From the NCBI GenBank assembly GCA_038065175.1, contig JBBTRN010000018.1, forward strand, positions 1,445-47,978: a DNA stretch of 46,534 bases, written 5' to 3'. A model generated the notes under the pieces. It was not told the DNA's origin, did not search any database, and saw only the letters and a list, made by a program, of their open reading frames with translations. Positions 1-46,534 of the stretch are shown piece by piece. Both the position numbers and the translations under genes were made by a program. The number at the start of each line of letters is the position of its first letter. Positions within the stretch are counted from its first letter, which is position 1. The stretch comes from Patescibacteria group bacterium. Its GTDB lineage: Bacteria > Patescibacteriota > Doudnabacteria > UBA920.

Positions 1-279
1 TGTTCACGACTCCCCCAGATGTGGAACACGGTTTTGGACGGGAAGCGGCTCGTCCTTGCGTCAGCAAGGAAGCAGAGCCCGCAAAAATTGATTCCTTAAT
101 TGAAAAAGTTTTTTGCGCGCGCCCACTGAAAGATGTGTCAATTTTTGCGGGCTTTGCGCCGCCGTCAGACGGCGAGCTGCTGGGTGGGCTGGCGCGCTCC
201 GCGCGCCAGTTAGTCCAGTCCGAAAAAGGTTCGCGCAAAGTGTATAATTACAGCACCACAAATTGCGTAAGCTCAAAAT

Positions 280-308
280 TTGACAAATAAATGCTTAGAT
301 GTTAAATT
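280..308 (+). promoter_or_regulatory. sigma70-type promoter for the decarboxylase gene
   Basis: TTGACA (280-285), 17-nt spacer, TAAATT (303-308). Confidence 0.55.
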
Positions 309-466
309 ATCGCTATCCTTAACTTATATAGGAGTTGAACAGGCGAGACACTCATCTTATTTTTTCCACCAATCATGTAAAGTCAACCCAATGGCTTAAT
401 TTAACCCGCTTAAATTTTATTTTGAATAAAATAATATAAACAAATTCATTTGAATTTGTTTTTTTA

Positions 467-1861
467 ATGAAGAATATGAAAAAAAAATCTATCGCCAAGC
501 GAAAAAACGGATTCAAAAAATTCTGGCGTTTGGGCTTGGATGAATTTAATACCGGAAATTTTGATATTTCCCCTGACGGGGAACTCATAGTGCGCGAAGG
601 GAACTACCAATACAATATTTTTGATATTGTAAAAAAATACGGCACATCCACGGAAATTGTCTTCCCGACAATTATGGAAAATCGGGTCCGTGACCTTATA
701 GAAACCTTTAACGCTTACATAAAAATTTTGGGTTACAAAGGAAAATTTTATTACCATTACGCCATGAAGGCCAACCAGACAAAAGAATTTGTGCTTCCCG
801 CTGTCGCAGAAGGGGCAAATTTAGATGTGGCTTCTGCCAATGAACTTTTTATTGTCAAAAGAATGATAGAACAAGATAAATTCAACGCAAAAATCCGCGT
901 TATTTGCAATGGACCAAAAACAGAAAAATACATTAATCTAATTGAGGAACTAAAAAATAAAGGGTTAATTGTCAATCCTATAATAGAAGATTATTACGAG
1001 CTGGAAAGGATGCAAAAATTCAAGGGGGAAGTCGGCATTAGGGTAAATTTAGACATTAAGGTTCAGGCCCATTGGGATAAAAAATTTAATCGCTACGGTT
1101 TTACCGAAGAAGAATTGCTGAAAATCGGCAAAGTTAGGGGGCTGTCCACGCTTCACTACCATATTTCAAAACAAATAGAAACCATAGACGGTTTTACTAA
1201 ACCCATAAAACGCGCTTTGGCTCTGTTTGCCAAAATGAAAGAAAAAAATCCGAGCTTGGATACTTTAGACATTGGAGGAGGAGCTGGTGTGCCGTTTGAA
1301 AAGAAAAAACATTTTTATTCAGGCAAAAGCCTAATCCAACAAATAATCAAAACCGCCAAAAAGGAAAGCGACAAGCTGGGAATTAAGCATCCCAACTTAA
1401 TTGTTGAGTGGGGAAGCTATGTTGCCGCGCCAGCGCAAATTACTATATATAAAATTTTAGCCCAAAAGGAGGTAGGAAATAAAGGCAAAAACAAATGGAA
1501 TGTCATTGACGGCAGCTTCATGAACGACCTGATAGACACCTGGGCAATTCGCCAAAAATGGCATGTTGCTCCGGTAAATTACTTGAACGCAAAAAAACTG
1601 GAGCCGGTATGGTTCGCCGGCAGCTCCTGCGACAGCGACGACAAGTACACCGCAGGAGGAGAATACATTATGCTTCCCCGCCTGTCTGACTGCGACGAAC
1701 TTTATGTGGCCTTCTTTGACACCGGAGCTTACCAGGACGCCCTGGCTTCCCACCATTGTCTTTTGTCTTCCCCGGCAAAATTAATTGCCCAGAATGGGGA
1801 AATTAAAATTGCCAGAAGACGGGAGAGCCCGGAAGATGTAAGCAAGCAATTCGGATGGTAG
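467..1861 (+). CDS. speA: PLP-dependent group IV decarboxylase, most like biosynthetic arginine decarboxylase
   Basis: YAMKANQ PLP-lysine motif, LHYHI, DIGGG, SCDSDD and FFDTGAYQD motifs of the SpeA/LysA/ODC fold. Confidence 0.75.
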   Translation: MKNMKKKSIAKRKNGFKKFWRLGLDEFNTGNFDISPDGELIVREGNYQYNIFDIVKKYGTSTEIVFPTIMENRVRDLIETFNAYIKILGYKGKFYYHYAMKANQTKEFVLPAVAEGANLDVASANELFIVKRMIEQDKFNAKIRVICNGPKTEKYINLIEELKNKGLIVNPIIEDYYELERMQKFKGEVGIRVNLDIKVQAHWDKKFNRYGFTEEELLKIGKVRGLSTLHYHISKQIETIDGFTKPIKRALALFAKMKEKNPSLDTLDIGGGAGVPFEKKKHFYSGKSLIQQIIKTAKKESDKLGIKHPNLIVEWGSYVAAPAQITIYKILAQKEVGNKGKNKWNVIDGSFMNDLIDTWAIRQKWHVAPVNYLNAKKLEPVWFAGSSCDSDDKYTAGGEYIMLPRLSDCDELYVAFFDTGAYQDALASHHCLLSSPAKLIAQNGEIKIARRRESPEDVSKQFGW

Positions 1862-1951
1862 GCTGGGGATATCTCCCTCGTATAAATCCAAATAAAAGTT
1901 TACAATATATTTAGAATTTTGTTTAAACAAGATTGGAAGGCGGTGAGAATA

Positions 1952-2176
1952 ATGAAGGTACTCCATATAGTAACTTTCGTATTAATTATTGTTGGGGCCT
2001 TAAACTGGGGCCTCGTTGGCCTTTTTGATTTTAATCTAGTCATGAGAATCCTTGGCGGAGCCCCGGGTATAGAAAAATTGGTATACATTTTAGTAGGAAT
2101 TTCCGCTGTGGTAGAAATTTTTACCCACTCAAAAACCTGTCGCATGTGCAAACCAGATTCCCCCCCGAGCATGTAA
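1952..2176 (+). CDS. DUF378-family small membrane protein
   Basis: LIIVGALNWGLVGLFDFNLV...VYILVGISA signature; ATG at 1952 follows GAAGGCGGTGAG. Confidence 0.85.
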   Translation: MKVLHIVTFVLIIVGALNWGLVGLFDFNLVMRILGGAPGIEKLVYILVGISAVVEIFTHSKTCRMCKPDSPPSM

Positions 2177-2210
2177 GGACTCTGAATTCAGGTGCGGGCT
2201 TAAAACTAAA

Positions 2211-2244
2211 TTAAAAGCCGCCCGAAACACCGGGCGGCTTTTAA
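2211..2244. terminator. bidirectional intrinsic terminator
   Basis: TTAAAAGCCGCCCG-aaacac-CGGGCGGCTTTTAA between convergent genes. Confidence 0.85.
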
Positions 2245-2254
2245 AAAAACTATG

Positions 2255-3469
2255 CTAACTAACAGCCGGCTGGTCAGCAGGCGGCAAAATTTGGACTTCC
2301 GGCTTAGGCGCCTCTGCCATAGCTTTTATGGACAACCCCAAACGGTGCTCAGCCGGTTCAATGGAAATAATTTTAAACTCTTTTTCTTCGCCCATTTTTA
2401 GAACTTCCTCGGCATTTTTTATGGCCGTATGGGAAAGTTCCATAATGTGGGCGAGCCCTTGTATATCTTTGTCTAATTCTACAAATACGCCAAAGGGCAT
2501 AATCTTCGCAATTTTACCTTTGACTATCTGGCCTATTTGATATTTTTTTACGGCTTCCAGCCAAGGATCGTCCTGCAACTGTTTAATAGACAAAGAAACT
2601 CTGCCCTTGTCTATGGAAATAACTTTGGCTTTAACCGCGTCTCCGACTTTTATAATATCCTTCGGATTTTCTATCCTCTGCCAAGCAAGTTCGCTAATGT
2701 GCACCAAGCCTTCCAGTTCCCCAAATTTCACAAAAGCGCCGAAATCCACAACGCCGGTAACCATACCCTCCACAATCTGCCCGATTTTTAAACTGGACAG
2801 CTTGTGCGATAACTCCGCTTCGAAAACTGACTTTTCGCTTACAATCAACTTTTCTTCTTCGCTGTCCGCGGTAATAATCTGCACATCGAACAATTGGCCG
2901 ACATAAGATTTTAGCACTTCTAAAATTTTGGACTTGTCCCCGTCTTCCACCCTCGGGTAATGCTCCATGGATAATTGCGACACCGGCAAAAAGCCTGCGG
3001 TGCCGTTGACCTCCACCATTAAGCCTCCCTTGTTGGCTTCAATTATTTTGGTACGGACGACTTCTTTACTTTCCATTTTTTGCCTCAAAGTCTGCCAGAC
3101 TCTTTCCTGGCCGGCCTGGCGGAGGGATAATTCAACAACACCCTCCTTATTTTCGCCTTCCATTACTGTAGCAAAAATTTTATCCCCGGCATTTAAGCTG
3201 GAAAGGCTTGCCTGGTCGTCGAATAATTCACGGCCCCTTACCACACCCAGCCCGTAGCCTTCCAAATCCACATAAACTTCATTTTTACCTACCGACAATA
3301 ATTTGCCCTCTACCATGTCGCCCGGCTTTAAAACTTTTATGTCCGCGCCGGCGGTTAAAAGCTCTTGCATGGTTTGGGCGCTTTGGGCTTTGGGGTCCGC
3401 AATTTCAATGGGGGCGTTGGCTACCGCCACCGCGGACATTTGGTTTAATTGGTTATTTTGATCTGTCAT
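2255..3469 (-). CDS. rpsA: 30S ribosomal protein S1 (short, four S1 domains)
   Basis: repeated S1 motifs (FGAFVKFGELEGLVHISEL, FGVFVELDKDIQGLAHIMEL, NKGGLMVEVNG). Confidence 0.9.
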   Translation of the reverse strand: MTDQNNQLNQMSAVAVANAPIEIADPKAQSAQTMQELLTAGADIKVLKPGDMVEGKLLSVGKNEVYVDLEGYGLGVVRGRELFDDQASLSSLNAGDKIFATVMEGENKEGVVELSLRQAGQERVWQTLRQKMESKEVVRTKIIEANKGGLMVEVNGTAGFLPVSQLSMEHYPRVEDGDKSKILEVLKSYVGQLFDVQIITADSEEEKLIVSEKSVFEAELSHKLSSLKIGQIVEGMVTGVVDFGAFVKFGELEGLVHISELAWQRIENPKDIIKVGDAVKAKVISIDKGRVSLSIKQLQDDPWLEAVKKYQIGQIVKGKIAKIMPFGVFVELDKDIQGLAHIMELSHTAIKNAEEVLKMGEEKEFKIISIEPAEHRLGLSIKAMAEAPKPEVQILPPADQPAVS

Positions 3470-3481
3470 ATAATTAATGTT

Positions 3482-3509
3482 ATCCGCCGTCGCTGAAGCT
3501 ATGGCGGAT
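3482..3509. repeat. REP-like GC-rich palindrome
   Basis: ATCCGCCGT-cgctgaagct-ATGGCGGAT hairpin just upstream of rpsA. Confidence 0.55.
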
Positions 3510-3851
3510 TGTCCTCTAAAAAATGATTATTGAGGACAAAAAAATCGACCCCAATGGTTTTAGATCGATAAATTGAAAAAACTTTAGTTGCATTAATTCT
3601 TAAACGCGCCTGCTTACATAGGCTTATCTGGGATAAATGATTTATTATAAAGACGCGTAGCCAAATAAGCTTTAATATTATATAGGATTTTATTAAAATT
3701 GCAAGTCGCTGTTGGGGGGTTAAAACCCTTCCCTTTTCCTCTTAAAAAGGCTATAATAAAAATGTAAAGCGCAAAACGAAGAGCGAAAAACACGAAAAAT
3801 CTTTTAAATTTTAGACTGTTATTTTGCACTTTTCGCTTTACCTTTTAGACT

Positions 3852-4478
3852 ATGAATATCCAATACTTCGGCTTATCGAGCTTTAAAATTACCACAAAAG
3901 AAGCTGTAATTATAACTGACCCCTTCCACAAAGATTCCGGGCTCACACCCCCCCGGGGAGCCGCGGATATTTTAATTTTGGCCGACAAAACCAACAAAAA
4001 ATATTCAGCGGTTTCGGGCATTTCGGGCACGCCGTTTATGATGGATACCCCGGGGGAATACGACATGAAGGGCATAACTGTAAACGGCATACCCCTTAAC
4101 CAGGAAGAAAAATATGTAAGCGTATTTTTAATTGAAAGCGAAGACATCCGGCTGCTTAACCTTACTCACATAAAAGACTGGAGTATGAAAGAAGAGGAAA
4201 TAGAAAATTTGGGTGAAATAGATATTTTGATTCTGCCAGTGGGGGGGAATACAGTGCTGTCAGCCTCCCAGGCCAGCAAAGTGGTAAACGAAATCGAGCC
4301 GAAGATTGTTATCCCCTGCCATTATAAAATGGCGGGACTGATTTTTGATTTAGACAACGCGGAAAAATTTATAAAAGAAATGGGCGGAAAAAAAGAGGAA
4401 ATGGAAAAATTGACTCTAAAGAAAAAAGATTTGCAGGAAGAGGAGTCAAAAGTAGTGGTATTAGAGCCGCTAAGATAA
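3852..4478 (+). CDS. MBL-fold hydrolase-like protein (metal ligands degenerate)
   Basis: IQYFGLSSFKI, IITDPF, PGEYD, DILILPVGG and IVIPCHY typical of the family; HxHxDH absent. Confidence 0.8.
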   Translation: MNIQYFGLSSFKITTKEAVIITDPFHKDSGLTPPRGAADILILADKTNKKYSAVSGISGTPFMMDTPGEYDMKGITVNGIPLNQEEKYVSVFLIESEDIRLLNLTHIKDWSMKEEEIENLGEIDILILPVGGNTVLSASQASKVVNEIEPKIVIPCHYKMAGLIFDLDNAEKFIKEMGGKKEEMEKLTLKKKDLQEEESKVVVLEPLR

Positions 4479-4595
4479 TTGCGATACGGATATCCTGATC
4501 CATTCAGATGATACTGATAATACGGAACAAACATAGAAAATAGAATCAGTATTATCCGTATCATCGGTATTCAAATCCGTATATCAGTATCATAT
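4479..4595. repeat. empty inverted array of degenerate ATACGGAT/ATACTGAT units
   Basis: left arm gatacggatat...gatactgataatacgga; right arm atcagtattatccgtatc...atccgtatatcagtatc; fills the whole intergenic gap. Confidence 0.7.
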
Positions 4596-4784
4596 ATGTC
4601 CGTATTAGATAAAATCAGGAATAAACCCCACGCTGAAAAAGTGCGTTTAATCTGGATTATTTGCATAATTACCGGGGTTATACTGGTAGTGGTATGGATC
4701 TTTACCAGTAAAATTAATAAAAATATGCCGAAAGACACCAGATTGTTTCAATCAGCCAAAGAAAGTATAAAAAATTTAAAGTAA
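4596..4784 (+). CDS. small single-TM membrane protein
   Basis: 62 aa ORF with one hydrophobic helix; stop overlaps the gyrA start (TAATG). Confidence 0.7.
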
Positions 4785-7249
4785 TGCCTAAAGATTCATC
4801 AAAACCGATATCCGATAATATAGGGCTAATTAAACCCCGGGGGCTCCAAGCTGAAATGCAGGAGTCGTATTTAGATTACGCCATGAGCGTAATTGTGTCC
4901 CGCGCCTTGCCCGACGTCCGCGACGGCTTAAAACCCGTACACAGGCGAATTTTATACGTTATGCACGAGCTTGGCCTTAGGCACACTGTTAAATTCAGAA
5001 AATCCGCGGCTGTAGTCGGGGATGTCCTGGGCAAGTACCATCCCCACGGCGACCAGGCGGTTTACCAGTCCATGGTCCACATGACGCAGGATTTTTCCAT
5101 GCGCTATCCGCTAATAGACGGACAAGGAAACTTCGGCTCAATGGACGGGGACGGGGCAGCTGCCATGAGGTATACGGAAAGCAGGATGTCGGCACTGGCA
5201 GAAGAATTATTGACTGACTTGGACAAAGAAACAGTAAGCTGGCGCGACAACTACGATGCCACCAGAAAAGAACCGGCGGTTTTGCCGGGCAAACTGCCCA
5301 ATTTACTTCTAAACGGGTCGTTAGGCATTGCAGTGGGTATGGCTACGGATATCCCTCCCCATAACCTTGCTGAAATTGCCAACGCAATAATTAAACTTAT
5401 TGACGACCCGGAAAGTACCACGGAAGACTTGCTGGAATTCGTCAGCGGGCCGGATTTCCCAACCGGCGGAATTATTTACGACCTTGCGGCCATTAAGAAC
5501 GCCTACGCCACGGGCAAGGGCAGTATTGTTATGCGCGGTAAAACCGAAATTATTGAGACAAAAAGCGGTTCATACCAAATTATAATCAACGAAATCCCTT
5601 ACCGCGTTAACAAAGCCACGCTTTTAGAAAAAATGGCCGATTTGGTCAAGGACAAAAAAATTGAGGGAATAAAAGACATTAGGGACGAAAGCGACAAAGA
5701 CGGCGTGAGAGTGGTGATTGATTTAAAAAAAGAAGCTTTAGCCAACAAAATTTTAAATCAATTATTTTCCTACACCCAGCTGCAGGAAACCTTCCACATG
5801 AACATGCTGGCGCTGGTAGACGGCATTGAGCCCCATGTGCTTAACTTAAAAACTGTGTTAGAAAAATATTTGGAGCACAGGCAGTTAATTGTGAAAAAGC
5901 GGACTGAATTCGAGCTAAAAAAAGCCAAGGAGCGCGAACATATTTTAGAAGGCCTGAAAAAAGCCCTGGACCATATTGACCAAATTATCAGCGTAATAAA
6001 AAAGAGCCCGACTAAGGAAGAAGCGCAGTTAAATTTAATAAAAAAATTCAAATTTACGGAAATCCAGGCCCAAGCGATTTTAGAAATGCGGCTCCAAACT
6101 TTGGCGGGGCTCGAAAGGAAGAAAGTTGACGACGAATTAAAAGAAAAACGCGCGCTCATAGCGGAACTGGAGGATATTTTAAAATCCAGCAAGAAAATTT
6201 TAGGGATTATAAAAAGGGAAATTGTGGAATTAAAAGAAAAATTTGGCGACGAAAGAAGGACGCAGGTGGTAAAAAGCGCGGTCGGGACTTTTTCTGCTGA
6301 AGATTTAATCCCGGAAGAAAATGTAATTATTACGGTTACTAAATCGGGTTATGTAAAAAGGCTGGCGCCGGACACCTACCGCCAACAAGCGCGTGGCGGC
6401 AAGGGGGTTATTGGGCAAACCTTAAAAGAAGAGGATGTAGTGGAAAAACTGATTACTTCAAATACCCACGACGAAATTTTATTCTTTACCAACAAGGGCA
6501 GAGCTTTCCAGACCAAAGTTTATGAACTGCCCGAAGGTTCGCGCGTGTCGAAGGGCCAGGCCTTGGTCAACTTCCTGCAACTCCAGGCAGGTGAAACCGC
6601 GCAGGCAATATTGACCCTCACAAAAAAGGACCAGACCAAATTTTTAGTTATGGCGACTAAATAAGGCCTTATTAAAAAAGTTGCACGGGATGAATTTACT
6701 AAAGTAAGACGCAGCGGATTAATTGCCATCGGGCTAAAAGACAACGATGAGCTTAAATGGGTGGAAGGGACAAGCGGCGAAGACCAAATTATGCTATCTA
6801 CCCCGAACGGCCAGGCTATCCGCTTTAGTGAAAAAGACGTGCGTCCCATGGGCAGGAATGCTTCGGGCGTTGCCGGCATGCGCATAAAAAAAGACGATGA
6901 GCTTATCTCTATGGATATTATTAGAAAAGAGGCGGATATTAAAAACTTAGAAGTTTTGGTGGTTACAGAAAATGGCCTGGGCAAAAAGAGTAAAATCGCG
7001 GACTACAAAATCCAGAGGCGCGCGGGCAGTGGGGTTAAAACGCTTAAAGTTACGCCCAAGACCGGCAAAATAGTTGCAATGTATATTTTGGATCCAACCA
7101 TTGAACACGATTTGGTGGTAATTTCCAAAATGGGCCAAACCATAAGAACACCATTAAATTCCGTCTCCACTCTCGGCCGCGCCACACAAGGGGTAAGGGT
7201 TATGAGATTGGATGCGGGAGATAAAGTAGCAAGCGCGACGATAATTTAG
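4784..7249 (+). CDS. gyrA: DNA gyrase subunit A with one in-frame TAA at 6662-6664 (error or nonsense allele)
   Basis: [22 protein letters not shown] and GyrA-box QARGGKG; CTD pinwheel repeats continue in the same frame after MATK*GLIKK (822 codons in total). Confidence 0.92.
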
Positions 7250-7323
7250 CGAATAGCTGGTAGCAGGCAGTAAGTAGTACATAAAACTCCGGCAAATAGC
7301 GGAGGGCGGGGTTTAATTTTAGT

Positions 7324-7521
7324 TCAATTTAATCTTGTATATTTACCTTTCCTATAAATTAAGCTAAGGTGCCGGGTATCCTCAAATATCCATTTTTGTT
7401 CTTTTTTGGTCTTATATTCAGCAGCTTTAACATAACAGTGGCCGAGAATTTTCAAATTCTTCCCTGGCTCAAAATGCACTTCTGCTAAATGATTATTAAC
7501 CTTGGCAAAACACCAATGCAT
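7324..7521 (-). CDS. hypothetical protein
   Basis: 65 aa ORF immediately downstream of the tRNA on the same strand. Confidence 0.5.
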   Translation of the reverse strand: MHWCFAKVNNHLAEVHFEPGKNLKILGHCYVKAAEYKTKKEQKWIFEDTRHLSLIYRKGKYTRLN

Positions 7522-7536
7522 AAGCTATTTTTAATA

Positions 7537-7613
7537 TGGTGGGTGTACCTGGACTCGAACCAGGAACCGTTCGGATATAAGCCGAATGCTATAACCAATT
7601 GAGCTATACACCC
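7537..7613 (-). tRNA. tRNA-Ile (anticodon UAU)
   Basis: reverse complement GGGTGTA-TAGCTCAATTGGTTATAGCA-TTCGG-CTTATAT-CCGAA-CGGTT-CCTGGTTCGAGTCCAGG-TACACCC-ACCA; full cloverleaf with encoded CCA. Confidence 0.93.
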
Positions 7614-7716
7614 CTAAAACTTACAATATTATATTCTATCTTCATAGCAGTTTGCAATGGCAGAAATTAAACATGCTATAATGCTTATACTTTTAATCCT
7701 TAATCTATAATCTTAA

Positions 7717-8409
7717 ATGACCCAAGAAAGCCAAAAGAAAGTTTTATTCACCATAATTTTTGGAGTACTGGCGCTCGGCGCCCTCCAGGTACCCTTAAAC
7801 CAGCTGGTTGGCTCCAATGCCAAATTCACGCTCTTTGACAGTTTTGGCCCCATTGCCACCGGCTTCATTGGAACTCTGCCCGGCATAATAGCGGTATTTT
7901 TAGCCCAACTGACTAATTTCATTCTTCACGGCGCGCAAGTGGTGGATGCCGGCACAATTATCCGCTTTTTCCCTATGTTATTCGCGGCCTGGTATTTTGC
8001 AAAACCCCGGCGGATAAACATCCTAATCCCGATTCTGGCTATTACGGCCTTTAATCTCCATCCGATCGGCAGAAGTGCCTGGTACTTTTCGCTGTTTTGG
8101 CTCATCCCCATAGCTTGCGAATTTCTGCGCGATAGATCTTTGATCGCAAGAGCTCTTGGCGCGACTTTTACGGCTCATGCTGTCGGCGGCGCTTTATGGG
8201 TCTGGACCTTTGGTTTAACCAAGGAAATTTGGACATCCCTGATTCCGATGGTGGCCATGGAACGCGCCTTATTTGCCACTGGCATTTGCCTAACCTATTT
8301 GGCCATGAACAATATTTTAGCGGTGTTGGATGACAGAAAAGTGGTGGATGCCAGTGGGTTGGTGAATCAAAATTTAGTTTGGAACAAACTCCTTAGCCAA
8401 AAAGCTTAA
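7717..8409 (+). CDS. multi-pass membrane protein, ECF S-component-like (possible folate uptake)
   Basis: about 6 hydrophobic segments in 230 aa; directly upstream of a folate-type glutamate ligase; the substrate is inferred from context. Confidence 0.55.
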   Translation: MTQESQKKVLFTIIFGVLALGALQVPLNQLVGSNAKFTLFDSFGPIATGFIGTLPGIIAVFLAQLTNFILHGAQVVDAGTIIRFFPMLFAAWYFAKPRRINILIPILAITAFNLHPIGRSAWYFSLFWLIPIACEFLRDRSLIARALGATFTAHAVGGALWVWTFGLTKEIWTSLIPMVAMERALFATGICLTYLAMNNILAVLDDRKVVDASGLVNQNLVWNKLLSQKA

Positions 8410-8416
8410 AGAGATT

Positions 8417-8448
8417 CCGTTCTCCTATTCGCACGAATAGGAGAACGG
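8417..8448. repeat. perfect palindromic hairpin between two co-directional genes
   Basis: CCGTTCTCCTATTCG-ca-CGAATAGGAGAACGG; no U-tract; covers AGGAG upstream of the next ATG. Confidence 0.7.
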
Positions 8449-8456
8449 CCATACAG

Positions 8457-9209
8457 ATGCGTTTAGAAATAATTCCGATCAAAACTCAAAAATTCCTGCC
8501 GCCGAAAGATGACATTACAGATACACTCAAACATCTCCCCAAGCTCAAAGAGGGAGATGTTTTGGTCATTGCTTCTAAAATATTAGCAATTCATCAGGGA
8601 AGAACCTTAAAGCGAAAAGCGAAAAGCGACCCGTTCGACAGGCTCAGGACAAACAAGCGAAAAATTATAGAACAGGAAGCGGATTATTTTTTACCAATGC
8701 ATAAAGTTGCTAATGCGGATATTGTTTTGACGATCAAAGATCATACGCTCATACCTTCCGCAGGGATAGACGAAAGCAATGGGCAAAGATATTACATTTT
8801 GTGGCCAAAAAATTCATCGAAGGAGGCAAAAAAAATAGCTGTGATGCTAAAAAAGCGCGATAAGATAAAACGCTTTGGAGTCATTATCACCGACAGCCAC
8901 ACCACGCCTTTAAGGTGGGGGACGCAAGGCATCTCAATTGGCTTTTTTGGAATTGAACCTCTAAAAGATTACCGGGGCAAAAAAGATATTTTCGGCCGGA
9001 AATTAAAATACACGCAAAGTAATATTGTAGATAGCCTGGCTAATTTAGGTGTACTAATGATGGGCGAGGGTAAAGAACAAACGCCAATGGTGATTATCCG
9101 AGGATTTAAGAATCTTAGATTCACTAACAAAGGCACTCACCGCAAACTAGTAATTGACCCGAAAAAAGATTTGTATTACCCGCTCTTAAAGATATTCAAA
9201 AAAAGATGA
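8457..9209 (+). CDS. CofE/F420-0:gamma-glutamyl ligase family (folate gamma-glutamate ligase type)
   Basis: GDVLVIASKI, PSAGIDESN, GVIITDSHTTPLRWG, DYRGKKDIFGR and MGEGKEQTP. Confidence 0.85.
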   Translation: MRLEIIPIKTQKFLPPKDDITDTLKHLPKLKEGDVLVIASKILAIHQGRTLKRKAKSDPFDRLRTNKRKIIEQEADYFLPMHKVANADIVLTIKDHTLIPSAGIDESNGQRYYILWPKNSSKEAKKIAVMLKKRDKIKRFGVIITDSHTTPLRWGTQGISIGFFGIEPLKDYRGKKDIFGRKLKYTQSNIVDSLANLGVLMMGEGKEQTPMVIIRGFKNLRFTNKGTHRKLVIDPKKDLYYPLLKIFKKR

Positions 9210-9221
9210 AGAGGCCGCTTG

Positions 9222-9809
9222 TCACTTGCGGCCTCCTTTGGTAAAGCGACGGTTGAACACGAGGTACAACCGAGGTTCAGTATGCCCTTGGGCAAGGCTG
9301 AAGCGTAGGGCGCCGGCAAACGAAACATCGAAGCCCGCCAAACTGCCAAGCTTCCTGCTTGCTCGTGGCCCAATCTGGACCGTATCCCGCCGACCAAGTT
9401 GGTGCAAATTCTCCGTTTCTGCCCCTGCCGCAAGGCCCTTCCAAACCCGCCTTTCAACTATCACAAACTCATAAAAGGCCTGCTTGGTCAGGAACACCGC
9501 GCCTTCGGTATACAAGCGCCAACGGCCTGACTGCTTGTCGAATCGCACATCCAACATCCATTGATTCCCTTTCGGGTTCCACTGGCGCTGAATCATGCCT
9601 TCCAGCCACCAACTATTGCCGCGCCGTCCAATGCCGGCAAAAAGGTTAGTGGTACTGGGGGTTTGCGTACGCAGATTGGTAATTGACCAAGCCGGAATAA
9701 ACCAGCGGTCGCTCACATCAACCTGCAAATGAAGAACATCGCGATTCTGCCAATCCTGGGCAAAGCCATATGTACTGAACAACAAGATAAGCGAACCAAT
9801 ATTTCTCAT
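9222..9809 (-). CDS. secreted beta-strand-rich protein (beta-barrel-like)
   Basis: signal peptide MRNIGSLILLFSTYGFA|Q, alternating aromatic/hydrophobic strands, SD GAGGGG before ATG 9809. Confidence 0.65.
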   Translation of the reverse strand: MRNIGSLILLFSTYGFAQDWQNRDVLHLQVDVSDRWFIPAWSITNLRTQTPSTTNLFAGIGRRGNSWWLEGMIQRQWNPKGNQWMLDVRFDKQSGRWRLYTEGAVFLTKQAFYEFVIVERRVWKGLAAGAETENLHQLGRRDTVQIGPRASRKLGSLAGFDVSFAGALRFSLAQGHTEPRLYLVFNRRFTKGGRK

Positions 9810-9819
9810 TCTCTTCCCC

Positions 9820-10131
9820 TCACGAAAATACGACATGGATCCTGGCCTGACAGGCCTGCAAGGAATTCAGGATGCGTTCAATGTCGAACTCGTCCTCGAA
9901 GCAGTAAATTGGGACGCCACTATCGCTATTCCTAGCACTCAATTCGAGAATTACTTCTACATTCGGATTGTTTCTTTCATGCACGAACCGGAAAACTCTC
10001 CAGATTTGCTCTTCCGGTATCTCCTTTGCCCCATCCGGAACATGAAAACAGATACAGATTGATGCTGGGATGCCGACAAACTTTCTATATTCGTCCGTAC
10101 CCCCGTGATTTTTGGCGATTGCTAGTATCAT
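9820..10131 (-). CDS. hypothetical protein
   Basis: strong SD AGGAGGT before ATG 10131; co-directional with the 9809 gene. Confidence 0.55.
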   Translation of the reverse strand: MILAIAKNHGGTDEYRKFVGIPASICICFHVPDGAKEIPEEQIWRVFRFVHERNNPNVEVILELSARNSDSGVPIYCFEDEFDIERILNSLQACQARIHVVFS

Positions 10132-10235
10132 AGACCTCCTTCTTGCCAGAGCCGCCTTCTTGACGGTTAGCAAGATAGTCTATAACATACATTTGGAGTG
10201 GCCAACGCCACCACAAAATGTATTGCGGTAATCTT

Positions 10236-10982
10236 ATGGAAAATCTGATTTACCAATCTTTAGGTATTTCGCCTAACGAGGCGAAAATTTACGAATCATT
10301 GGTGGAAAGTGGCGAAGCAGGGGTTAGCGATATTTCGGTATCTGCCAAAATCCATCGGCGTAATGCTTATGACGCCATATACAGGTTAATAGACAAGGGT
10401 TTAATTTTTGAAATATTGTCCAAGGGGGAAAGCAAATACAACGCGGTTGACCCGGATAAGTTAACCGAACTGCTGGCGGAAAAGCAACAAAATTTGCAAC
10501 AAATCCTGCCCGGACTTAAAAAAAAGTTTAAACAGCGCTTCGCTCCGGAAGAAGCTTATATCTACCGCGGGCTGGAAGGACAAAAAAATATTTTCAGGGA
10601 TGTCTTGCGTGTGGGAGAGAACAGCTATTTCATTGGCGCCAAGGGCGGCTGGTACGACCCGCGGCTGACCTCTGCCCGAAAAGCGTTTTTCGCGGAAACC
10701 AACCGAAAAAAAATTAAATTCATTCAGCTCTTTGATTACGAAATTAAATCTGTGTCTGACTTCCCAAAATATTTTGAGGGCAACCTGCAATACCGGTATT
10801 TGCCCAAAGCTTATTCCACCAATTCCGCTATTCATATCTTTGGCGATTATGTTATAACCTATACGGGCATGGGCATAAAAAAACTTGACGAGAACGTTGT
10901 ATTTTTCGTTATTAGAAGCAAAAACCTTGCTGAAAGCTACCGTAAATGGTTTTGGTATATGTGGGAGATGTCTACAAAATGA
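10236..10982 (+). CDS. TrmB-family HTH transcriptional regulator
   Basis: LGISPNEAKIYESL...HRRNAYDAIYRLIDKGLI winged helix plus C-terminal effector domain. Confidence 0.85.
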   Translation: MENLIYQSLGISPNEAKIYESLVESGEAGVSDISVSAKIHRRNAYDAIYRLIDKGLIFEILSKGESKYNAVDPDKLTELLAEKQQNLQQILPGLKKKFKQRFAPEEAYIYRGLEGQKNIFRDVLRVGENSYFIGAKGGWYDPRLTSARKAFFAETNRKKIKFIQLFDYEIKSVSDFPKYFEGNLQYRYLPKAYSTNSAIHIFGDYVITYTGMGIKKLDENVVFFVIRSKNLAESYRKWFWYMWEMSTK

Positions 10983-11494
10983 AGACTAACTACATTGCCA
11001 TTGCCGCCATTACTTTAGACGGCAAAATTGCCAAAGGAAAAAACCATATGTCCGACTGGACAAGCCCAGAAGACAAAGTTTTTATGCGTGCACTACTCGC
11101 TAAATGCGACGTGGTTATAGTGGGCAACAACACTTACAAAACAGCCATAAAACCCTTGTCCAAAAGAAACTGTATTGTGTTCAGCAGGTCAGTTAATAAG
11201 CCAGTCAGAAAATCAGGCAATCTGCTATTCATAAACCCTAATAAGACAAATACAAAAAAATTAATCGGCAAACTGGGGCATCGAAACATCGCTATTCTCG
11301 GCGGCGCACAAACCTACACCTACTGTCTGGAAAACGAAATGCTGGACGAACTGTATTTAACAGTTGAGCCAATTGTCTTTGGCCAAGGGATTGTTTTATT
11401 CACCTCATCAAAAGACTTAAATAGAACCTTCCAACTCGTTTCCATGGAAAAACTTAATGAGCAAGGCACTTTGCTTTTAAAATACAAACATTAG
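10979..11494 (+). CDS. dihydrofolate reductase family protein
   Basis: AAITLDGKIA, IVGNNTY, ILGGAQTY and LDELYLTVEPIVFGQG (DHFR/RibD-C fold); ATGA overlap with the regulator. Confidence 0.85.
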   Translation: MKTNYIAIAAITLDGKIAKGKNHMSDWTSPEDKVFMRALLAKCDVVIVGNNTYKTAIKPLSKRNCIVFSRSVNKPVRKSGNLLFINPNKTNTKKLIGKLGHRNIAILGGAQTYTYCLENEMLDELYLTVEPIVFGQGIVLFTSSKDLNRTFQLVSMEKLNEQGTLLLKYKH

Positions 11495-11520
11495 ACACGC
11501 AGGCGTTATTCTGATAAAAT
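11492..11520 (+). promoter_or_regulatory. promoter of a probably leaderless TA operon
   Basis: TAGACA-17 nt-TAAAAT, ATG 8 nt downstream. Confidence 0.55.
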
Positions 11521-11528
11521 TCTATTAT

Positions 11529-11786
11529 ATGGCTCGATCAATAATTACAAAAATCAGGGGCGGTAAAATTACATTGCCTAAAGGACTCCAAAAAGAATGG
11601 GCACAAGGCGAGGTTGTTTTCATGCGCTCGCCCGGCGGGTTTACGGTTAAATCTATTACTCCTCCGTCTCTTACCACTCTCTCTGGACGCTTGAGTGAAG
11701 CGGCTAAAAAAGCAAAACTTACTCCCAAAGACGTTAAAGACGCTGTTGCCTGGGCAAGAAAAAAGACATATGCGGGTCGTGCTTGA
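11529..11786 (+). CDS. AbrB/MazE-like antitoxin
   Basis: TKIRGGKITLPK swapped-hairpin-like N-terminus; overlaps a downstream PIN gene. Confidence 0.65.
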   Translation: MARSIITKIRGGKITLPKGLQKEWAQGEVVFMRSPGGFTVKSITPPSLTTLSGRLSEAAKKAKLTPKDVKDAVAWARKKTYAGRA

Positions 11787-12352
11787 TACTAATGTATTAA
11801 TCTCGGCTTTTCTGTTTGGCGGCCGGCTAGGCAGAATAGTCAAGCTAATTGAACAAGGACAAATCGTGCCTTGTTTTATTATTTCAACCTTCGAAGAATT
11901 AAGGAAAGTCCTGGCTTATGAAAAATTTGAGCCGATTTTTCTAAACGCCAAATCTTCTACTGCCGAAGTTATCTAAGGCGTGCAGGATAAAAGTGAGATA
12001 TTAAGCGACCCTGCTACTATCCCCGACATTCTGCCCGACAATAACCCTGACAACTATAGACCTTTTGCAAAATAACATTATGGCTAATTTTCAACAATTT
12101 CGGCCATCTGGCCAATCCGCCAAAGGCGGACCGCTTAACTATGGGTAAGCATCAGAATTTATTTTGCCCAGCTACCTCGAAATTCTAAAAAATTATCTCA
12201 AAAGCTTATTTTGCAAGAGGTCTTATATTTTAGCCGCCGCGAGCACAGCCAGGGTAAAATACTTAGTTACTGGCGATAAATTATTATTGGCCCTAAGGAC
12301 TTACAAAGGCATTCCAATTATTACCCCTTCACAATTTTTAAAAATTCTTTAA
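11770..12352 (+). pseudogene. PIN-domain (VapC-like) toxin, disrupted
   Basis: MRVVLDTNVLISA...PDNY|ILAAA...LVTGDKLLL can be rebuilt to about 137 codons; TAA at 11974-11976 and a 166-bp insertion at 12058-12223. Confidence 0.85.
12058..12223. mobile_element. MITE with 18-bp terminal inverted repeats and TAT target duplication
   Basis: AGACCTTTTGCAAAATAA ... TTATTTTGCAAGAGGTCT (1 mismatch), TAT on both sides; removal restores the PIN frame. Confidence 0.88.
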
Positions 12353-12452
12353 AACAAAAATAAAAGAGCCCTGCACCAGTTGTTTCGTGACTTGAAACTT
12401 CCAGTGCAGGGCCAAGGGCATGAGATTAAGGCTCTCACAGACCATGCCTTGT

Positions 12453-13838
12453 TTATCGGTCAAAAGGCATATATCGGTTGATTTTGCTGGCAAACCAGCC
12501 GTAGAGCCCTCCCTGACCTTGCGGCAACAAAGGTGATGTTGCGCACTTGCCCAAAGGGCCAAGACCAAGGATTACGGCCAGGTAGCTGATGTTTGCCAGC
12601 CAGCGCTGCCATCGCCGCGGGTGGGTAATGGGACTCGCGAAAGCACAGAGGTCGAGATTGTAAAATTTCCGCGGATCGAAAATTAATTTCTCGATATCTG
12701 CCGGCCGGATCAGCCATCCCAAGTTCCCGGGTAGCAGCACCTTGGCCAGATATGGCCGAAGCACCACATTGGGCCAACGCCGCGCATAGCGGTAGCTGTT
12801 ACGCACCGTTGCCCACAAGTCCTTAATGCCATTGGCCGGGTAAGCCATGATCATCAAAACTTCGGAACGCAAACCAAGCCGGCCGCATTCATCGAGGCAC
12901 TCTACAACATCGCTGGTGTGGTTTTGGATTTTATTCTGTTCTTTCCACACGCTCTCGTCCGGACCGTCCACACCAAAGCCTACACACCACAATCCCGAAC
13001 AGCGAACCAATTCCCCAAAGTTGGGGATGGTTCGACTAGCCTTAAGAAATGTGTTCATGCAGGACAAGACCCGCATCCGGAACTTCACACCCGACCCGCC
13101 GAACACCTCAGCCAGCACGCGCATATACTCAGCCACGCTTTCCGGATTCTGGAAAAAATCCAGTGCGCTGGCGTAGCATTCAAGGCTGGTAAGCCCGAAT
13201 GCTTTGGCTTTATCCCGCAAAAACTCCAAATCCTGACGGAACAAACCAAGTAGGCGATGTTGCTCGCGCTCATTCTTTCGGGCTGCACAGAAATGGCAGT
13301 TGAAAATACAGCCCTGCGAAAGCACAAGGGCGAACTCGCGCGCCAGGTATAGCCGAAGCCGCTTATCCCCCATACGTTCCCAGACCGGCTGAAAAGGGAC
13401 TACGAACGCATTAGGCAAAACGCCAAAGACTTCGGCACAATCTTCCTCTGTGGCTGCCTGAATCGCGCGTTTACCGAAAATCCTACGGAACTCATCTTGC
13501 GACAACCCCCTAATCACCTGCCCTCCCAGAACCACTTGGACGTTAGGATAATTTTCCGCAACGTACTGGCAAAACTGAACTACTTGCGGAAAGTATGGGC
13601 AGCCAACAACGGACACGCCAACGACCTGGGCTTTGGCAAAAAGTCCACTGACACGGTCGTCCGCAATACAGTCAACATTCAAGTCAACAATATCTACCGT
13701 GTGGCCCGCGGCCATCAACTGCGCTGCGAATGTTAGAAGCGAACCGTTCATGTATACCTTCTGTTTCCCATAAGGGTACTGAAGATCCACGAGAACGATC
13801 TTTTTGGATGACATTTGCTGCAAAATCACTAAGTTCAT
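12453..13838 (-). CDS. cobalamin-binding radical SAM protein
   Basis: N-terminal B12-binding-like domain (VVGVSVV, VVLGG), GCIFNCHFC motif, SD AAGGAGGT. Confidence 0.85.
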   Translation of the reverse strand: MNLVILQQMSSKKIVLVDLQYPYGKQKVYMNGSLLTFAAQLMAAGHTVDIVDLNVDCIADDRVSGLFAKAQVVGVSVVGCPYFPQVVQFCQYVAENYPNVQVVLGGQVIRGLSQDEFRRIFGKRAIQAATEEDCAEVFGVLPNAFVVPFQPVWERMGDKRLRLYLAREFALVLSQGCIFNCHFCAARKNEREQHRLLGLFRQDLEFLRDKAKAFGLTSLECYASALDFFQNPESVAEYMRVLAEVFGGSGVKFRMRVLSCMNTFLKASRTIPNFGELVRCSGLWCVGFGVDGPDESVWKEQNKIQNHTSDVVECLDECGRLGLRSEVLMIMAYPANGIKDLWATVRNSYRYARRWPNVVLRPYLAKVLLPGNLGWLIRPADIEKLIFDPRKFYNLDLCAFASPITHPRRWQRWLANISYLAVILGLGPLGKCATSPLLPQGQGGLYGWFASKINRYMPFDR

Positions 13839-14022
13839 CTGAAATACCTCCTTTAGGTTTTCATAGGGCTACTAGTATTGCCCTACAAAAAACCCAAATC
13901 AGATTTTGCAACATTTTATTTTACTTTTAAAAATATCATATAAACATAGTATTGTCAATTATTAGCGTCAAAATTGTGTTATAAAATCCTCATATTTTAA
14001 AGGTTTTTATATACTTTATAAT

Positions 14023-14066
14023 TTTTGTCGAAAACTATTGACACAAATGAAGATGTTAGCTATTAT
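14023..14066 (+). promoter_or_regulatory. promoter with overlapping palindromic operator candidate
   Basis: TTTTGTCG-N7-TTGACACAA; TTGACA-17 nt-TATTAT then ATG 6 nt later. Confidence 0.55.
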
Positions 14067-14072
14067 CCTAAT

Positions 14073-14867
14073 ATGATCGAAAACAATTCTCCCATTTATA
14101 AAAACCTTTTATCTATAGGTTTTAGCGAAAAAGGGGCCAGTGTGTATTTAGCGCTTTTGGAATTAGGCAAACGCACAGTCTCGCCCATTGCCAGAAAAGC
14201 CGGCATCAATAGAACAACGGCCTATGATGTATTGGATTCACTGGTTGGAAAGGGTTTAGTAAGCGTTTCGGGCAAAGAACCACTGCAGGAATACGTCGCG
14301 GAATCGCCGGACAAAATCCTGCTATTGGCCCAAAGAGAAATTGAAAGCAAACAACAACATTTAAAACAAGCTGAAAATCTAGTGCCTCAATTAAAGTCGC
14401 TCCATAACATTTCAGACCGCGCTAAAATCACTTTCTATGAAGGCAAACAGGGGCTTGAACAGGTATATGAAGATACTTTAACCTCCCACGAACAAATCCG
14501 CGCCTATGCTACTTATGACGATATGGAAAAGGCCTTGCCTGGCTACTTTCCTAAATATTTTTACAGACGTGCAAAAAAAGGCATAAAAATCCGTGCTATT
14601 TTTCCTCATACGGAAGCCGGGGTTAAGCTTGCGGGACAAAACAAAGAACAATTAAGGGAAACTGCAATTGTGCCAATACAAGATTTTTATTTTACTCCCG
14701 AAATTAATATTTATGACAATAAAACCATGATCGCTTCGTGGAAAGAAAAATTAGGCATAATAATAGAAAGCGCTGAGATAGCCGACGCAATGAAAAAAAT
14801 TTTTGAACTCGCCTGGGCAGAGGCAAAGAGACTAGAAGCAAACTCTAGTCAGACATCCAAAAACTAA
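14073..14867 (+). CDS. TrmB-family HTH transcriptional regulator
   Basis: GFSEKGASVYLALLELG...NRTTAYDVLDSLVGKGLV, FYEGKQG and EINIYDNK. Confidence 0.85.
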   Translation: MIENNSPIYKNLLSIGFSEKGASVYLALLELGKRTVSPIARKAGINRTTAYDVLDSLVGKGLVSVSGKEPLQEYVAESPDKILLLAQREIESKQQHLKQAENLVPQLKSLHNISDRAKITFYEGKQGLEQVYEDTLTSHEQIRAYATYDDMEKALPGYFPKYFYRRAKKGIKIRAIFPHTEAGVKLAGQNKEQLRETAIVPIQDFYFTPEINIYDNKTMIASWKEKLGIIIESAEIADAMKKIFELAWAEAKRLEANSSQTSKN

Positions 14868-14872
14868 AACAT

Positions 14873-15130
14873 ATGTTTTATTGCTACATTCTAAAAAGCA
14901 AAAAGGATAACAATCTTTATATTGGTTCAACAACTGACTTAAAGAGAAGGTTTCTTGAACACAATTCTGGTTTAGTAAGGTCTACAAAATCACGATTGCC
15001 CCTTAAGCTAATCTATTATGAGGCGTATTCTGCTGAAGCAGACGCCCGCCATAGGGAACATAATTTAAAACTGCGTTCTAAGGCTTTAGCTCAGTTACTA
15101 AAACGGATTCCTAAATCCATGCAGGGATAG
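14873..15130 (+). CDS. GIY-YIG nuclease family protein
   Basis: FYCYILKS...LYIGSTTDLKRRFLEHN...LIYYEAY...ARHRE. Confidence 0.9.
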   Translation: MFYCYILKSKKDNNLYIGSTTDLKRRFLEHNSGLVRSTKSRLPLKLIYYEAYSAEADARHREHNLKLRSKALAQLLKRIPKSMQG

Positions 15131-15132
15131 AC

Positions 15133-15232
15133 CCCCACACCAAAGTTTCCATTTGATGCACCGTAATTTTAGTAAAATTATCTAAAATCTATTACCCACC
15201 GATGAATTTTTATCAGAGCTTTGGTGTGGGGG
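15133..15232. mobile_element. non-autonomous CCC...GGG element with TAGAC direct repeats
   Basis: ACCCCCACACCAAAG (15131-15145) / CTTTGGTGTGGGGGT (15219-15233) perfect inverted repeat; TAGAC at 15128 and 15233. Confidence 0.75.
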
Positions 15233-15261
15233 TAGACAAGTCCTAAAATATCTGCTATAAT
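15233..15261 (+). promoter_or_regulatory. sigma70-type promoter with extended -10
   Basis: TAGACA-17 nt-(TGC)TATAAT. Confidence 0.65.
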
Positions 15262-15568
15262 ACCTATAGAAAAGTCATTCTTCTTCCCGCATAAAGCGGA
15301 GACAGAAAGAAACAAAAACAAAAACAATTTTATAGCCTTTGCCCTGCCCGTCCGCCTTTGGCAGACAATTTATGGGCAAAAGGACATTAAAGTCTTCTTG
15401 GGCTTTTCCTAAAAACCTCTTGTGCCATAATCCCTCGAAAGGGCAGGTACTCTAAGGGGTTTTTATTTTACCCCGGTAGAGAATGCGCTAATGATAGTAA
15501 TAATGGTAAGACTGGATTTTTTTGGAATGATAACGGTTTACCCCGCAAACTTGTTTTATGGGGTTTAC

Positions 15569-15597
15569 TTGACAAATAAACCGATTATATTTAAAAT
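15569..15597 (+). promoter_or_regulatory. promoter of the RHH-PIN operon
   Basis: TTGACA-17 nt-TAAAAT. Confidence 0.65.
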
Positions 15598-15630
15598 AAT
15601 ATTAAATATTATTGATAAATTTTTTCATTT

Positions 15631-15894
15631 ATGAGAACTACAACGAATGTTTCGATTACAGTCGCGCCGTCCTTATTGAAAGAGGCTAATGGTATTGCCA
15701 AAAGGGAAGGCCGGACACAAAGCGGGTTGTTTCGCGAGGCCTTAAGAAGGTATATAATGCAGGCGCAATTTCGTCAGCTCCAAAATTACGGCAAAACAAA
15801 AGCTAAGGCCATGGGCATTAAGTCATCGGATGTCAACCGGCTAATCCATGAATACAGACAGGAAAAAAGAACGGCTGCCAAAAATAATAGTTGA
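15631..15894 (+). CDS. CopG/ribbon-helix-helix antitoxin
   Basis: VSITVAPSLLKEANGIAKREGRTQSGLFREALRRY RHH pattern upstream of a PIN gene. Confidence 0.8.
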   Translation: MRTTTNVSITVAPSLLKEANGIAKREGRTQSGLFREALRRYIMQAQFRQLQNYGKTKAKAMGIKSSDVNRLIHEYRQEKRTAAKNNS

Positions 15895-16294
15895 TACAAA
15901 CATTTATGTATCTGCTTACATCTTCGGGGGGTTGCCTTCCGAAATTCTTGAACTTGCCCAAACTAAGAAAATAATTTTGTTTCTTTCACCGGAAATAATT
16001 AGAGAACTGGCTTCAATTTTAATACGCAAATTCTTTTGGACCCAAAGCCAAATTGACGATTTAACTAAAAACATACTCCAATTTGCCTTTTTAAATTATC
16101 CACACAGACCGGTAGCAGACGCTTTAGAAGACCCCGATGACCACCGAATTTTAGAATGTGCCCTAGAAGCTGAAGCTGACTGCGTGGTAAGCGGAGATAA
16201 TCACCTCTTGAAATTAAAAACTTTTTCAGGCATTGCAATTTTAACCCCTCGCCAATTCTTAGAAACTTACGGCTTCTTAAATAAAAAAGCATAG
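15848..16294 (+). CDS. PIN-domain (VapC-like) toxin
   Basis: IIVDTNIYVSA, DPDDHRILECA and VVSGDNHLL; exact start uncertain. Confidence 0.88.
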   Translation: MNTDRKKERLPKIIVDTNIYVSAYIFGGLPSEILELAQTKKIILFLSPEIIRELASILIRKFFWTQSQIDDLTKNILQFAFLNYPHRPVADALEDPDDHRILECALEAEADCVVSGDNHLLKLKTFSGIAILTPRQFLETYGFLNKKA

Positions 16295-16300
16295 GTACAC

Positions 16301-17062
16301 ATGCTCTACATTGTAGCCACCCCCATAGGCAATTTGAAGGATATTAGCATGCGCGCGATTGAGGCTTTAAGAGCGTGTGATTTTATAATTGCGGAGAATC
16401 CGAATTACTCAAAAAGGCTTTTGCAGTATATTGACGCCTTGCCTGTCATTGCGAGGAGGAGTGCGGCCGACGACGAAGCAATCCATTCCAAAAAAAAGAT
16501 TGCTTCGCCCCTCGAAGACTCGGGGCTCGCAATGACAAGAAAAGAAATCGTTCAATTCGCGGAGTTCAATGAACAGCAAGTAGTGAAGGACATAACGAGA
16601 AGATTAATGAAAAACGATGGATGTTTAATAACCGATGCGGGCACGCCGGGCATTTCCGATCCAGGATTCCGCTTAGTGCGCGAATGCGTAAAAAATAACA
16701 TTCAAGTGGTGCCTATCCCAGGAGCCAACGCCGCCATTGCTGCCTTGTCTGCTTCGGGTTTGCCAACGGATAAATTTTTATTTTTGGGTTTCCTGCAAAA
16801 AACCGCAACAAAAACCGTAGAAGCTTTACAAGCCACCGCGGATGCGGAAGCCACGGCAATTTTTTATGAATCACCGGAACGCATCCTAAAAACTATATCT
16901 TACATCTCAAATGCCTTTCCAACATCGCAGGTCGTTGTTGCCAGGGAACTAACCAAAATCCACGAGGAATTCATTCGAGGTACGCCAATGCAGGTTATGG
17001 ATAACTTAAAAAACCGGCCGTCTATAAAAGGAGAATTAACGGTATTAATATCATTTAAATGA
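16301..17062 (+). CDS. rsmI: 16S rRNA C1402 2'-O-methyltransferase
   Basis: MLYIVATPIGNLKDI, TDAGTPGISDPG, FYESPER and ARELTKIHEE; carries an in-frame palindromic insert. Confidence 0.93.
   Translation: MLYIVATPIGNLKDISMRAIEALRACDFIIAENPNYSKRLLQYIDALPVIARRSAADDEAIHSKKKIASPLEDSGLAMTRKEIVQFAEFNEQQVVKDITRRLMKNDGCLITDAGTPGISDPGFRLVRECVKNNIQVVPIPGANAAIAALSASGLPTDKFLFLGFLQKTATKTVEALQATADAEATAIFYESPERILKTISYISNAFPTSQVVVARELTKIHEEFIRGTPMQVMDNLKNRPSIKGELTVLISFK
16444..16537. repeat. palindromic element inserted in frame in rsmI
   Basis: TGTCATTGCGAG...GAAGCAATC...GATTGCTTC...CTCGCAATGACA; second copy at 46166-46248. Confidence 0.85.
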
Positions 17063-17081
17063 ACAAGAGTGATCAAGAATT

Positions 17082-17465
17082 ATGAATGACAAGAATAAAT
17101 ACAAAGACGGTAAAAATTTGCAAAAAAGGACTAAACAATTTGCTATTCGAATTATTAAACTTGCCCGATTTCTAGAAAAAGATCCTATCACACGGATGAT
17201 TGGCCGACAAATCTTTCGATCTGGAACATCCATTGCTGCAAACTACCGAGCTTCTTGCCGCTCCAGATCTGTTAAGGAATTTATTGCCAAATTGGGCATA
17301 GTAATTGAAGAAGCGGACGAAACTGAATTCTGGTTAGAATTACTGATTGAGTCCAGGTTGGTTGAACCAAATTTAATACAAGACCTTTTAAAAGAAGCTG
17401 ATGAAATAACAGCCATTATGGTAAGCTCAAAAAATTCAACAATAGCCAATCAGAAAAAAGAATAA
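17082..17465 (+). CDS. four-helix-bundle protein (23S rRNA IVS protein-like)
   Basis: QIFRSGTSIAANYRA...FIAKLGIVIEEADETEFWLELL. Confidence 0.9.
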   Translation: MNDKNKYKDGKNLQKRTKQFAIRIIKLARFLEKDPITRMIGRQIFRSGTSIAANYRASCRSRSVKEFIAKLGIVIEEADETEFWLELLIESRLVEPNLIQDLLKEADEITAIMVSSKNSTIANQKKE

Positions 17466-17507
17466 TTCTTATCATTCTTAATTATTCTCTAATTCTTATG
17501 TATTCCT

Positions 17508-18227
17508 ATGTCCGGGCACAGCAAATGGAGCCAAATTAAACGGACCAAAGGCGTTTTAGACCAAAAGCGCGGTTTGTTGTTTTCTAAGCTGTCAAAAAAA
17601 ATCAGTATAGCAGTCAAGGAAGGCGGGGGAAGCGGAGACCCGGGCGTGAATTACAAACTTAAAGCGGTGATAGACTACGCGCGCGACCAGGGTATGCCGA
17701 ATGATAACATTGAACGCGCGATCAAAGCCGCAACGGGCGGGGAAGCGGGACAAATTCAGGAAGCAGTTTACGAAGGCTACGGCCCTTTTGGCACGGCATT
17801 TTTGGTGGAAACGGCAACAGACAATACCAACAGAACATACCAGAACATCAAACATATTTTTACAAAACACGGCGGTTCCATAGGCGCGCAAAATTCCGTT
17901 GCCTGGCAGTTTACGGCTAAAGGACAAATTTTAGTGGAACGCGACGGTAATTTATCAGCCATTGAACTTACGGCAATTGATGCAGGGGCAGAGGATGTAA
18001 GGGCGTCGGAAGAGGGTCTAGAGGTTTATACCAAGCCTTTGGATTTGCAAAAAATTAAAGAAGCTCTTTCATCAAAAGGCGCAAAAATCGCTCGGGCGGA
18101 TATAATTAAAGAATCTTCCCAAGGCGTGAATCTTACAGATGAGCAAAAACCAAAAGTTGACGCTTTATTTGCTGAATTAGAAAACAACGAAGATGTGATA
18201 GCGGTACATACGAGCGCGAACCTGTAG
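17508..18227 (+). CDS. yebC: YebC/PmpR family protein
   Basis: MSGHSKWSQIK, MPNDNIERAI, YEGYGP and TDNTNRT. Confidence 0.93.
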   Translation: MSGHSKWSQIKRTKGVLDQKRGLLFSKLSKKISIAVKEGGGSGDPGVNYKLKAVIDYARDQGMPNDNIERAIKAATGGEAGQIQEAVYEGYGPFGTAFLVETATDNTNRTYQNIKHIFTKHGGSIGAQNSVAWQFTAKGQILVERDGNLSAIELTAIDAGAEDVRASEEGLEVYTKPLDLQKIKEALSSKGAKIARADIIKESSQGVNLTDEQKPKVDALFAELENNEDVIAVHTSANL

Positions 18228-18274
18228 TAAAAAACTGATAATTGATAATAAATAACTTATAACTAAAACAAACT

Positions 18275-18640
18275 ATGGCGTATAAGTTTAGAGACTGGCA
18301 AGTTTACAAAGACGCCAGAAAATTAAGACAAGAAATTAACCGACTTACTAAAACTTTTCCCAAAGATGAGCAATATATTCTTATTGACCAAATTAGAAGA
18401 GCCATTCTGTCGGTAATTTTACAAATTGCTGAAGGCTCTAACCGAAAAACTGAGAAAGACAAAAATCTCTTTATTAATCGGGCTTTGACATCTTTGGATG
18501 AGGTTATTGCTTGTTTTGATTGCGCTTTTGATGATAACTACATTTCTAAGGAAAAATTGGAAGAATTGGAGACTAAAATTGAAAATGTTTCTAGGCAGCT
18601 TAGAGGTTTTGCAAAGTATATTTCCAAAAGTTATAAGTAA
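18275..18640 (+). CDS. four-helix-bundle protein (23S rRNA IVS protein-like)
   Basis: FPKDEQYILIDQIRRAILSVILQIAEG...ALTSLDEV. Confidence 0.9.
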   Translation: MAYKFRDWQVYKDARKLRQEINRLTKTFPKDEQYILIDQIRRAILSVILQIAEGSNRKTEKDKNLFINRALTSLDEVIACFDCAFDDNYISKEKLEELETKIENVSRQLRGFAKYISKSYK

Positions 18641-18670
18641 TTAATTATAAATTATTAGTTAAAATTATTT

Positions 18671-19162
18671 ATGCTTATATTAGGAATCGACCCCGGCACG
18701 GCCACCACCGGCTACGGGATAATAGAAATTGCTAAATCGAAAGACCAGCCTAAGCTGGTTGATTTTGGGGTGATTTCGACAAAGCCTAAACTGTCCGACG
18801 CCGAACGATTGCAAATTCTCGCAGACGACATTTTAAAACTTATAAAAAAATATAAACCGGGTTGTGTTGGGGTGGAAAAACTATTTTTTACCACTAACCA
18901 AAAAACGGTTATGGCAGTAAGCCAGGCTAGGGGAGCAGTGCTTTATGTCCTGCAAAAAAGCAAAATCCCAATTATGGAATTTACCCCGCTTCAAGTGAAA
19001 AGTTTTATTTGCGGCTACGGCAAGGCAGACAAGAAACAGGTGCAGTACATGGTACAAAAAACTTTTAAACTAAAAGCCGTGCCCAAACCAGACGACGCGG
19101 CAGACGCGCTCGCCGTGGCCTTGTGCGCCGGGTTTTTCCACAATAAGGCCTTGTCCCGTTAA
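18671..19162 (+). CDS. ruvC: Holliday junction resolvase
   Basis: ILGIDPG, VEKLFF, QARG, GYGKADKKQV and DDAADALA. Confidence 0.95.
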   Translation: MLILGIDPGTATTGYGIIEIAKSKDQPKLVDFGVISTKPKLSDAERLQILADDILKLIKKYKPGCVGVEKLFFTTNQKTVMAVSQARGAVLYVLQKSKIPIMEFTPLQVKSFICGYGKADKKQVQYMVQKTFKLKAVPKPDDAADALAVALCAGFFHNKALSR

Positions 19163-19237
19163 TTTTTACTAAGATCAAATAATTTCATTAACTGGGGACA
19201 GGATAAGTATAATCCACAGAAAATTATTTACTTGGGG

Positions 19238-19266
19238 TAGACATAAAACCCGCTAGTTGCTATAAT
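19238..19266 (+). promoter_or_regulatory. sigma70-type promoter with extended -10
   Basis: TAGACA-17 nt-(TGC)TATAAT. Confidence 0.65.
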
Positions 19267-19355
19267 CCCTGCACGATTGTATTTGCAATCGCTTAGTCTA
19301 AAAAATAACAGTTCCTAAAGCTAAAAAACTTTGGGAACCATGGAGACAATCAAAA

Positions 19356-19481
19356 ATGTTTTTTGATGACGAACCAGTGGATGGCGGCACCGACGGCGGA
19401 GCAGTCCCTGCCCCTAGCGCGCCTGCTGATGAAGCAGAAACTACCAGCACTAGCGACAGCACAAGCGGCGAAGCCATGTAA
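19356..19481 (+). CDS. 41-aa acidic low-complexity microprotein (not in the ORF track)
   Basis: MFFDDEPVDGGTDGGAVPAPSAPADEAETTSTSDSTSGEAM; has its own promoter, a GGAG upstream and a terminator. Confidence 0.65.
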   Translation: MFFDDEPVDGGTDGGAVPAPSAPADEAETTSTSDSTSGEAM

Positions 19482-19497
19482 AAACAGCTGAATCCAC

Positions 19498-19540
19498 AAA
19501 TAACAAAACCCCCTCACAGAGAGGGGGTTTTGTTATTTTT
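19498..19540. terminator. bidirectional terminator overlapping the tyrS 3' end
   Basis: AAATAACAAAACCCCCTC-acaga-GAGGGGGTTTTGTTATTT. Confidence 0.85.
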
Positions 19541-20707
19541 TTTCTCGAACCAGTAAAATCTTCTTTTACCCACTTGGATCAATCGCTTCTTACTGATATC
19601 TTCAATTATCTTATCCTCTTTCACAACTTCATTATCAATTTTAACACCGCCTTGCTCAACTAACCTTTTAGCTTCTGATTTACTAACGCCAAATAAGAAT
19701 GAAGTTGTTCCGGAAACCGTAGGTATAATATTGGGCGGCAAAAGCCTATATTTAATACCACTCGGCAACTCTTTTTTACTAAACAAACTCATAAAAGCAT
19801 TTTTTGCATCAACTGATTTCTTTTCACCGTGATACAGGGCAGTAACGCTCTGGGAAAGAATGAGTTTTTGATCGCGAGGATTATTTAATTCTTTCATTAC
19901 CCGCTTAATTTCTTCTCCCGGGGTTCGGGTAGCCAGCAAAAAATATTTCTCTATTAAATTGTCCGGAATAGACATAATCTTGCCGAACATGTTATTGGGT
20001 TCGTCGGTAATATTCACCACATTACCCCAGGAAGAGGACATTTTGCGTCCGTCCGTGCCTTCCATTAAAGGCACCATCAAAATATCCTGCGGCTTTTGTT
20101 TGTAAAACGGCTGGATGGTTCTGCCTGCTAATAAATTAAACCTTTGGTCAGTACCGCCTAATTCCACATCGGCCTTAACCGCGACCGAATCGTAGCCTTG
20201 CATTAAAGGGTACATCAGTTCCCGAAAAGAGACCCTTTTGCCGGTCTTCATCCGCAAGGCAATATTTTCGCGGGCTGCCATTTCATGCAGACCGAATAAG
20301 TTTGCCATTTCGGCAATTTCCAAAAATCCGAGCTTTTTCAGCCATTCCGAATTATAGTGGGTTTCGGTTTTTTTCTTATCTAATATTTTAAAGGCTTGTT
20401 CAAAATAAGTTTTCAAGTTGGCCTTAACCTGTGCCGGGCTTAACATTGGCCTTTCGGAATCTTTATCTGAAGTGTCACCAATTAGCCCTGTGAAATCGCC
20501 CACAATAAAAACCACCTTGTGCCCAAGTTCCTGGAAGGCACGAAGTTTCCATAAAACCACTGCCCGGCCAATGTGAATGTTCGGGGAAGTGGGGTCAATG
20601 CCCAATTTGACGCGAAGTTTCTTTTTGCCTTTTAAGGCCGCCTCTAAATGGGCTTTGTCTATTACTTCTTCCACGCCGCGGGTTAAAATACCTTCTATAT
20701 TGTTCAT
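19514..20707 (-). CDS. tyrS: tyrosine--tRNA ligase
   Basis: GIDPTSPNIHIG, YPLMQGYD, GGTDQRFN, KMSSS and a C-terminal S4 domain. Confidence 0.95.
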   Translation of the reverse strand: MNNIEGILTRGVEEVIDKAHLEAALKGKKKLRVKLGIDPTSPNIHIGRAVVLWKLRAFQELGHKVVFIVGDFTGLIGDTSDKDSERPMLSPAQVKANLKTYFEQAFKILDKKKTETHYNSEWLKKLGFLEIAEMANLFGLHEMAARENIALRMKTGKRVSFRELMYPLMQGYDSVAVKADVELGGTDQRFNLLAGRTIQPFYKQKPQDILMVPLMEGTDGRKMSSSWGNVVNITDEPNNMFGKIMSIPDNLIEKYFLLATRTPGEEIKRVMKELNNPRDQKLILSQSVTALYHGEKKSVDAKNAFMSLFSKKELPSGIKYRLLPPNIIPTVSGTTSFLFGVSKSEAKRLVEQGGVKIDNEVVKEDKIIEDISKKRLIQVGKRRFYWFEKKNNKTPSL

Positions 20708-20744
20708 ATGATTAATTATATCACTGATTATTTAGGGATCAAAG

Positions 20745-21701
20745 TTAATTATTTGGGTGTTTTAAAATCCAATCCAAGGCCTTGGATATTTGATCAAATG
20801 AGCTAAAAATTAAGTATGAATGATGCAAGCTGTGTGGGCTCCTGTCTAGCTTAGGAAACAAACTTACATCAAAGTTAATTTTTTTTACGTTTTGGCTGCC
20901 AGCATTATTTAATTCCCCAAAAGAGGATATCAACCCTGCGCCAATGACTAAATTTTTACCACCCTCCTTAATAAATCCAAATTCCATACTATTCCACCAC
21001 AACCGTTCAGCCATAAATTGTTGACCCTCTTCCTTGCATTTCATAAAAACTTGACCAAACTTTTGAGCCAGTTCTTTTATTTCAGGATTTACAAGCATAG
21101 GTAAGTGGCCAAAGATATCATGAAAAATATCCGGTAGCGGAATAAAATCCAACTCTTTCATAGTTCGGATATAATTGGTTCGCATAATCCGTCTTTGCGA
21201 CAAAAAATGAAACCACGGCGCGTCTTCTGCATACTGTATGTTAGTAACTTCAGTTTTCCATTTCGCAACAGTAAACAGGCGTTCGTCCAACTCTTCTAAA
21301 TTAGGCAGTTTATTTGGGTTAATATTTAACAATTTTAGCCCTTCCCAAAACCACGGATGAACCTTACCCTTTAAACTCTTAAACTGACGCTCAAATAATT
21401 TTTGCCAAATAACATGAGCTTTAGGGTCAGTTATGGACAAAACTTTTAAATCACTAAATTTTGTACTGTAAAATTTACTGTCCAAAAGCTTAGCCAGCTG
21501 CCAGTCTTTTTCAGTTACTATATCTCCGGCATCGTGGGTGGTAAGCAGGACATTAATCTTGTTGCTTTTTAATGACCAGTCAGGATCATGACCCAAAGCC
21601 AAAATACTCGGCTTACAAGCAGCCACAAAATCCAATGCCTCCTGGTTATTGGAAAAAACGAACGTCTTAACAAGTTTATTATTTTGATTCTGCCATTGCA
21701 T
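20745..21701 (-). CDS. pterin-4a-carbinolamine dehydratase fused to phenylalanine 4-hydroxylase
   Basis: N-terminal PCD-like region (KTFVF, GHDPD, LTTHDAG); C-terminal PDIFHDIFGHLPML, MEFG and GAGLISSFGE with the His/His/Glu iron ligands. Confidence 0.85.
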   Translation of the reverse strand: MQWQNQNNKLVKTFVFSNNQEALDFVAACKPSILALGHDPDWSLKSNKINVLLTTHDAGDIVTEKDWQLAKLLDSKFYSTKFSDLKVLSITDPKAHVIWQKLFERQFKSLKGKVHPWFWEGLKLLNINPNKLPNLEELDERLFTVAKWKTEVTNIQYAEDAPWFHFLSQRRIMRTNYIRTMKELDFIPLPDIFHDIFGHLPMLVNPEIKELAQKFGQVFMKCKEEGQQFMAERLWWNSMEFGFIKEGGKNLVIGAGLISSFGELNNAGSQNVKKINFDVSLFPKLDRSPHSLHHSYLIFSSFDQISKALDWILKHPNN

Positions 21702-21729
21702 ATTTATTTATTCTTTAATAATTAAAAAT

Positions 21730-21761
21730 AAAAAAACCACCTGGCAGAGCCAAGCGGTTTT
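21730..21761 (-). terminator. attenuator terminator upstream of the hydroxylase
   Basis: minus strand AAAACCGCTTGGC-tct-GCCAGGTGGTTTTTTT. Confidence 0.75.
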
Positions 21762-21782
21762 GAAAATAAAAGCAAATTCAAA

Positions 21783-21848
21783 TTACCGCGAACTCTGCAA
21801 AGAGGGACGGTAAGTATACATATTAAATTTAACGGTAACTTTTTTCAT
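21783..21848 (-). CDS. attenuator leader peptide MKKVTVKFNMYTYRPSLQSSR
   Basis: 21 aa with F-x-x-Y-x-Y, lying between the promoter and alternative hairpins. Confidence 0.7.
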   Translation of the reverse strand: MKKVTVKFNMYTYRPSLQSSR

Positions 21849-21858
21849 ATCTGTTCGT

Positions 21859-21887
21859 ATAATATAGTAATAGACCTAATTTGTCAA
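21859..21887 (-). promoter_or_regulatory. promoter of the leader/hydroxylase transcript
   Basis: minus strand TTGACA-17 nt-TATTAT. Confidence 0.7.
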
Positions 21888-21923
21888 TTAGAACACAAAA
21901 AAGTTATAATCTTAGGACATGAG

Positions 21924-22198
21924 TCCCGTTAGAGAAACCCTATATATTATACTTATATTTTACAAAGCTTCAAAGACGGGAAGCAATATACAGGCTGTTG
22001 CAAAAATTTACGGAAGCGTTTCAAACAGCATAACAATAACCTAGTGCCATCAACCAAAGGTCGAGCTCCATTTGTTTTAATATATTATGAAGCGTGTTTA
22101 AATAAAGATGACGCTTTTGCCAGAGAACGCTATCTTAAAAGCGGGATGGGCAAACGCTATTTAAAAAATCGTTTGAAACGCTTCCTTTCTCTAACGGG
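21924..22198. mobile_element. CCC...GGG element carrying a GIY-YIG gene, inserted at the PBP start codon
   Basis: ATGAG-TCCCGTTAGAGA ... TCTCTAACGGG-ATGAA. Confidence 0.8.
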
Positions 22199-22202
22199 AT
22201 GA
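21942..22202 (+). CDS. GIY-YIG nuclease family protein (ATA in place of a start; possible pseudogene; not in the ORF track)
   Basis: YYTYILQSFKDGKQYTGCCKNLRKRFKQHN...LIYYEAC...AFARERYLKSG. Confidence 0.8.
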   Translation: MYYTYILQSFKDGKQYTGCCKNLRKRFKQHNNNLVPSTKGRAPFVLIYYEACLNKDDAFARERYLKSGMGKRYLKNRLKRFLSLTG

Positions 22203-25075
22203 AGATTTACAGCTATCGCATAAAAAAACGCTCTCACGGGTCAATTAAAACCTCGAAATTCAAATTCCCAAAATTACCCTTTCGGCTACCGTTTAAATTT
22301 AAGCGGCCGAAGAATGTTTGGACATTAATTTTTCGCGCGTTTGCCATGGGCATTTTATTTATTGCCCTGCTGTTTTTATATTATGCCAAAGACCTGCCGG
22401 ATCCCAACAAATTAATTGAAAGGGATGTGGCCGAAAACACCAAAATCTTTGACCGGGAAGGCAAATTGCTTTATGAAATACACGGCGAGGTAAAACGCAC
22501 ATTGATAGAACTTGACCAAATCCCTGAATACGCAAAACAAGCGTCAATTGCCATTGAAGATAAAGATTTTTACAACCACCATGGTTTGTATTTTAGGGGG
22601 ATTGCCCGTTCGCTCTTCCGCTATGTTATTAACCTTGGGCCCGAAGGGGGCGGAGGCAGTACTTTAACCCAACAATTTGTCAAAAACGCTATTTTAACCA
22701 ATAAAAAAACTTTTGGACGAAAAATTCCCGAGGCAATTTTAAGCTTAGAAATAGAAGCCAGGTTTTCCAAAGAAGAAATCCTAAAACTCTACTTAAACGA
22801 AATCCCCTACGGACGCAATGCCTACGGCATTGAAGCCGCGGCCTTTGGTTATTTTGGCAAATCTGCCAACGAGTTAAGTTTGGCCGAAAGCGCTTACCTG
22901 GCGGCATTACCCCAAGCGCCGACATTCTATAACCCCTTAGGCCCGAACCGAGCCGCTTTGGACGCAAGGAAAGACCGGGTCCTTGCGGCCATGCGAGAAC
23001 AGGGCTACATTAGTCCCGAACAGGAAAAAACCGCAACCGAAGAAAAAGTGGAATTTTTAAAAACCAAGACCGCCATTTCCGCGCCGCATTTTGTGTTGAT
23101 GGTGCAGGATTATTTAGCTAAAAAGTACGGAGAAAAAACCCTGGCTGAAGGCGGGCTTAGAGTTTATACTACCCTGGACTCCGGCCTGCAAAAAATTGCG
23201 GAAGAAGCGATTAAAGCCAGGGCAGAAACTAATTCCACGAAATACAATGCCCAAAACGCCAGCCTGGTTGCCGTTGACCCTAAAACCGGACAAATTTTAG
23301 CCCTGGTGGGAAGCAAAGATTACTTTGGGGAGAGTTTCCCTAAAGACTGCAGACCAGGAAAAACATGCCTGTTTGAGCCCAACGTGAACACCGCTCTTTC
23401 GCAGCTCCAACCCGGCTCAAGTTTTAAGCCTTATGTCTACGCAACGGCTTTCGGCAGGGATTATAAATTCGCCCCTGCCGCCATGCTTATTGATGTAGTT
23501 ACCAACTTCGGCACTTTTAACGGTAAAAACTATGCGCCTGAAAACTATAACAACAGAGAGCATGGCCCGGTTTCCATGCGTTCTGCATTGGCAGGCAGTT
23601 TGAACATCCCGGCGGTAAAAACCCTGGCCTTGGTTGGGGTGGACAAAGCAGTCCAGGTGGCGCGGGATTTAGGCATAACCAGCCCCATGGCTGACTGCGG
23701 CCTGTCTTTAGTTTTGGGAGGATGCGAAGTGAGATTAATAGACCACGTGGCCGCGTTTGGGGTTCTGGCCAACGGGGGCGTCAAAAACGAAAAAACCGCC
23801 ATATTAAAAGTCCTGGACAAGAACGGAAACACACTGGAAGAATTTGAGGAAAATCCAAAAGAAATTTTGGATCCCCAAGCCGTGTACCAACTTATAAGCA
23901 TAATGACGGACAACAACGCAAGAAGCTTTGTGTTTGGGGCCAACTCGCCTTTGACTTTGCCGGGCAGGGAAGTAGCGGCAAAAACCGGCACAACGCAAAA
24001 TTGGCACGACGGCTGGACTATGGGCTTTACGCCTTCTTTAGCCGCCGGAGTCTGGGCTGGGAATAACTGCGGGGGGGCGAACCCTAAATGCCTTATGAAA
24101 GAAGGGGCGGACGGCGTTTTTGTAGCAGCGCCTATCTGGAACCAATTCATGAAAGAAGCGCTAAAAGACAAACCTGCCGAAAGGTTCAAAGAACCCCCGG
24201 GGATTACGCGAATTATTGTTGACGCAACTTCCGGCAAACTCCCTACTGCCAACAGCCCCTCTACCAAAGAGGAGGTGTTTGCCGATTACAACCGGCCGCA
24301 AGATTATGACAATATTCACATTAGCTTGGCCTACGACTCTTTAACCAATCTACCCGCTGACCCTACAACCCCGCCTGAACGAATCACTTACAAAAACTTC
24401 ACGGTTTTCCAAAGCGAACAACCGCAAAACCCCGGCTGGGAAAATCCTGTAAGGGATTGGGCGATTAAGAACGGATACCTCTACCCTTCCAGGGTGCCTA
24501 CAAACCCAACCCAACCCGGATTTGGGGAAATTTCCGCCAGGATCACTAGCCCGTCAGACGGGCAACAAATTGAATCTTTGCCGTTTTTTGTGGGGGTTGA
24601 GGCTCAAGGCACGAACCCAATTGCCAGAGTGGATTTATTTATTGACGGGCTTTTTATTAAAAGTATGAATACCGCGCCCTACCGTTTTGAGGTCAATAAA
24701 ATCCTTTCCAATGGCCAGCATGTGGTGGCCGCAAAAGCATTGGACGCTGCCGGTAATATTGCGGATGCCAGTATAATAATTAGTTTCGGATCCCAGGGCG
24801 GTCTGGAATTAACCGACCCGGCGTATAACACATTAGCCCTATTCCCGATTACCCTGGCCGCGCAAAGCGCAAAAAAGTACGAATTAGTGAATTTTTATTA
24901 TTTGGAAGGTGAAATTGAAAAATTAATCGGGAAAGCGGAAAAGATAGAAAATGTGGGAGGGGGCTTCCGCTACAGCTTAGTTTGGGACAACGCGCCCGAT
25001 ATAAAAGAATTTTGGGTTTTTGCCAAAACTCCTGACGGGCAGGAGACAAAAAAAGTGAAGATAACAGTACCATAA
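22199..25075 (+). CDS. class A penicillin-binding protein (PBP1A family) with C-terminal Ig-like domain
   Basis: TM anchor, EDKDFYNH and GSTLTQQ transglycosylase motifs, GSSFK and KTGT transpeptidase motifs. Confidence 0.93.
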   Translation: MKIYSYRIKKRSHGSIKTSKFKFPKLPFRLPFKFKRPKNVWTLIFRAFAMGILFIALLFLYYAKDLPDPNKLIERDVAENTKIFDREGKLLYEIHGEVKRTLIELDQIPEYAKQASIAIEDKDFYNHHGLYFRGIARSLFRYVINLGPEGGGGSTLTQQFVKNAILTNKKTFGRKIPEAILSLEIEARFSKEEILKLYLNEIPYGRNAYGIEAAAFGYFGKSANELSLAESAYLAALPQAPTFYNPLGPNRAALDARKDRVLAAMREQGYISPEQEKTATEEKVEFLKTKTAISAPHFVLMVQDYLAKKYGEKTLAEGGLRVYTTLDSGLQKIAEEAIKARAETNSTKYNAQNASLVAVDPKTGQILALVGSKDYFGESFPKDCRPGKTCLFEPNVNTALSQLQPGSSFKPYVYATAFGRDYKFAPAAMLIDVVTNFGTFNGKNYAPENYNNREHGPVSMRSALAGSLNIPAVKTLALVGVDKAVQVARDLGITSPMADCGLSLVLGGCEVRLIDHVAAFGVLANGGVKNEKTAILKVLDKNGNTLEEFEENPKEILDPQAVYQLISIMTDNNARSFVFGANSPLTLPGREVAAKTGTTQNWHDGWTMGFTPSLAAGVWAGNNCGGANPKCLMKEGADGVFVAAPIWNQFMKEALKDKPAERFKEPPGITRIIVDATSGKLPTANSPSTKEEVFADYNRPQDYDNIHISLAYDSLTNLPADPTTPPERITYKNFTVFQSEQPQNPGWENPVRDWAIKNGYLYPSRVPTNPTQPGFGEISARITSPSDGQQIESLPFFVGVEAQGTNPIARVDLFIDGLFIKSMNTAPYRFEVNKILSNGQHVVAAKALDAAGNIADASIIISFGSQGGLELTDPAYNTLALFPITLAAQSAKKYELVNFYYLEGEIEKLIGKAEKIENVGGGFRYSLVWDNAPDIKEFWVFAKTPDGQETKKVKITVP

Positions 25076-25166
25076 AAATTACTAATGCCGAATTACTAAT
25101 GTCTAATCAATTTCTGTTGTTTAAATGCTTTAATTGGACATTTTGATATTAGTCATTGATTAGGAA
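25076..25166. repeat. empty inverted array of degenerate short repeats
   Basis: actaatg/tctaatc units on the left, cattttg/attagtc/gattagg units on the right; fills the intergenic gap. Confidence 0.55.
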
Positions 25167-25169
25167 TTG

Positions 25170-26402
25170 ATGAATTATTTAATCGTCCTCACAATCCTTC
25201 TCACTCCTGCCTACGCAATTAGGTTTAATATTTTTGGATTGTCCACAAATTTGCTAATGCTCTGGGTATTTTTTGTTTGGGTAATTTTTACATTTTACTT
25301 AACTGTCAACAATGAATGGGCCAAGTATATCGAGTTTAAATTATCACTGGATAAAAAAATTCTTGCCTTTATAAGCCTATTCTTTGCAGCCGCATTGATT
25401 AGCCTATTTTGGCAAGGCTTTAGCCAGGAAAAACTTGGGCAGTTTATTGTTCTGTTTATACAGCCAATTAGCTTGTTTATCATTGCGTCCTATACATGGT
25501 ATAAAAATCCTGATTCTAAACCCTTAATCCTTAATACTTGCTACTTGCTACTTGCGACCATGGGCCTCTTTGCCATCATCCAATACTTCACGCTTCTAGG
25601 CCTGCCGCCTGAATACTGGGGCAACAGCATGGAGCCGAAAAGGGTAATTGCGTTTTTTTCACATCCTAATTTTTATGCACTATTTATAGCTCCTTTATTG
25701 GCTTTTCTTATTCCTGACGCCTTTTCGGCAATTTCAAATTTCTCCGCCAAAGGCGGACAAATTTCAAAACTCTGGAAACCTATTTGCTGGACAATCGGGG
25801 CAATCGGGCTATTATTATCGCTATCTAGAGCGGGCTGGCTCGGGCTTGGGGTAGCTGGGCTAGTTTACTTATTTTTTGCTGCCGACAGAGCAATAAAAAA
25901 AATCGCCTCTGTTGTAGTAATTGTTATGGTTATTGTTATTGTTTCCGTCCCTAACCTCCGGTGGCGCTTTGTCCTACCCTTCTACGGCGAAAAGTCTGCT
26001 GTGTCTAGACTTAGCCTTTGGGAAACAGGGTGGAAAGGCGTAAAGGAGTCACCAATTTTGGGTCTGGGACTTACAGGCTTTTCAAATAATTGGAACAAAC
26101 TAAATACGGATCCAAATTTAGATACGCATAACTACCCGCATAATATATTTTTAAATTTATGGGTAGAAACGGGGATAATAGGACTTATGAGTCTTATAGG
26201 ACTAATAGGACCTTTAATTTATCGGGGACTTCGTTCTGTTTCCTCCTCCTTGAGGGGGGAGGGGCAGGGTGGGGGTGATGCGATAAAACTCGGCGTTGCG
26301 CTCTTCCTTATAGCTCTCCTGTCCCAAGGCCTCTTAGACAACCCTTACTTTAAAAACGATTTAGCTATGGTGTTTTGGATAGTGTTGTCTTTAGGGTTCT
26401 AA
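25170..26402 (+). CDS. O-antigen ligase (WaaL/Wzy_C) family membrane protein
   Basis: many TM helices, FSHPNFYA, LSLSRAGW and YPHNIFL. Confidence 0.88.
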   Translation: MNYLIVLTILLTPAYAIRFNIFGLSTNLLMLWVFFVWVIFTFYLTVNNEWAKYIEFKLSLDKKILAFISLFFAAALISLFWQGFSQEKLGQFIVLFIQPISLFIIASYTWYKNPDSKPLILNTCYLLLATMGLFAIIQYFTLLGLPPEYWGNSMEPKRVIAFFSHPNFYALFIAPLLAFLIPDAFSAISNFSAKGGQISKLWKPICWTIGAIGLLLSLSRAGWLGLGVAGLVYLFFAADRAIKKIASVVVIVMVIVIVSVPNLRWRFVLPFYGEKSAVSRLSLWETGWKGVKESPILGLGLTGFSNNWNKLNTDPNLDTHNYPHNIFLNLWVETGIIGLMSLIGLIGPLIYRGLRSVSSSLRGEGQGGGDAIKLGVALFLIALLSQGLLDNPYFKNDLAMVFWIVLSLGF

Positions 26403-26414
26403 CTATGTTAAAAT

Positions 26415-26687
26415 ATGGCAATGCAGACTAAACTGAAAAATCGAATAATTATTGACCCGAGGGTTATGGTCGGCAAACCCATAATAAAAGGCACGCGGAT
26501 TACCGTGGAGTTGATTTTGCGTTTGCTGGCGCAAGGCCAACCTGTGGAAGAAATCCTTGATAATTACCCGCACTTAAAAAAAGAAGATATTCGCGCGGCA
26601 ATCGAGTATGCGGCCGAACTTTTGGAAAGAGAAGCTGTCTACCCTTTAACAACCACTGCCTATGCCAAGGTTAAGACTGTTGCTTGA
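26415..26687 (+). CDS. DUF433 antitoxin
   Basis: DPRVMVGKPIIKGTRITVE...YPHLKKEDIRAA. Confidence 0.9.
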   Translation: MAMQTKLKNRIIIDPRVMVGKPIIKGTRITVELILRLLAQGQPVEEILDNYPHLKKEDIRAAIEYAAELLEREAVYPLTTTAYAKVKTVA

Positions 26688-27015
26688 CGAAAATATTGGG
26701 AAGACGACAGCTGAAATACTTCGAAAAGATCGAAATGATGTTGTGAGCGTATCAGAAGACTACCGAGGCCAAGCAGATGAAGCTATTCTAAAAATCGCTG
26801 TCAAAAGCAAACGAATTATTGTTACGCTTGATAAAGATTTCGGCACGCTAGTGCATTTACACTCCCGCAAACATACTGGGGTTATTTTATTGCGCTTGGA
26901 TGACGAATCTCCAAAAAATATTTATAAAATCTTGAAATCTATACTAAAACAGCCATCAAAAAACCTAAAAGGCAAATTCATTGTCGCAACAGAAACCAAA
27001 ATCAGGCTGAAATAA
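26662..27015 (+). CDS. DUF5615/PIN-like toxin
   Basis: LLLDENI, DEAIL, IVTLDKDFG and GVILLR; paired with DUF433. Confidence 0.88.
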   Translation: MPRLRLLLDENIGKTTAEILRKDRNDVVSVSEDYRGQADEAILKIAVKSKRIIVTLDKDFGTLVHLHSRKHTGVILLRLDDESPKNIYKILKSILKQPSKNLKGKFIVATETKIRLK

Positions 27016-27075
27016 AAAACAAGGGCGGAACGACTTTCATCGCCCGCCCTTGAGGGCATTAACCTTTGTTGAAGG

Positions 27076-27663
27076 CTATCTCTGAGCTCGGTAGTTAATT
27101 TTTCTGAGCTGGATTCTCCCCCCGCAGCCAGGGCAGTAGTGGATTCGCCGCCGAATCGTCCTAATTTGGGAGTTAGCATTGTCAGACCAAAAAGTCTCGT
27201 GGCGCTCCCCATTGAAGCACCTAATCCCGACCTCACCCAGACTAGTAGTCTGCGCGGACGACTGCTCCGGAAAATAACGAAGCACTTCAACCTCAAGGCA
27301 AAACTTTTGTACCTTCTTTTCCTTTTTAATGATCGCTAAAGCGCGTTTGCGCGCCCTTCGTTCATATTGCCTATTAAGCTCCTGCTGAGTGATCTGTTCA
27401 CTAAATAACAATTTGGCGCCCACTAAGCTAGCAGGGCTGAGTGCATTGCAATTAACCACCAAGTAGCGTCCACTTCCCTCAAAGCCTGCGGCCTGAACTA
27501 CCTCCCCCAGATCACCCTTCCTAAGCTTCCCTGAATTGTCAGGGGCCATAACCTTAAAACACCCTGCGGGCAGATCACGCGCTCCATTTTTCGAAAGAAG
27601 TCTAACCTGGCCTCCTTCTGCTGCTTCTGCTATTTTTATCTCAATTCCAGAAACCCTTTTCAT
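27076..27663 (-). CDS. hypothetical protein with C-terminal Zn-ribbon-like motif
   Basis: SD AAGGAGGAG; C-x5-H ... CPGCGG. Confidence 0.6.
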   Translation of the reverse strand: MKRVSGIEIKIAEAAEGGQVRLLSKNGARDLPAGCFKVMAPDNSGKLRKGDLGEVVQAAGFEGSGRYLVVNCNALSPASLVGAKLLFSEQITQQELNRQYERRARKRALAIIKKEKKVQKFCLEVEVLRYFPEQSSAQTTSLGEVGIRCFNGERHETFWSDNANSQIRTIRRRIHYCPGCGGRIQLRKINYRAQR

Positions 27664-27815
27664 TTAACTCCTCCTTCTTTTGCGTATTCATACCCCGCAG
27701 GGTGTTTTGGTTTTAACCAAGAAGAATACCAGAAATACAAAAATTGACAATTGTAGTCATCGTATGATATAGTATATTTAGCCTTATTTAAGGCTAAATA
27801 TTTATTTTATTTATA

Positions 27816-27839
27816 TTTTGTCGGGTAAGGTTGACACAA
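27816..27839 (+). promoter_or_regulatory. operator candidate, second copy
   Basis: TTTTGTCG-N7-TTGACACAA with arms identical to 14023-14046. Confidence 0.55.
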
Positions 27840-27847
27840 TCTATTAA

Positions 27848-27877
27848 CTGGATTCCGGCTCGTAGGCCGGAATGACA
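27848..27877. repeat. REP-like palindrome (half element)
   Basis: CTGGATTCCGGC-tcgtag-GCCGGAATGACA. Confidence 0.6.
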
Positions 27878-27883
27878 AATGAA

Positions 27884-28702
27884 ATGGATTATAAAATAGC
27901 TGAAAAACTTAATAACCTAGGACTCCAACCCAATGAATCTAAAATTTATTTGGCTTTATTGGAATTGGGTAAAGGAACAGTGACTCAAATAAGCCAGGCG
28001 GCGCAGTTAAACCGTACAACGGGCTATGATGTTCTAGAAAGACTGGCCCTGTATGGACTGGCAAGCCGAGCGGGCAGTGGCATAAACAAAAAAATGTACG
28101 CGGCCGAACCTCCAATTAGGCTTAAACAATATCTGGAAAATAAAAAAACCCAAGCTGAACAGCGATTGGCTAGGGCAGATGAAACTCTTTCCGATCTATT
28201 AGGGATTTACAAAAAAGACAATAAACCGGTCATTAAATTTTTTGAAGGCAAAGAAGGTATTAAAAATATTTATTGGCATACGCTGGAAAGCAAAAGTCCG
28301 ATTTATTCCATTTTGGATTTAAGTATATACCTGCCTGACTACGACCAATTCGGTAAAGAATATATTAGGGAGCGTAGCCAAAGAGGGATAAAAGAAAAAG
28401 CTTTGGTAATAAAAAATCAGACAGCCATAGACTACTACGAAGCCGTTTACAAACATAACAAACATTTCCAAAAGTTTACTGAATACCGCTGGCTAAATAA
28501 GCAATTCCCCTTCATCCCGGCCGCGGAAGTTAATATATATGATGATACGGTTATGGGTGTACTGGCCAAATCCGGCGAAAACGCGGCGTTTGAAATTATT
28601 AACCCTTCCTTTGCCAATTCTTTAAAAATGATTTTTGAACTTGCTTGGGACAGCACCGGCAATAAAATAATTCCGTTATCGTCTTTGCGAGTACTACAAT
28701 AA
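27884..28702 (+). CDS. TrmB-family HTH transcriptional regulator
   Basis: LGLQPNESKIYLALLELG...NRTTGYDVLERL, FFEGKEG and EVNIYDD; start at 27872 or 27884. Confidence 0.85.
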   Translation: MDYKIAEKLNNLGLQPNESKIYLALLELGKGTVTQISQAAQLNRTTGYDVLERLALYGLASRAGSGINKKMYAAEPPIRLKQYLENKKTQAEQRLARADETLSDLLGIYKKDNKPVIKFFEGKEGIKNIYWHTLESKSPIYSILDLSIYLPDYDQFGKEYIRERSQRGIKEKALVIKNQTAIDYYEAVYKHNKHFQKFTEYRWLNKQFPFIPAAEVNIYDDTVMGVLAKSGENAAFEIINPSFANSLKMIFELAWDSTGNKIIPLSSLRVLQ

Positions 28703-28736
28703 TTCACGATCGTGAATTATTGTAGTACTAAATTTT

Positions 28737-29609
28737 ATGACCATACCAACAAAAAAACTAAACAACGGATTTGAAATGCCGGTGTTTGGTTTGGGGACAT
28801 CGGGAATGGGGAATAATGTGCCCTTAATTAGTCTGTTCAAAGATTCTTCCAAGGATGTTAATGCAATCAAAACCGCCATTGACTTAGGCATTACTCACAT
28901 TGACACCGCGGAAATTTACGCTAATGGTGAGGCGGAAAAACTAGTGGGAAAGGCCATAAAAGATTCCGAGAGAGAAAGGTTGTTTGTAGTTTCCAAAGCT
29001 TATCTTTGGCATTTAACTTACAGTAAGATTAAAAAGGCTGTGCTAGGGAGCCTAAAAAGATTAGGTACAAATTATTTAGACCTTTATTTAATGCACCGCT
29101 ATCCGGGAGATGACAAATTACAAGAATGCGTTAAAGCAATGGATGAATTAATAGAAGAAGGTTTAATAAAACATTTTGGCGTTAGCAACTTTAACTTACA
29201 GCATACGAAAGACACTATGTTGTTAAGTAAACATCCCCTCAGAGCAAACCAAGTCCATTACAATTTAATTTTTCGGGAACCCGAAACAACCGGACTTTTG
29301 GAATACTGCCAACGGAACAATATAATGTTAATTGCCTGGCGACCGGTAGAGAAAGGCGAGTTGGCAAATCCAAAAACAGAAATTTTAAGTGCTCTGGGTG
29401 TGAAATATCAAAAAAGTCCGGCACAAATCGCTATTAATTGGCTCATCTCTCAACCAAATGTCGTCACGCTTTCTAAAACCAGCAATATTACTCACCTTAA
29501 GGACAATTTAGGCGCTGTTGGCTGGCAGATGGGACAAGCCGACATTGAATTCTTGAGAAAAAATTTTCCCTCCAAGCAAAAAATATCTAACAGGCTTCCG
29601 TTGGAATAA
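28737..29609 (+). CDS. aldo/keto reductase
   Basis: MPVFGLGT, IDTAEIY, SLKRLGTNYLDLYLMH and GVSNF. Confidence 0.92.
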   Translation: MTIPTKKLNNGFEMPVFGLGTSGMGNNVPLISLFKDSSKDVNAIKTAIDLGITHIDTAEIYANGEAEKLVGKAIKDSERERLFVVSKAYLWHLTYSKIKKAVLGSLKRLGTNYLDLYLMHRYPGDDKLQECVKAMDELIEEGLIKHFGVSNFNLQHTKDTMLLSKHPLRANQVHYNLIFREPETTGLLEYCQRNNIMLIAWRPVEKGELANPKTEILSALGVKYQKSPAQIAINWLISQPNVVTLSKTSNITHLKDNLGAVGWQMGQADIEFLRKNFPSKQKISNRLPLE

Positions 29610-29611
29610 TT

Positions 29612-29639
29612 TAAAATCCCGAATTAACCCGGGATTTTA
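29612..29639. terminator. bidirectional terminator
   Basis: TAAAATCCCG-aattaacc-CGGGATTTTA between convergent genes. Confidence 0.75.
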
Positions 29640-29640
29640 T

Positions 29641-30111
29641 TTATCTTTTTAGCCGTATAACCACTTTTCGGTAAGGCTCGCGGTCTATGCTCACGCTTTC
29701 GGCTTCTGGAAAATTTTCCTGGACATAAGCGTGTACGAGCCGGCGCTCAAAGTTAGGCATGGGTTCTAAAGCCACGGCTCGGCCGGTTTTTTTTATGTGC
29801 TCCACGGCAGCGCGCGCGGTTTCCTTTAAAAACCATTCGCGCTTCATTTTATAATCATCCACATCCAGGATAAACCAAAACGGCTCCTTTAAGGCATTTT
29901 GAGCTATCTGCCCTAATACAATCTGCAAGGCCTGTAAATGCGCCCCCTGCCGGCCAATTAATAAGTAGGAGTCGGCACCGGCAAAAATATTAAACACCAA
30001 GCCTTTGGTAATACTTTCCTCGTACGACACCTCCGCGTTTGAAAAACCCATTTTTACTAGGGTTTCTTTAACAAGGTTAAGAACAATTTCTATTTTGGAA
30101 TAATCGGTCAT
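29641..30111 (-). CDS. jag: Jag/EloR-type KH+R3H RNA-binding protein
   Basis: LLIGRQGAHLQALQ, LDVDDY and MPNFERRLVH; downstream of yidC. Confidence 0.88.
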   Translation of the reverse strand: MTDYSKIEIVLNLVKETLVKMGFSNAEVSYEESITKGLVFNIFAGADSYLLIGRQGAHLQALQIVLGQIAQNALKEPFWFILDVDDYKMKREWFLKETARAAVEHIKKTGRAVALEPMPNFERRLVHAYVQENFPEAESVSIDREPYRKVVIRLKR

Positions 30112-30175
30112 GTTCTAGTGATTAGTGCTAAGTGACTAGTGACTAGAAAAATCTAATCACTAAACACTAATCACT
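30112..30175. repeat. empty inverted array of TAGTGAY 7-mers
   Basis: tagtgattagtgctaagtgactagtgactag / ctaatcactaaacactaatcact between the yidC stop and jag start. Confidence 0.75.
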
Positions 30176-30881
30176 GACCACTTGCCTGCGCTCGCTGGCG
30201 GTTAATAATATACTGCTGGCCTATGCCAAAAAGGGTGGTTACCACCCAATAAAGAGGCAAGCCCGCGGGAAAATTCCAGGCGATTACCACGCTTACAACC
30301 GGCAGCATATACGTCATTTGCATAGACATAATTTTCTGCGTTGAGTCTGTCGGGCCGCTACCGCCTTTCGGCGCCATTAATTTAGACTGCCAAAACTGGG
30401 TTAAGCCTGCCAATACGGCCAGGACATGGCTGGGTTTGGACAAATCTAATAAACCCAGGAACATTGGACTTAAATGCTCCGGGCGCTTAATAAAACTATA
30501 AAGCCCGGTTAGTTCCCCGGTTAAAGCCTGGGTAAAAACAAAATACAAAGAAATTAAAATTGGCAGCTGGATGAGTAAAGGCAGGCAGGAAGAAAAAGGA
30601 TTTACTTTATGCTCTTTGTACAAGTCCATCATTGCTTTTGCCTGCGCCTGCTGGTCATTTTTATATTTCTCCCTAATCTCGTTCATCTTCGGCTGTATGG
30701 CCGTCATGGCCGCCTGGCTCTTGAGGGATTTGTGGAAAGAGGGGGCGAGGGCCAAGCGGATAAGCATGGTTAAAAGGATTATAACCACGCCAATATCCGG
30801 GATAATGTTATAGAACAAAATTAAAACATTCAACAACACCGGCACTAAAATAAAATTTTTGGAAAAAGGATTTAGGATCAT
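30171..30881 (-). CDS. yidC: membrane protein insertase
   Basis: IQPKMNEIREKY, SCLPLLIQLPI and PAGLPLYWVV. Confidence 0.93.
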   Translation of the reverse strand: MILNPFSKNFILVPVLLNVLILFYNIIPDIGVVIILLTMLIRLALAPSFHKSLKSQAAMTAIQPKMNEIREKYKNDQQAQAKAMMDLYKEHKVNPFSSCLPLLIQLPILISLYFVFTQALTGELTGLYSFIKRPEHLSPMFLGLLDLSKPSHVLAVLAGLTQFWQSKLMAPKGGSGPTDSTQKIMSMQMTYMLPVVSVVIAWNFPAGLPLYWVVTTLFGIGQQYIINRQRAQASGQ

Positions 30882-30914
30882 AAATAAATAACTGTTTTTT
30901 CTCCCAAAGACTCT

Positions 30915-31169
30915 TTAGTCACTTTGGGCCACATCAATCGAAGGTTCAACCCAAGGATTACATCTTAATATTCTTTTTAACCCCAACCGCAAACCGCGCA
31001 GCACGCCAAAACTTGCCACCGCGTTTTTTGTATACTCGCTGCAAGAAGGATAGTGTCGGCAAAACCCGTAAGGGTAATTTGCCCTAAACACCCCATGGTC
31101 AGGGGAAATTGTAATTTGATAAAAAGCTATTAACTTAATAATTATTTTTTTTGCGTGAAAATTATTCAT
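30915..31169 (-). CDS. yidD: membrane protein insertion efficiency factor
   Basis: YQITISP, CRHYPSCSEY and RILRCNPW. Confidence 0.92.
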   Translation of the reverse strand: MNNFHAKKIIIKLIAFYQITISPDHGVFRANYPYGFCRHYPSCSEYTKNAVASFGVLRGLRLGLKRILRCNPWVEPSIDVAQSD

Positions 31170-31503
31170 GCTTATAAAGACCGGCTGTTATTAACAATTT
31201 TTTTAAGCTTAGTACCATGTACTTTTCCTGCTCCATCGCCACCTTAGGCTTTAATACCAAAATATAATCCCCGGACGCGAGATTTGTCATATTCAATCTT
31301 ACAAATTCCCTTATTATCCGCTTTAAGCGGTTTCTTTTGACAGCCCTTTTAGAAACCTTGGTGGAAACTACAGCCGTAAACCTTAAGGAGCCTCCCGAAT
31401 TTAAAAATTTCAAATTAAAAAAGGGGCTAAAAAAACTCCGCCCCCGCGCAAACACCTTTTTAATATCCCGGTCTTTGGCGAGACGGTTTTTTTTATTAAG
31501 CAT
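31162..31503 (-). CDS. rnpA: ribonuclease P protein component
   Basis: MLNKKNRL and KVSKRAVKRNRLKR. Confidence 0.92.
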   Translation of the reverse strand: MLNKKNRLAKDRDIKKVFARGRSFFSPFFNLKFLNSGGSLRFTAVVSTKVSKRAVKRNRLKRIIREFVRLNMTNLASGDYILVLKPKVAMEQEKYMVLSLKKLLITAGLYKHE

Positions 31504-31579
31504 AAATTTAACAAAATCTGGAATCAACAAGGCTGGCTTGTACCGGTTCAACCATTATTTCGTTTTCCGGTTTAGGAGT

Positions 31580-31714
31580 TTAGACTGTGAGTTTCTTGCG
31601 CCCCTTTTGCCTGCGTCTTCCCAAAACTGCGCGCCCCGTCCTGGTTTGCATGCGTTTAAAAAATCCATGGCGGGTTTTTCGTTTTTTTACTTTTGGCTGA
31701 TATGTTCTTTTCAT
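31580..31714 (-). CDS. rpmH: 50S ribosomal protein L34 (not in the ORF track)
   Basis: [44 protein letters not shown]. Confidence 0.95.
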
Positions 31715-31828
31715 CCTGTTAGAAATTAAAATAATTATTGATAAAAATTGTGTATGCGTTCCTTAATCCCTTTTTACCCTTTAAAACAAACAGTGGGAAT
31801 ATGATCCAAAATTTGCTTTCTAACGGGA
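31715..31828. mobile_element. empty CCC...GGG element inserted at the rpmH start codon
   Basis: minus strand ATGAA-TCCCGTTAGAAA ... TTTCTAACAGG-ATGAA. Confidence 0.8.
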
Positions 31829-31841
31829 TTCATACCGGCTA

Positions 31842-31870
31842 ATTATAATAAAAAAACTGGCCGGGGTCAA
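31842..31870 (-). promoter_or_regulatory. rpmH operon promoter
   Basis: minus strand TTGACC-17 nt-TATAAT. Confidence 0.75.
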
Positions 31871-31899
31871 CCCTGCTAATAATTTTTTATTTGGCCACA

Positions 31900-32012
31900 C
31901 CTTTTCCACATTTAATCAACAAGGCTAACCAAACTCCTTTTAATCATGGGTACTTATACCTAGTTTACATGTTGATAACCCCTCTGGTAGAATACCTCCA
32001 CTGATACACAGA
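31900..32012. promoter_or_regulatory. DnaA-box cluster upstream of dnaA
   Basis: TTTTCCACA 31902, TAATCAACA 31913, TGTTGATAA 31970 and TGATACACA 32002 (near matches to TTATNCACA). Confidence 0.55.
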
Positions 32013-32096
32013 TGGTTGCTAATGGCGCTAATTTTCTGTTGAGGATGCCAGGGTATTATTTGTGTTATTGATGTTTAATTAATGCATCTGTGGCCT

Positions 32097-33455
32097 ATGA
32101 ATAACCAACAACTCTGGCAAGCCATACTTGGAAGCCTGGAAGTTTCATTGAGCAAAGCCAATTTTAATACTTGGTTTAAAAATACGAGCATTGTTGAAAG
32201 AGGTGCTAATTTTATAGTACTTAATGTGCCCAGTGCATTTAACCGGGACTGGATAGCAAACAAGTACCACCAGGAAATGCTTAAAAGCCTAAAAACGCTC
32301 ACCCCCGAAATCCGCGAAATAAAGTATCGGATAGGGGGCTCAAAAGACCCACAAACCCCACCATCCCAACCCTACACCAACCGTGAAATAAAAAGCTTGG
32401 AAAATTCCAGGTCTAAGACCTCCCCAAGCAACCACACCTCAACCCTAAACCCCAAGTATGTTTTTGAAACTTTCATTGTGGGTAAAAATAACGAGCTAGC
32501 TCATGCCGCGGCCTCCGCAGTGGTCAAAAGCCCTGGAGGACAATACAACCCCTTGTTTATTTACGGCGGGGTTGGTCTGGGAAAAACCCATCTTATGCAG
32601 GCGGTTGGACACAAAATTTTAAACTCCTTAGGCACAAACAAATTATTGTATGTTACCTGTGAGAAGTTCACCAACGACTACATTGAATCCCTTAGGGAAA
32701 AACGAATGGATGATTTTAAAAAAAACTACCGCGACTTGGGTGCGCTCCTGGTTGACGATATCCAATTTTTAGCCGGCAAAGAAAGTACCCAGGAAGAATT
32801 CTTCCACACCTTTAACGAGTTAAGGGATAAGGGAAGGCAGATAATTATCACCTCTGACCGCCCACCAAAGGAAATACCCGCAATTGAGCAAAGGCTTATT
32901 TCCAGGTTCGAAGGCGGAATGGTTGCCGATATCCAAGCCCCAGATTTAGAAACCAGAATGGCGATTCTAAAAAATAAAATGGAGAAGCGCCCCTCTCAAA
33001 TTTCCGAAGAGATACTTTTTTACATTGCGGAAAATATACAAAGTAATGTAAGGGAGCTTGAGGGTGCCCTAAACCGACTTGTTGTTTACCAACAAATGGA
33101 AAACAAAGGTTTGGTGCTCGAACAGGCAAAAAACATCTTAACCAGCCTTATTTCCTCAAAAAAACGGATGGTGTCGCCAAAAAAAATCGCCGATGTGGTT
33201 GCGGAATTTTACAATATCCAATTCGAGGATCTAATAAAACAATCGAGGAAAAAAGAGTTTGTAAAACCCAGGCAGATTGCAATGTATTTGATACGAAAAG
33301 AGTTGGAAAATTCATTTCCTTCAATTGGGGATTTTTTCGGGGGCCGGGACCACACTACTGTAATGCACGCGGTTGATAAAATCAATAGTATGGTTTCAAA
33401 CAAAATACAATTCAAACAAGAGGTTGATTTAATCCTTAATAAGTTGTTAATATAA
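32097..33455 (+). CDS. dnaA: chromosomal replication initiator
   Basis: YNPLFIYGGVGLGKTHL, LLVDDIQF, NVRELEGAL and GRDHTTV. Confidence 0.97.
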   Translation: MNNQQLWQAILGSLEVSLSKANFNTWFKNTSIVERGANFIVLNVPSAFNRDWIANKYHQEMLKSLKTLTPEIREIKYRIGGSKDPQTPPSQPYTNREIKSLENSRSKTSPSNHTSTLNPKYVFETFIVGKNNELAHAAASAVVKSPGGQYNPLFIYGGVGLGKTHLMQAVGHKILNSLGTNKLLYVTCEKFTNDYIESLREKRMDDFKKNYRDLGALLVDDIQFLAGKESTQEEFFHTFNELRDKGRQIIITSDRPPKEIPAIEQRLISRFEGGMVADIQAPDLETRMAILKNKMEKRPSQISEEILFYIAENIQSNVRELEGALNRLVVYQQMENKGLVLEQAKNILTSLISSKKRMVSPKKIADVVAEFYNIQFEDLIKQSRKKEFVKPRQIAMYLIRKELENSFPSIGDFFGGRDHTTVMHAVDKINSMVSNKIQFKQEVDLILNKLLI

Positions 33456-33638
33456 TAGGGATGGTTGTAAGACAAAAATCTGGTAACTCAAAAGGGGTTT
33501 TACCGCCAACAAAATATCCCCTGCGGTGGTGTGTATAAAACCCACCCAAAACCCCACCAACCACTGATTATTTTGTAGATATTGACATTCCCACACCCCT
33601 TATTATTACTTTGTTTTAAATACTTATATTATACTATT
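33456..33638. other. oriC candidate (dnaA-dnaN intergenic region)
   Basis: DnaA box TGTGTATAA 33530, ATTCCCACA 33587 followed by CCCC and trio-like TATTATTACT in an AT-rich tract; the + strand looks G-richer to the right. Confidence 0.65.
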
Positions 33639-34721
33639 ATGAAAATAATATGCACCCAAGAAAATTTACACTCCGGTCTGGGTATTGCTGTAAAAATAAT
33701 TTCAGCAAACAATACCCTCCCAATCCTTAATAATATTTTACTCAAAACCGAAAATGGACAATTAAAAATTTCTTCAACCAACCTTGAGGTGGCAATTAAT
33801 ACAAAGATTAGATGTAAAATTGAAGAACAGGGACAAATAACAGTTGGGGGGAAAACCCTTAACGAATTAATTAACACCCTGCCGAATGAAAACCTGGAAC
33901 TATACACTGATAAAAACAATTTGGTAATAAAAACAGAAAGCCAGGAATTTAAAATAAAAACACTACCCGTGGAAGAATTCCCCCTCATACCAGAAACCCA
34001 AAGCAATAACACAACCAGTTTTGAGCAGGAAAAATTAAAGCAGGCAATCAACCAAGTTGTATTTTCCGCGTCGCAAAACCAAACCCAACCCGAAATTTCA
34101 GGAATTTATCTCAGTTTAAAAGGTGGTGAAGCAAGATTTGCGGCAACAGACAGATATAGGCTTGCGGAAGCGATTATTCCGGCAGAGGGTTTGGCAGAGG
34201 TAATAATCCCGCAAAAAACAACATTGGAAGTTGCCAGAATTTTGTCTTTAAGACCGGAAAAAGTAGAGGTTGGGTTTTCGGAGAACCAAATATTTTTCAC
34301 AATAGGACAGACCGATGTTATTAGCAGGCTTGTGGATGGGCAATATCCGGATTATAAAAACATTATCCCGGATAATTTTAATTCCACAATGGTGGTGGAA
34401 AAAAATAAACTACAAAATGCTTTAAAAGCCAATGCGCTGTTTTCCCAAAATTCCAGCAGTGTGAGAATGGCTTTCGCGGGGGGCAAATTGACGATCTCTT
34501 CGGAGTCAGAGGGATTGGGGAGCGGGATTGTTGATATCCAGGCAAAAGTCGAAGGGGAAGAAGGGAGTTTGTTGTTAAATTTTAAGTACGTTTTGGATTT
34601 TTTGGCACAACTACAAGGGGGCTCTGTGGTTATTAAAGTTGTAAACGACACCTCGCCGGCAGTGTTTGTCCCGGAAGGGCGAAGCGATTATTTGTATTTA
34701 GTTATGCCGATTAAGATTTAA
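33639..34721 (+). CDS. dnaN: DNA polymerase III beta clamp
   Basis: LPILNNILL, STNLE, ATDRYRLA, GQYPDY and LVMPI. Confidence 0.95.
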   Translation: MKIICTQENLHSGLGIAVKIISANNTLPILNNILLKTENGQLKISSTNLEVAINTKIRCKIEEQGQITVGGKTLNELINTLPNENLELYTDKNNLVIKTESQEFKIKTLPVEEFPLIPETQSNNTTSFEQEKLKQAINQVVFSASQNQTQPEISGIYLSLKGGEARFAATDRYRLAEAIIPAEGLAEVIIPQKTTLEVARILSLRPEKVEVGFSENQIFFTIGQTDVISRLVDGQYPDYKNIIPDNFNSTMVVEKNKLQNALKANALFSQNSSSVRMAFAGGKLTISSESEGLGSGIVDIQAKVEGEEGSLLLNFKYVLDFLAQLQGGSVVIKVVNDTSPAVFVPEGRSDYLYLVMPIKI

Positions 34722-34804
34722 TGGTTAGTGAGGGCCGGTTTTAAGTCAAGATAAAGCTGGTAGTTTTCATGCCGCTGCAACCCGAGGGTTTTTCAGTTCT
34801 GCGT

Positions 34805-35902
34805 ATGCGTATAAAAAACATTAAAATTAAAAATTTTAGAAATTACCCGGATTTGGATTTGGAAATTACGGGTGATGTGGTGGTATTAACCGGGCCTAAT
34901 GCTGTGGGGAAAACTAATCTTTTGGAATCCGTTTATTTTGCTTCGCTTTTTAAATCTTTTCGCGATGATACGGAATTCATATTTTTGAAGGACTCGAATC
35001 GGTTGGAGCTGTCCGTTGATATTGAAAAAGAGGGGAGCTCCCATGCCCTGGAAATATTTTTAGAGAGAAGGGATAAGGTGTATGCCAATTTTCGCATAGA
35101 CGGGGTAAAAAAGAAAAGGAAGGAAGCGCAGGGCTATGTGAGTGTTGTGGTTTTTGATCCTACAGACGTGGAGATGTTCAGCCGCCCGCCGGAAGCGAGG
35201 CGGAAATATTTAAACATGGTGCTGTGCCAAAAAAGCCCTGCGTACCTGGAAATTTTGGGGGATTATAAAAAAGTCTTGTTCCAAAAGACCAAATTGCTTT
35301 TGGCAGTGAAACAGGGTTTGGGGTCGGGCGAGGACTTGGCCGCCTGGAATCAACAGCTTGTGGATTTGGGGAGCGAGATAGTTTTAGAGAGGCGAAAGTT
35401 TATTAATTTTCTGAATAATAATATTTCTGAAGTTTACACTACCATTTCCGGGTTTCACCGGCCGGTGGAAGTCTGGTACGACGGATTTGAGGGCGAGGAC
35501 AAAGAGGATTTAGGCGCACAGTTTTTTAGCAGGCTGGAAGCGCTAAAAAATAAAGAAGGGCTTTTGGCTTCCTGTTTAGTAGGCCCCCACAGGGACGATT
35601 TTTCCTTAAAAAGCGAAGGGCTTTTTTTGCCCCCATTTTCCTCCAGGGGGGAACTAAGAAGCCAGGTGCTGGCATTAAAAATTTTGGAGCTCGAGTATTT
35701 AAGCAAGGGGGAAGAAAAACCAATACTGCTTTTAGACGACGTGCTTTCGGAGTTGGATGACACAAGACGCGAATATTTACTTAAGTTTTTGCAGGGGAAA
35801 TTCCAGACATTTATTACCACCACCATGGCGTTGGATATGCCGGCCCAGCATATAAGTTTGTCGCCAGCCGAGGAAGTGGAGGAGGTCGGCCAAGCCCAAT
35901 AG
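34805..35902 (+). CDS. recF: DNA replication/repair protein RecF
   Basis: NFRNY, GPNAVGKTNLLE, GPHRDD, SRGE and LLLDDVLSELD. Confidence 0.95.
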   Translation: MRIKNIKIKNFRNYPDLDLEITGDVVVLTGPNAVGKTNLLESVYFASLFKSFRDDTEFIFLKDSNRLELSVDIEKEGSSHALEIFLERRDKVYANFRIDGVKKKRKEAQGYVSVVVFDPTDVEMFSRPPEARRKYLNMVLCQKSPAYLEILGDYKKVLFQKTKLLLAVKQGLGSGEDLAAWNQQLVDLGSEIVLERRKFINFLNNNISEVYTTISGFHRPVEVWYDGFEGEDKEDLGAQFFSRLEALKNKEGLLASCLVGPHRDDFSLKSEGLFLPPFSSRGELRSQVLALKILELEYLSKGEEKPILLLDDVLSELDDTRREYLLKFLQGKFQTFITTTMALDMPAQHISLSPAEEVEEVGQAQ

Positions 35903-35945
35903 AAAAAACAAGAACCAATTTTAAAAATCCTTCTTGGCTGTCATG

Positions 35946-35973
35946 CCTTCGGTAGATCTCCCGAAGGGAGACA
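35946..35973. repeat. REP-like palindrome
   Basis: CCTTCGG-tagatctc-CCGAAGG with overlapping TCTCCCGAAGGGAGA. Confidence 0.5.
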
Positions 35974-36109
35974 ATTGAAGGTTTTCGGCCATTTGGCCAA
36001 AAAAATTTATCCGCTTAACTTTCAGTTAAACATCAAAATTTATTTTGCCCAACCGGTTCAAAAATCTTCAATTTCGCCTAAAAATTATTTTTCAAACAGG
36101 TTCCCAAAT

Positions 36110-36472
36110 ATGAATAAAACCAACCCAAAATTAAAAATTTTCGTAAAAAGTAAGTCCGGCATAGGCGCGAAAAAAACCAAAGGCTTTGTCGGAATATCAA
36201 ACGCCATAGAAGGCCATCCCAAGTCTAAAATTTTAAAACAGGCGTTTTACAAGCATAGGGCAATAAACACATGGGAAAAGGCGGTTTCAGAATTTTTTGA
36301 GGGAGCCGAGGCCCAAAGCAAGGCGGTGGACTTTAAAGAAGGGGTGCTAATGGTCGCCTGTTTGTCGAAAGACCTTGCGTATAAAATAAAAGCCTTTGCC
36401 CAAAGGATAATTTATATTTTAAACCAGCTTATTGGCAAGGATTTAGTTTTTGCTATAAGAGTTGAATATTGA
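36110..36472 (+). CDS. DciA/DUF721-like protein
   Basis: W...V...SKAVDFKEGVLMVAC...A pattern and position after recF. Confidence 0.7.
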   Translation: MNKTNPKLKIFVKSKSGIGAKKTKGFVGISNAIEGHPKSKILKQAFYKHRAINTWEKAVSEFFEGAEAQSKAVDFKEGVLMVACLSKDLAYKIKAFAQRIIYILNQLIGKDLVFAIRVEY

Positions 36473-36597
36473 TGTCTTATTTTTGATTCTCAAGCCAAAC
36501 AGTATCAGTCCTGGGTGGGCGCATACATAAATTAGCAAAATTCACCAAAAAGTTCTATAATAAGAGGGCTTTAATTAACCATTAAAATCTTAAATTT

Positions 36598-36822
36598 ATG
36601 GTCGAAATAATTTCAATAAAAAAGGAAATGGACAACTTAGATGAGCAGGATAAGCAAAAGCGAGAAAATTATGAAAAATTTAAAAAAGAGGCCGAACCTA
36701 AAATTTAGGCAGAAATGGCCAAAATGAGGCAAGAAAATCCTGATATGAACGAAGAGGCTCTTCGGCTTGCCGCAATTAGTTACTTAGCGGATAAAAAAGG
36801 TACTTGGAGAGGTGAAAAATAG
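36598..36822 (+). pseudogene. hypothetical charged protein with in-frame TAG at 36706-36708
   Basis: MVEIISIKKE...EPKI*AEMAKMRQENP...GEK; coding-like on both sides of the stop. Confidence 0.4.
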
Positions 36823-36845
36823 AATTTATTAAATTGGCAAATGGT

Positions 36846-37307
36846 ATGTCAAAACACGATAACCCAACTCCCGAAATAAGTGGCGACGCAATAGCAGATA
36901 AATACGCAGAGAGCTTAATTAAATTTCTTGAGCAAGGCCGTGGACTAAGCCCTGCAACTAAAGAGCGGTTACTAAAGGCTTTAAGTGGGCAAAGCCATTC
37001 GGAAACAAGCCGAGCAATAAGTAGTCTTGTAATGGAAAGGTCAGCCGTTGTCCAACCACAAAGAACAATGCCCCCTCAAAGGGGGGAAACAGAAACAGGG
37101 TCAAGCGTGGAGCAAACAATTCTTAACAATTTGGATAAAGCTGACAGACAGTCAAATAGAAGCCCACAAAAATTTGCAGAATTTTTTCGTAACCTTCTGC
37201 CAAGCGGATATGAAGTAGGATTAATAAAGGTTCCTCGCAGCAGAGCTGGCGAGGTATTAACTGCAAGGGGAGAACTATCATTTCGGAGCAAAGCTCCGAG
37301 GTATTAA
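36846..37307 (+). CDS. hypothetical protein, possibly truncated by palindromic insertions
   Basis: ORF ends just after a hairpin; coding-like sequence resumes at about 37360-37599 in another frame. Confidence 0.5.
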   Translation: MSKHDNPTPEISGDAIADKYAESLIKFLEQGRGLSPATKERLLKALSGQSHSETSRAISSLVMERSAVVQPQRTMPPQRGETETGSSVEQTILNNLDKADRQSNRSPQKFAEFFRNLLPSGYEVGLIKVPRSRAGEVLTARGELSFRSKAPRY

Positions 37308-37726
37308 ACCTGTATTAGCTCCTCGGCTCGCAAGATAATCCTTAAGGATTATCTTGACTCGCTCTACGTCGCGAATAAAAGGACAAATAGCGGAATTTAC
37401 TGCCCCAAACGGCATAACAATTTTAGTTTGTCCTTTGGGAAATACACGGCTTGCCTCTTTACCAGATTATGTTGGTATGTTCAACATTGGAGGCAAAAAC
37501 CAAGGTGCAAATATCCCAGTTATGAGAGTTTTAAAGCCAGCAGTTTTAGGAAGTGGAAGAAAGTTAATGCAAAAGGGTTTATTATCTACCGATTACTAAA
37601 AACTTATCCAGCAATTTCGCCGAGTAACCGTAACTGCCGAAAACTTGCACCCAATCCATAGTTCTATAATCGTCCCTTAGACCGCTCCAAAGAAAAATAC
37701 CCAAGTTTTTAGACGGAGTTTTGTAA

Positions 37727-38191
37727 TTATTTCAAGGTTTTACTTTTGATACCCAGTGCGCGGTGGACGAGTTCGCTGGAACTTTGCGCTTTGCCGCCGC
37801 CGACATTGTAGACCATTTTAATACCAACCCGTTCACAGGTTTTTATATCTTTAAAAAGTGATGATTCGGGGTTTGCGGCATCGGCTTCGTTTCTGTCCCC
37901 GCCGTTGGCAAAAACATCCGGCCTTATCTCTTCCAATTCTTTGGCAACGGACATGTCTTCCGGGCTCTCCGGATGCCCGGTGAGCCTGGCTTCATCAACA
38001 TCCCGCAGGGCCTCAATGATGGCCTTGCGTTCGTTTTCATCCATAAACACAAAACCCTTTTTTGCCATAAGCCAATTGTCGTTATTTATTAGCACAATTA
38101 AATAATCGCCAAGTTTTTTGGCGGCTATAAATAACTGGACATGGCCTATGTGGAGCGGATCAAACCCGCCGGAGACAAGAACCTTTAGCAT
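37727..38191 (-). CDS. cytidylyltransferase-like (HIGH) nucleotidyltransferase
   Basis: SGGFDPLHIGH, KKG, ER, PDVFANGGDR and SSS. Confidence 0.88.
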   Translation of the reverse strand: MLKVLVSGGFDPLHIGHVQLFIAAKKLGDYLIVLINNDNWLMAKKGFVFMDENERKAIIEALRDVDEARLTGHPESPEDMSVAKELEEIRPDVFANGGDRNEADAANPESSLFKDIKTCERVGIKMVYNVGGGKAQSSSELVHRALGIKSKTLK

Positions 38192-38230
38192 AATTGATGA
38201 TTATTTATTAATAATTGATAACTGAAAATT

Positions 38231-38599
38231 CTAAGGTTTGTTGTGATTAGTGATATATTTATCCAGCCCACGAAGTTGTTTGCCGATGTTTTCGGTTTTT
38301 TCCATAAAATATATGTGCTGATCTTGGCTAATATAGCCATCGTCAAATGCAGAATCCAGACACGCAACAACTTCAAAAAGAGAAGTTAAGGAGCGGTTTA
38401 TAAAAACGCTTTTGTCTTTTTCTGTTTTTCTTTCAGACCCTTCGGCTATCTGCAGAAGTACAGAGAGCATAGCTCGCCTCGTTTGGTCGACTAACAGGTA
38501 TTTTTCTTCAACAGGGTAGGCTATTAGAATTTTGTTTACTTCCTTTTTCAGTGTACGTGCGTCTATATACACCTGCCAAGATTGAAACCTAAAAGCCAT
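38231..38599 (-). CDS. four-helix-bundle protein, close paralog of 18275-18640
   Basis: WQVY, YLLVDQTRRAMLSVLLQIAEGSERKTEKDK; flanked by a perfect 16-bp inverted repeat (38207-38222/38605-38620). Confidence 0.9.
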   Translation of the reverse strand: MAFRFQSWQVYIDARTLKKEVNKILIAYPVEEKYLLVDQTRRAMLSVLLQIAEGSERKTEKDKSVFINRSLTSLFEVVACLDSAFDDGYISQDQHIYFMEKTENIGKQLRGLDKYITNHNKP

Positions 38600-38639
38600 A
38601 GGCGGTTATCAATTATTAATTATCAATTATCAATCAGCT

Positions 38640-39185
38640 TTAATTGTGGTGGGCGTTCGTGCGCTGTTCGGGCGGGATTTTTTCGTAAAGGTCGAGGATT
38701 AGTTTGTTAATGGAACCAGGGTTTGGCACGTCTGAAAATTCAAAACGTTCTATGCTGGCCGCGGTTTGCACATACACATCGCCGTAGTTAAAGACAGTGC
38801 CTAAAACCCCGCTTACTTCGCTGGTTACATCTTCTATGTTTTCTATGTGGAGCTCGGAAACTTCGTGGTGGAAAAGCCCAACTTGGTCTATGTCTACAAT
38901 CCTGCGGTCAGTAATGATTTGCACGTTTAGGTAGTAAAACAGCCAAATTAAAAAAAGCGACAAGGTCAAGAATATGGTGTAAACCTGGAGAAATAGTTTG
39001 GTAACCGCGCCAATAGAGCCCTCAAACAGCCCGGGGAGCCAGACTCCCCCATAGCGCCTGAACAAGACTAGCGCCGCGGCAAACATAAACCAAATGAAAA
39101 GTTTTTTCAATAAAACCACCCAGTGCTGGCGCACCACAATATAAATTTTTTCGTCTTCCAGCTGGCTGGGGAAAAGTTTATGCAT
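38640..39185 (-). CDS. bacterial PH-domain membrane protein
   Basis: RQHW, two TMs, ITDRRIVDIDQVGLF and FNYGDVYVQTA. Confidence 0.8.
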   Translation of the reverse strand: MHKLFPSQLEDEKIYIVVRQHWVVLLKKLFIWFMFAAALVLFRRYGGVWLPGLFEGSIGAVTKLFLQVYTIFLTLSLFLIWLFYYLNVQIITDRRIVDIDQVGLFHHEVSELHIENIEDVTSEVSGVLGTVFNYGDVYVQTAASIERFEFSDVPNPGSINKLILDLYEKIPPEQRTNAHHN

Positions 39186-39277
39186 AGGCTAGTAATTGAT
39201 GATTGATAATTTATTATTGATAACTGCTTAGTTTGGTTTTAAGTAATCAATCATTAATCAACAATTATCAATTAATT
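39186..39277. repeat. empty inverted TGATAAT-type array homologous to the arms around 38231-38599
   Basis: TAATTGATGATT and ATTGATAACTG also occur at 38191 and 38214; right arm aatcaatcattaatcaacaattatcaatta. Confidence 0.75.
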
Positions 39278-39485
39278 AAACAATGTTTTGTAAAGTTGAA
39301 TGGGATTGGGCGAGGATTGTAAGAAAGAAAAAAGAAAACACCAAAGCTACCACAAGGCTAAGACCGCGTTTTTCTCCGTATTTAATAAGTACATAAATGC
39401 CAAAAGCAGCCAAAAAAACCATTACGGCGGCTAATACGTAGTAAATTCCGCCAATAACCATGTTGGCAAAAAGGGAAAAATTCAT
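39276..39485 (-). CDS. small two-TM membrane protein
   Basis: 69 aa with two hydrophobic helices, in operon. Confidence 0.7.
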   Translation of the reverse strand: MNFSLFANMVIGGIYYVLAAVMVFLAAFGIYVLIKYGEKRGLSLVVALVFSFFFLTILAQSHSTLQNIV

Positions 39486-39547
39486 AGTTTAATTAATTTC
39501 TAATGGATAATTGAATGCCCATAACCAAAAATTAGTTATCAGTTGTT

Positions 39548-40594
39548 TTAAAGAATGCTTTGTTGGCCGCTTGCGGAAACCGGGGGGATAATGTCCAGGT
39601 GCTTATAAGCGGCTTCCGTGGGCTGTCTGCCTTTAGGAGTCCTTAAGATCAGCCCCAGCCGCAGAAGGAAGGGTTCGTGGATGTCTGAAATGGTATCTTC
39701 TTCTTCGCCTGTGGCCGCGGCCAGGGTGTTAAGCCCCACAGGCCGGCCTTGGAATTTGTGGATTAAGGCTTCTAAAATTCTTCGGTCGTTTTTATCCAGA
39801 CCCAAATTGTCAACCTCCAACAGCTCCAAAGCTTCTTTGGCCGTGTCTAAAAGAATTGTATCATGGCCGTGGACCTGGGCAAAATCTCTCACGCGCCTTA
39901 AAAGCCGATTGGCAATCCGCGGGGTGAAGCGCGAACGGCGGGAGAGCTCCCCGGCCGCCGCTTTTTCCAAATCCGCGTTTAAAATTTTTCCGCTGCGTTC
40001 AATAATCCTTTCAATTTCTTCCGGTTCATAGTATTCCAGGCGGTAAGTCGCCCCAAAGCGGTCCCTTAAAGGCGCGGACAAAAGTCCGATCCGCGTGGTA
40101 GCGCCAATTAAAGTAAACTTAGGCAGTTCCATGCGGATGCTTCTTGCTCCCGGTCCTTTGCCCAGGACAATGTCCAAAAAGCCGTCCTCCATTGCCGGGT
40201 ACAAAATTTCCTCCACTGCTTTATTCAGCCTATGGATTTCGTCAACAAATAAAATGTCGCCCTCGGAGAGGTTGGTTAAGACAGAAGCCAAATCGCCGGC
40301 GCGCTCAATGGCCGGACCGGAAGTTATTTTAATGTTGCTGCCGATTTCCCGTGCGACAATATGCGCCAGCGTGGTTTTGCCCAGACCCGGGGGTCCATAA
40401 AATAAAATATGCTCCAAATGCTCCTTTCTCTGTTTTGCTGCCCCCAGGAGGATTTTGAGGTTCCGTTTTACCGACTCCTGGCCAATGTAGTCTTCAAAAT
40501 TGCCCGGCCGAAGGGTTTGTTCAATGACGATTTCGTCGTCATTAGCAGTGCTTGAGGCTAGGTCATCGGTTTTAGGTTTTTTTGATTCGATCAT
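39548..40594 (-). CDS. ruvB: Holliday junction branch migration helicase
   Basis: [30 protein letters not shown] and RTPKGR. Confidence 0.96.
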
Positions 40595-40599
40595 TTTTT

Positions 40600-40672
40600 A
40601 TTAGGTAGCTAGTAGGGGGTAGCTGGTAGCCAAATTGCCTGGCTAAATGCTACTCGCTACTTGCTAAATGCT
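40600..40672. repeat. empty inverted GGTAGCT/TGCTACT-type array
   Basis: ggtagctagtag...gtagctggtagc / gctaaatgctactcgctacttgctaaatgct between the vanW stop and ruvB start. Confidence 0.7.
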
Positions 40673-41969
40673 AGTTGGTTGGCATCTGCACGCCTGTTGA
40701 CGGTGCGGCGGTGGGGTAAGTTTCCTGTTTATGGAACAGAGCAGGCGACTGGTAAACTGACTTAAAAGTCGAAGTTGCGGTTTTGCCGCCGTTTTCCACT
40801 ATGCGGGTCCATTCCGCCTTCATACTGCCGTCAGTTTTTCTCTCATATGAAAAAGGTTTTTGCAAAGTTACCTTTCGTTCGTCGCGCGTGCCGTAAAATT
40901 CAAAAATTAAAGTATAGGAGTCTTTAATATAGGGCCAGACTAGAATGTGGCCGGGGGTGTCATTAATAAATTTTAAGTCAATGACTCCGGGGTAAATAGT
41001 GGCGTCCGTGCCTTGGGGCGAATAGTACTGCACGGCATAGGAGTGGTTTTTTCTTTGGGTAATGGGGATGCCCGCCTTCATGGCTGCCCTAAAGGTGGTG
41101 GAAGAGACTTGGCATAACCCGCCGCCAAATTCCGGTACTGTGCCGGTTTTTTTGATGACCAGCTCGGGCAAAAAGCCGTTTTCTGCCTCCACTGGTCCCA
41201 AAATTTTGTTAAAACTAAATTCTTCCCCGGGAGCAATAATTGCGCCCTTAAATTTGGTGAGGCCGACTTTAATATTATGGATGCGGTTTTTGGGACTGCC
41301 TTTGAAATTGGATTCACCGGTGGCTATTAATTCATTAATACCCATAGGGTTGGTTTCAGCCAAAGATTTTAACGGCTTGTCAATTTCAATCGCCAGTTCC
41401 GCCCGGGGTTCAGATCTCTCCAAGGCTCCCAGGATTATTAGGGTTGAAGAAAAAATATCCAGACTAAGCCCGTCTTTGGGAGGCGTAAAATTTACAGCCT
41501 GATTCACAGCCGTAGTATTTTTAAGCTCAAGGCTCGGTTCGGCTTTGGCAATATTAATCTTCCCGGATAAAGTTTTTAAGTAGTTGTAAATTTTTTCAGG
41601 ACGGTTTTTGTATATTACAATCCTTTCCTGGAATTTGTTAAAGTTAGCTGGCGCGCCGTTAATTCCATTTATTTCCATAATAGCAGTGTGGGTTGATTCG
41701 GAAGATGCAGAGAAAATTTGGGACCCGACGGTTTTTTCCGTCCCCAGACCCAAATATTTTTTTAACGCTGTTTGCGAACCATCCTGCTTTTCCAACAAAT
41801 TTTTTTTTGCAATGACCCCAATGCCTTTAAATGATTCAAGGGTATCTTCTCGGATCTCGGTTTCTTTCCCGGCATATAAAAGCTCAAAAGCCCGGACAGT
41901 TTTTAGCCGGTAGTTGAAAGCGCTTAAAATAACCAACACGAGAAAAAAAATTTTAATTCTGGCTTCCAT
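40671..41969 (-). CDS. VanW-family protein
   Basis: RIHNI, PGEEFSFN, GGGLCQVSST, RKNHS and DATIY; N-terminal TM. Confidence 0.88.
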   Translation of the reverse strand: MEARIKIFFLVLVILSAFNYRLKTVRAFELLYAGKETEIREDTLESFKGIGVIAKKNLLEKQDGSQTALKKYLGLGTEKTVGSQIFSASSESTHTAIMEINGINGAPANFNKFQERIVIYKNRPEKIYNYLKTLSGKINIAKAEPSLELKNTTAVNQAVNFTPPKDGLSLDIFSSTLIILGALERSEPRAELAIEIDKPLKSLAETNPMGINELIATGESNFKGSPKNRIHNIKVGLTKFKGAIIAPGEEFSFNKILGPVEAENGFLPELVIKKTGTVPEFGGGLCQVSSTTFRAAMKAGIPITQRKNHSYAVQYYSPQGTDATIYPGVIDLKFINDTPGHILVWPYIKDSYTLIFEFYGTRDERKVTLQKPFSYERKTDGSMKAEWTRIVENGGKTATSTFKSVYQSPALFHKQETYPTAAPSTGVQMPTN

Positions 41970-42366
41970 GGGTAAAATGAATCATTATGGCGTTAGGCGG
42001 CAAATATTTTTTTATTTTATCCGCCCATTCAATAAGCACAACCGCGTCTTTTTTCCCCCACAGATCGGTTATGCCCAAGGCCCTTACTTCACTAATGTTT
42101 TTAGTCCGGTATAAGTCTAAATGAAAAAGCATAATTTTCTTCTTATTCTTTGGCAAGAGACCCCTAAAGATGTTCATGAGCACAAAAGTCGGGCTGGTAA
42201 TCCTGTTCTTTACCTTTAAGCGTTTTGCCAGCGCTCGGGCGAAAGCTGTTTTTCCGCTTCCTAATTCGCCTATAAGAGCCAGAACTTCGCCGCCCCGGAG
42301 TTTATGGGCAATATTCTTAGCAGCATCGGGTATTTGTGAGAGGTTGAGGGTAGTGTGTTTTTGCAT
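41953..42366 (-). CDS. tsaE: tRNA t6A biosynthesis ATPase
   Basis: GELGSGKT, ITSPTF, HLDLYR and LIEWA. Confidence 0.93.
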   Translation of the reverse strand: MQKHTTLNLSQIPDAAKNIAHKLRGGEVLALIGELGSGKTAFARALAKRLKVKNRITSPTFVLMNIFRGLLPKNKKKIMLFHLDLYRTKNISEVRALGITDLWGKKDAVVLIEWADKIKKYLPPNAIMIHFTHGSQN

Positions 42367-42369
42367 TGT

Positions 42370-42468
42370 CTTTCAGATGTATCAGATTAATCGGATAAAT
42401 CAGAATAATTAGAAATCGTGGATATATGATCCGATTTATCTGATTTCTGATTATTCCGATATTCTGAC
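42370..42468. repeat. empty inverted ATCAGAT/ATCGGAT-type array
   Basis: tcagatgtatcagattaatcggataaatcaga / atccgatttatctgatttctgattattccgatattctga upstream of tsaE. Confidence 0.7.
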
Positions 42469-42484
42469 CTTATTTTACCCTGAA

Positions 42485-42513
42485 TTGACCCTGGAGGCAA
42501 AATCATCTATAAT
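42485..42513 (+). promoter_or_regulatory. sigma70-type promoter
   Basis: TTGACC-17 nt-TATAAT. Confidence 0.65.
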
Positions 42514-42559
42514 ACAAAATCGTTTAATCTCGCGGGTAAAATTTTTTTTAAAAAGTCTT

Positions 42560-43726
42560 ATGCCAGACAGCGATTCCACCAAACAATTTTTTAACCAGCT
42601 TAACAATGCCAAACGGATCTTAATTGCGCTCCCGGCAGGGTTAAGCGCGGACGCAGCCAGCGCAGGCAGCGCTTTGGCAATGTTTTTAAAGCGCCTTAAT
42701 AAGGAAGTGGAGGTTCTTGCTTCTGAGAATTACGAAGACAGCCTTCCATTTTTGCCAAAAACTGGACTCTTAAAGCTGGTTTTAAATTCGTCCCAAAGCC
42801 TGGCCGTGGTTGTTGATACCACAAAAAAAGCCTTGGAGGAAATAAGCTACGCGCAGGAAGAAGGGCGGGCGAAAATTTTTCTAAAGGGCAAAACCGAAAT
42901 TTTTACCCCCGAAGAAGTGTCTTTTGAAACTGTAAGGAATACCCCTTACGACCTGGCGATTATTTTAGGCGCGCAGGATTTAAATGATTTAGGCACGGTT
43001 TTTGCGCAAAACCCCGATTTGTTTTATGAGACTCCAAAAATAAATATAGACAACAATCCAGGCAATAAGCTTTTTGGCGCAATAAACTTAATTGACATAA
43101 ACGCGGCATCGCTTTCCGAGATTATTACGACGATGCTCCAGGAATACGAGACCGACCTTTTTAATGAAGATATTGCCACCTGCCTTTTAGCCGGCATAAT
43201 GGCAAAAACCAACAGCTTCCAGCATGCGCAGGTTAGCCCTAAGAGTTTTATTCAGGCCGGGCTACTTGTGGAGAAAGGCGCGCGCCAGCAGGAAATTGTC
43301 CGCGCGCTTTTTAAAACCCGGTCCTTGCCGCTTTTGAAGTTATGGGGCAGAAGCCTGGCCAGGCTTAAGGATTTTGGCGATTGGACCTTGTCGCAGTTGA
43401 ATTTTTCTGACTTTGAGAAAGCAGAGGCCGACGAGACTTACCTGCCGCAGGTATTAAAGGATTTGCTCGAAAATTTGTCCGGCAAACTTGCGGTGGGGAT
43501 TGTGAGCCAGACAGACCCTTCGGGCGGCTTAAAGTTGGTTATAGCTTTCAAGAGAGGTGTTGATGTCCCCGGGCTATTCGGTGAATTTGGGGCAGGCCGG
43601 ATCTTGCCTTTAGCCGTTCCCGGCGCTTACGATGCATGGCAATTTAACATCGATAGTTTTTCTTTGGAAGAAGTTGAGGCCAAATTGGTTTCGTTAATGC
43701 CCAAACTTTTGCCCAAGCTTTCTTAA
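42560..43726 (+). CDS. DHH/NrnA-like phosphoesterase homolog (catalytic motifs degenerate)
   Basis: INIDNNPGN (for IDHH), FGAINLID, IATCLLAGI, TNSFQ and LKLWGR. Confidence 0.75.
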   Translation: MPDSDSTKQFFNQLNNAKRILIALPAGLSADAASAGSALAMFLKRLNKEVEVLASENYEDSLPFLPKTGLLKLVLNSSQSLAVVVDTTKKALEEISYAQEEGRAKIFLKGKTEIFTPEEVSFETVRNTPYDLAIILGAQDLNDLGTVFAQNPDLFYETPKINIDNNPGNKLFGAINLIDINAASLSEIITTMLQEYETDLFNEDIATCLLAGIMAKTNSFQHAQVSPKSFIQAGLLVEKGARQQEIVRALFKTRSLPLLKLWGRSLARLKDFGDWTLSQLNFSDFEKAEADETYLPQVLKDLLENLSGKLAVGIVSQTDPSGGLKLVIAFKRGVDVPGLFGEFGAGRILPLAVPGAYDAWQFNIDSFSLEEVEAKLVSLMPKLLPKLS

Positions 43727-43798
43727 CCTCTTTAATTAATGATATAATGCCTTTAATAGGGCGCAGCCCCTTTAGAAATCAAAATCAAAATTTTATTT

Positions 43799-45454
43799 AT
43801 GCCCACGCATCATTTTTTGCCCGGCACCGAAGAAGACCTCAAACGCACGCTGTTTGATGTTAACCGAAAAATGCAGGAAGAGGAGGTTAAGACGAAAGCC
43901 TCGTCTTTGGGGTTGCCTTATGTGGATTTATTTAATTTTCCCATTGATTTTAACGTGTTTGGTTTGTTAACGGAAGAAGAAGCCCGGGCAGCCGAAGCCG
44001 TTGTTTTTTACAAAGAACAAAACGATTTGCGCATTGCCACCCTAAATCCATTAAACGCCTTGTTAAAAAATAAATTAAAGGAATTTTCCGAAAAAAATAA
44101 AGTCGGATTATATTTGCTTTCATCCCAGAATTTTGCGAGAATTTTGAGCCTGTACGACAAAGTCCCAAAATTTAAGGCCAGGGTGCAGGACGAGGCCATA
44201 AAAATTGATAAGCAAAAAGATTTTTTGGCAGAATTGAAGGGCCTGAAAAATTTGTCTTTCCAGCAGCAAAAAAGCATGTCTGAATTAATGGAAATTATTT
44301 TTGGGACAGCGGTTGAGCTTAGGGTTTCGGACATTCATTTTGAGCCGGAAGAGCATTTTGTGAAATTACGCTTCAGGATCGACGGGGTACTGCACGACAT
44401 GCTTCATATTAACCTGAATTTGCAAAAAAGCCTCACGGTTCGTTTGAAAATTCTTGCGAAATTAAAATTTAACATTTCTAAAGTTTCCCAGGACGGGAGG
44501 ATGACTTTTCTTTATTTAGGCAAGCCTATAGATGTCCGCGTTTCTGTCCTGCCCAGCGCTTACGGGGAGGAGATTGTTATGAGGTTGCTTGGAGTAGACA
44601 ACATAGGCTTAAAAGTGTCGGAGCTGGGGTTGGGCGAAAAGGCGGAAGCACTGCTACGGAAAGCCTTGAATAGGCCGAATGGGATGATTATTACCACAGG
44701 CCCCACCGGTTCCGGTAAAACCACAACATTATACGCCTGTTTAAACGAACTGAATGACCCCGGTGTTAAAATTATTACTTTAGAAGATCCTGTTGAGTAT
44801 AAATTAGAAGGAATTGTGCAAACCCCAATAGATCATAACCATGATTTTGATTTTGCAAAGGGCCTGCGCGCGGTGTTAAGGCAAGACCCGGATATTATTA
44901 TGGTAGGGGAAATAAGGGACCAGGAGACCGCGGAAACCTCCATGCAGGCGGCGCTTACCGGGCATTTGGTTTTAAGCACCCTTCATACCAACGACTCTTC
45001 CGGGGCAATCCCCAGGCTAATTAACATGGGCGTTAAGCCGTTTGTCGCGGCGCCGGCCTTGTCTTTAATAATGGCGCAGAGGCTGGTTAGGCGGCTATGT
45101 CCGGCCTGTAAAAAAACAGCCCAGCTTAGCCCCCAGGTTTTAGAAAAGTGCGTTTATGTTTTAAAACAAATTCCCGAAAGCGCCGGAATAAATTTGCCGA
45201 AAGTTTATCAGTTTTTCCACAGTACCGGGTGCGCGGAGTGCGGAAATTTAGGCTATAAGGGGCGGTTGGGGATTTATGAGCTTATGGAGAACACTGAAGC
45301 TATTCAAAAGTTAATTTTTGAACAAGGCTCCATGAGCCAGTTTAAGAAAACCGCGGTTAAGCAAGGCATGGTAACTTTGGCTCAAGACGGCTTGCTAAAA
45401 GCGCTAGCAGGGCTTACAGATGTAGAGGAGGTGTTCAGGGTGGCAATGGAATAA
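43799..45454 (+). CDS. GspE/PilB family assembly ATPase
   Basis: SDIHFEP, RFRIDGVL, TGPTGSGKTTTLY, LRQDPD, STLHTN and a tetracysteine motif. Confidence 0.93.
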   Translation: MPTHHFLPGTEEDLKRTLFDVNRKMQEEEVKTKASSLGLPYVDLFNFPIDFNVFGLLTEEEARAAEAVVFYKEQNDLRIATLNPLNALLKNKLKEFSEKNKVGLYLLSSQNFARILSLYDKVPKFKARVQDEAIKIDKQKDFLAELKGLKNLSFQQQKSMSELMEIIFGTAVELRVSDIHFEPEEHFVKLRFRIDGVLHDMLHINLNLQKSLTVRLKILAKLKFNISKVSQDGRMTFLYLGKPIDVRVSVLPSAYGEEIVMRLLGVDNIGLKVSELGLGEKAEALLRKALNRPNGMIITTGPTGSGKTTTLYACLNELNDPGVKIITLEDPVEYKLEGIVQTPIDHNHDFDFAKGLRAVLRQDPDIIMVGEIRDQETAETSMQAALTGHLVLSTLHTNDSSGAIPRLINMGVKPFVAAPALSLIMAQRLVRRLCPACKKTAQLSPQVLEKCVYVLKQIPESAGINLPKVYQFFHSTGCAECGNLGYKGRLGIYELMENTEAIQKLIFEQGSMSQFKKTAVKQGMVTLAQDGLLKALAGLTDVEEVFRVAME

Positions 45455-45541
45455 CTCCATCTACGGATTACGGATAAGATACCAATATACCGATGAAGTA
45501 ATCCGTATACCCGTAATAAATTGGTAATTGGTAGATAATAT

Positions 45542-45919
45542 ATGACTGAGCTTTTGCATAAAGAATTAAGCGGGCAAATTATTGGCGCCCTATTTGAAGT
45601 GCATAATAATTTAGGTAACGGGCTTTTAGAAAAATATTACCAAAGAGGTCTGGCGGCTGAATTTCAGAAACGTGGCGTTAGTTTTCAGGAACAAGTTTCG
45701 GTTTCGATGTCTTATAAAGGTAAATCAATAGGTCGGCGGGTATTAGATTTTCTGGTTGATGGGAAGGTGGTTGTAGAAATAAAAAAAGACAATTATTTTT
45801 CCAGGCAGCATATTGAGCAGGCAACCAGTTATCTAAAAGCGTTAAATTTAGAACTTGCTATTTTGGCAAACTTTACAGGCGGGGGAGTAAAGTTTAAGCG
45901 CATATTAAATTTGTATTAG
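45542..45919 (+). CDS. GxxExxY protein (PD-(D/E)xK-like)
   Basis: LGNGLLEKYY, DFLVDGKVVVEIK, QATSYL and ANF; flanked by 32-bp inverted arms. Confidence 0.9.
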   Translation: MTELLHKELSGQIIGALFEVHNNLGNGLLEKYYQRGLAAEFQKRGVSFQEQVSVSMSYKGKSIGRRVLDFLVDGKVVVEIKKDNYFSRQHIEQATSYLKALNLELAILANFTGGGVKFKRILNLY

Positions 45920-45989
45920 TCATCCATTCGTATATTGGTAAAGAATCGGTAATCTGTAGATAACCCGCGGGAATAAGCGGTATTTTGTA

Positions 45990-46018
45990 TTGACAAAATT
46001 AGGAAAATGCTGTATAAT
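45990..46018 (+). promoter_or_regulatory. consensus sigma70 promoter
   Basis: TTGACA-17 nt-TATAAT. Confidence 0.8.
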
Positions 46019-46165
46019 TTTTAGTCCCTGAAAAATGGGGCTATTTTTTGCATCTTTAACAATATAATAGGAGGATACAATAGGAGAAGGAAACCCTGTA
46101 CTACTCGCTTCCGCTTGAGTGCAGGGTAAGATGCTCGTTATTTTGGGCAGATTGGTTATTTACAC

Positions 46166-46248
46166 TTGTCATTGCGAGGAGTCCCGACTTGTTGGGACGA
46201 CGCGGCAATCTAGAGTATAGATTGCTTCGGATGCACTCGCAATGACAA
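46166..46248. repeat. palindromic element, same family as the rsmI insert
   Basis: TTGTCATTGCGAG...GCAATCTA...TAGATTGC...CTCGCAATGACAA. Confidence 0.85.
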
Positions 46249-46316
46249 AAGTATCCAGCCTGCCCAGAGTAACGGGCATGATTATAGCCGGGCAGCCCCC
46301 GGCAAGGAGGGACGCC

Positions 46317-46534
46317 ATGTCCCGCATGACGAGCGTTCTGATAATTTTTTCGCTGGCCTTGGCCAGCGCGCTTTTGGCCCAGCCTACGCCCCAACCTCCA
46401 TCGATGGTGGGAGGCATGGGACAAACTATTGCAGTTCCACTCCACCCCTTTGCCGCCCCTCGATTGCAGGGGGCGGATACTGCCCATGAGCCTCGTTGTC
46501 CACTCGGAGAAACGGGCGTGTCAATGGTCATGTA
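46317..46534 (+). CDS. secreted protein, partial (runs off the window)
   Basis: SD AAGGAGG; MSRMTSVLIIFSLALASALLA|QPTP signal peptide; frame open to the window end. Confidence 0.65.
   Translation, partial: MSRMTSVLIIFSLALASALLAQPTPQPPSMVGGMGQTIAVPLHPFAAPRLQGADTAHEPRCPLGETGVSMVM

Follow-up and report, generated by a model that had tools for sequence, protein, structure and literature searches.

What is a small GxxExxY gene doing directly behind a pilB-type gene, enclosed by inverted arrays of heptamers that number three rather than two? We addressed this question in a 46,534-nucleotide stretch of DNA, hereafter the window, from a Patescibacteria group bacterium (assembly GCA_038065175.1, contig JBBTRN010000018.1), and the features concerned are collected in Table 1. 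The source of the cassette in the pilB slot is an ultra-small groundwater bacterium. An earlier note on this DNA, made from the letters alone, had suggested that the gene is an unrelated cargo of a common cassette design, that it had apparently been dropped into a pre-existing empty hairpin, and that the left arm, having two alternative partners, could act as a switch.

Table 1. Features of the pilB slot and related elements, in window coordinates
Feature	Position	Strand	Description
Gene-less heptamer-array hairpin	4479..4595	.	Different arm subfamily from the pilB-slot arms
PF05635 (23S_rRNA_IVP) cassette	18233..18660	+	ORF 18275-18640; inverted-repeat score 44; Pfam E 9.7e-30
PF05635 cassette	38193..38634	-	ORF 38231-38599; inverted-repeat score 40; Pfam E 4e-23
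pilB-type secretion ATPase	43799..45454	+	PF00437 T2SSE, E 3.5e-119; host gene, 3' end adjoins the cassette
Arm A, left (TAC-type)	45459..45495	.	Starts 4 nt past the pilB stop codon
Arm A', extra inner right-type (GTA-type)	45501..45538	.	Ends 3 nt upstream of the ATG
GxxExxY gene (125 aa), predicted PD-(D/E)xK nuclease	45542..45919	+	PF13366 and TIGR04256 profile matches; ORF intact
Arm A'', right (GTA-type), partner of arm A	45925..45961	.	Starts 6 nt past the GxxExxY stop codon
pilB terminator hairpin, weak remnant (CCGC...GCGG, then T-rich tail)	45964..45987	+	Sequence reading and likeness to relatives
Promoter of the next transcription unit, far slot border	45990..46018	+	TTGACA-17-TATAAT, 12/12 consensus match

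Arm A consists of four heptamers (TACGGAT, TACGGAT, the spacer AAGA, TACCAAT and TACCGAT), and arm A'' likewise has four units with a 4-nt central spacer. Over 37 nt (45459-45495 and 45925-45961, lying 429 nt apart) the two arms are 78% complementary, and the match of 26 of 32 positions reported before for 45459-45490 and 45930-45961 was reproduced exactly, as 26 Watson-Crick columns. The second, weaker arm noticed upstream of the ATG is also real, since arm A' (45501-45538) repeats 45926-45963 in direct orientation (38 nt, 76%). Its in-register pairing with arm A, at 24/36, is weaker than that of arm A'', and a perfect 10-bp pairing is available out of register (45462-45471 with 45498-45507). 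Genome-wide, 107 inverted repeats scored at least 34, versus 11 mirror-repeat controls. The score of A and A'' is close to the detection threshold when taken singly, so that the support for the pair comes from its family resemblance; arms A and A'' are a true arm pair. The word TACGGAT occurs 8 times in the window versus 3.2 times expected, a count that includes the hairpin at 4479-4595 and was reached in none of 100 shuffles. Arm polarity relative to the gene was dropped as a character; it carries no information on gene orientation because an inverted repeat reads identically on both strands.

On its far side, the slot ends at a promoter layout that has the same arrangement in relatives. A consensus terminator scan made no call at the terminator remnant (45964..45987), and relatives both with and without a cassette carry a clear hairpin and T-run at the corresponding position. 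Since this remnant lies 3' of the cassette, the cassette falls within the pilB transcription unit, and its location after the stop codon and ahead of the terminator of pilB indicates that the two are co-transcribed. No gene-skipping joints or cassette variants were found at 44900-46534 in contigs of four metagenome DNA runs, with short-piece coverage.

The cassette protein has a single Pfam family match, to PF13366 (PDDEXK_3; E 1.1e-32, 113.3 bits against a cut-off of 22, residues 8-114), and it matches TIGR04256 (GxxExxY) with an E value of 1.7e-33 (115.4 bits, cut-off 35). The G-x-x-E-x-x-Y motif is present (G27, E30 and Y33), together with D...E-x-K and Q-x-x-x-Y, the last of which we take to be a RecB/Cas4-type motif. 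All 81 sequences compared have E30, D69, K81 and Q93, and conservation is 90% or more for Y33, E79 and Y97. The predicted structure (pLDDT 95.5, pTM 0.88) agrees with the PD-(D/E)xK fold, an alpha-beta core that has the catalytic residues on the central sheet, and Foldseek matched this model to the Cas4 proteins SSO0001 (TM 0.61) and Pcal_0546 (rmsd 2.6 over 99) and further to lambda-exonuclease type proteins and Hjc resolvases; a PDB sequence search with the protein returned nothing relevant. These data point to a minimal RecB/Cas4-like PD-(D/E)xK nuclease whose predicted catalytic set is intact. We found no activity of any GxxExxY protein in print. In the literature searched, PF13366 (PDDEXK_3) appeared as a superfamily table entry alone, with its function given as 'Unknown', and the GxxExxY domain was mentioned merely as a reverse transcriptase neighbour in the accessible portion of one paper (PMC8934634).

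Other copies of the gene proved to be armed as well. For this comparison, a heptamer-armed cassette, a family defined in this analysis and not taken from a paper, was one in which two inverted arrays of about four TACNNAW units abut an ORF, an arrangement that the pilB-slot cassette has. This genome contains 12 Pfam matches to PF13366, the number ranging from 0 to 12 per 1-Mb genome over 41 relatives. Inverted arms accompany 8/10 GxxExxY copies here, the remaining two having arms further out, and in 40 relatives the flanks of 17/28 copies scored above the 95th percentile of mismatched flank pairs. A GTDB-wide sample, which is skewed to close relatives of the window protein because the query was a four-sequence alignment (a ten-sequence one being too diverse), gave 41/77 copies with inverted arms under a very strict control; the median inverted-repeat score was 43 versus 22 for mismatched pairs, and the sample spans Patescibacteria, Bacteroidota, Gammaproteobacteria and Bdellovibrionota.

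The arms have a conserved anatomy across 73 cassettes. Exactly four TAC are found per left arm in 34/73, the TAC-to-TAC spacing is 7-8 nt in 104/178 and 10-11 nt in 43/178, and the heptamer unit reads TAC-N-A(89%)-A(98%)-W, so written TACNAAW, a word conserved across phyla. The sequence of the arms is itself conserved, beyond pairing alone. The pilB-slot cassette deviates from this family design in two respects: 3/4 units of arm A have G or C at position 5, compared with A in 89% of the family, and there is an extra inner arm. Three-frame stop codons were considered as the purpose of the heptamers and rejected: they are found in 27/73 GxxExxY right arms (14.2 in shuffles), and the left arms, at 8/73, fall below shuffles (14.6). 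The GxxExxY cassette is a member of a widespread, cross-phylum family of probably selfish cassettes that is apparently undescribed.

Two sister cassettes in the window carry a different cargo, PF05635. The suggestion that GxxExxY follows the same cassette logic as an unrelated cargo stands as far as the design is concerned, this being common to the PF05635 cassettes, and does not extend to the repeat words, which differ. TACNNAW units were found in 0/20 PF05635 cassettes, and the arm vocabulary is specific to the cargo family rather than common to GxxExxY and PF05635. PF05635 cassettes are present in many genomes without GxxExxY. Moreover, the PF05635 cargo is no enzyme and yet the design is the same, which indicates that a nuclease as cargo is not required for the design.

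To what extent the third arm reflects an older, empty hairpin can be read from the history of the slot. Orthologues of gene and arms occupy the same slot in six other species (L112, L114, L115, L116, L119 and L124, the last being genome G019), with recognisably similar outer arm ends. In a tree of 107 GxxExxY proteins, obtained by a quick search over 133 columns, the 8 slot copies group together (SH-aLRT 88; 0/500 label shuffles as low), with the copies of this genome (G000) and L112 as a sister pair (96). Two arms are present in five orthologues and four, in two complete hairpins, in L112, and three are present in G000. Arm A' is without counterpart in the five two-armed orthologues, and it is 33/36 identical to arm R2 and 31/36 identical to arm R1 of L112. 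Since inner arms are confined to G000 and L112, the local A-A' hairpin is younger than the gene. We reasoned that arm A' is a secondary, lineage-specific duplicate of a right-type arm and not an old empty hairpin; the notion of a gene dropped into such a hairpin finds no support, as six species hold orthologous gene and arms, five of them two-armed. L112 gained arms on both sides, and G000 has either lost the inner left-type arm again or failed to gain it. Presence of the gene at the locus varies among relatives: it lies downstream of pilB in 1/29 relatives' loci and is missing in three congeners among others. The slot copy has been in place since before the species split and is not moving now.

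Hairpins that have cassette-type arms and no gene are dispersed in this genome, and they are 85-90% identical to both arms of loaded cassettes. Arm A, for example, matches the left arm of one such hairpin, on another contig (C11), at 34/36 positions. The empty array at 4479-4595, likened before to the pilB-slot arms for its TACGGAT units, does contain this word and belongs to a different arm subfamily; its right arm is 43/50 identical to the right arm of a broken GxxExxY cassette on contig C30. In one relative (G010), at least 17 gene-less elements were found, and the 17 aligned are about 112 bp long with the invariant ends TCTAC...GTAGA; their flanks are unrelated, their loop occurs in both orientations, and their arms are common to a loaded copy. 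Array hairpins occupy the stop-to-start gaps of ordinary co-directional genes and also flank ordinary genes, e.g., ribosomal protein genes.

The number of arrays follows the number of genes among kin. Over 41 related genomes, the Spearman correlation between TAC-array counts and gene counts is 0.77, a value inflated by the relatives not being independent; at least 5 arrays were present in 15/21 genomes with the gene versus 1/20 without, and an array excess beyond two per gene in 10/21 versus 1/20. In a phylum-wide sample of 151 genomes, at least 5 arrays were found in 4/22 genomes with the gene versus 8/129 without (p 0.08), and at least 10 arrays in 3/22 versus 1/129 (p 0.01). The link between arrays and gene is weak phylum-wide. 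One genome that is 96% complete (G081) has 43 array matches and about 20 gene-less hairpins, and no GxxExxY was detectable in it, even by profile at E up to 1; hairpins can thus exist without the gene. Another (G020) has 13 array matches and no GxxExxY gene.

How could these observations be brought together? The reading we prefer, and to which we give roughly even chances, is that of a selfish cassette whose gene and arms travel as a unit, working like a REPIN-RAYT system or a homing element and built like a 23S intervening sequence (IVS), with the slot copy as an old, vertically inherited member at that same strength. The nuclease would recognise TACNNAW arrays, probably as a hairpin in single-stranded DNA, and this recognition would help loaded cassettes, and gene-less hairpins that have such arms, to be copied or moved, either in the way a RAYT transposase may act on REPINs or in the manner of a homing nuclease that uses the homology of the arms to copy itself into empty hairpins. 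At the RNA level, a stem of about 31 bp would form around the ORF, as in ORF-bearing 23S IVS, and could be an RNase III substrate. A more far-reaching version, possible but held only tentatively, takes GxxExxY proteins to drive a new class of mobile hairpin elements that spans phyla: the 125-residue nuclease would recognise hairpin-folded TACNNAW and copy the gene and gene-less hairpins between operon stop and start codons, ORF-bearing 23S IVS would be the same element in rRNA, and the series of two, four and three arms would represent single arms becoming REPIN-like doublets.

Among known systems, the 23S IVS of Coxiella burnetii and Leptospira is built alike. In the accessible text of the Coxiella IVS paper (PMC4990558), the only relevant one found on a heptamer or inverted-repeat setting of the IVS protein, tandem heptamers precede the ORF and a 28-bp stem is cleaved by RNase III. 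As far as that text goes, in both elements terminal inverted repeats form a stem whose loop holds an ORF of about 120-140 codons, with tandem heptamers directly before the start codon (GACAGAT three to four times in Coxiella, TACGGAT/TACCAAT here). Both are transcribed within a host transcript, and the classical IVS cargo, PF05635, fills the sister cassettes in the window. In contrast to an IVS, the pilB-slot cassette lies between a protein gene and its terminator rather than within an rRNA helix, its cargo is a PF13366 nuclease and not an S23p/PF05635 four-helix bundle, and cutting by RNase III is described for the IVS, the stem being only predicted here; the IVS description includes neither dispersed gene-less copies nor a third arm. 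The 23S rRNA gene, searched for an IVS, is missing from this assembly.

RAYTs typically have REPINs on their flanks (PMC3337134), and the available parts of two papers (PMC3116915 and PMC3337134) describe a small nuclease-type gene flanked by its own cognate inverted repeats, as here. Further likenesses drawn from these parts are the gene-less hairpin doublets with the same repeats dispersed between genes, the vertical inheritance of the gene at a fixed site, and the proposed origin of REPINs by duplication of single repeats into doublets, comparable to the step from two arms to four in the slot. The differences are that the predicted fold is PD-(D/E)xK and not that of an HUH/Y1 (IS200-like) transposase, that the repeats are tandem heptamer arrays and not REP palindromes, and that a genome may hold several loaded copies (the 12 Pfam matches) instead of one. 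Dependence of the hairpins on the gene is only partly supported here: the link is strong in kin (15/21 versus 1/20) and weak phylum-wide (4/22 versus 8/129), and G081 has its hairpins with no gene. MITEs and their autonomous parents similarly occur in loaded and empty versions with common terminal inverted repeats, the empty ones in multiple copies with sharp ends and in both orientations; unlike them, the cassette contains no recognisable transposase, and inspection by eye of eight element borders revealed no duplicated flank in common, that is, no target-site duplication. The TAACTGA repeats of marine Beggiatoaceae are also short intergenic heptamer arrays near start codons; according to the part of the source available (PMC4679880), these are direct repeats with one inverted case in 170 sets, not paired around a gene and with no associated cargo gene. 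Integron attC cassettes were considered as another analogy, for the order hairpin-gene-hairpin.

The strongest rival, unlikely in our estimate, is a device that works at the RNA level only, in which the arms fold the pilB 3' transcript for RNase III cutting or translation control, with A' and A'' as competing partners of a co-transcriptional switch and with neither DNA mobility nor recognition of the arms by the nuclease. That the cassette lies within the pilB transcription unit, ahead of the terminator, suits such a device, and so do the predicted energies. Against a null of mononucleotide shuffles of the partner arm, the A:A'' RNA duplex reached -39.0 kcal/mol (z -9.4; 0/1000 shuffles below -23.0) and the A:A' duplex -23.9 kcal/mol (z -4.7; best shuffle -25.9), and the local A-A' hairpin, predicted at -23.5 kcal/mol, would form first in transcription. 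In-register A:A' pairing requires G·U pairs and is much weaker under DNA parameters (-11.6), with which just the 10-bp out-of-register pairing forms. Furthermore, an RNase III gene is encoded in the genome, the heptamer-bearing Coxiella IVS is, in the text cited above, cut by that enzyme (PMC4990558), and stops in all three frames, which resemble a translational feature, occur in 13/20 PF05635 left arms versus 4.3 in shuffles.

Against the RNA device, the equilibrium fold gives the left arm 30.4 expected pairs with the far arm A'' and 0.1 with the near arm A', so that the alternative pairing as a switch, as the earlier note had raised it, is conceivable and finds no support. The 30 arm pairs showed no excess of G·U-compatible mismatches on the sense strand (20 versus 32 of the A·C type, p 0.13), and selection on an RNA stem is thus not visible in them. 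The predicted L112 fold mixes local with long-range pairs, which means that enclosure of the ORF is not conserved, and L116 and L115 retain the gene between arms that match each other poorly (inverted-repeat scores 15 and 20, respectively). Across phyla, conservation of the heptamer word goes far past pairing needs, and the gene-less copies are sharp-ended and lie in both orientations at unrelated sites.

It is very unlikely that the arrays serve the host as intergenic punctuation, in the form of terminator-, stabiliser- or insulator-like hairpins grown by replication slippage, in which small selfish genes merely survive best, and that slippage and hairpin-templated repair produce the arm match as a side effect and no machinery is dedicated to it. 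Their place in the gaps of co-directional genes and beside ribosomal protein genes would suit this role, as would the gene-free hairpins of G081 and the statement, in the accessible part of PMC4679880, that in many bacteria no class of short tandem repeats is commoner than heptamers. Slippage, however, cannot disperse multi-copy gene-less elements with a conserved loop and sharp ends, and both the cargo-specific arm vocabulary and the cross-phylum TACNAAW word speak against it. Least likely is an order of events in which pilB was first followed by a hairpin lacking the gene, formed by A with either A' or A'', and GxxExxY arrived afterwards, in the hairpin or next to it. In favour of this, the present genome has gene-less hairpins with arms of this family (C11) and such hairpins occupy many operon gaps, G081 has hairpins without the gene, and a lone array follows pilB in several relatives (a full four-unit left arm in G010, for instance). 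Against it, seven species have inherited gene and arms together in the slot, the extra arm is restricted to the youngest pair, lone arrays such as that of G010 are equally well remnants of a lost cassette, and the initial arrival of the cassette in the slot is too far back to see.

Few small genes of unknown function are as common in Patescibacteria, Bacteroidota and cyanobacteria as those of GxxExxY (PF13366) and PF05635, and the origin of rRNA intervening sequences has, to our knowledge, been an open question since about 1990. If the reading of these proteins as the cargo or engine of hairpin cassettes is true, the patchy, multi-copy distribution of both families would be explained, as would the dense heptamer hairpins between the genes of tiny genomes, and a direct biochemical test, of the protein against TACNNAW arrays, would follow. 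The pilB slot itself offers a dated series at one orthologous site that shows arm evolution.

The GxxExxY gene downstream of the pilB-type ATPase gene is enclosed by arrays of short repeat units that form three arms, A, A' and A''. A repeat search of the window recovered the inverted pair A and A'' where an earlier note had placed it (37 nt, 78% complementary, with 429 nt in between), and alignment reproduced exactly the 26 of 32 complementary positions counted there. A perfect local pairing of 10 bp (45462-45471 with 45498-45507) was also present. The same note had offered A' as a second partner for the left arm. The A:A'' RNA duplex was predicted at -39.0 kcal/mol (z -9.4, 1000 shuffles) versus -23.9 kcal/mol (z -4.7, shuffles) for A:A', and when 45450-45970 was folded, A paired with A'' at 31 of 37 positions (30.4 expected pairs) and with A' at only 0.1 expected pairs. 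A'' is thus the predicted partner of A.

Positions of cassette features (window positions, except for the sister copy L112)
Feature	Position	Remark
pilB-type ATPase gene	end at 45454	upstream neighbour of cassette
Arm A (left)	45459-45495	inverted repeat with 45925-45961
Arm A' (inner)	45501-45538	direct repeat of 45926-45963 (38 nt, 76%)
GxxExxY ORF	45542-45919	125 aa, between A' and A''; PF13366 / TIGR04256
Arm A'' (right)	45925-45961	inverted repeat with 45459-45495
Loaded PF05635 cassette	38193-38634	
Membrane-protein gene (weak bPH_2)	38640-39185	
Gene-less hairpin	39193-39274	
L112, arm L1	503-543	
L112, arm R1	560-600	
L112, gene	601-978	
L112, arm L2	983-1023	
L112, arm R2	1029-1067	

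Arm anatomy was derived from 73 cassettes scoring at least 33, out of 108 examined. The left arm carries exactly four TAC in 34 of the 73, and of 178 TAC-to-TAC intervals, 104 measure 7 to 8 nt and 43 (the central spacer) 10 to 11 nt. The unit reads T-A-C, then G (53%), A (27%) or T (19%), then A (89%), A (98%) and A or T; left arms typically end 0 to 20 nt before the ATG, and right arms start at the stop codon. The window cassette fits this plan, with arms of four units and a noncomplementary spacer of 4 nt, and its words (TACGGAT, TACCAAT and TACCGAT) are a minority type among cassettes. TACNNAW-type units were absent from all 20 cassettes checked that carry PF05635 (23S_rRNA_IVP, the cargo family of 23S rRNA intervening sequences, IVS); their words are others, e.g., GTAAGT, TAGCTT and TGATAA, and therefore the arm vocabulary goes with the cargo family. 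A literature search found no paper describing the heptamer-armed cassette type.

The genome holding the window (G000; a Doudnabacteria-like Patescibacterium, 1.03 Mb in 60 contigs) yielded 12 PF13366 matches, two of which are pieces of one broken copy. Inverted repeats scoring at least 34 numbered 107 versus 11 mirror-repeat controls, and those scoring at least 42 numbered 55 versus none. The inverted arms that the earlier note expected at other GxxExxY copies were found around every copy in G000 as arrays of 7- to 8-nt units (8 of 10 in a first flank survey, the remaining two with arms further out). In relatives, 17 of 28 GxxExxY loci and 21 of 29 PF05635 loci exceeded the 95th percentile of mismatched flank pairs. 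A wider sample drew on named MAGs of Patescibacteria, Bacteroidota, Gammaproteobacteria and Bdellovibrionales and on one Woesearchaeota-labelled bin; its 77 usable loci gave a median inverted-repeat score of 43 versus 22 for mismatched pairs. Since arms are similar between loci, just 41 of the 77 lay above the 95th percentile of the control.

Among 20 arm-enclosed ORFs scanned in G000, 10 belonged to PF13366, 6 to PF05635 and 4 to others: PrgI, a weak PsbP_2, DUF559 and bPH_2. The bPH_2 gene was rejected as cargo; in the window it lies amid four arms of one TGATAAT-type family (38193-39274) and is an ordinary gene only seemingly enclosed, because it sits between two elements. The DUF559 gene (contig C22 30521-30980; Vsr-like endonuclease, PF04480, E 1.4e-34) has different, GC-rich arms and is a third kind of hairpin-enclosed small nuclease gene in G000. 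Another repeat family is represented in the window by a gene-less inverted repeat, GTCATTGCGAGG...CAATCTA, at 46131-46279 (arms 46131-46178 and 46236-46279); elsewhere in G000 its arms enclose small GIY-YIG genes, e.g., at C45 17070-17481 (PF01541, E 5.6e-14). In the two position bins spanning 46165-46274, metagenome contigs showed summed depths of ~100 and ~360 versus ~8 nearby, indicative of a high-copy repeat. A further PF05635 match (17124-17420, 61 bits), followed by an array of 9-nt units (17462-17499), lies just upstream of the 18233-18660 cassette. At C54 11101-13183, a 482-aa ORF flanked by near-perfect inverted repeats of 177 nt (97% identical) probably belongs to an insertion sequence.

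The GxxExxY protein retains an intact catalytic set: across 81 sequences, E30, D69, K81 and Q93 do not vary and E79 and Y97 hardly do, a motif set that we take to be of the RecB/Cas4 type. Its AlphaFold model is confident (pLDDT 95.5), and the nearest solved folds are an alkaline exonuclease, Cas4 SSO0001 (TM 0.61), lambda exonuclease, Cas4 Pcal_0546 and Hjc resolvases. Given this conserved set and the nuclease-like fold, the protein is predicted to be a minimal RecB/Cas4-like nuclease.

Gene-less hairpins are dispersed through G000, lie exactly between the stop codon of one gene and the start codon of the next, and resemble both arms of loaded cassettes. Those at C2 55285-55385 and C4 43060-43190 match the C51 cassette arms at 36/42, 46/51, 34/40 and 45/54 positions, the window hairpin at 4479-4595 matches the broken C30 cassette at 43/50, and on C47 the arms of the C33 cassette surround unrelated filler (42/48 and 39/47). 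On C11, the left arm of a hairpin is identical to A at 34/36 positions, and the right arm is equally like A' (29/36) and A'' (30/37). In the 1.3-Mb genome of the relative G010, a search pattern made up of two units and one more TAC matched 84 times versus 2 for the reversed control, its TACTAAA hairpins often lying several within a few kilobases on one contig (e.g., loci L192-L210). Seventeen gene-less copies are alignable over ~112 bp, with invariant TCTAC...GTAGA ends, a conserved loop and unrelated flanks, and occur in both orientations; a loaded copy in G010 has the same array words at both ends.

Among 41 related genomes, array matches correlated with PF13366 matches (Spearman 0.77); at least five array matches were found in 15 of the 21 genomes that have the gene versus 1 of the 20 that lack it, and an excess beyond two per gene in 10 of 21 versus 1 of 20. 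These figures overstate the link, because the genomes are kin. In 151 genomes phylum-wide, the link is weak: at least five matches in 4/22 genomes with the gene versus 8/129 without (p 0.08), and at least 10 in 3/22 versus 1/129 (p 0.01). G020 has 13 array matches and no GxxExxY gene, and G081, a 96%-complete assembly of the same phylum, has 43 with ~20 gene-less TACGAAT hairpins and no GxxExxY detected even at E values as high as 1 with a profile built from 81 sequences; in the latter, either the hairpins are orphans or the gene was missed. Of the 41 genomes, 33 carry PF05635, often without PF13366.

The gene is not fixed 3' of pilB across the clade, in keeping with the earlier note, which had taken it for an insertion: it is present there at 1 of 29 loci in relatives (G019; one locus has no downstream DNA) and absent in all three congeners. 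In a wider scan, the pilB C-terminus lay directly 5' of the gene in loci L112, L114, L115, L116, L119 and L124, the last identical to G019. On a tree of 107 GxxExxY proteins (quick IQ-TREE search; sequences with internal stops, shorter than 100 aa or longer than 160 aa were left out), the eight pilB-slot copies cluster together (SH-aLRT 88; none of 500 label shuffles gave so low a value), a group in which G000 and L112 are sisters (SH-aLRT 96). Throughout this orthologous series, the pilB stop codon precedes the cassette, and a conserved terminator (hairpin plus T-run) and then a consensus promoter come after it; the terminator of G000 is degenerate and was not called by a consensus scan.

Five slot orthologues have two arms, and L112 (78% protein identity) has four, i.e., two complete hairpins flanking the gene. 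The arms of G000 correspond to L1, R1 and R2, with L2 either lost or never gained. By parsimony on the tree, the two-arm state would be older, and the inner arms would have arisen in the lineage of G000 and L112. A' shares more positions with the right-type arms of L112 (33/36 with R2, 31/36 with R1) than with A'' of its own cassette (27/36), indicating that arms were reshuffled, not simply copied in place. Thus, a secondary arm duplication is the best-supported account of the third arm. A lone array occupies the slot of several gene-less relatives, e.g., a full four-unit left arm in G010, which we read as remnants. In the congeners G003 and G002 (L023, L024), the first 110 nt 3' of pilB hold a different inverted repeat and no heptamer cassette; one reads CCCC(C/T)ACACCAAACG ... 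CGTTTGGTGTGGGG, the other has a shorter version, and 60-80 nt are enclosed. A perfect sigma-70 consensus promoter (45990-46018) is directly followed in the window by a hairpin plus T-run (46022-46043) and an AGGAGG-containing leader, a layout also seen 3' of the slot in relatives; 45990-46110 may encode a small RNA or attenuator.

The arms could instead be under selection as an RNA stem in the host transcript, since the cassette is part of a transcription unit, the ORF is predicted to be enclosed by a long stem and the genome encodes RNase III. The Coxiella 23S IVS is built in the same way: PMC4990558 describes a 28-bp stem holding an S23p ORF, whose ATG is preceded by three or four GACAGAT heptamers, and RNase III cleavage at the first repeat. 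However, sense-strand mismatches in 30 arm pairs (of 45 tried) comprised 20 of G·U type versus 32 of A·C type (p 0.13), two slot orthologues keep the gene though their arms match poorly, and conservation of the TACNAAW word exceeds pairing needs. No excised form was found at the cassette in DNA contigs of four metagenome runs.

Taken together, the results best support a selfish cassette with co-inherited gene and arms. We infer that the nuclease would act on the arrays, as well as the direction that transfer would take and any RNase III step on the transcript. Built like an ORF-bearing 23S IVS, the cassette would work like a REPIN-RAYT pair or, alternatively, like a homing gene with hairpin targets.
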